This document shows, in pieces, positions 1-27,219 of a stretch of 27,219 nt of DNA. Position numbers and translations under genes: made by a program. This DNA is from Rhodanobacteraceae bacterium (GTDB lineage Bacteria; Pseudomonadota; Gammaproteobacteria; Xanthomonadales; Rhodanobacteraceae): NCBI GenBank assembly GCA_036503375.1, contig DASXWZ010000076.1, forward strand, positions 1 through 27,219, in the 5' to 3' direction. The notes beneath the pieces were generated by a model that was not told the DNA's origin, ran no database searches, and saw nothing but the letters and a program-made list of their open reading frames with translations. Numbering within the stretch: the stretch's first letter is position 1; each line of letters starts with the position of its first letter.

Positions 1-204
1 AGAGTACGGATTTGGGCGGCTCTTGCTCTTCCGAGTTCCGAATCTCGAGTCCCGAGTCCCGGTAAAATCGTCGCCGCTTCGAAGAGCGGCATCGATATCG
101 CCTGCGGCGAAGGTGTGCTGCGGATTCTGAAACTGCAGCGCGCGGGCGGACGCGTGATTTCCGCAGCCGACTATCTCAACGCGCGGTCGGAATTGCGCGC
201 GTGA
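1..204 (+). CDS. fmt: Methionyl-tRNA formyltransferase, 3' end (partial, runs in from window edge)
   Basis: Frame 1 from base 1 reads RVRIWAA...PGKIVAASKSGIDIACGEGVLRILKLQRAGGRVISAADYLNARSELRA*, the typical Fmt C-terminal domain. TGA 202-204 overlaps the rsmB GTG (GTGA). fmt-rsmB adjacency is a well-known arrangement. Not in the ORF track. Confidence 0.93.
   Translation, partial: RVRIWAALALPSSESRVPSPGKIVAASKSGIDIACGEGVLRILKLQRAGGRVISAADYLNARSELRA
29..61 (+). repeat. Degenerate heptamer tandem repeat (TYYCGAR x4.7) inside the fmt coding sequence
   Basis: TTCCGAG TTCCGAA TCTCGAG TCCCGAG TCCCG read directly from the sequence. Confidence 0.8.
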
Positions 205-1502
205 GAAACGACACGCGTGCGCTCGCCGCGCAGGTGCTGGCTGCCGTGGCACTCGAAGGGACATCCCTGCGTGAAGCGCTGGCTCCTGCACAAAACAAAC
301 TCGCCGATCCGCGCGATCGCGCATTGCTGACCGCGCTGGTCAACGAAGGCGCGCGCTGGTGGTTGCGTTTCGATCCGGCGCTGGACCGGTTGCTCGAAAA
401 GCCGCTGCGCAAACGCGAGCCGGCATTGCACGCGTTGCTGGTGCTCGGGTTGGTACAACTGGAAATCCTGCGACTTCCGCCGCACGCCGCGGTAGCGTCG
501 ACGGTGGAAGCCGCGCGCGCGTCGGGGCGCGACGGGTTCGTCAACCTGATCAATGCGGTGCTGCGGCGTTGGCTGCGCGAACGCGAGGGCATGAATGCGC
601 AGCTCGACCGCGGCCTGCAAACCCGAACCGCGCATCCGGCGTGGCTGATCGATGCGATCGTGCACGATTGGCCGGAGCACGCCGATTCGATCCTCGCCGC
701 CAACAACTTGCACGCGCCACCGATGCTGCGCGTCAACCGCCGGCGCGCAAAGCGCGATGAAATTGTCGCGGCGCTGTCGGCGCTGGGCGTGGAGGCGCGT
801 GCGCATCCCTGGCTGCGCGATGCGCTGGTGCTGGACAAGAACACGGACATCACGCGGTTGCGCGAATTCGAGCAGGGAAAATTTTCGGTGCAGGACGGCG
901 CCGCGCAACTCGCCGCCGATCTGCTCGATGCGCAAGAAGGCATGCGCGTGCTGGACGCCTGCGCCGCGCCGGGCGGCAAGACCTGTCATGTGCTGGAACG
1001 TTCCGATGTCGACTTGCTGGCACTGGAGCGCGAGCCTTCACGCGCCGCGCGCATCCGCGAAAACCTGCAGCGCCTGGGATTGCGCTGCGAATTGCGGATC
1101 GGCGATGCCGGCGAGCCGGAGGGCTGGTGGGACGACGAGCCGTTCGATCGCATCCTGCTCGATGCACCGTGTTCGGCCACGGGCGTGATCCGCCGCCACC
1201 CGGACATCAAGTTGCACCGACGTGCAGATGACATCCCTGCGCTGGTGCGCGGGCAATCGCGCCTGCTGGATGCGCTGTGGCCATCGCTGAAATCCGGCGG
1301 CCGTTTGGTGTACGCGACTTGCTCGGTCCTGCGCGCGGAAAACGAAGCCGTGATCGCGGCGTTTCTTTCGTCGAACGACGATGCGCGACCGATGCCGTTC
1401 GCGCTGGATGTGGGCCACGCCGGCGGTGCCGGTCGGCAGATCCTGCCCGGGATGAGCGGACTGGACGGCATGTACTATGCCGTCATCGAGAAACGCCATT
1501 GA
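201..1502 (+). CDS. rsmB: 16S rRNA m5C967 methyltransferase RsmB (Sun/Fmu)
   Basis: NusB-like N-terminus (A..AAVASTVEAAR...LINAVLRR), SAM motif VLDACAAPGGKT, catalytic DAPCSATG and YATCS motifs, directly after fmt. Confidence 0.97.
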   Translation: MRNDTRALAAQVLAAVALEGTSLREALAPAQNKLADPRDRALLTALVNEGARWWLRFDPALDRLLEKPLRKREPALHALLVLGLVQLEILRLPPHAAVASTVEAARASGRDGFVNLINAVLRRWLREREGMNAQLDRGLQTRTAHPAWLIDAIVHDWPEHADSILAANNLHAPPMLRVNRRRAKRDEIVAALSALGVEARAHPWLRDALVLDKNTDITRLREFEQGKFSVQDGAAQLAADLLDAQEGMRVLDACAAPGGKTCHVLERSDVDLLALEREPSRAARIRENLQRLGLRCELRIGDAGEPEGWWDDEPFDRILLDAPCSATGVIRRHPDIKLHRRADDIPALVRGQSRLLDALWPSLKSGGRLVYATCSVLRAENEAVIAAFLSSNDDARPMPFALDVGHAGGAGRQILPGMSGLDGMYYAVIEKRH

Positions 1503-1515
1503 ACGACGCTACGGC

Positions 1516-3258
1516 ATGAACGTCCTCCGCAGCGCGCGCGAATGGATCGCGCGCAGCCCGCGCAACCAGACGATCGTCTTCTTTCTCTTCGCGCTGTTGC
1601 TGCTGGCGATCGGGCTGGGGCTGCGCGATCCCTGGCCTTCGGACGAACCGCGTTTCGCGCTGGTCGCGAGACAAATGCTGTTTTCCGGAGATTGGCTGTT
1701 CCCGCATCGCGGCATCGAGTTGTACGCGGACAAGCCGCCGTTGTTCATGTGGCTGCAGGCGGTCGCGTACTGGATCACCCACGGCTGGCGAGGCTGGTTC
1801 CTGTTGCCATCGCTGCTGTCCGCCGTGGGCACGCTGGCGCTGACTTACGATCTGGGAAGAAGGCTTTGGAATCATCGCGCGGGCCTGTACGCGGCGACTG
1901 CGGTGTTGTTCGCGTTCCAGTTCATGTACCAGATGAAGCGGGCGCAAATCGATCCGCTGATCACCTTCTGGATCACGCTGGCGAACTGGGGTTTGCTGCT
2001 GCACTTCCTGCGCGGACCGAACTGGCGTGCCTACGCGCTGGGGTGTTTCGCCGCCGGTCTGGGCGTGATCACCAAGGGCGTCAGCATCCTCGCACTGCTG
2101 ATGTTCCTGCCCTACGTCTGGGCCTGTCGGCGCAACTGGTCGAACGTCCATCGCGAAAGCGTGCGCGATGCGCGCTGGTGGCTGGGTTTGGTCGCGTTCC
2201 TGCTGCCCATACTCGGGTGGGCCTTGCCGATGTTGATGGCGGCCCACGCGCGCGGCACGCCCGAATATGCGGCGTACGTCAACGACATCCTGTTCCACCA
2301 GACGGCGCAGCGTTACGCGGGCTCTTGGTCGCACCCGCAGGCACCCTGGTATTACGTCGCCATCGTGCTGTTCAACTGGTTCCCGCTGTCGCTGCTCTAC
2401 ATCGGTGGCGTGCCCCGCTGGTGGCGCGATCTGAAGGCTGGCGATGCGCGCATCATGTTGCCGTTGATGTGGACCCTGCTGGTGGTGGTGTTCTTCAGCA
2501 TTCCCACCGGCAAGCGCGACGTTTACATCCTGCCCGCGCTGCCGATGACCGCGCTTGCGCTGTCGCCCTACGTCGCGGAGCTGATCAAGGCACGCTGGCT
2601 GCGCATCGCCGCCTTCGCGATCGCGTTGATCGGCGGGGTGGTGATCGTGATCGCGGGCGTGCTGGCATTGCAGGACAAGGTGCCGGCCGCCCGCGACTTC
2701 CTGTTGCGGCGCGATCTGGTCGATCAGGCCGCTTCCGTGTGGCGCATGGTGATCGCCATCGGTGCGGTGTTGATCCTGGGCGCGATGGCGTTTCGTCCGC
2801 GCCACGGCGCGTTGGGCCTGCTGTGCGGATTGACAGGTCTCTGGATCATCTGGGCGCTGTGGGCATACCCACTGTTGAACGATTCCAGCTCGGCGGCGGG
2901 CATCATGCGCGACGCGCGTGCGATCGCCGGCCCGCAGGCCGAAATCGGTCTGGTCGCGCCGCGCGAACAGAACCTGCTGATGGCGGTCGGTCCGACGCGC
3001 GAGTTCGGCTTCACGGCATCGTGGACCACGCAGTTCCAGCGCGCGACCGAGTGGCAGCGGCAGGCACCTGCATCGCGCTGGATCTTCAGCCTGGACCAGG
3101 CGATGGGGAACTGCGTGGATACATCGAAGGCACGCCTGGTCGGAATGGCCAACAGACGGCAATGGTGGCTGTTCCGTAGCGGCGCGGTGATTCCCGGCTG
3201 CACGCCTCCGCCGGGACCACGCGACGCGGTGGACCGGACGGATTCGCAAGGTCAGTAG
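1516..3258 (+). CDS. ArnT/PMT-family (GT-C) polyprenyl-phosphate-sugar transferase, paralog 1
   Basis: Multi-TM protein with WPSDEPRFA, YADKPPLFMW, LGVITKG and GKRDVYILP motifs. Start moved from 1477 (inside rsmB) to ATG 1516. Confidence 0.9.
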   Translation: MNVLRSAREWIARSPRNQTIVFFLFALLLLAIGLGLRDPWPSDEPRFALVARQMLFSGDWLFPHRGIELYADKPPLFMWLQAVAYWITHGWRGWFLLPSLLSAVGTLALTYDLGRRLWNHRAGLYAATAVLFAFQFMYQMKRAQIDPLITFWITLANWGLLLHFLRGPNWRAYALGCFAAGLGVITKGVSILALLMFLPYVWACRRNWSNVHRESVRDARWWLGLVAFLLPILGWALPMLMAAHARGTPEYAAYVNDILFHQTAQRYAGSWSHPQAPWYYVAIVLFNWFPLSLLYIGGVPRWWRDLKAGDARIMLPLMWTLLVVVFFSIPTGKRDVYILPALPMTALALSPYVAELIKARWLRIAAFAIALIGGVVIVIAGVLALQDKVPAARDFLLRRDLVDQAASVWRMVIAIGAVLILGAMAFRPRHGALGLLCGLTGLWIIWALWAYPLLNDSSSAAGIMRDARAIAGPQAEIGLVAPREQNLLMAVGPTREFGFTASWTTQFQRATEWQRQAPASRWIFSLDQAMGNCVDTSKARLVGMANRRQWWLFRSGAVIPGCTPPPGPRDAVDRTDSQGQ

Positions 3259-3269
3259 TCGCGACTCGA

Positions 3270-3917
3270 TCAGGGATCGTGACGCGGACCGCTCCAACTC
3301 GAAACCGGGGTGGCCAATCGCCTTCGCATCCTGCGGTAGCGGCGCAGGATGAAATGACGATTGAATACGCGGCTCATCGAGCTGAAGGGGATCAGGCTCT
3401 TTTCGCCGAAGCCATCGATCACGATCAGCCGCGGTCCGCCGCGCGAATCGCTGCCCCAGGCGAGATTGGCGCCATTCAAGTCGCCGACGATCACGTTGTG
3501 GCGCAACAGCCCGTCGAGCAGTGTTTCGAGCGCCGCGTCCGCCCACGGCGGCGCGCCGCCTTCGCGCAGATAGACCTCGTGCAGCGTTGGCGCGAGCGCA
3601 CCGTCGGGACCGCGCACTTTTTCGCAAACCAGCCCCAGCCCGACGTCCGTTTCCACCAGGCCGATCACGCGCGCGATCGGCGGATCGGCGTGCGGCGTGC
3701 GCGCGTGCGCGGCGATGTACTCCTTGAGTTCGCGCACGAAACTCGAATACTGGCGCGCCCGCGGCAGGCGCTTCCACCATCGCCCCCGCGCGTTCCAGCG
3801 CTTGGCGACGGATTCGGGCCGCATGGTCTTGATCAGCAGATCCGCATGGTCGGGGTGCTGGTACACGGCCCGCTGATGTCCGATCGCCAACGGATTCGTC
3901 TGTGCAAGGGCGAGCAT
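3270..3917 (-). CDS. YrbL-family (PhoP regulatory network) kinase-like protein
   Basis: LAIGHQRAVYQHP...LLIK N-lobe, GDLNGAN catalytic-loop-like motif and IVIDGFG, all typical of YrbL. Confidence 0.8.
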   Translation of the reverse strand: MLALAQTNPLAIGHQRAVYQHPDHADLLIKTMRPESVAKRWNARGRWWKRLPRARQYSSFVRELKEYIAAHARTPHADPPIARVIGLVETDVGLGLVCEKVRGPDGALAPTLHEVYLREGGAPPWADAALETLLDGLLRHNVIVGDLNGANLAWGSDSRGGPRLIVIDGFGEKSLIPFSSMSRVFNRHFILRRYRRMRRRLATPVSSWSGPRHDP

Positions 3918-3981
3918 GCTAAATCTCTCAATCGATCATCGTCCGATGGCTTCGTTCGGCAATCGTGAATGCCCAGTGCGC

Positions 3982-4758
3982 TCACGGATCGGCGTGTCCA
4001 CTGTGATCCAGCAGCCACAGCCGCGCGAATTTCTCGCGCACGTAATCGGCTTCCAGGCAGGCGAACAGGAAGCCGCGCCAGCCATCGAGGAATCCTCCGC
4101 GCAGCACGTAGCCGCGCAGGAATCGCCAGCCCGGATTCAGGACCAGATTGTGCAGATGCGCACGCCGGCCGTTCTCGTGCATGTGCTGCGCCATCATCGT
4201 CGCATAGCGCCGGTAACGCGCGAGCTGGTCGTCCGGCGATCGGTAGGCGCGGTGCTCGAGGTCACCGGCCAGCGTGAGCGCCGGTCCATCGATGACGACG
4301 TGTTCGTGGATTTCCCGGCCCGCATTCCAGCCGCCGCGACTGCGGTCGAACAATCGCAATACGCGATCGGGGTAGGCATTGCCGTGGCGCAGGAACCGGC
4401 CGAAGTATTCGGTGGCGCGCGCGAAGCGGTAGCCCGCTGCGCCGCCGAAGCCCGCGTCGCGGGCGGCTTGGATGGAAGCGCGCAGCGCCGGTGTGACGCG
4501 TTCGTCCGCGTCCAGGCACAGTACCCAGTCGTGCATTGCCTGTTTCACAGCGAAATCCTTTTGCGCGCGGTAACCCTCGAATGGATGTTCGATCACCCGC
4601 GCACCGCGCGCTGCAGCGAGCTCGCGCGTGCCGTCGCTCGATCCCGAGTCCACCACGACGATCTCGTCGCAGAACGCGAGCGATTCGAGGCAATCGCCGA
4701 TCCGGTCGGCTTCGTTCAATGTGATGATGCAGGCCGAAAGCGGCACGCGGTCGGACAT
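3982..4758 (-). CDS. Glycosyltransferase family 2, WaaE/KdtX/LgtF-like (LPS core glucosyltransferase type)
   Basis: LSACIITLNEADRI, VVDSGSSDGT, LCLDADE (DxD), EIHE, and the C-terminal GGFLDGWRG motif. Confidence 0.9.
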   Translation of the reverse strand: MSDRVPLSACIITLNEADRIGDCLESLAFCDEIVVVDSGSSDGTRELAAARGARVIEHPFEGYRAQKDFAVKQAMHDWVLCLDADERVTPALRASIQAARDAGFGGAAGYRFARATEYFGRFLRHGNAYPDRVLRLFDRSRGGWNAGREIHEHVVIDGPALTLAGDLEHRAYRSPDDQLARYRRYATMMAQHMHENGRRAHLHNLVLNPGWRFLRGYVLRGGFLDGWRGFLFACLEADYVREKFARLWLLDHSGHADP

Positions 4759-4764
4759 GCGCGC

Positions 4765-4770
4765 AGTGTA
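4765..4770 (-). promoter_or_regulatory. Putative -10 hexamer (TACACT) 6 nt upstream of the GT2 ATG; leaderless transcript predicted
   Basis: Minus strand reads TACACT-GCGCGC-ATG with no Shine-Dalgarno sequence. Confidence 0.5.
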
Positions 4771-4912
4771 GTGGGGTTGCGCTCCGTTAAACTCGCGCGG
4801 TTTGATGCCCGCGGAACGTCATTCCGGATGCGGCGTGGCCGCTGTGGCCTGATGGCGGGCTGCACCGATGACGGTACGCATCGATTGAACCCGTTCATTG
4901 CGATCGTATAAC

Positions 4913-6622
4913 GTGACACGCAACCACTACATCCGATCCGAACACCTGCGCGCGTTGCTGTGGTGGCTGCCGCTGTGGCTGGGCGCGGCGCTGATCGCGA
5001 TCTTCGCGCATGGCCCGATGCCGATGTATTCCACCCGCACGCTGGGCGTAGCGTGGGAAATGTGGTCGCAACACCACTGGCTGGTGCCGTGGATCAACGG
5101 CGCGCCGTACAGCCAGAAAGTGCCGCTGTTGTTCTGGATGATCCACGCCGGCTGGCTCGTGTTCGGCGTCAACGACGTCTGGGCGCGCGTGTTGGAAGTG
5201 TCGATCGGCGCGGTACAGCTGATCCTCGCGCAGATACTGGCGCGGCGGCTGTTTCCGCAGCGTCCATGGGTGTCGCGCGCGACGCCCTGGATGCTGGCCG
5301 GCCTTTCTTTCGCGTTCCTCTTCGGCCTGCAGATCATGTACGAGGTGTTGCTGAGCGTGTGGGTGCTCGGCGCGCTGCTGTGTCTCGCGCCGGCACCGAA
5401 ACGCAACGCGCCGAACTGGGCCGGGTTCGCGATCTGCATCGGCCTGGGCCTGCTGACCAAGGGTCCGGTGATGGCGCTGCACGTGGTATTCGTGTGGTTG
5501 CTGGGGCCGTGGTGGAACACGTACGCGCGCGAGCGACGCGTGCGCTGGTACGGCTTCGGCGCGCTCGCCTTGGCAGGTGGGTTCGCGATGCTGGCGGCGT
5601 GGGTGATCCCGGCGATCCATGTCGGCGGCGCGGCGTATGCGAACGAACTGCTGTTCACGCAAACCGCCGGACGCGTGGTGGAAGCCTTCGATCACGCGCG
5701 GCCGATCTGGTGGTACCTGCCATGGCTGCCCGCGGTGTTGTTTCCCTTCATCGCCTGGCCGCGCGCGTGGGCCGCGGCCATCGCGCTGCGCAGGCCGCTG
5801 GAGCCCGGATTGCGCTTCTGCATCGCGTGGATGGCGCCGGTGTTCGTGGTGTTCTGCCTGATCAGCGGCAAGCAGACCTACTACCTGGTTCCGGAATTGC
5901 CGGCTGCGATGATGTTGCTGGCTTGCGCGATCGCGCGCTGGCGCGAACGCAAGCCGGATGCGGCGGGCAGTGCGTGGTGGGGACCTTGGCCGCTCGCGAT
6001 CGGATCGTTCGCGCTGGCGATCACCTTGTTCGCGCTGCCGTCGCTGGTGGCCAGCGGGCGCGCCACCGGCCACTGGTTGCGCGATCTCTCCAGCAGCAGC
6101 GCGCCGTTCGGCGTGCTCTACCTGCTGCTGGGAACGCTGGTGTTGCTGCGCGGCCGCGGCGAGCTGCGCCGCCTCGCATTTGCAAGTCTGATCGGCACCG
6201 CGGCGGCGTACCTGCTGTTCACCCTGACGCTGTGGCCGGCCTTCGATCTGACGCCAGTGTCACGGTTGCTGGCGCACGCGCAGCAGCAGGGCCGAGCCAT
6301 CGGCAATCTGGATATCTACCAGGGCCAGTTCCATTTTCTCGGGCGCCTGATGCAACCCATAGATCGCCTCTACGAAGGCGGGAATCTGCAGCAGTGGGCG
6401 CGCGCGCACCCCGACGGATTGATCGTCGAATATCCGAGCAATCTCGCCGCCGATGACCTGCGCTACGCGGTGTTCGTGCAGCCGTTCCGCTCGGTGTGGC
6501 TGGTGGTGTGGAACGCGTCCACGCTCGCGGCGTTGCGCCGCGGCGAGAAACCACCGGAACCCGCGCAGCCGACGGCGACGTATCCCGATGACTACTGGCG
6601 CTACGCGCAGTTCCAACGCTGA
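4913..6622 (+). CDS. ArnT/PMT-family (GT-C) transferase, paralog 2 (start uncertain)
   Basis: Multi-TM protein with YSQKVPLLFW, LGLLTKGP, FDHARPIWWYL and SGKQTYYLVP, which align by eye with paralog 1. GTG 4913 chosen; TTG 4898 or a later start is possible. Confidence 0.85.
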   Translation: MTRNHYIRSEHLRALLWWLPLWLGAALIAIFAHGPMPMYSTRTLGVAWEMWSQHHWLVPWINGAPYSQKVPLLFWMIHAGWLVFGVNDVWARVLEVSIGAVQLILAQILARRLFPQRPWVSRATPWMLAGLSFAFLFGLQIMYEVLLSVWVLGALLCLAPAPKRNAPNWAGFAICIGLGLLTKGPVMALHVVFVWLLGPWWNTYARERRVRWYGFGALALAGGFAMLAAWVIPAIHVGGAAYANELLFTQTAGRVVEAFDHARPIWWYLPWLPAVLFPFIAWPRAWAAAIALRRPLEPGLRFCIAWMAPVFVVFCLISGKQTYYLVPELPAAMMLLACAIARWRERKPDAAGSAWWGPWPLAIGSFALAITLFALPSLVASGRATGHWLRDLSSSSAPFGVLYLLLGTLVLLRGRGELRRLAFASLIGTAAAYLLFTLTLWPAFDLTPVSRLLAHAQQQGRAIGNLDIYQGQFHFLGRLMQPIDRLYEGGNLQQWARAHPDGLIVEYPSNLAADDLRYAVFVQPFRSVWLVVWNASTLAALRRGEKPPEPAQPTATYPDDYWRYAQFQR

Positions 6623-6650
6623 GTTTCACCTCTCCCTATGTCGGCCGCGG

Positions 6651-6656
6651 CACAAT
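6651..6656 (+). promoter_or_regulatory. Putative -10 hexamer (CACAAT) 6 nt upstream of the TPR gene ATG; leaderless transcript predicted
   Basis: GG-CACAAT-GCGAGC-ATG with no Shine-Dalgarno sequence. Confidence 0.45.
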
Positions 6657-6662
6657 GCGAGC

Positions 6663-6980
6663 ATGAGTGCACCGCGCATCGAAAATCTTCGCGCGCAACT
6701 GGGCGGTCCCCGCGACGGCGCGTTGTTGCGCCATGCGCTGGGCAGTGCATTGCTGGATGTCGGCGATGCTGCCGAAGCGGTGATCCAGTTGCGCGAGGCG
6801 CTGACCTTCGATCCGCAATATTCCGCCGCGTGGAAACTTCTGGGCAAGGCGCATCTGGCAGTCGACGACGTCGACGCCGCAGCCGAAGCATGGCGCGAAG
6901 GCATCGACGTGTCGGAGCAACGCGGCGACGTGCAGGCGGCAAAGGAGATGCGGGTGTTCCTGCGACGGCTGGAGAAATAG
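6663..6980 (+). CDS. Small tetratricopeptide-repeat protein (105 aa)
   Basis: TPR pattern ALG.ALLD.G...EAV..LREAL.FDPQYSAAWKLLGKAHL..D...AA.EAWREGI. Start at ATG 6663 within track ORF 6453..6980. Confidence 0.85.
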   Translation: MSAPRIENLRAQLGGPRDGALLRHALGSALLDVGDAAEAVIQLREALTFDPQYSAAWKLLGKAHLAVDDVDAAAEAWREGIDVSEQRGDVQAAKEMRVFLRRLEK

Positions 6981-6998
6981 GGTCGCCCGGCGGATGTA

Positions 6999-7946
6999 TC
7001 AGTTTTTTCCGTCTGCCGTTTCCCTTCTTCCGTTTCTCGCCTTGTTGCGCGCGACCCAGTACGGATCCTTTTCGCGCGGATCGGGCCGCTCGGCCCAGCG
7101 CTTGTAGGCCCACTGATACTGGGTGAAAGCGAGTTCCACGCAGTCCTGCACCCCGCGGTTCAAGGCCGTGCAGGCCACGCGCAAATCCTCGTCGGCGATG
7201 TCTTTGGGCGCAGGCAGGAAATGGATGCGGAACCCTTCGCCGTGTTTGAGGCGTTCGGCGAAAGCGAACAGCACGGTCGCGCCGGTGCGGAGAGCCATGC
7301 GCGGCAACAGCACCATGGTGTTGGCTTCCACACCGAAGAACGGTGCGAACTGGCCCTCGCCTCGCTTGGGTTGCTGGTCGGGAAGGATGCCGACCACGCC
7401 TCCGGCACTGAGACGCTTGTACAGCCAACGCACGCCAATACCATCCGCACGCACCTGCTGTGGCGCCAGGCCGCCGCGTGCACGCCGCAGCATGGCTTCG
7501 AACGCGACATCGCGCGGCGGCGCATACAGGATCGCTATCGGGGTGCGGCTGCTGAGCCAGTGATTGAGCACTTCCCAGCAACCCAGGTGCGGCGCGGCGA
7601 TGATCAGTCCGCGTCTCGCGTTCAGCGCCGCCTCGAACAAGTCCTGCCCGCGCACTTCGCGCACCAGCTCCAGCGCATGCAGCGCGCCGCGTCCCCACAC
7701 CGCGGCGAGTTCGCTGACCGCGCGGCCGGTTTCGATCAGGCAGAGTTTCGTCATGCGCGCCCGGGACGCGCCGGTGAGCTTCGGGCACGCCAGCGTCAAG
7801 CTCACTTCCGTGTGCACGCGTTCGCGCGCGTGACGGCGCCACCACAGCACGATGCCGAGCGCCGTCCCCAGCGCATACAGCGCGCGCAATGGCAGCGCGC
7901 CCAGCAGGCGCAACGCGGTCCAGGTCAGCGCGACGTACCAGCGCAT
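6999..7946 (-). CDS. LpxL/HtrB-family lipid A late acyltransferase, copy A (315 aa)
   Basis: N-terminal membrane anchor, APHLGCWE (H-x4-E), LPDQQP, APFFG and QYQWAYKR motifs. Real start is ATG 7946, not 8708. Confidence 0.92.
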   Translation of the reverse strand: MRWYVALTWTALRLLGALPLRALYALGTALGIVLWWRRHARERVHTEVSLTLACPKLTGASRARMTKLCLIETGRAVSELAAVWGRGALHALELVREVRGQDLFEAALNARRGLIIAAPHLGCWEVLNHWLSSRTPIAILYAPPRDVAFEAMLRRARGGLAPQQVRADGIGVRWLYKRLSAGGVVGILPDQQPKRGEGQFAPFFGVEANTMVLLPRMALRTGATVLFAFAERLKHGEGFRIHFLPAPKDIADEDLRVACTALNRGVQDCVELAFTQYQWAYKRWAERPDPREKDPYWVARNKARNGRRETADGKN

Positions 7947-8857
7947 CAGCCCGTGCTCGCCATCGTGCGTGGTGCGTGGTAGATGTCGGGCAATCCACTG
8001 CCCGGGCGCGGCTTGAACCGTTTGTAGTTCCACTGGTATTGCGCGAAGGCGAGCTGCACGCACTGTTCCACCGCGGCGTTCAATGCCGCGCACGCGGTCG
8101 GCAGGTCGGGATCGCGCAAGGCCGCCGGCGGTTCGCGGAAATGGATGATGAAGCCGGCCGACCGCGGCAGCCGTTCGACGAACAGCATCAGCACGTTCGC
8201 CTGCGTGCGGCGCTGCAGTCGCGGCAGCAGCGTCATCGTCAACGCGGGCACGCCGAAGAACGGCGCGACGACGCCGCCGCTGCGCGGCACGTGGTCGGGC
8301 ATGATCGACACTACGCCGCCGTTGCCCAGGTGCCGGAACACGCGGCGCACCCCCGAATCGTCGATCGGGAACTGGATCGATGCGCCGCCCTCGCGCAAGG
8401 CGCGCAGCAGCAATTCGAGCTGCGGATATCGCGGTTGCGTATAGAACGTGGCAAAAGGCGTTCGTGCACCGACCCAGTAGTTGGCCACTTCCCAACTCCC
8501 CAGGTGCGGCGCGCACAGGATCAGGCCTTTGCCGCTGTCTAGCGCCGCGTCGAACAAGTCCTGACCGCGCACTTCCCGCACGGCACCGAGCACGCGTTCG
8601 ATACGCGTCCAGATGCCGAACACCTCCAGCAGTGACTTGCCCGTTTCGATCAGGGACTCGCGCGACAGCTTCTCGCGCGTGACCTTGTCCAGTTGCGGCC
8701 GCACGCACGCGAGGTTGACTTGCACGATCGCGCGCTTGCGCGTCGGTACCCGCCAGAACAACCGGCCCAGCGTCGCGCCCAACGCCTGCCAGAAGCGCAG
8801 CGGCAATGTCGAGGCCGCGCGCAGGAGCGCATAGAGCAGGCGGGTGTACCAGTGCAT
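7946..8857 (-). CDS. LpxL/HtrB-family lipid A late acyltransferase, copy B (303 aa)
   Basis: [19 protein letters not shown] and QYQWNYKR motifs. It is the C-terminal part of track ORF 7946..11554. Its TGA overlaps the ATG of copy A. Confidence 0.92.
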
Positions 8858-8863
8858 CGTGCG

Positions 8864-8887
8864 AGTGTAGCCAAGAATCGGTACGCT
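8864..8887. promoter_or_regulatory. Back-to-back putative -10 hexamers for divergent leaderless genes (acyltransferase B on minus, dtd on plus)
   Basis: Minus strand TACACT (8869-8864) lies 6 nt before ATG 8857. Plus strand TACGCT (8882-8887) lies 6 nt before ATG 8894. Confidence 0.5.
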
Positions 8888-8893
8888 CCAGGC

Positions 8894-9331
8894 ATGATCT
8901 CCCTGATCCAGCGCGTCACCGAAGCGCGTGTCGAAGTCGACGGCGCAACCGTCGGCGCGATCGGCGCGGGATTGATGGCGCTGGTTGCGGTGGAGCCGGG
9001 CGACGGTGAAACGCAGGCGTCGCGCATGTGCGAACGCTTGCTGGGCTATCGCATCTTTTCCGACGATGCCGGACGGATGAACCGGTCGGTATCGGACATT
9101 GGCGGCGGCCTGCTGCTCGTTCCGCAGTTCACGCTGGTCGCGGATACCGCCAAAGGCATGCGGCCGAGCTTCACCTCCGCGGCCCCGCCGGAACATGGGA
9201 GAAAGTGGTTCGATCGCCTGGTGGAATTGATCCGCGCCACGCACGGAACGGTTGAAACCGGGCGCTTCGGCGCATACATGAAGGTGCATCTGGTCAACGA
9301 CGGCCCCGTTACGTTCTGGCTGCGGGCCTGA
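8894..9331 (+). CDS. dtd: D-aminoacyl-tRNA deacylase
   Basis: [38 protein letters not shown]; 145 aa from ATG 8894. Confidence 0.96.
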
Positions 9332-9410
9332 GGCCGGTCCTCCGAAGCGTTTTGCGCGTTTCTTGCATGGATTTTCCGCCCTGCGGTGCGCTCCGCGGCG
9401 GCGATTTTCG

Positions 9411-9439
9411 CTTGAAATAGGGTCAAAAAATCGCCACAT
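9411..9439 (+). promoter_or_regulatory. Candidate sigma32 (RpoH) promoter upstream of rpoD
   Basis: CTTGAA (9411-9416)-N15-CGCCAC(AT), compared with the consensus CTTGAA-N13-15-CCCCAT. Confidence 0.5.
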
Positions 9440-9572
9440 GAGGTCTACTGGCATTCCCCCGAGCGGGCCGCGCCGTCGGCCCTGCGTCTGCAGGGCAAGG
9501 AAGAACGAGGAAGGTGTATGTCGATCAACGACGAGTGATGACGCAGCCATGCGGGCGCAGGGCCACGGCCCT

Positions 9573-9679
9573 CCGGGTTGCTCCGCAGCGGCCGCCATAC
9601 TGCGTTGCGCGCCTTGGCCATAGTTGGCTATGGCGCTTCGGCGCACGCCTTGTCTGGCAGCCGCTGCGAAGCAACGCGG
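9573..9679. repeat. 107-bp nested palindromic element (MITE/REP-like) in the dtd-rpoD intergenic region
   Basis: 25-bp terminal inverted repeats 9573-9597 and 9655-9679 (22/25 match), with a central perfect hairpin GCCATAG-TTGG-CTATGGC (9617-9634) on the same symmetry axis. Confidence 0.8.
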
Positions 9680-9705
9680 CCCACTGGGGGGAATTTCAAT
9701 AGACC

Positions 9706-9714
9706 TGTTATACT
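9706..9714 (+). promoter_or_regulatory. Extended -10 sigma70 promoter for rpoD (TGnTATACT)
   Basis: TG-T-TATACT ends 28 nt before the rpoD ATG; no recognisable -35. Confidence 0.6.
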
Positions 9715-9742
9715 GTCCGGTTCCTGTGTTTCGCGGTGCCCC

Positions 9743-11599
<1,857 letters not shown>

Positions 11600-11611
11600 T
11601 CAGCTTTGACT

Positions 11612-11646
11612 CCCTCCCCTTCAAGGGGAGGGGTGGGTGGGGATGG
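11612..11646 (+). repeat. REP-like GC hairpin (CCCTCCCCT-TCA-AGGGGAGGG) with G-rich tail
   Basis: 9-bp perfect stem 11612-11632 followed by GTGGGTGGGGATGG, 12 nt after the rpoD stop. There is no U-tract, so it is not a classic intrinsic terminator. Confidence 0.65.
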
Positions 11647-11701
11647 TTGCAAAGCCCGCGATGGACGCGGCTCCAGCCCTCATGGATCCGGCAGAGCACC
11701 C

Positions 11702-12520
11702 ATGAACCGCATCGCAGTTTTCGTTGACGCCGGTTACCTCTTCGCTTCCTCCAGCGAATTGCTGTTCGGCGAACGCCTGCGCCGCGGCGAGCTGCGGCTG
11801 GCCAACGCCGAATTCACCGCGCACCTGAAACAACTCGCCGAATCGATCGGCGGCTGCCCGCTGCTGCGCATCTACTGGTACGACGGCACCAACGCCGGCC
11901 CGAGCCCTGCGCACCTTGCGATCGCGTACCTGGAGAACGTCAAGCTGCGCCTGGGTTTCGTCAACCAGTCCGGCGAGCAGAAGGGCGTGGACGCGCTGAT
12001 CTTTTCGGACCTCACCAATCTCGCGCGCAATGACGCGATCTCGGATGCATTGATGGTCTCGGGCGACGAGGACTTGCGCGTGGGCGTGCAGCAGGCGCAG
12101 GAACACGGCATCCGCGTCCACCTGCTGGGCGTGGAGGCGGCCGACATCGGCGAGATGCGCGGCAACCAGTCGGCGGCGTTGCAGCGCGAAGTCGATACGC
12201 GCCACCTGCTCGATGCGGCGACCCTGCGCCGATTCCTGCGCCGGCGCGAATTCTCCGAGTGGGCGCCGCCCAGCGGCGAGAACAGCGAGGTGCAGCAGAA
12301 CCTCGCGCGCATGCAGGAACTCGCCGCTGAATACGCCGACACCCTCGATGCCGACCAGCGCGAGCAGATCCGGCAGTTGCCCGAACGCACGCCACTGCCG
12401 CACGAACTGGATCGCGAACTGCTCTCGCGCGCGTCCGAACTGCTCGGCCGCAAGCTCGAGGAAACCGAGAAGCGCACCCTGCGTGCGGCGCTGCGCACGG
12501 CAGTGTGCGAGCCGGCTTGA
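11702..12520 (+). CDS. NYN-domain (LabA/DUF88, PIN-like) nuclease with C-terminal helical extension
   Basis: AVFVDAGY, RIYWYDG, QKGVD..I..DL and SGDEDL...V..AQEHG..VHLLG motifs; acidic active-site residues present. Start at ATG 11702. Confidence 0.9.
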   Translation: MNRIAVFVDAGYLFASSSELLFGERLRRGELRLANAEFTAHLKQLAESIGGCPLLRIYWYDGTNAGPSPAHLAIAYLENVKLRLGFVNQSGEQKGVDALIFSDLTNLARNDAISDALMVSGDEDLRVGVQQAQEHGIRVHLLGVEAADIGEMRGNQSAALQREVDTRHLLDAATLRRFLRRREFSEWAPPSGENSEVQQNLARMQELAAEYADTLDADQREQIRQLPERTPLPHELDRELLSRASELLGRKLEETEKRTLRAALRTAVCEPA

Positions 12521-12526
12521 TCGAAT

Positions 12527-13189
12527 TTACATCGCTTTCCGAAACGTCAGGTTGGTGCGGCACGCGCCCAATAGCGGGTGCGTGCCGTCCTTCAGCGGCA
12601 GCACGCCGTGATAACGCAGGCGCGAGGCTCCGCCCCAGACGACGATATCGCCGTGAGCCAGCGGGATGCGCAGTGGGTGATCGCTGCGGGCGAAGCCGCC
12701 GAACAGGAACGATGCCGGCAAACCGAGCGACACCGACACGATCGGCTGCGAGAAATCCTTCTCGTCGCGGTCCTGGTGCAGCGACAATTTGGCGCCGGGT
12801 TCATAGCGATTGATCAGGCAGGCATCGGGTACGAAATCCGCGAAGCCGGCGGATGCGGCGGCTTCGCGCGCGAGTTGCGCGAAGATGTGGGGCATCGGCG
12901 GCCATGCCGTGCCGGTTTCCGGATCATCCGGCGAATAGCGATAACCGCGCCGATCGCTGATCCAGCCGAAGCTCCCGCAGTTGCTCATCGCTACCGACAT
13001 GCGCAAACCGCCGGGCGTGCTCATGTGCCGCAAGGGCGCGACGCGGATCACGCCATCCAGCGCGCTCAGGATGGCGCGCTCATGCGACAGCGCGAACCCC
13101 CGCAACAGCACTGCGCCTTCGTGCAATGCCTCCCGCCTCGGCTGCGTAGCACTTGCGGGTTCGAAAAGTTCGGCGGTGTGCGCTTTCAT
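12527..13189 (-). CDS. alkB: DNA oxidative demethylase AlkB
   Basis: TPGGLRMSVAMSNCG..GW.SDRRGYRY, PDACLINRYEPGAKLSLHQD (HxD), VSVSLG, YHGV and RTNLTFR. Start at ATG 13189. Confidence 0.96.
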   Translation of the reverse strand: MKAHTAELFEPASATQPRREALHEGAVLLRGFALSHERAILSALDGVIRVAPLRHMSTPGGLRMSVAMSNCGSFGWISDRRGYRYSPDDPETGTAWPPMPHIFAQLAREAAASAGFADFVPDACLINRYEPGAKLSLHQDRDEKDFSQPIVSVSLGLPASFLFGGFARSDHPLRIPLAHGDIVVWGGASRLRYHGVLPLKDGTHPLLGACRTNLTFRKAM

Positions 13190-13902
13190 GCCGCGTCGTG
13201 AAAGATGATTCCGAGGGTGTGGCGGTTTCCGCTGCGCACGCGGCTGACACCGTGGCGCAGGTTGACGCGGTACACGCCGTGCGTGCCGCGTACGGGCCTG
13301 TGATGCACCGCGAAAACCACCGCGTCGCCCTGCTGCAACGGCACCACTTCCGCGCGCGACTGCATGCGCGGCCGCTGTTCGGTCAGGACGAACTCGCCGC
13401 CTTCGAAATCCTTTGCCGGTCGCGACAGCAGCACCGTGAGCTGCGAGGGAAAGACCTGCTCGCCGTACAGATCCTGATGCAGGCAATTGTAATCGCCTTC
13501 GCCATAGCTCAGCAGCAGCGGAGTCGGTCTGCGCTGGCCGGCAGCGTGGCAACGTTCGAGGTACTCCGCGTGCGTGGCTGGATAGTGCGACTCGAGCCGC
13601 AGCGCTTCGCTCCAGCGGTTCGCGATCGATGCCAGCGGCGGATACAGCGCGCTGCGCAGGCTCGCCACCTCGCGCGGCAGCGGGTAATCGAAATATTTGT
13701 ATTCGCCTCGACCGAATCCGTGCCGTGCCATTACCACCCTGTTGCGAAAGCGGTCGTCCCGCGCGTACAGGGCGACCAGCTTCCGGCAGTCATCCGGCGC
13801 CAGCAGTTTTTCCATCACCGCGGCGCCGTGCGCGTCCAGATCGGCCCCGATACGCGGCCAATCCAGTTTCGACGCGAGCCGCTTTGCCGGCACGGAATTC
13901 AT
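13186..13902 (-). CDS. 2OG-Fe(II) oxygenase, Oxygenase-NA/DUF2086 family
   Basis: MARHGFGRGEYKYFDYPLP, YNCLHQDLYGE (HxD), GGEFVLTEQRPRMQSR, RHGVSRV and RHTLGIIFHDA. ATGA overlaps on both sides. Confidence 0.88.
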   Translation of the reverse strand: MNSVPAKRLASKLDWPRIGADLDAHGAAVMEKLLAPDDCRKLVALYARDDRFRNRVVMARHGFGRGEYKYFDYPLPREVASLRSALYPPLASIANRWSEALRLESHYPATHAEYLERCHAAGQRRPTPLLLSYGEGDYNCLHQDLYGEQVFPSQLTVLLSRPAKDFEGGEFVLTEQRPRMQSRAEVVPLQQGDAVVFAVHHRPVRGTHGVYRVNLRHGVSRVRSGNRHTLGIIFHDAA

Positions 13903-14684
13903 GTCGCGTAGCCTTCGCGCTGCAGCAGCGCGCGCTTGCGCTGGACGCCCCACCGATAACCCGATAGCGCTCCGTCGCTGCGTACCACGCGGTGACACGG
14001 GATCGCCACCGCAACCGGGTTCGCACCGCAGGCCTGCGCCACCGCACGTGCTGATCCGGGCGCACCGATGCGCGCAGCGATTTCCGCATAGCTTGCAACG
14101 GAACCCGCACGGATCCCACGCAACGCGTCCCAGACCCGGCACTGGAACCGGGTGCCGCGGGCGCGCAGCGGCAGGGTGAACTCCGTGGTGACCGGCGATT
14201 CGACCAGGGCGACCACTTGCGCCACCGCGCCGGCGAGCCCATCCGCATCTTCGCGCAATGCGGCGGCGGGAAATCGCCCGCGCAGTTCGCGGCGCAGCCC
14301 GGGTGCCTCATCATCCAGCAGGATCGCGCAGATGCCGCCCTCGCTCTGTCCGACGAGCACCTGGCCCAGCGAACAACTTGCGATCGCATAGCGAACGGAT
14401 TCGCCCGCGGTTGCGATCCGGTTCGCTGCTCCGCCCGCGAGCCCATCCGGCTTGCAGCGTTTGCACGGACGAAACCCGGCGCGGCGCGCGTCCGCGGCGG
14501 TCAGGTGAAACGAGACGTGCTGGGGCTTCGCGCCGCGCGAAGCACAGGACGGCCGGCAGTACACGCCGCTGGTACTGACCGAATAGAAAAATTCACCATC
14601 GGCCGAAGCATCGCGCACCAGCACGCGTTGCCAGCGTGGATCGTCGATTGTCGCGGAAGCCGCGATTGCACGGTTTGCGTTCAT
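13899..14684 (-). CDS. ada: Ada-type alkyltransferase: Zn-binding N-domain fused directly to the O6-methylguanine methyltransferase domain (no AraC HTH)
   Basis: VYCRPSC and RPCKRC Zn ligands, then within about 20 aa YAIASCSLG, and later GTRFQ.RVW.AL, SYAEIA.RIG and NPVAVAIPCHRVV. Only 261 aa. Confidence 0.92.
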   Translation of the reverse strand: MNANRAIAASATIDDPRWQRVLVRDASADGEFFYSVSTSGVYCRPSCASRGAKPQHVSFHLTAADARRAGFRPCKRCKPDGLAGGAANRIATAGESVRYAIASCSLGQVLVGQSEGGICAILLDDEAPGLRRELRGRFPAAALREDADGLAGAVAQVVALVESPVTTEFTLPLRARGTRFQCRVWDALRGIRAGSVASYAEIAARIGAPGSARAVAQACGANPVAVAIPCHRVVRSDGALSGYRWGVQRKRALLQREGYAT

Positions 14685-14713
14685 TGCATTCCTCCAAACG
14701 AGATGGTGAATGC

Positions 14714-14757
14714 AATTTAGGACGATGCAGTCGCGGCCACACTCCGATTCTTGCGCT
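14714..14757 (-). promoter_or_regulatory. Candidate Ada-responsive promoter (AGCGCAAGAATCGGAGT box plus TAAATT -10)
   Basis: Minus strand AGCGCAAGA (14757-14749) matches the core of the E. coli ada operator (AAAGCGCAAGA) as I recall it. TAAATT at 14719-14714; RBS GGAGG before ATG 14684. Confidence 0.45.
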
Positions 14758-14766
14758 GCCGCGTTC

Positions 14767-15135
14767 CTACATGTCGTAGAAGAATTGCTCGCGGTCTATC
14801 TTGCCGTCGCGCACGTGGTAGAGGCAGATTTCGCGCATGGTCACGCGGCCACGGCCCTTCATCGTCGCATCCATCACGGCGGCGACGCTGAACCAGTTGC
14901 CGGCGATCACCGGATCGCTCACTTCATTGCTGTGTACCGCTTCCACCATCTCGCCGAAGGCGCGGCCTTTCTGCTTGATCGCCTCCAGCCCCTTTGCATT
15001 GCCCATCGGTCCATCGGACATGCCTTCCATTTCGATGTTGATCGCGTCCTGCGCGTACAACTCTTCATGCGCCTGGGTGTAATTGGCCTGCCGGCACAAC
15101 TCGACCAGGCGCTTTGCAATTTGTTCGGTGTTCAT
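14767..15135 (-). CDS. SnoaL-like / NTF2-fold small protein (122 aa)
   Basis: IAKRLVELCRQ.....A..ELYA.DA..IE...VSDPVIAGNWFSV...MD...EICLYHVRDGKI..EQFFY pattern; RBS GAGAGG before ATG 15135. Confidence 0.8.
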   Translation of the reverse strand: MNTEQIAKRLVELCRQANYTQAHEELYAQDAINIEMEGMSDGPMGNAKGLEAIKQKGRAFGEMVEAVHSNEVSDPVIAGNWFSVAAVMDATMKGRGRVTMREICLYHVRDGKIDREQFFYDM

Positions 15136-15174
15136 CTGCAGTCCTCTCTGTCGGTGGATACATCGCCCCAAAAA

Positions 15175-15759
15175 TTATTCGACCCGTTTCAAAACCTGGC
15201 TCCAGTTGACTTCCCAGGTCTTGCCGCCATCACCCGAATACGCCTGTTCCCAATGCGCGGAGTTCGTCGTGATATGCGACCAGACGAACCGCACCTTGAT
15301 GGGCTTCCCGTGCAGGGTGTCGTCGGCGTAGAAGGTGCCGACGCCGTGGACGAAGCGGCCCTTGACCGGTGGATCGAGCGCGCCGTGCGGATTGCGTCCG
15401 TCTATCCACCAGATCGCCCAGAGTGCCGTCTTTGGATCGTACGCGGGGGGCGCCACGCCGCGATAGATGCCTTCAGGCGTGTCGAATTCGGTGTCGTCGA
15501 CGTTGGCTCGGCCGTCCATCAGTTTGAAACTCCGGATCGCGCCGTCGAATTCCTCCCAGTCGTGGCTGCCCGAAAGGCGCTGCTTCAGCCTGCGGCTGTG
15601 CACTTTCCATTTCCCGACCAGAAAATCGAAGTCGTGCAGGCCCGACAGATTTTCTGTCGCGGCAGATCGCGGCGTGTCTTGCGAAGCGCGAAGGGGAAAG
15701 CCCGCGCAAAGGACTACGATGGACAGTCCGGCGGCGAACACGTGGGATATACGCTGCAT
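15175..15759 (-). CDS. Exported DUF1579-like protein
   Basis: Signal-peptide-like N-terminus, HDFDFLVGKW.VH.RRL, WAIWWIDG..P...LDPPV.G.F, and WEQAYS.DGGKTWE.NW. RBS GAGGA before ATG 15759. Confidence 0.75.
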   Translation of the reverse strand: MQRISHVFAAGLSIVVLCAGFPLRASQDTPRSAATENLSGLHDFDFLVGKWKVHSRRLKQRLSGSHDWEEFDGAIRSFKLMDGRANVDDTEFDTPEGIYRGVAPPAYDPKTALWAIWWIDGRNPHGALDPPVKGRFVHGVGTFYADDTLHGKPIKVRFVWSHITTNSAHWEQAYSGDGGKTWEVNWSQVLKRVE

Positions 15760-15868
15760 GTGGAATTCCTCGTCCGAGTGGACTTCCGACGAGCGCATTT
15801 TCCACGATCTCTGCTGACAGCGTGCTGGCAGCAGCGCCGCGGCCGGATGGCTTATGATTTGCGGCTGC

Positions 15869-15942
15869 GGGCCTATAGCTCAATTGGTCAGAGCAGGGGA
15901 CTCATAATCCCTTGGTTCCAGGTTCGAGTCCTGGTGGGCCCA
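15869..15942 (+). tRNA. ileX: tRNA with CAT anticodon, most likely tRNA-Ile2 (lysidine-modified); CCA not encoded
   Basis: Acceptor stem GGGCCTA/TGGGCCC, D-arm TAGCTCAATTGGTCAGAGC, anticodon arm GGGGA-CTCATAA-TCCCT, T-arm GGTTCGAGTCC, discriminator A15942. The GGGCCTATAGCTCA...ACTCATAATC body resembles Ile2 rather than Met tRNAs. A -10 TATGAT lies at 15853-15858. Confidence 0.93.
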
Positions 15943-16069
15943 CAAACGAGCGAAAGGCGGCGGCCGCACGCGGCTCGGTGCGCTCTGCATACGCGAATGA
16001 CCCGGACCGCCTCTGAATGACGGAGTCTGTCGGCGGCGCCGGGTCTTGAACGGCGGTTTTGTTGCCGGC

Positions 16070-16534
16070 TCAGGCGGCGGCGGTTTCCAGCAACTCCTGC
16101 TTGCGCGCTTCCAGTTGTTCGCCGAGGCTCTTCAGGTCTTCATCCGAGAAGATCTTCTTCGCACGCGGGAACATTTCCTCTTCCTCTTCATCGGCGTGGT
16201 GATCGACGAGTTCCTTCAGCACTTTGGCGCGACCGCTGAATTTTTCCGAATTGATGTCCGTGCCGAGCAGATCGGGCAATACCAGTTCGCCGGCGGCGCG
16301 ATGTTCCTCGAGCGCCTCGAAATAGAGCTTGTCGTTGTCGGCATCGTTGCACGCCTGTTTGTACGCCGGGTAGAAGATTTCCTCTTCGATTTGCGTATGC
16401 ACCTTCAGTTCGATCGCGATCTTCTCCAGCAGCTCCGTGCGGGTCTTGCTCGCGCGCGCAGTCGTATCGTTCAATTCCTTGAGAAGCTTGCGGACTTTCT
16501 TGTGATCTTCGGTCAGCAAAGAGATCGCATCCAT
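16070..16534 (-). CDS. Hemerythrin-like (HHE cation-binding) protein, 154 aa
   Basis: MDAISLLTEDHKKV, HTQIEEEIFYP, EEH, HHADEEEEEMFP; RBS GAGGGAG before ATG 16534. Confidence 0.9.
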   Translation of the reverse strand: MDAISLLTEDHKKVRKLLKELNDTTARASKTRTELLEKIAIELKVHTQIEEEIFYPAYKQACNDADNDKLYFEALEEHRAAGELVLPDLLGTDINSEKFSGRAKVLKELVDHHADEEEEEMFPRAKKIFSDEDLKSLGEQLEARKQELLETAAA

Positions 16535-16620
16535 GTGTGTCGCTCCCTCGGTAGGTCTGCGCAAGGTAGCTGCAGGTGCGCGCAGGCTTCGTGAAACCGA
16601 TGTTCCGGAAACGCCACGGT

Positions 16621-17667
16621 TCAGCGCGCGTCGCCTTTCGGAAACCGCACGCGCTCCGGCGCCTCGTTGAGCCGCTCCAGCATCTTCACGATCAGCCGGC
16701 TCTTCACCCGCCCTGCCTGCTTGGGATCGACGAGATAGCGCACCGTGGCATCCAGCCAGGTATTGGCGTCGACGCGAAAATGCACGGATGGGCGCTCCTG
16801 CACCTCGACTTCGTCCACCGGCGTGCGCGCCAGCAGTTCCCGGTACTTTCGTATTTGCGCGCGCATGGCCTCCCCGACTTCCTCGTCGGCAGCCTGCTGC
16901 ATCGTTTCGCTGATGAATTCCAGATCGCTGTCGTAGGCGACCTGAAAGGTGATCTCGTTCCACACGTACGGAAACAGCGCCCACGAGGAGTTGATCACCG
17001 GCGTGGTCAGCACGCGCGAATTGGGGAACTTGATCAACCGCCCGCTGGGATGATGCTTGCTGTTGATCATCGGGCCGCCGATTTCCCACAGCGTGGTATC
17101 GAGATAGGCGACGTCGATGACATCGCCGCTGGAATCGCCGATGCTGATGCGGTCGCCCACCCAGTAGGGCCGCTTGGCGAGGATGTAGATCCAGCCGATG
17201 AAACTGCCGAGCGGCGTCTGCAGCGAGAAGCCGAGGACGATCGAGATCAATCCCAGCGAGGTGAGCGCCGCGTACCAGTTGGCGAACAGCACCGTCAGCG
17301 CGATCACCAGCACGAGGGTGGCGAGCACCAGTTTGCCGATGCGACGCACGTTGTAGCGCAGCGCCACGTCGGGAATCGCGCGCAGCCGGTTGTCGAGCAA
17401 TCGGTAGAATGCGAGCAGCAGCGCGACCCCACCGATCCCCAGCGCCACCCGCTCCAGGAAGGCGACGGCACGCGCGGGCGCCGCGGGGAAAACATGCAAG
17501 CGCAGTGCGGCGTACGCGCCGGCGGCCAGCGCGACGATCAGCAGGCAAATCCACCAGAACGCGATCGAAGTCCGCTGCGCCGGCGCGTCGACCGCATCGG
17601 CCTGCTCGCGCAAGCGGGTTTGCTGGTCATCCGTGCAGTCGCGCTTCCCTCGGGGCGGCGTCTGCAT
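16621..17667 (-). CDS. MscS-family small-conductance mechanosensitive channel
   Basis: TM segments, then LGFSLQTPLGSFIGWIYI...PYWVGDRISIG...GDVIDV and G.LIKFPNS.VL...VIN.S. Start ATG 17667 is a best guess. Confidence 0.88.
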   Translation of the reverse strand: MQTPPRGKRDCTDDQQTRLREQADAVDAPAQRTSIAFWWICLLIVALAAGAYAALRLHVFPAAPARAVAFLERVALGIGGVALLLAFYRLLDNRLRAIPDVALRYNVRRIGKLVLATLVLVIALTVLFANWYAALTSLGLISIVLGFSLQTPLGSFIGWIYILAKRPYWVGDRISIGDSSGDVIDVAYLDTTLWEIGGPMINSKHHPSGRLIKFPNSRVLTTPVINSSWALFPYVWNEITFQVAYDSDLEFISETMQQAADEEVGEAMRAQIRKYRELLARTPVDEVEVQERPSVHFRVDANTWLDATVRYLVDPKQAGRVKSRLIVKMLERLNEAPERVRFPKGDAR

Positions 17668-17678
17668 CGATCGGACCG

Positions 17679-17864
17679 CTAGTGCCGGTGCGACTGGAGC
17701 TCGCGCTCCACGTCCTTTGCCATTACGCCGACCTTGTCCACGGCCTCGCGCAATTCGTCCGGTGTGACGTGGAACTTCGCGCTCCAGTCGCGCAGCTCGT
17801 GTTCCTGGTTCACGTTGATGCGGATGCGGTCCGCCTGGCCCGTCTTGCTCCTGTCGTCGCTCAT
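17679..17864 (-). CDS. DUF3606-family small protein
   Basis: MSDD.SK.G.ADR.RINVNQEHEL.DW..KF.VT.DELR.AV.KVG.MAKDVE.EL is the typical family pattern; RBS AAGGAAG. Confidence 0.88.
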   Translation of the reverse strand: MSDDRSKTGQADRIRINVNQEHELRDWSAKFHVTPDELREAVDKVGVMAKDVERELQSHRH

Positions 17865-18003
17865 GTCCGCTTCCTTGTGGTACCCGGGCCTTCAATGCCA
17901 AGCCTCGCGTGAAGGGCGGGTCAACTTTCGCCGCGATGGCTTCACGTCCGCCTCACCGACGGATGTTTATTGCTTGCATGGGTTCTTTGCACTGGGTGCC
18001 TCC

Positions 18004-18144
18004 ATGGAACGATTTCGACGGGCCTTTCGCAATTACGGGGATCCGGGCAGGCAGCAAGGCAAGATCGGATACGTGATCGCGTGGTTGCTAGGTGTGCCGA
18101 TCCCCATCCTGATCATCGTGGCCTTGCTGCGCGGATGCTCTTGA
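18004..18144 (+). CDS. Small single-TM membrane protein (46 aa)
   Basis: Ends GKIGYVIAWLLGVPIPILIIVALLRGCS, a recognisable small-protein motif; it lies directly upstream of a membrane-protein gene. Start uncertain. Confidence 0.6.
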   Translation: MERFRRAFRNYGDPGRQQGKIGYVIAWLLGVPIPILIIVALLRGCS

Positions 18145-18170
18145 GTTTTGAACATCGAGGAGACGAGGCC

Positions 18171-18737
18171 ATGGCGATTCTGGAAGATGCGGCGGTAACA
18201 CGGGAACACCCGGTGATGCGCTGGGGCGCGGTCTGGGCGGGGTGGCTGCTCGCGACCGGCATCGCGGCACTGCTGTATGCGTTCGGACTTGCCGTCGGAT
18301 TCTCCGCATTAGATCCGCACGATCCAGCCACCGTGGCGCGCGGCGTGTCCGGCGGAGCGATCGCGTGGATGATCCTGACCTGGGCGGCATCGCTATGGCT
18401 GGGCGCGATGTTCGCCAGCTGGTTCGATGGCCGCAACGACAGCGAGATGGGCGTGATTCGCGGACTCGCGGTGTGGGGCCTGTCGCTCACCGCCACGACA
18501 CTGCTGATCGCGAGCGGCATGACCCATCTCACTTTTGCCGGCGTGGCTCCCACCGACACGTTGCCCACAGTGGATGCCGACACCGTCGCGCAATACAGCG
18601 CGCGCATCATGTGGACGGCATTCGGTTGCGCGCTCGCCTCGCTGATCACCGCCGCGTTCGGCGGCTGGCTCGGCGCGCAGCACGTCGATCGGGTCTACCA
18701 CCTGCGCACCTACACAAGGCACGGCGCGACGCGCTGA
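18171..18737 (+). CDS. Hypothetical multi-pass membrane protein (188 aa)
   Basis: Strong RBS GAGGAG...ATG 18171. About four hydrophobic segments: MRWGAVWAG..., G..RGLAVWGLS, SLITAAFGGWLGA. Confidence 0.75.
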   Translation: MAILEDAAVTREHPVMRWGAVWAGWLLATGIAALLYAFGLAVGFSALDPHDPATVARGVSGGAIAWMILTWAASLWLGAMFASWFDGRNDSEMGVIRGLAVWGLSLTATTLLIASGMTHLTFAGVAPTDTLPTVDADTVAQYSARIMWTAFGCALASLITAAFGGWLGAQHVDRVYHLRTYTRHGATR

Positions 18738-18763
18738 ATCCCCGGGTCTCGCATGGCGCGGCC

Positions 18764-19621
18764 ATGTCGGCACCGCTGCGCGTCACGAGCTGGAACATCG
18801 AGAACCTTGCGCCGTATCTCGGCGAGGACGCCGATCCGCCGCTGCGATCATTGCTGAAATCTCTGCATTCTCCAGATGTGCTGTGCCTGCAGGAAATCCG
18901 CATCCGTCCCCGGGACGCGGCGCTGATCGAGGGGATGCAGCGCACGCTGCCGGGCTATCGCTGCCACTGGTCCTTGAACCACGATGCGCGCAATGCGTCG
19001 TATCGCGGCGGTCGCGCTTATGGCGTCGCGACGTGGACACGCAACGAACTCGACGCGCGGGCATACGTGCCGGAGTGGGACCGCGAAGGCAGGGTGGTAA
19101 TGACCCTGTTGCCGGAACTGCGCTGGCTGGTCGTCAACGTGTACGCGGTCAACGGCACCACGAAACCGTACTGGGACCACGAGCGCAATCGTCAAGTCGG
19201 CGACCGCCATGCATTCAAGCGGCGCTTCATCGAAATACTCGGCGATGAAATCGCAACCCTGCAAAAGCACGACTTGCAGCTGATCCTGATCGGCGACTGG
19301 AATGTCTCGCGCACCAGGCTCGACACCTTTCCGCGCCTGCGCACCGAGGCGCCGCATGCGCTCGCGCGGAAGGAATTCAACGAGGGCTTCATGCCGCGGC
19401 TGAAAGTGGTGGATGCCTTCCGCGAGTTGCACCCGGATGCGCGTCGGTACACCTGGTTCAATCGGCGCGCGCGCGGCGGCCGCCTCGACGCGGCGCGCGT
19501 GGATTTCGCGCTCGTCTCCGAATCATTGCTCAATCGGGTCACCGCTGCCGAAACCGCCGAACCCGGACAACTGCCGTCGAAAAGCGATCACGTGCCGCTG
19601 TGGATTTCGCTGCGGCGTTAG
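18764..19621 (+). CDS. Exonuclease III/AP-endonuclease (EEP superfamily) protein
   Basis: SWNI, DVLCLQE, YGVA, EGRV, NVYA.NG, GDWNV, DAFRELHP...YTW, R.DFALVS and SDHVP; the catalytic set is intact. Confidence 0.9.
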   Translation: MSAPLRVTSWNIENLAPYLGEDADPPLRSLLKSLHSPDVLCLQEIRIRPRDAALIEGMQRTLPGYRCHWSLNHDARNASYRGGRAYGVATWTRNELDARAYVPEWDREGRVVMTLLPELRWLVVNVYAVNGTTKPYWDHERNRQVGDRHAFKRRFIEILGDEIATLQKHDLQLILIGDWNVSRTRLDTFPRLRTEAPHALARKEFNEGFMPRLKVVDAFRELHPDARRYTWFNRRARGGRLDAARVDFALVSESLLNRVTAAETAEPGQLPSKSDHVPLWISLRR

Positions 19622-19778
19622 TCGTCCACGAGCTTAGAGCCGGAGGCACGCGGCAGCTCGCGTCGCGGTTGCGCCGTCGTTCGAACTTCCGAGTGCCGAG
19701 GTCGCACGTGTTTTTCACGCAGGCACGACCAGGGGTTCACGATAGTGCGAATCCCGTGATCAACAAGGAGGTCGCCTC

Positions 19779-20612
19779 ATGCATCGTCGTCGTTTTCGTC
19801 GCGCGCTCGCCATGATCGCCGTTGCCGCCGCCGTCGTCGCGGCCAGTTTCACCGTATCCGCACAGCAATCGCCCGCGCTGGATCGCGTGAGCGTCTGGCT
19901 GGGCGGTTACTACTCGAGCAACAAAACGACCGTATCAGGGCAGGGAACCGGAACCTATGCAGGCATCCAGGGCACGCTGGATTTCGAGAACGACCTAGGC
20001 CTCAAGGACCACAGTGCCGATCCGCGCGCGCGCCTGGATTTCCTGATCGGCGACAGCCAGGGCTTCTCCTTCGACTACTATCAGATCCATCGGAATGTCA
20101 GTGGCGACTACGCGGCGGCGATTCCGGAACTGGGCACCGACGTCGGCGCGCACATCGACAGCAATATCGATTACGACTTCGGCTCGGCCTCCTACAAATG
20201 GTGGTTCGGGCACGCCAGCGATGTCTTCGGCATCGGGCTCGGCGCCGCGTATTACAACGTCGATTTCCGCGTGAACGGCACCGCGCAGGCGGGCGATGAC
20301 AGCACCGACTTTTCCGACAGCTACGACGAAAGCGCCTGGGCGCCGATGCTCACGCTCGGCTGGCGCCATGCTTTCGACGAGCACTGGCGCATGTACATCG
20401 ATGCTTCGGGCGTGAAGAAGAACGGCGGTGATCTCAGCGGTCACATCTGGAACGCGGCGCTCGGCGTGGAGTGGTTCCCCTGGCAGAACGTCGGCTTCGC
20501 GCTGGAGTACGCGGCTTCGCGGCTGCACCTCGACAAGAATTTCGACGAAGGCAACGCGAAACTGGATTTGAATTCCGACGGGCCCGCGTTCTACCTGCGC
20601 GCCCGGTTCTAG
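19779..20612 (+). CDS. Outer-membrane beta-barrel protein of unknown function
   Basis: Signal peptide ending VSA-QQ, alternating aromatic beta-strand pattern, C-terminal YLRARF (BAM signature Phe), RBS AAGGAGG. Confidence 0.8.
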   Translation: MHRRRFRRALAMIAVAAAVVAASFTVSAQQSPALDRVSVWLGGYYSSNKTTVSGQGTGTYAGIQGTLDFENDLGLKDHSADPRARLDFLIGDSQGFSFDYYQIHRNVSGDYAAAIPELGTDVGAHIDSNIDYDFGSASYKWWFGHASDVFGIGLGAAYYNVDFRVNGTAQAGDDSTDFSDSYDESAWAPMLTLGWRHAFDEHWRMYIDASGVKKNGGDLSGHIWNAALGVEWFPWQNVGFALEYAASRLHLDKNFDEGNAKLDLNSDGPAFYLRARF

Positions 20613-20719
20613 CATCGGCTCGCGGCGTGCAGTGAACCTTCTTCTCCGGAAGAGGCAGAGGCAAGGTTCGGGCTTCGCCGACGCGTTAAACTGCGCGTCG
20701 GATTCCGACGAGTGTCCCC

Positions 20720-22033
20720 ATGAACACGGCCTCTCCCGCGGTGCCGACATCCGCGCGCGCCCCGCTTTTCGCCAATCGCGATTTCAACCTGCTGTTCGGA
20801 GGCAGTTCGATCTCCGCATTCGGCGATCAGTTCACGCTGGTGGCACTGCCGTGGCTGGTGCTGAAGCTCACGGGCAACCCAGCCGCGCTCGGTCTCGTGC
20901 TGGCGGTGATGGCGTTTCCGCGTGCGGCTTTCATGCTGGTCGGCGGCGCGATCGTGGATCGCATGTCGCCGCGGCGCGTGCTGCTCGGGGGACGCGCCGT
21001 CAACGCCGCGTGCATCGTGATCCTCGCCGCGCTGGTGCTCACCTCCAGCATCCAGATGTGGATGGTCTATCTGCTGGCGCTCGGCATCGGGTTGTCGACC
21101 GCCTTCGTGTATCCGGCCGGTTCGGCGATCCTGCCGCAACTGGTGCAACCGCAGCAGTTGCGCCAGGCGAATGCATTGTTCATGGGCATGCGCCAGCTCA
21201 GCATGATCGGCGGTCCGGTGCTCGCCGGTTTCGTGATCGCCCTTGGCGCGCATCATCAACCCTCCACGCAGGCGTTGCCGGACGCGCGCGGCCTGGGCGA
21301 GGCTTTCGCGATCGATGCGGCGAGCTTCGTGTTTTCCCTGGTGTCGCTGGCCATGATCCGCATCCATGGCGATTTCCATCCGCCGAAAACCGACGCCGGC
21401 GTGTTCGCCAGCATCGCGGCCGGCGTGCGCTACGTGTGGGCGGACGTGCCGCTGCGCGCGTTCATGATCTATGCGAGCTTCGTGTCGGTGTTCGTGGGCG
21501 GCCCGATCCAGGTCGGCCTGCCGGTGCTGGCGGACACGCGCATGAACCTCGGCGCGGCTTCGCTCGGAATCCTGATGACCGCGCAGGGCATCGGCATGTT
21601 CGCCGGCAGTTTTCTTTCGGGCGTCGGACAGCGTGCGATGCGCGGGCGCCTCGGCTTGATGGTGCTGGCCATCGACAGCCTGATCGGCTTGACGCTCGTC
21701 GCGCTGACGCAGGTGCACACCACGTATACCGGTGCCGCGCTGCTGTTCTGCACCGGCCTGCTCGGTGGCATCGTGCAGATCGCGATCTTCGTCTGGATCC
21801 AGCAGCGCGTCTCGCCACAGATGATGGGACGCGCCATGAGCATCCTGATGTTCACCTTCATGGGACTCGGCCCGCTGTCGGCGGCGATCGCCGGTGCGCT
21901 GCTGAAGATGATTTCGCTCACCGCGCTGTTCGGCATAGCGGGCTGCACGCTCACTGCAATCGCGCTGTGTTGCCTCGCAAGTCCCCAGATGCGCAGCATC
22001 CGCGTGATGCAGCCGGACGCGGCGAAAGCTTGA
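20720..22033 (+). CDS. MFS transporter (DHA3/Mef-like export type)
   Basis: About 12 TM segments; FGDQFTLVALPWLVL.LTG and motif A GGAIVDRMSPRRVL. Confidence 0.92.
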   Translation: MNTASPAVPTSARAPLFANRDFNLLFGGSSISAFGDQFTLVALPWLVLKLTGNPAALGLVLAVMAFPRAAFMLVGGAIVDRMSPRRVLLGGRAVNAACIVILAALVLTSSIQMWMVYLLALGIGLSTAFVYPAGSAILPQLVQPQQLRQANALFMGMRQLSMIGGPVLAGFVIALGAHHQPSTQALPDARGLGEAFAIDAASFVFSLVSLAMIRIHGDFHPPKTDAGVFASIAAGVRYVWADVPLRAFMIYASFVSVFVGGPIQVGLPVLADTRMNLGAASLGILMTAQGIGMFAGSFLSGVGQRAMRGRLGLMVLAIDSLIGLTLVALTQVHTTYTGAALLFCTGLLGGIVQIAIFVWIQQRVSPQMMGRAMSILMFTFMGLGPLSAAIAGALLKMISLTALFGIAGCTLTAIALCCLASPQMRSIRVMQPDAAKA

Positions 22034-22148
22034 AGACGTGGGTCGGGTTGGCCGCGCAGCGGCGTAGTCCGCCGGCGCACAACGGCAGGTACGCGCCCAG
22101 CCGCGCTGACCGCCCTGTTTGGCTTGATGACATCGCCGCGAGGATTCC

Positions 22149-23828
22149 ATGCACCCGGTAATACGCCTGGCTTTGACTACTGCACTTGCTTTGCCGGCGT
22201 TCCACGTTCGCGCGGCGACCCCGCCCACCTACGACATCGTCATCCGCAATGGACAGGTGATCGACGGCACCGGCTCGCCCGCGCGTTCGGCCGATATCGC
22301 GATCGAGAACGGCCGCATCGCCACAATCGGCAAGCTCGACCACGCTGATGCGAAGCAAGTGATCGACGCGCACGGCATGGTGGTTGCGCCGGGTTTCATC
22401 GACATGCTGGATCAATCGGGTGACACCCTGCTGGTGGATGGCCACGCGCAATCGAAAATCTTCCAGGGGATCACCACGCTGATCACCGGCGAAGGCGAGT
22501 CGGTGGCCCCGCTCAATGACAAGATCCTCGCGGAAGAGAAGCCGCACACACCGCCGATGTGGCGAACGCTGGGCGAATACTTCGCGAACCTGCAAAAGCA
22601 AGGCATCGCGGTGAACTTCGGCACCTACGTCGGTGCGGCCACCGCGCGCGAAATGGTGATCGGCTATGGCGACCGCGGGCCCACTGCCGAAGAGCTGAAG
22701 CAGATGCAGGCAATCGTCGCGGACGCGATGCGCGAGGGCGCGTTCGGCGTATCGACGGCGCTGCAATATCCGCCGGCCACCTACAGCACCACGCCGGAAT
22801 TGATCGCGCTGGCGAAGACGGCGGCGAGCTTCGGGGGCATCTACGCCACCCACATGCGCAGCGAAGGCGACGGCGAAATGGCCGCGCTGGACGAGGTCTT
22901 CGACATCGGGCGCACCGCGCGCATTCCGGTGGAAATCTTCCACCTCAAGGTCGCCGGCCACGAGAACTGGGGTGACATGCCCAAGGTGATCGCGAAGATC
23001 GATGCGGCGCGCGCGCGGGGTCTCGACATCGGCGCCGATACCTACGCCTACACTGCCTGGGGCAACGATCTCGCCTCGTTCATTCCGCCCTGGGCGCACG
23101 CCGGCGGCAATGCGCAGTTGCTCGCGCGGCTGAAGGACCCGCAAACACGCGCGCGCATCGAAAGGGACATGCAAACGCCGTCGAGCGCATGGAGCAACGA
23201 TTGGCTGGAAGTGCCCGGACCGCACGCGGTGGAAATCACCTCCGTGCACAACCCGGCGCTCAAGTCATTCGAAGGCAAACGCCTCGACGATGTCGCCAGG
23301 GAGTGGCACGAGAAGCCGATCGATGCCTTGCTCGATCTATTGATCAAGGATGACGCCGCGACCGACGTCGCCGTGTTCGGCATGTCGCAATCGGACGTCA
23401 CGCTGGCGTTGAAACAACCCTGGGTCTCCATATGCGACGATGCCGCCGCGCAGGCGCCGGTCGGCAAGCTCGGCCAGGGCCATCCGCACCCGCGCGCCTA
23501 CGCAGCGTTTGCGCGGATCATCACGAAGTACGTGCGCGCGGATCACGCGTTGACCTTGCCGGACGCCATCCGCAAGATGACATCGCTGCCTGCGCAGCGC
23601 CTGGGCCTCAAACAGCGCGGCATGATCAAGCCCGGCATGTTTGCCGATATCGTCGTCTTCGATCCGGCCAGGCTGCGTGCGCCCGCGACCTTCGAGCAAC
23701 CCAAGCAACTCGCGCGGGGCATGTCGTACGTGCTGGTCAACGGCGTGCCGGTGATCGCCCACGGCAAGATGACTCAAGCCCTGCCTGGCAAGGTGCTGCG
23801 CGGGCCCGGACACCGCCACCGCGGGTAG
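22149..23828 (+). CDS. Exported N-acyl-D-amino-acid deacylase-like amidohydrolase
   Basis: Signal peptide, YDIVIRNGQVIDGTG, VVAPGFID, THMRSE, EIFHLK, HPRAYAAFAR, IRKMTSLPA.RLGL..RG.IKPG.FADIVVFDP; RBS GAGGA. Confidence 0.9.
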   Translation: MHPVIRLALTTALALPAFHVRAATPPTYDIVIRNGQVIDGTGSPARSADIAIENGRIATIGKLDHADAKQVIDAHGMVVAPGFIDMLDQSGDTLLVDGHAQSKIFQGITTLITGEGESVAPLNDKILAEEKPHTPPMWRTLGEYFANLQKQGIAVNFGTYVGAATAREMVIGYGDRGPTAEELKQMQAIVADAMREGAFGVSTALQYPPATYSTTPELIALAKTAASFGGIYATHMRSEGDGEMAALDEVFDIGRTARIPVEIFHLKVAGHENWGDMPKVIAKIDAARARGLDIGADTYAYTAWGNDLASFIPPWAHAGGNAQLLARLKDPQTRARIERDMQTPSSAWSNDWLEVPGPHAVEITSVHNPALKSFEGKRLDDVAREWHEKPIDALLDLLIKDDAATDVAVFGMSQSDVTLALKQPWVSICDDAAAQAPVGKLGQGHPHPRAYAAFARIITKYVRADHALTLPDAIRKMTSLPAQRLGLKQRGMIKPGMFADIVVFDPARLRAPATFEQPKQLARGMSYVLVNGVPVIAHGKMTQALPGKVLRGPGHRHRG

Positions 23829-24076
23829 CCCGCCTCGGCTGCCGGCACCGCCGATTCAACAAGAATCTTTGCAACGACGCACAAGCAACTGCGTTGCCGA
23901 CGGCAGGCCGGTTTTTCGCGCCAATCTCCTCACGCTGGCGCAACACTGCCCTTGATAGGCTCGCCGCGTGTTGTTACCGCTTCCCGAAACGCCCCCATCA
24001 TGAACGTGATGGCCTGATTTCCTCAAGGATGAAATTGCGGGCAAGGAAGCCCCTCGGGGAAAACTTACAGAATCCG

Positions 24077-24100
24077 CACCGGCACCGGCACCGGCACCGG
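24077..24100. repeat. Perfect hexamer tandem repeat (CACCGG)x4
   Basis: Read directly; intergenic, about 105 bp upstream of ATG 24206. Confidence 0.9.
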
Positions 24101-24205
24101 CGGGGCGAGCGCCGATCCCGCGTTCGTTCGCGCAGCGGTGGATGACGCCCGGGAGAATCTTTCTGCTACATCACTCCACACCGCGAGATGCGACGGGAGA
24201 AGCAT

Positions 24206-24730
24206 ATGGACAGGGAATTGGCCAGGCTGCAAGCATTGCTCAATACAATAGATGACGCACGCATGTGCCAGCGCCGCGTGGCGCGCGACGTGGCGCACTC
24301 CCATGTCAGGAGCGTGCTGGAACATGCCGGGCGGGTCCACCTTGAAATTGGCGCCGACTTGGCCGATTACCTCGTCAGGGCCGGCCGCCGACCGTCGCGA
24401 CGCGGCAGCGTGGCCGGGAGTTTGCGCGCCATGCAGGCGAAATGGAGAGCGCACGTCAGCTCCGATATCGAACTGTTTTTCGTGATGCAGGCGGCCAAAT
24501 GCGAGACGCGGGTACTGCGCAGGCTTCGCGGCGTGCTGGCCAATATCGGCGACGGCGAATTGCGGGCCCACTTGCGCGATCATCAACGCGAGATCGAACA
24601 CGTCTATCTGAAAGTCAGCCAGTTCGGATTCCTGATGCAGATGCAGACCGCCCCATCGGGCAAGCGTGCATTCGCGCGTCATCGTGTCGCCGTGCACACG
24701 CCGGAACCGCAGCCCACGCGCGCAGGTTGA
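24206..24730 (+). CDS. Divergent PA2169/DUF2383-like ferritin-fold four-helix protein
   Basis: G..P...GS.AG.L...W pattern (AGRRPSRRGSVAGSLRAMQAKW), and E..LR.HL..HQ.EI in the last helix; RBS GGGAGA before ATG 24206. Confidence 0.55.
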   Translation: MDRELARLQALLNTIDDARMCQRRVARDVAHSHVRSVLEHAGRVHLEIGADLADYLVRAGRRPSRRGSVAGSLRAMQAKWRAHVSSDIELFFVMQAAKCETRVLRRLRGVLANIGDGELRAHLRDHQREIEHVYLKVSQFGFLMQMQTAPSGKRAFARHRVAVHTPEPQPTRAG

Positions 24731-24754
24731 AGCGATCCGGGGCGGCCCGCAGCA

Positions 24755-26290
24755 CTAGGTGCCAGCCGGCGCCCCGAACCATTGGGTGAGCGCGTCGGCC
24801 AGTCCGGCGCCCGATCCGTCGCCCACCCAAGCGACATGGCCATCCGGCCGCACCAGCACGGCGGTGGGTGCATCGACGCCCCCGATTACCGGCAGCTCCC
24901 ACGCGCCGCAATATTCCGTATCGACCGTGCGAACACGATCCGCCCACTGCATTGCGATGCCGTCGAGCGCGCCGCGCTCGCCGAAGTTGATCAGCAGCGG
25001 CCGCGCGTCGTGCAGCAGTTCGAACACCCGCGTCGGCTTGTCCGTGGTCACCACTTCCAGATCGGGCATCCGCCTTCCGAGCAGCGGGTGTCCTTCACCG
25101 AAATCGTAACGGATGCCCAGGCCGGACATCATCGCCGCGACTTTCTTGCGGGACTCGTCGCATGCGAGCAGTTTGGCCACGATCTCGCGCAACGCGGCGG
25201 TGCGATCGTCCGTGCGGAGCAGCGCGGTCTGCGCCATCGTGTTGCGCAGTACGCGCGCGCCGACCGGGTGGCGTTCGGCATGATAGGTGTCGAGCAGGAT
25301 TTCGGGCGACGTGCGCTTCACCACTTGGGCCAGTTTCCAACCCAGGTTCACCGCGTCCTGCACGCCGGTGTTGAGGCCCTGTCCGCCGACCGGCGAATGC
25401 ACGTGCGCCGCGTCGCCCGCCAGCAACACGCGCCGTTCGCGGTAGCTCGCTGCCTGCCGCGCCATGTCGGTGAAGCGCGAAATCCAGGTCGGATTATGGG
25501 CGCCGTAATCGGTGCCGCACACGGCGATCAGCGCTTCGCCGAAGTCGCGCAGCGTGGGCTCGCCTGTTCCGACATTCTTCTCGGGCACCATCACGCGTAC
25601 AGGCCCGCCCTCCTTCCAGATGATCTCGCCATCGCGGATTTCGTAATCCCGCTTGCCGAAGGCATGCGTGCCGAACGCCGTGCGGTGGACGCCCAGCGGC
25701 GGCTGATCAGTCATCTCGACCTCGGCAATCAGGTTGCTCGTGGTCGCATCCGATCCGGGGAATGCGACACCGGCCGACTTGCGGACCGTGCTGCGTCCGC
25801 CATCGCAACCGACGAGGTATTGCGCGCGCAGCGAACCGTCGGAGAGTTCGACGTCCACGCCGCTGTCGTCCTGCGCGAAGCCCGTCACCTCGCGTCCGCG
25901 AAGGAACGTCGCGCCCAGCTAGCCGACCCAGCCGGCGAGGATGCGCTCGATGTGGTTCTGCCACAGCCCGAGCGTGTAGGGATGCCGGGAGGGAAAGTCG
26001 CTGATGTCCAGCTTGACCGAGGCGAACCCGAGGGCCTGGGCAATCTGTCCCTCCGCGAGGAAGCGTCCGGCGATGCCGCGCTGGTCGAGCACTTCGATCG
26101 TGCGCGCATGCAGGCCGCCCGCGCGCGAGCCGACCAGTTCCTGACTTTCGCGCCGCTCGACGATGGCGACGTCCACGCCCGCCAGTTTCAATTCCGCCGC
26201 GAGCATCAATCCGGTCGGACCTCCGCCGGCGATCACCACGTCATGGCCGCGTATCGCGGAAGAATAGTTTTTTGCTGAAGACAAGCCCAT
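24755..26290 (-). pseudogene. Rox (rifamycin monooxygenase)-like / PheA-TfdB group A flavin monooxygenase interrupted by one in-frame TAG at codon 124
   Basis: RBS GGAGG before ATG 26290. GGGPTG, GLHARTIEVLDQRG, YLVGCDGGRSTVRK, LLAGDAAHVH.P.GGQGLN.GVQDA.NLGWKLA and LVRPDGHVAWVG. The two track ORFs share a frame and are separated only by TAG at 25921-25919 (...WVG*LGATFLRGREV...). Confidence 0.88.
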
Positions 26291-26348
26291 TCGCACCTCC
26301 AATCGCCGGTGTCCCGAAGTCCGGGCGGGCGATTGGACGGCACGACCC

Positions 26349-26367
26349 GGGGCTTGCCGCAAGCCCC
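26349..26367. promoter_or_regulatory. 19-bp palindrome resembling the rifamycin-associated element (RAE)
   Basis: GGGGCTTGC-C-GCAAGCCCC is a perfect inverted repeat (21 bp with the flanking C/G), about 60 bp upstream of the Rox-like start codon. Confidence 0.7.
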
Positions 26368-26389
26368 GTCCCTGCTAGGATATTGATAG

Positions 26390-26423
26390 TGGCGAGGAGA
26401 GCATTTCTCCTCGCCAATTTTTT
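26390..26423 (+). terminator. Intrinsic terminator-like hairpin
   Basis: TGGCGAGGAGA-GCATT-TCTCCTCGCCA (11-bp perfect stem) followed by ATTTTTT on the plus strand. Confidence 0.75.
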
Positions 26424-26514
26424 GGGTGCGATCCATAAATGCCTAAGCGTCGCATCAAACGAGATGTAGACGCGCCACTGTTCCTCGCAAAGCATCAAAA
26501 AACTGTTGCGAAAG

Positions 26515-26549
26515 GGACAAAAAGCGGACATCATGCCCGCAATTAGTCC
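26515..26549. promoter_or_regulatory. Symmetric operator-like element overlapping a predicted promoter of the methyltransferase gene
   Basis: GGAC-N5-GCGGAC-N5-GCCCGC-N5-GTCC, with its axis at 26532. It overlaps TTGCGA (26506-26511)-N17-CATCAT (26529-26534). Confidence 0.55.
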
Positions 26550-26568
26550 ACCTGCTTGCGAGGGCAAT

Positions 26569-27219
26569 ATGGAAAACGCACGGCATCTACTCGCGAGCTT
26601 GCGGGGTCGCTACAGCCAAAAGGAACTGGCTGCCATTTTGGAAACCGATGTTCGCACCCTGAGGCGATGGGAACTCGGTGAAACCGAACCACCGAAATAC
26701 CTGCCGGACGCGATTCGTCAACGTCTCCTGCCGTTGGCCAGTTACAACAACGACTCAGCGTTCACTTTCATTGATCTCTTCGCAGGAATCGGCGGAATAC
26801 GTGCAGGTTTCGAGACGCACGGCGGGCGGTGTGTGTTCACCAGTGAGTGGAATTCGTACGCACAAAAGACCTATCTCGACAACTTTCCGCATTCTGCACA
26901 CGCTTTTGCAGGCGACATCACCAAGGTTGATGAACGCGACGTTCCCGACCACGACGTACTGCTCGCTGGGTTTCCATGCCAGCCTTTCAGCATCGCGGGT
27001 GTCTCGAAGAAGAATGCACTCGGTCGTGCCCATGGGTTCGCAGACGAGACTCAAGGGACGTTGTTCTTTGATGTTGCTCGCATCATTGCGACAAAACGGC
27101 CCAAGGCGTTCCTGCTGGAAAACGTGAAGAACCTGATCAGCCACGACAAAGGCAATACCTTTCGCGTGATCCAGAAGGCGTTGGAGAAGGATCTGCGCTA
27201 TCACGTCCAATGGAAGGTG
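26569..27219 (+). CDS. dcm: C5-cytosine DNA methyltransferase, Dcm/EcoRII-like, with N-terminal Xre-type HTH (partial, runs off the window)
   Basis: Translated by hand: MENARHLL...YSQKELAAILETDVRTLRRWELGETEPP (HTH), then FIDLFAGIGG (motif I), GDIT, LLAGFPCQPFSIAGVSKKNALGRAHGF (motif IV) and ENVKNL (motif VI). Open to the window end; not in the ORF track. Confidence 0.93.
   Translation, partial: MENARHLLASLRGRYSQKELAAILETDVRTLRRWELGETEPPKYLPDAIRQRLLPLASYNNDSAFTFIDLFAGIGGIRAGFETHGGRCVFTSEWNSYAQKTYLDNFPHSAHAFAGDITKVDERDVPDHDVLLAGFPCQPFSIAGVSKKNALGRAHGFADETQGTLFFDVARIIATKRPKAFLLENVKNLISHDKGNTFRVIQKALEKDLRYHVQWKV

What the first reader, a model, noticed from the sequence alone, without database searches (positions are those of the whole stretch)
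24755..26368. RAE-like palindrome in front of a Rox-like gene in a proteobacterium: a possible rifamycin-inducible resistance system outside Actinobacteria
Seen: a perfect 19-bp inverted repeat, gene-strand GGGGCTTGCGGCAAGCCCC, about 60 bp upstream of a monooxygenase with Rox-type motifs (GLHARTIEVLDQRG, GTDYGAHNPTWISRF, ERHPVGARVL.NT.AQ, RYDFGEGHPLLGRR). Known: the rifamycin-associated element is a 19-bp inverted repeat that confers rifampicin induction on rox, rgt, arr, rph and helR in actinomycetes; I recall the consensus as about GGGGCTTGCGGCAAGGCCC, one mismatch from this copy. Inferred: the same sensing element operates in Gram-negative soil bacteria. I am not aware that this has been described, and it would give a probe for new resistance genes there.
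Basis: partly seen in the sequence, partly recalled or inferred. Interest (0 to 1): 0.9.

Follow-up and report, generated by a model that had tools for sequence, protein, structure and literature searches.

The report
Rifamycin-sensing promoter element in a proteobacterium
A DNA switch that actinomycetes use to turn on rifamycin-destroying genes is also present, with its whole promoter module, in a soil gammaproteobacterium and many other non-actinomycetes. This widens where such resistance genes can be looked for, although this particular copy drives a gene with a premature stop.

Summary
GGGGCTTGCGGCAAGCCCC lies at 26349-26367 (minus strand), 58 nt before the ATG. It is unique in the 2.7-Mb genome and identical to one of four published RAE query 19-mers.

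About 90 nt around it align at 75-78% identity with actinomycete modules in front of helR and an rph-like gene.

The contig is proteobacterial. Its rpoD is 95-97% identical to Rhodanobacteraceae RpoD.

The gene belongs to the PRK06834 monooxygenase family. It is 47% identical to a canonical Rox and falls below the Rox equivalog cut-off. It carries an in-frame TAG at codon 124. Every contig covering that site in two soil DNA runs and one RNA run reads GAG there.

- In 401 Xanthomonadales genomes, 17 of 28 fetched hits had module flanks, and all 17 preceded arr (12), PRK06834 genes (4) or a canonical rox (1).
- In the wider phylum sample the element also preceded Rgt-like glycosyltransferases.
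- Homologues in Acidobacteriota and Gemmatimonadota carry it too.
- Across 36 proteobacterial copies the 19-mer is 88% identical pairwise, against 31% in distal flanks.

Rifamycin induction and enzyme activity are inferred, not shown. The papers I could read describe RAE only in Actinobacteria. This scan has noted related cases on other DNA.

The parts
26349..26367 (-). RAE, the 19-bp inverted repeat GGGGCTTGCGGCAAGCCCC. It contains TTGCGG on the gene strand and TTGCCG on the opposite strand, both -35-like.
   Evidence: Identical to a published RAE query 19-mer. 88% mean pairwise identity among 36 proteobacterial copies.
26324..26348 (-). Conserved block just downstream of the RAE (GGGTCGTGCCGTCCAATCGCCCGCC). 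It includes the position of the putative -10 of the sense promoter, which reads TCCAAT at 26337-26332 here and CATAAT or CAGAAT in most other copies.
   Evidence: Consensus gGgtCnTGcCGcAnaATCgCCgnCc over 51 anchored copies. Of the 19 specified consensus positions, 17 match here by my own count, scored as. 34 of 51 copies have nAnnAT at +12 to +17. The promoter role follows the statement in PMC10719064 that the RAE overlaps a -35. It was not mapped here.
26376..26382 (.). AT-rich box upstream of the RAE. It reads TATCCT on the gene strand and TAGGAT on the plus strand, and could serve as a -10 in either direction.
   Evidence: A TATA-type box sits at this position in most copies. Its direction is not resolved. 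The tool's sigma-70 scan finds no promoter reaching 9 of 12.
26390..26423 (+). 12-bp hairpin followed by a T-run. It looks like an intrinsic terminator on the strand opposite to the gene, so it would stop transcripts leaving the RAE away from the gene.
   Evidence: Terminator scan. Fold -21.5 kcal/mol, z -3.6. The same hairpin is in three same-genus genomes. Hairpins with different arm sequences stand at the same place in Nocardia, Streptomyces and Nonomuraea modules. The -68 to -19 region is more structured than a control region in 45 copies.
26296..26300 (-). Shine-Dalgarno sequence GGAGG, 5 nt before the ATG.
25922..26290 (-). Codons 1-123 of the monooxygenase: a 16-residue N-terminal extension and then the FAD-binding GGGPTG fold.
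25919..25921 (-). In-frame amber codon TAG at codon 124. Relatives have GAG (Glu).
   Evidence: E at this position in L001 and L002. All contigs laid across 25921 in two soil DNA runs and one RNA run read C, which gives GAG.
24755..25918 (-). Codons 125-511 of the monooxygenase and its stop codon, which is also TAG. It contains the rest of the FAD_binding_3 domain and Rng_hyd_C.
   Evidence: GC3 of 0.82 and no further disruption.

Best explanation
The palindrome is a genuine rifamycin-associated element (RAE). It sits at the centre of a promoter module of about 95 nt that is homologous to the modules in front of helR and an rph-like gene in actinomycetes. Here the module stands in the chromosome of an uncultured Rhodanobacteraceae bacterium (Gammaproteobacteria), in front of a PRK06834-family FAD monooxygenase, the sister family of the rifamycin-destroying enzyme Rox.

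Most likely working (inferred):
- The RAE overlaps the -35 region of a weak sense promoter, TTGCGG-N19-TCCAAT here.
- Basal transcription is low.
- When rifamycins partly inhibit RNA polymerase, transcription from this promoter rises.
- The enzyme then hydroxylates the naphthoquinone core and inactivates the drug, as Rox does.

The module travels with at least four resistance gene families (arr, rox, PRK06834, rgt-like) through several phyla. No conserved regulator gene lies upstream of it. I therefore lean towards a sensor that uses the host's own RNA polymerase or a universally present factor, rather than a lineage-specific regulator.

In this genome the gene carries an amber codon at position 124. 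As assembled, the system is an inactive allele or contains an assembly error. Close relatives have the intact codon.

Shown here: identity and homology of the element and module, host taxonomy, gene family, association with resistance genes in Proteobacteria, and strong conservation of the 19-mer.

Inferred: inducibility, promoter assignment, substrate and sensing mechanism.
For: Element and module
- Exact match to a published RAE 19-mer.
- Its position, -77 to -59, is close to that of the M. smegmatis arr element, -74 to -56.
- Window 26291-26440 aligns over about 90 nt at 75-78% identity with Streptomyces, Nocardia, Nonomuraea and Embleya DNA.
- The genes downstream of those matches are an RGI-annotated HelR, a HelD-like 767-aa protein and an rph-like gene.

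Host
- rpoD is on the same contig.
- The same module is in three same-genus genomes.
- Independent soil metagenome contigs join the module to its upstream neighbour region.
- The monooxygenase sits in a clade of mostly Xanthomonadales sequences.

Gene family
- NF005303 scores 841 bits against a cut-off of 625.
- The best solved-structure match is S. venezuelae Rox, 5VQB.
- 47% identity to an RAE-linked canonical Rox in the same bacterial family.
- A Rox homologue only 49% identical to NfRox still degrades rifamycin SV (PMC7283461).

Association with resistance genes
- 45 of 80 PRK06834 homologue loci across six phyla have the element, with up to 3 mismatches, within 400 nt upstream.
- In Proteobacteria it precedes an arr that passes the NF033144 cut-off, an Rgt-like glycosyltransferase and a canonical Rox.
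- One gammaproteobacterial MAG has three copies: two before arr and one before the monooxygenase.

Selection and portability
- Pairwise identity is 0.88 in the RAE against 0.31 in distal flanks, over 36 proteobacterial copies.
- No conserved upstream neighbour gene among 55 module loci.
Against: - No expression or activity data exist for any non-actinobacterial copy. The RNA runs I laid held only short pieces of relatives.
- The enzyme fails the Rox equivalog cut-off: 486 bits against 800. It is about as similar to the polyketide oxygenase 4K2X as to Rox: 372 against 377 bits.
- In this genus the putative -10 reads TCCAAT and lacks the usual A at -11. The consensus scan finds no sigma-70 promoter reaching 9 of 12 matches.
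- The gene is interrupted by TAG. Its own terminal stop is also TAG, so recoding of TAG is unlikely.
- The genome holds no arr and no second PRK06834 gene.
- Gram-negative bacteria are described as mostly intrinsically insensitive to rifamycins (10.1101/2021.05.10.443488).
- The argument against a dedicated regulator rests only on the absence of a linked gene upstream. Downstream neighbours and unlinked genes were not tested.
Confidence: 0.7

Rival explanations
1. Relic cassette. The module and gene arrived by horizontal transfer, ultimately from actinomycetes, and no longer work in this host. The promoter has drifted, the gene is a pseudogene, and the palindrome has simply not decayed yet.
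For: - Amber codon at codon 124.
- The -10-like hexamer is degraded to TCCAAT in this genus.
- One same-genus genome (L004) keeps the module but has unrelated sequence downstream of it.
- The element has been lost or gained many times on the protein tree, 28 changes.
- Phyla are intermixed on that tree, 22 changes against a minimum of 6.
Against: - The 19-mer is letter-perfect in four species of the genus, while their enzymes are only 66-77% identical.
- Across 36 proteobacterial copies the RAE keeps 88% identity while distal flanks are down to 31%. That pattern indicates purifying selection in Proteobacteria, not a recent leftover.
- The reading frame after the TAG is otherwise intact, with GC3 of 0.82.
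- Contigs in two soil DNA runs and one RNA run read GAG at the site.
Confidence: 0.17
2. The module responds to rifamycins, or to inhibition of RNA polymerase in general, but the PRK06834 enzyme acts on something else: another ansamycin or an aromatic polyketide. It would then not be a rifamycin resistance enzyme in the strict sense.
For: - It falls below the Rox equivalog cut-off.
- It scores almost equally against polyketide oxygenases (4K2X, CabE, PgaE) and against Rox.
- A source names a close homologue 'anhydrotetracycline monooxygenase'.
- Characterised Rox enzymes already differ in substrate scope (PMC7283461).
Against: - Every other gene family found behind a module-type RAE here has a known or best-matching rifamycin-inactivating function: arr, rox, rgt-like, and rph-like and helR in actinomycetes.
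- The literature reports that the RAE has predicted rifamycin resistance genes.
- A homologue at a similar distance (49% to NfRox) still degrades rifamycin SV.
Confidence: 0.1
3. Chance or a generic hairpin. The palindrome is a GC-rich terminator or REP-type repeat that happens to match the RAE, or the contig end is a mis-binned or chimeric piece of actinomycete DNA.
For: - GC-rich palindromes of this type do occur as repeats in some Xanthomonadales. One genome has 42 near-matches, and 11 of 28 fetched hits lacked the module flanks.
- The reversed control pattern hit about 14 of 401 genomes at up to 1 mismatch.
- The genome is a 408-contig MAG.
Against: - It is unique in the genome.
- 17 of 19 specified flank-consensus positions match (my count of the sequence against the consensus).
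- Homology extends over about 90 nt to actinomycete RAE modules.
- No T-run follows it on the gene strand.
- rpoD of Rhodanobacteraceae type lies 15 kb away on the same contig.
- The same arrangement is in three same-genus genomes. It also lies inside megabase-scale contigs of Xanthomonadales genomes scored 99-100% complete, and in isolates such as Lysobacter sp. Root690.
Confidence: 0.03

Closest known systems
RAE promoter modules of actinomycetes: upstream of helR in Nonomuraea gerenzanensis and Nocardia farcinica, of an rph-like gene in Streptomyces sp. BHT-5-2, and of arr in M. smegmatis (Spanogiannopoulos 2014 as cited; Surette et al. 10.1101/2021.05.10.443488)
   Same: - The same 19-bp palindrome, an exact variant.
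- The same conserved flanks: an upstream hairpin, an AT-rich box, and the downstream block GGTCGTGCCGCAnAATCG.
- A similar distance to the start codon.
- The same kinds of downstream gene.

   Different: - The host is a Gram-negative gammaproteobacterium.
- The -10-like hexamer reads TCCAAT, not CATAAT or CAGAAT.
- The upstream hairpin carries a clear T-run on the opposite strand.
- Induction is untested.
Rox / RIFMO rifamycin monooxygenases (S. venezuelae Rox 5VQB/6BRD; N. farcinica 5KOW; NCBIfam NF033145)
   Same: - Group A FAD monooxygenase with FAD_binding_3 and Rng_hyd_C domains.
- Best solved-structure match by sequence.
- Linked to an RAE.

   Different: - 47% identity to a canonical Rox.
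- Scores 486 bits against the 800-bit equivalog cut-off.
- Belongs to NF005303 (PRK06834), which NCBIfam names only 'hypothetical protein'.
- Interrupted here by an amber codon.

The convergent dual-promoter rifampicin sensor of Bacillus subtilis helD and pps (PMC12802891)
   Same: - A cis-acting promoter arrangement that turns on rifampicin resistance genes at sub-inhibitory drug levels.
- It needs no dedicated regulator: RNA polymerase itself is the sensor.
- The RAE module also spreads without a linked regulator gene upstream.
   Different: - The B. subtilis promoters face each other, 39 bp apart.
- In the RAE module the candidate promoters would be back to back, sharing the palindrome as a -35.
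- The authors treat the RAE as a separate, unresolved system.
- No transcription start data exist for the module here.

Membership tests
Rifamycin-associated element (RAE) | 19-bp inverted repeat matching the published consensus variants | tested here: met
   Exact match to GGGGCTTGCGGCAAGCCCC, one of four published query 19-mers.
Rifamycin-associated element (RAE) | Lies in the promoter region just upstream of a rifamycin resistance-type gene | tested here: met
   At -77 to -59 from the ATG of a Rox-related monooxygenase. The M. smegmatis arr element is at -74 to -56.
Rifamycin-associated element (RAE) | Flanking promoter module shared with accepted RAE loci | tested here: met
   About 90 nt align at 75-78% identity with actinomycete loci upstream of helR and an rph-like gene. 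17 of 19 specified consensus flank positions match (my count).
Rifamycin-associated element (RAE) | Needed for induction of the downstream gene by rifamycins | not testable with these tools
   Needs a reporter or RT-qPCR experiment. The RNA runs I laid gave no usable coverage.
Rox, rifampin monooxygenase (NCBIfam NF033145 equivalog) | Group A FAD monooxygenase architecture | tested here: met
   PF01494 and PF21274 cover both halves.
Rox, rifampin monooxygenase (NCBIfam NF033145 equivalog) | Score at or above the curated equivalog cut-off of 800 bits | tested here: not met
   485.8 bits when read through the stop. A canonical Rox in the same bacterial family (L122) scores 869.5.
Rox, rifampin monooxygenase (NCBIfam NF033145 equivalog) | Hydroxylates and linearises rifamycins | not testable with these tools
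   Needs an enzyme assay with LC-MS.
PRK06834 (NCBIfam NF005303 subfamily) | Score at or above the curated cut-off of 625 bits | tested here: met
   841 bits over profile positions 3-486 of 488.
PRK06834 (NCBIfam NF005303 subfamily) | Uninterrupted reading frame | tested here: not met
   One TAG inside the match. Relatives and metagenome contigs read GAG there.

The most novel reading that the evidence does not exclude
The RAE module is a self-contained rifamycin sensor that does not depend on the host. The palindrome would serve as a shared -35 for two opposed promoters: a weak one towards the resistance gene and one running away from it into a short hairpin terminator. RNA polymerase itself would be the drug receptor. 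This would explain why the same roughly 95-nt module has spread with several different resistance gene families through Actinomycetota, Pseudomonadota, Acidobacteriota and Gemmatimonadota without any linked regulator.
Probability: 0.3. Interest if true: 0.85.

Novelty: new variant of a known kind. Interest (0 to 1): 0.62.

Why it matters
The RAE has been used as a signpost for finding rifamycin resistance genes, including HelR. The reviews I could read say that how it senses the drug is still unknown.

If it works in Gram-negative soil bacteria and other phyla, three things follow:
- The same signpost can be used to mine resistance genes well beyond actinomycetes.
- The PRK06834 family becomes a strong candidate for a second family of rifamycin-inducible inactivating enzymes.
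- Spread across phyla without a linked regulator argues that the sensor is RNA polymerase or a universal factor. That makes the mechanism question testable with purified polymerase and in tractable Gram-negative hosts.

Cultured carriers exist for such tests, including Lysobacter sp. Root690, Dyella silvatica and Bradyrhizobium strains.

Tried and rejected
- **RNA evidence.** The RNA runs held only 5-7% of the sampled words. When laid, they gave short pieces of relatives and no starts or ends. Nothing can be said about transcription.
- **Confirming the TAG.** In the two DNA runs laid, same-strain contigs break between 25877 and 26074. Only a diverged haplotype with GAG covers the site. The amber allele is neither confirmed nor excluded.
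- **Consensus structure of the upstream hairpin.** RNAalifold on a MAFFT alignment gave no structure, because loop lengths differ. A strict perfect-stem search showed little enrichment, 12 against 9 loci. Only the comparison of folding-energy z-scores was clear. I therefore call the hairpin frequent, not universal.
- **Sigma-70 consensus scan.** It found no promoter at 9 of 12 matches in 26200-26620. The AT-rich boxes read as -10-like in both directions, so sequence alone does not settle promoter direction.
- **Linked regulator.** Clustering six-frame ORFs across whole loci was swamped by shadow frames of the monooxygenase gene. Restricted to the 1.5 kb upstream, it showed no shared neighbour. 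Downstream neighbours were not analysed.
- **Kinship of named genomes.** Handles reached through loci of other tools carry no kinship label. Taxonomy came from RpoD instead.
- **Source paper.** The 2014 PNAS paper that defined the RAE is not held. I could not check whether it mentions hits outside Actinobacteria.
- **TAG recoding.** I rejected this because the gene's own terminal stop is also TAG.
Full report
**1. Observation**

Read on the minus strand, the region shows the following:
- GGGGCTTGCGGCAAGCCCC at 26367 to 26349.
- A GGAGG ribosome-binding site at 26300-26296.
- An ATG at 26290.
- An open frame that runs to a TAG stop at 24757-24755.
- One in-frame TAG at 25921-25919, which is codon 124.

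The palindrome is a perfect 8+3+8 inverted repeat. Allowing three mismatches, the window holds only this site, against 0.03 expected in shuffles. Allowing two, it is unique in the 2.69-Mb, 408-contig genome.

**2. Is it the RAE?**

The paper that defined the RAE is not held. A later study searched Actinomycetota with four RAE 19-mers, and one of them is exactly this sequence. An oligonucleotide table for M. smegmatis arr places the element at -74 to -56. Here it lies at -77 to -59.

The match is not limited to 19 nt. A blastn of window 26291-26440 against plasmid and replicon records aligned about 90 nt at 75-78% identity with Streptomyces, Streptantibioticus, Nocardia, Nonomuraea and Embleya. 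Three of these loci were fetched. The downstream genes were:
- A gene annotated by RGI as HelR in Nonomuraea gerenzanensis.
- A 767-aa HelD-like gene in Nocardia farcinica.
- A gene with the N-terminus of a rifampicin phosphotransferase in Streptomyces sp. BHT-5-2.

All three loci show the same order of parts as the window: a hairpin, an AT-rich box, the RAE, then GGTCGTGCCGCAnAATCG.

**3. Whose DNA is it?**

The window is a whole contig. About 15 kb from the element it encodes an RpoD with the Sigma70_ner region. This RpoD is 95-97% identical to RpoD of MAGs named Rhodanobacteraceae bacterium, and 80-84% identical to Mizugakiibacter, Dokdonella and Tahibacter.

Three other species genomes of the same genus carry the identical 19-mer with nearly identical flanks. 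Contigs from two independent soil studies cover the module and continue into the upstream neighbour region. Mis-binning or a chimera is therefore unlikely.

**4. The gene**

- Pfam finds FAD_binding_3 and Rng_hyd_C.
- Read through the stop, the protein scores 841 bits on NCBIfam NF005303 (PRK06834, cut-off 625). It scores 486 bits on the Rox equivalog NF033145 (cut-off 800).
- The best solved-structure match is S. venezuelae Rox at 377 bits. The polyketide oxygenase chain 4K2X follows at 372 bits.
- It is 47% identical to a canonical Rox.

It is therefore a member of the sister family of Rox, not a Rox equivalog. A Rox homologue only 49% identical to the Nocardia enzyme still degrades rifamycin SV (PMC7283461). 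Activity at this distance is plausible but untested.

**5. The stop codon**

- The two same-genus orthologues have Glu at this position.
- Every contig crossing 25921 in two soil DNA runs and one RNA run reads C, which gives GAG. Those contigs belong to a diverged haplotype (13 differences in 245 nt). Same-strain contigs break between 25877 and 26074.
- The gene's own terminal stop is also TAG, so recoding is unlikely.
- The rest of the frame is intact, with GC3 of 0.82.

The amber codon is either a recent strain-specific knockout or an assembly error. The genome holds no arr and no second PRK06834 gene.

**6. The element outside Actinobacteria**

*Homologues of the enzyme.* Homologues at 69-79% identity occur in Pseudomonadota, Actinomycetota, Acidobacteriota, Gemmatimonadota, Chloroflexota, Vulcanimicrobiota and, by source names, cyanobacteria.
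- Of the 80 fetched loci, 45 have the element, with up to three mismatches, within 400 nt upstream.
- Carriers include Lysobacter sp. Root690 (exact), Dyella silvatica, a Rhodanobacter MAG, Nevskia, Bradyrhizobium, Bryobacteraceae, Terriglobales and several Gemmatimonadaceae.

*Sample of 401 genomes of the phylum.* Module-type hits preceded these genes:
- Glycosyltransferases whose only strong NCBIfam match is Rgt (453 bits, below the 800-bit cut-off).
- PRK06834 monooxygenases.
- An arr that passes the NF033144 cut-off.

*Sample of 401 genomes of the order.*
- 43 genomes had a hit at up to one mismatch. The reversed control pattern hit about 14.
- Of the 28 loci fetched, 17 had the module flanks. 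All 17 preceded arr (12), PRK06834 genes (4) or a canonical Rox scoring 869.5 bits (1).
- The 11 loci without module flanks lay in unrelated contexts. Some were larger REP-like palindromes.
- One genome holds 42 near-copies. In Proteobacteria the 19-mer alone is therefore not enough to call an RAE.

*A multi-copy case.* One gammaproteobacterial MAG has three modules, two before arr and one before the monooxygenase.

**7. Is it under selection there?**

Across 36 proteobacterial module copies, mean pairwise identity is as follows:

| Region | Identity |
|---|---|
| RAE | 0.88 |
| +1 to +25 | 0.55 |
| -40 to -1 | 0.41 |
| Distal flanks | 0.31 |

The window's enzyme falls in a clade of 14 sequences, 11 of them proteobacterial, most carrying the element. 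The enzymes in that clade are only about 70-77% identical to the window's. The element has thus been kept while everything around it diverged. That argues for function in these hosts. The phyla are intermixed on the tree, with 22 label changes against a minimum of 6, so transfer between phyla has been frequent.

**8. How it may work**

The reviews I could read say three things:
- The RAE is needed for induction.
- It overlaps the -35 of a sense promoter.
- The sensing factor is unknown.

In 51 anchored copies the conserved block after the element carries a -10-like hexamer (nAnnAT in 34 of 51), 19 nt after TTGCGG.

An AT-rich box stands at a roughly mirror-image distance upstream. In the window it is followed by a 12-bp hairpin and a T-run on the plus strand. 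Comparable hairpins with different arm sequences stand at the same place in the actinomycete modules. The region is more structured than a control region (mean z -1.22 against +0.40).

The box reads as a -10 in both directions, and no consensus promoter reaches the tool's threshold. The two-way promoter model therefore remains a hypothesis.

No gene is shared upstream of 55 module loci. This fits a sensor that needs nothing lineage-specific. [quoted passage not shown]

**9. Comparison and novelty**

- The regulatory element passes every RAE membership test that can be run in silico.
- The enzyme is a PRK06834 member and fails the Rox equivalog test.
- The held literature that names the RAE places it in Actinobacteria only, and most of those searches were restricted to that phylum or to Gram-positives. 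Two further searches found no report for Proteobacteria.
- Earlier notes of this scan reported related cases on other DNA: an RAE before a PRK06834 gene, a worn module in Dormibacteria, a two-way promoter module at helR, and an Rgt stub fused to a monooxygenase. These are leads, not independent evidence.

**10. Verdict**

The system is a known kind, RAE-controlled rifamycin resistance, in a new host range and with an uncharacterised enzyme family. In this genome the gene is interrupted as assembled. Induction, substrate and sensing mechanism remain to be shown.

Noticed in passing
L009, L010, L023, L024, L064, L066, L122 and others; window 26243-26290: Many copies have a short leader ORF with a strong ribosome-binding site between the RAE and the monooxygenase. 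Its first codons (MRVSLSTY...) look like the N-terminus of the Rgt glycosyltransferase. Its stop overlaps the enzyme's start as ATGA. In the window the leader seems fused in frame, giving a 16-residue N-terminal extension. This suggests that a promoter and gene start of rgt type were captured by recombination.
   Followed up: partly
L001 (G029) compared with window 24755-26440: A same-genus genome shares the promoter module and roughly the first 45 codons almost letter for letter. Overall its enzyme is only 66% identical and sits elsewhere on the tree. This looks like a mosaic gene made by recombination at the conserved 5' end.
   Followed up: partly
L004 (G032), around position 1500: A same-genus genome keeps the hairpin, AT-rich box and exact RAE, but unrelated sequence follows immediately after the element. 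It is an orphan RAE left by a deletion or rearrangement.
   Followed up: no
G561, several contigs; L119, L120, L129, L130: One Xanthomonadales genome has 42 near-matches to the RAE. Several other genomes carry the variant GGTGCTTGCCGCAAGCCCC inside larger palindromes. These look like REP-type repeats, not RAE modules, and would give false positives in a search with the 19-mer alone.
   Followed up: partly
window 25892-25937: In the best-matching soil run the only contig covering this stretch differs at 13 positions within about 46 nt and reads GAG, not TAG. Same-strain contigs stop on either side. This points to a second haplotype or a recombination patch at exactly the place of the stop codon.
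   Followed up: partly
L102 and L107 (G462): An uncultured gammaproteobacterium has two nearly identical RAE-arr units on different contigs, plus an RAE before the monooxygenase. That makes a small RAE regulon of three members in one Gram-negative genome.
   Followed up: partly
L085-L088: Four genomes of the phylum sample match through GGGGCCTGCGGCAAGGCCC, which in all four lies in a stretch of similar sequence that reads as continuous coding sequence rather than a promoter. These look like homologous coding sequence, not regulatory elements.
   Followed up: no
window 26569-27219 (+) and 26524-26540 (-): The divergent upstream neighbour is a C-5 cytosine DNA methyltransferase, cut off by the contig end. 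The reading suggests an extra N-terminal HTH-like part. A second terminator-like hairpin lies on the minus strand between it and the RAE module.
   Followed up: no

What the first reader, a model, noticed from the sequence alone, without database searches (positions are those of the whole stretch)
26332..26423. The palindrome doubles as two opposed -35 boxes, and one drives a tiny terminated RNA: a possible RNA-polymerase-based antibiotic sensor
Seen: on the plus strand TTGCCG (26354-26359)-N16-TAGGAT (26376-26381) with an extended TG (26373-26374), then an 11-bp hairpin and T6, predicting a roughly 36-nt ORF-less RNA (about 26388-26423). On the minus strand TTGCGG (26362-26357)-N19-TCCAAT (26337-26332) points weakly at the monooxygenase. 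An alternative minus -10 TATCCT (26382-26377) would instead put the palindrome in the mRNA 5' end. Known: rifamycins block initiation after 2-3 nt without preventing promoter binding. Inferred: competition between polymerases on the overlapping promoters, altered by the drug, could be the switch, with no dedicated regulator needed; none is encoded nearby.
Basis: partly seen in the sequence, partly recalled or inferred. Interest (0 to 1): 0.75.

Follow-up and report, generated by a model that had tools for sequence, protein, structure and literature searches.

The report
Two-way promoter in rifamycin switch
The palindrome is the known rifamycin-associated element (RAE), and comparison with 72 other copies shows it is the shared core of two back-to-back promoters, one of which makes only a tiny self-terminating RNA; this gives a testable idea of how bacteria sense rifamycins without a dedicated regulator.

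Summary
The palindrome (26349-26367) is an exact copy of the known RAE. It lies 59 bp upstream of a Rox-like monooxygenase, in a Gram-negative soil bacterium.

I compared 73 RAE modules: Rox loci from at least five phyla, plus Actinomycetes loci in front of helR-like, rox, rph and rgt genes.
- A -10 signature (NANNNT) lies exactly 19 bp from the RAE's TTG on the antisense side in 62 of 73 modules and on the sense side in 63 of 73. Chance is about 3%.
- The antisense -10 is followed by a hairpin that is conserved in position, with a T-enriched tail.
- In Gammaproteobacteria, this window included, the antisense -10 has moved to a 16-17 bp spacer. This looks like adaptation to the host polymerase.
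- No neighbouring gene is conserved, so no linked regulator exists.
- Soil-metagenome contigs diverge from the window right after the T6 run, so the hairpin belongs to the RAE module and not to the methyltransferase island.

A polymerase-only switch is plausible, and B. subtilis helD/pps offers a precedent published in 2026. It is unproven, and simple promoter occlusion predicts the wrong sign. No RNA data could be found. Earlier follow-ups in this scan reached the same architecture on other genomes.

The parts
26349..26367 (.). Rifamycin-associated element (RAE). It reads GGGGCTTGCGGCAAGCCCC on the gene (minus) strand. It is the shared core of both promoters.
   Evidence: Exact match, 0.05 expected by chance. 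Only copy in the genome. TTG and CAA are invariant in 46/46 aligned modules.
26354..26359 (+). -35 hexamer TTGCCG of the antisense promoter (Panti).
   Evidence: Read. TTGCCG is the antisense hexamer in 41/73 modules and TTGCGG in 11/73.
26376..26381 (+). TAGGAT, the -10 in the 16-nt register, with TG at 26373-26374.
   Evidence: Read. TANNNT at a 16-17 nt spacer occurs in all 8 gammaproteobacterial Rox modules and in only 1 of 61 Actinomycetota, Gemmatimonadota and Acidobacteriota modules.
26379..26384 (+). GATATT, the -10 in the 19-nt register conserved across the family (TAnnTT).
   Evidence: A and the last T are invariant in 34 aligned modules. NANNNT sits at exactly 19 nt in 62/73 modules, against 10/73 or fewer at any other spacing and about 3% by composition.
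26388..26392 (+). Predicted start zone of the antisense RNA, 7 nt after either -10. It falls at the foot of the hairpin.
   Evidence: Inference from the -10 positions. No RNA data.
26390..26423 (+). Intrinsic terminator: 11-bp stem, 5-nt loop, then A and T6. The predicted RNA is about 32-36 nt.
   Evidence: Called by the terminator scan. -21 kcal/mol, z = -6.7. A hairpin at this position is enriched in the family. Contigs from other soils keep it and diverge after 26423/26424.
26357..26362 (-). -35 hexamer TTGCGG of the sense promoter. It overlaps the antisense hexamer by 3 bp.
   Evidence: Read. Present in 45/73 modules. In M. smegmatis helR the RAE overlaps the -35 of a mapped promoter, P2 (PMC10719064).
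26332..26337 (-). Position of the family's sense -10 (CA[G/T/C]AAT, 19-nt spacer). Here it reads TCCAAT, which lacks A at -11.
   Evidence: NANNNT at exactly 19 nt in 63/73 modules; the window is one of the 10 exceptions. Four gammaproteobacterial relatives carry a similar variant. The site is unchanged in four soil metagenomes.
26377..26382 (-). Alternative sense -10, TATCCT. If used, the RAE would lie at the 5' end of the mRNA.
   Evidence: Read. TATCTT stands at this place in relatives L025, L031 and L066, but most modules have TATAGC here, which is not a -10.
24755..26290 (-). Rox-like FAD monooxygenase (511 codons), the gene the module controls. It has an in-frame TAG at 25921-25919 and the ribosome-binding site GGAGGTG at 26300-26294.
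   Evidence: Pfam FAD_binding_3 (2.9e-81) and Rng_hyd_C (1.7e-30). 70-75% identical homologues in many phyla. The codon is GAG in other soil populations.

Best explanation
The feature is the antisense half of the RAE regulatory module, which is a self-contained cassette of about 90 bp.

Shown by comparison: the RAE is not only a palindrome. It consists of two overlapping -35 boxes (TTGCCG and TTGCGG). Each has its own -10 at a fixed distance. On the sense side a weak promoter (19-nt spacer, C at -12, 84% G+C after the -10) reads into the resistance gene. On the antisense side a better promoter (TAnnTT, 53% G+C after the -10; in this host TGnTAGGAT at a 16-nt spacer) reads away from the gene and ends at once in a hairpin terminator. 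Its only product is an RNA of about 32-36 nt.

Inferred: the housekeeping RNA polymerase itself reads the RAE. The antisense promoter is a high-traffic decoy, whose occupancy and firing set the activity of the gene's promoter. Rifamycin freezes polymerase at 2-3 nt, mostly on busy promoters, and this changes the balance and switches the gene on without a dedicated regulator. How a frozen polymerase on the decoy would help the gene's promoter rather than block it is not known.
For: - The RAE is exact here.
- -10 signatures lie exactly 19 nt from the TTG on both sides, 62/73 antisense and 63/73 sense, against about 3% by chance.
- On the antisense side the best-conserved bases are those that read as T-12, A-11 and T-7 of a -10 only on the antisense strand.
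- A hairpin follows at a fixed place. At least 8 of 9 ungapped pairs occur in 29% of modules against 1.8% of shuffles. Each module's own arms pair better than chimeras (p = 5e-5). The tail is 46% T against 25% background.
- The same module stands in front of rox, rph and rgt genes and genes with helR-like N-termini, and in Actinomycetota, Gamma- and Alphaproteobacteria, Acidobacteriota and Gemmatimonadota.
- Host adaptation: all gammaproteobacterial copies have a TANNNT at 16-17 nt, and the window has a canonical U-tract terminator.
- No conserved neighbouring gene exists.
- The cassette ends at the T6 run.
- In the window the + strand terminator has no other client.
- Regulator-free dual-promoter rifampicin sensing has been shown in B. 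subtilis, and the RAE mechanism is stated to be unknown (PMC12802891).
Against: - No transcript evidence: no RNA run was listed.
- On the window alone the promoter is only 8/12 and below the scan tool's threshold.
- The two -35 hexamers overlap, so the polymerases should exclude each other. Simple occlusion then predicts less sense transcription with the drug, not more. In B. subtilis both polymerases must fit at once, and shortening the distance between the promoters abolished induction.
- The outer arms (GGGGC and GCCCC) and both 11-nt spacers are more conserved than ordinary promoter spacers. This would also fit a bound protein.
- A 19-nt spacer is poor for sigma-70-type enzymes.
- The T-run is absent from many actinobacterial copies.
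- The published M. smegmatis start sites are both sense, P1 about 20 bp upstream of the RAE and P2. The review that reports them mentions no antisense start.
- This window's sense -10 lacks A-11.
Confidence: 0.5

Rival explanations
1. The RAE is the operator of an unlinked, still unknown dimeric regulator, either a repressor or an activator centred at about -33 of both promoters. That regulator senses rifamycin or polymerase stress. The divergent promoters exist but are not themselves the sensor.
For: The palindrome is conserved over all 19 bp, beyond the TTG/CAA bases a -35 needs, and so are both 11-nt spacers. The literature's working assumption is an unknown transcription factor. A simple polymerase-only occlusion model gives the wrong sign (own inference).
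Against: No regulator gene is linked in 43-73 loci. The cassette is kept nearly unchanged in at least five phyla, so the factor would have to be universal with unchanged specificity. This model does not explain why an antisense -10 and a terminator are conserved, or why the antisense -10 moved to 16-17 nt in Gammaproteobacteria. Position 15 of the RAE is variable while its mirror position 3 is conserved, so the site is not symmetric.
Confidence: 0.3
2. The gene's mRNA starts at the alternative sense -10 (TATCCT, 26382-26377). The RAE would then act as a 5' RNA hairpin affecting stability or translation, and the plus-strand promoter would be a by-product of an AT-rich box that reads as a -10 in both directions.
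For: TATCCT fits TANNNT, and TATCTT stands at this place in relatives L025, L031 and L066. The RAE folds as an RNA hairpin. M. smegmatis has a sense start site upstream of the RAE.
Against: Across the family this hexamer is TATAGC, which lacks the final T. The conserved bases fit a -10 only on the antisense strand. No -35 lies upstream of it.
Confidence: 0.07
3. The hairpin is only an insulator at the edge of a horizontally moving cassette, and the antisense promoter is chance or functionless.
For: Assemblies break exactly after the T-run and the neighbours differ. The promoter scores 8/12 on the window alone.
Against: An insulator oriented to stop transcripts leaving the cassette implies that such transcripts exist. 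A functionless -10 would not show 62/73 exact spacing with invariant A and T.
Confidence: 0.08
4. The tiny RNA acts in trans or in cis as an anti-Shine-Dalgarno RNA on the resistance mRNA. Because it is short-lived, its level would report polymerase inhibition.
For: The best-conserved part of the hairpin is GGAG...CUCC next to the loop. CUCC is complementary to the gene's ribosome-binding site GGAGG.
Against: CUCC is locked inside a -21 kcal/mol stem. The outer arms vary freely. Induction is reported at the mRNA level. Any G-rich terminator would show this complementarity.
Confidence: 0.05

Closest known systems
Rifamycin-associated element (RAE) of Actinobacteria (Spanogiannopoulos et al. 2014; Surette et al., bioRxiv 10.1101/2021.05.10.443488; Hurst-Hess et al., bioRxiv 10.1101/2021.05.10.443476)
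   Same: Identical 19-bp inverted repeat upstream of a rifamycin-inactivating type of gene (rox). The literature shows it to be required for rifamycin induction, and it overlaps the -35 of the sense promoter P2 in M. smegmatis helR.
   Different: The papers describe only the 19 bp and assume an unknown transcription factor. Here the element is one part of a module of about 90 bp with an antisense promoter and terminator. This copy sits in a Gram-negative host; the papers read here survey or report the RAE only in Actinobacteria.
Dual-promoter rifampicin alarm system of Bacillus subtilis helD and pps (Sudzinova et al., Nucleic Acids Res 2026, PMC12802891)
   Same: A strong antisense promoter is paired with a weak, slowly clearing sense promoter upstream of a rifampicin-resistance gene. 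No regulator is needed, because the sensor is polymerase traffic. Induction is lost in a rifampicin-resistant rpoB mutant.
   Different: There the promoters are convergent, with start sites 39 bp apart, both polymerases must fit at once, and repression works by collision. Here the promoters are divergent, share overlapping -35 boxes (predicted start sites about 66 bp apart) and cannot collide. The antisense transcript is terminated after about 32 nt. The published mechanism cannot be transferred unchanged.
Back-to-back divergent promoters such as lambda PR/PRM, and bidirectional promoters that arise from -10 symmetry (Warman et al. 2021). Both are cited from my own knowledge and were not checked here.
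   Same: Two promoters on opposite strands whose polymerases influence each other.
   Different: In lambda the start sites are 82 bp apart and both polymerases can bind. In symmetric bidirectional promoters the shared element is the -10. Here the shared element is the -35.

Membership tests
Rifamycin-associated element (RAE) | 19-bp inverted repeat matching GGGGCTTGCGGCAAGCCCC | tested here: met
   0 mismatches at 26349-26367, 0.05 expected by chance.
Rifamycin-associated element (RAE) | Lies shortly upstream of a rifamycin-resistance gene (rox, arr, rph, rgt or helR) | tested here: met
   59 bp upstream of the ATG of a FAD_binding_3 + Rng_hyd_C monooxygenase. Its 70-75% identical homologues carry the RAE in 45 of 80 loci. 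Rifamycin turnover by this enzyme was not tested.
Rifamycin-associated element (RAE) | Needed for induction of the downstream gene by rifamycins | not testable with these tools
   Needs a reporter or qPCR experiment. No RNA run was listed.
Rifamycin-associated element (RAE) | Host belongs to Actinobacteria (as described so far) | tested here: not met
   The window encodes an RpoD with the Sigma70_ner region, a lipid A acyltransferase and an outer-membrane beta-barrel protein. This is a feature of the literature's sampling, not of the element.
Dual-promoter rifampicin alarm system (B. subtilis helD/pps type) | A sense and an antisense promoter upstream of the resistance gene | tested here: met
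   Both -10 signatures are conserved at fixed spacing in 62-63 of 73 modules. This is sequence inference only.
Dual-promoter rifampicin alarm system (B. subtilis helD/pps type) | Promoters convergent and far enough apart for two polymerases (start sites 39 bp apart) | tested here: not met
   The promoters are divergent and their -35 hexamers overlap by 3 bp (compare).
Dual-promoter rifampicin alarm system (B. subtilis helD/pps type) | The antisense promoter is the stronger and faster one | tested here: inconclusive
   The antisense side has TAnnTT, 53% G+C after the -10, and in this host a 16-nt spacer with TGn. The sense side has C at -12, 84% G+C and a 19-nt spacer. Strength was not measured.
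Dual-promoter rifampicin alarm system (B. subtilis helD/pps type) | Induction depends on rifampicin binding to polymerase (lost in resistant rpoB) | not testable with these tools
   Needs an experiment.
Intrinsic (Rho-independent) terminator | G+C-rich stem-loop followed directly by a T run on the transcribed strand | tested here: met
   Terminator scan hit at 26390-26416 with tail ATTTTTT. -21 kcal/mol, z = -6.7.
Known RNA families (Rfam 15) | Match to a curated covariance model | tested here: not met
   No match with E-value up to 1 in 26150-26650.

The most novel reading that the evidence does not exclude
The RAE module is a portable, regulator-free rifamycin sensor that works in any phylum because its only trans-acting factor is the housekeeping RNA polymerase. 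Two mutually exclusive promoters share one -35 core. A drug-frozen polymerase on the decoy promoter somehow licenses the gene's promoter, for example by acting as an activator or by being removed in a way that favours the sense orientation. This would be a logic different from the collision mechanism shown in B. subtilis.
Probability: 0.35. Interest if true: 0.85.

Novelty: new variant of a known kind. Interest (0 to 1): 0.7.

Why it matters
The RAE switches on rifamycin resistance genes (arr, rox, rph, rgt, helR), including in Mycobacterium abscessus. It was described in 2014, and how it senses the drug was still stated to be unknown in January 2026.

Showing that the element is the shared -35 core of a conserved divergent promoter pair with a built-in terminator turns that open question into a few simple experiments. 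It also suggests that target-based sensing of rifamycins by polymerase traffic may be more general than the Firmicute case. It would explain how the cassette can move between phyla without a regulator. Finally, it gives a fuller search model (about 90 bp instead of 19) for finding rifamycin-responsive genes in Actinobacteria and beyond.

Tried and rejected
- RNA evidence: no RNA run was listed for the stretch.
- M. smegmatis start-site tables (PMC6448022) are cut in storage and lack MSMEG_2174. The arr gene has no mapped start there.
- The 2014 PNAS paper is not held.
- MAFFT with RNAalifold misaligned the 3' arms because loop lengths vary, and gave a meaningless consensus. A contiguous-stem script picked spurious stems and crashed. 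Hairpin statistics were therefore computed with my own anchored scripts and two controls, shuffles and chimeras. A first cross-pairing control was biased towards each module's own pair and is not used.
- Rfam gave no match.
- The Sinorhizobium meliloti megaplasmid Rox homologue (70% identical) was examined in the hope of using that species' start-site maps. It has no RAE and follows a LysR regulator gene.
- RAE-like hits with 2 mismatches in the host's relatives were not followed up; none is exact.
- Two recent mycobacterial papers (a HelD ChIP-seq preprint and a 2026 Tn-seq preprint) say nothing about the RAE or a regulator of it.
- Rejected: that the hairpin belongs to the methyltransferase element, and that it terminates a + strand gene, since none lies upstream.

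Full report
**Observation.** The sequence is as described.
- On the plus strand: TTGCCG (26354-26359), 16 nt, TAGGAT (26376-26381), with TG at 26373-26374.
- Then an 11-bp stem (26390-26400 paired with 26406-26416, 5-nt loop), followed by A and T6 (26418-26423).
- On the minus strand: TTGCGG (26362-26357), 19 nt, TCCAAT (26337-26332), and TATCCT at 26382-26377.

The hairpin folds at -21 kcal/mol (z = -6.7) and is reported as a + strand terminator. The promoter matches the sigma-70 consensus in only 8 of 12 positions, and the scan tool found no promoter at its threshold. In this 65% G+C window only 12 sites reach 8/12 on both strands together, and none reaches 9/12. The terminator has no + strand gene to serve, because a monooxygenase fills the minus strand from 26290 to 24755.

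**What the palindrome is.** Positions 26349-26367 are an exact copy of the rifamycin-associated element (RAE), GGGGCTTGCGGCAAGCCCC on the gene strand. It is the only copy in the 2.69-Mb genome. The RAE is a known 19-bp inverted repeat upstream of rifamycin-resistance genes in Actinobacteria. It is needed for induction by rifamycins, and its mechanism is unknown. In M. smegmatis helR it overlaps the -35 of a mapped sense promoter.

The gene downstream is a Rox-like FAD monooxygenase. The host is Gram-negative: the same window encodes an RpoD with the proteobacterial non-essential region, a lipid A acyltransferase and an outer-membrane barrel protein.

**Comparative test.** A search with the monooxygenase returned 80 loci at 69-75% identity. 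They come from Actinomycetota, Gamma- and Alphaproteobacteria, Acidobacteriota, Gemmatimonadota, Chloroflexia and others. Forty-five of them carry an RAE with at most 4 mismatches upstream.

A pattern search of 401 Actinomycetes genomes found the RAE in 112. The 30 loci fetched from that search stand in front of Rox, Rph (PPDK_N) and Rgt genes and genes with HelR-like N-termini. Twenty-seven of these loci entered the set; together with the window that gives 73 modules.

In these 73 modules the flanks are conserved as well as the palindrome.
- Sense side: a NANNNT hexamer (CAGAAT, CATAAT or CACAAT) lies exactly 19 nt after TTGCGG in 63 of 73 modules.
- Antisense side: NANNNT lies exactly 19 nt after TTGCCG in 62 of 73, and is TANNNT in 57. 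No other spacing exceeds 10 of 73. Composition alone predicts about 3%.
- In an alignment of 34 modules the A and the final T of the antisense hexamer are invariant. In the column profile the conserved bases fit a -10 only when read on the antisense strand.
- The 7 nt after the -10 are 84% G+C on the sense side and 53% on the antisense side.

**The hairpin.** Directly after the antisense -10 most modules have a stem-loop that starts at about the predicted start site.
- At least 8 of 9 ungapped pairs occur in 29% of modules against 1.8% of shuffles, and 9 of 9 in 15% against 0.07%.
- The 21 best stems include 18 different arm sequences.
- Each module's own arms pair better than chimeras of one module's 5' part with another's 3' part (7.18 against 6.62 pairs, p = 5e-5).
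- The 12 nt after the stem are 46% T against 25% background, but a run of four or more T is present in only 9 of the 21 best stems.

**Module boundary.** Contigs from four soil metagenomes of four studies match the module. Two of them (X1, X7) run on into unrelated sequence exactly after 26423/26424, and none bridges into the methyltransferase region. The hairpin and T6 are thus the outer edge of the RAE cassette and not part of the neighbouring HTH-methyltransferase element. A further contig in X7 shares the gene side up to the RAE and then carries a different antisense flank with the same layout: an 11-nt segment, TATTCT, then a G-rich arm.

**Host adaptation.** In the 27 Actinomycetes-class loci and the 9 Gemmatimonadota loci the antisense TANNNT sits at 19 nt in every case. 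In the 8 gammaproteobacterial loci a TANNNT (TATAAT, TATATT or TAAGAT) sits at 16 or 17 nt. The window's TAGGAT at 16 nt, with TGn, belongs to this group. The window also has the most canonical U-tract terminator of the set. A shift to the spacer length that proteobacterial sigma-70 prefers argues that the host polymerase really uses these boxes.

The sense promoter was not adapted in the same way. In the window and four gammaproteobacterial relatives it reads C/T-Y-Y-AAT without A at -11. The site is identical in the other soil populations.

**No linked regulator.** Clustering all reading frames in about 1.4 kb upstream of 73 modules, and in 1.6 kb downstream of 43 Rox genes, found no protein shared by more than two closely related loci.

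**Mechanism.**
- Shown by comparison: a cassette made of terminator, antisense -10, RAE (two overlapping -35 boxes), sense -10 and gene.
- Inferred: the housekeeping polymerase reads the RAE, and the antisense promoter is a decoy whose only product is an RNA of about 32-36 nt.
- Precedent: in B. subtilis, helD and pps are induced by rifampicin through a strong antisense and a slow sense promoter without any regulator, and induction is lost in a resistant rpoB mutant (PMC12802891). That paper states that RAE-controlled genes are not of this type and that their mechanism is unknown.
- Difficulty: the B. subtilis promoters are convergent and must both be occupied. The RAE promoters are divergent and share 3 bp of their -35 hexamers, so two sigma region-4 domains cannot bind together (own geometric inference). 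A frozen polymerase on the decoy should then block the gene's promoter. A polymerase-only model needs an extra step, and none is shown.
- The strong conservation of the outer arms and of both 11-nt spacers would also fit a bound protein.

I put the polymerase-based dual-promoter reading at 0.5 and an unknown palindrome-binding regulator at 0.3.

**Novelty.** The RAE and the idea of dual-promoter rifampicin sensing are both published. In the papers I could read I found no description of the antisense promoter and terminator as conserved parts of the RAE module, of the divergent shared -35 geometry, or of the module's occurrence and adaptation outside Actinobacteria. Earlier follow-up reports of this scan reached the same architecture on other genomes. 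I derived it here independently before reading them, and they are not independent evidence.

Noticed in passing
window 25919-25921: The in-frame TAG that splits the Rox-like gene is GAG (Glu) in contigs from two other soil metagenomes (X5, X7). Contigs of two further runs break at this place. The stop is therefore a strain-specific change or an assembly error, not a feature of the lineage.
   Followed up: partly
window 9578-11599 (+): The primary sigma factor gene rpoD (regions 1.1 to 4 plus the non-essential region) lies 15 kb from the RAE. With a lipid A acyltransferase (within 7949-11554, minus strand) and an outer-membrane barrel gene (19779-20609), it marks the host as Gram-negative, probably proteobacterial.
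   Followed up: partly
window 26424-27219: The HTH-fused C-5 cytosine methyltransferase (from 26569) lies on DNA that no contig from four soil metagenomes joins to the RAE module. The junction at 26423/26424 is an assembly break point with alternative neighbours. A minus-strand terminator-like site lies at 26540-26524.
   Followed up: partly
L112, L117, L119 (between the RAE and the helR-like gene); also many Rox loci such as L018, L032, L036: Short reading frames that begin MRVLLS/MRVLSS, the start of the rifamycin glycosyltransferase Rgt (compare L122, L124), lie between the RAE and a different resistance gene. The RAE cassette seems to have been recombined in front of new genes together with the first codons of rgt.
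   Followed up: no
L103:1501-2145: In one Actinomycetes locus the antisense promoter is followed not by a hairpin but by a ribosome-binding site and a divergent NADPH-dependent FMN reductase gene.
   Followed up: partly
RAE position 15 (window 26352 on the + strand): The RAE is not truly symmetric. Position 15 on the gene strand varies (A, G or C; mostly A or G in Actinomycetes), while its mirror position 3 is a conserved G. The window's perfect palindrome is the minority form.
   Followed up: no
window 26396-26411 and the same place in other modules: The best-conserved part of the hairpin is GGAG next to the loop on the 5' arm and CUCC on the 3' arm, which resembles a Shine-Dalgarno and anti-Shine-Dalgarno pair. 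The G-rich 5' arm is kept even where there is no hairpin (L103, L104). Unexplained; it could be a constraint on the initial transcribed sequence.
   Followed up: no
L126 (Sinorhizobium meliloti plasmid CP050559.1, 1139253-1139354): A 70% identical Rox homologue on S. meliloti megaplasmids has no RAE and follows a LysR-family regulator gene. The same enzyme family is thus wired to a conventional regulator elsewhere.
   Followed up: partly
window 25700-26900: This stretch occurs (25-65% of sampled words) in at least 20 soil metagenome runs from 9 studies, so the lineage or cassette is widespread in soils.
   Followed up: no
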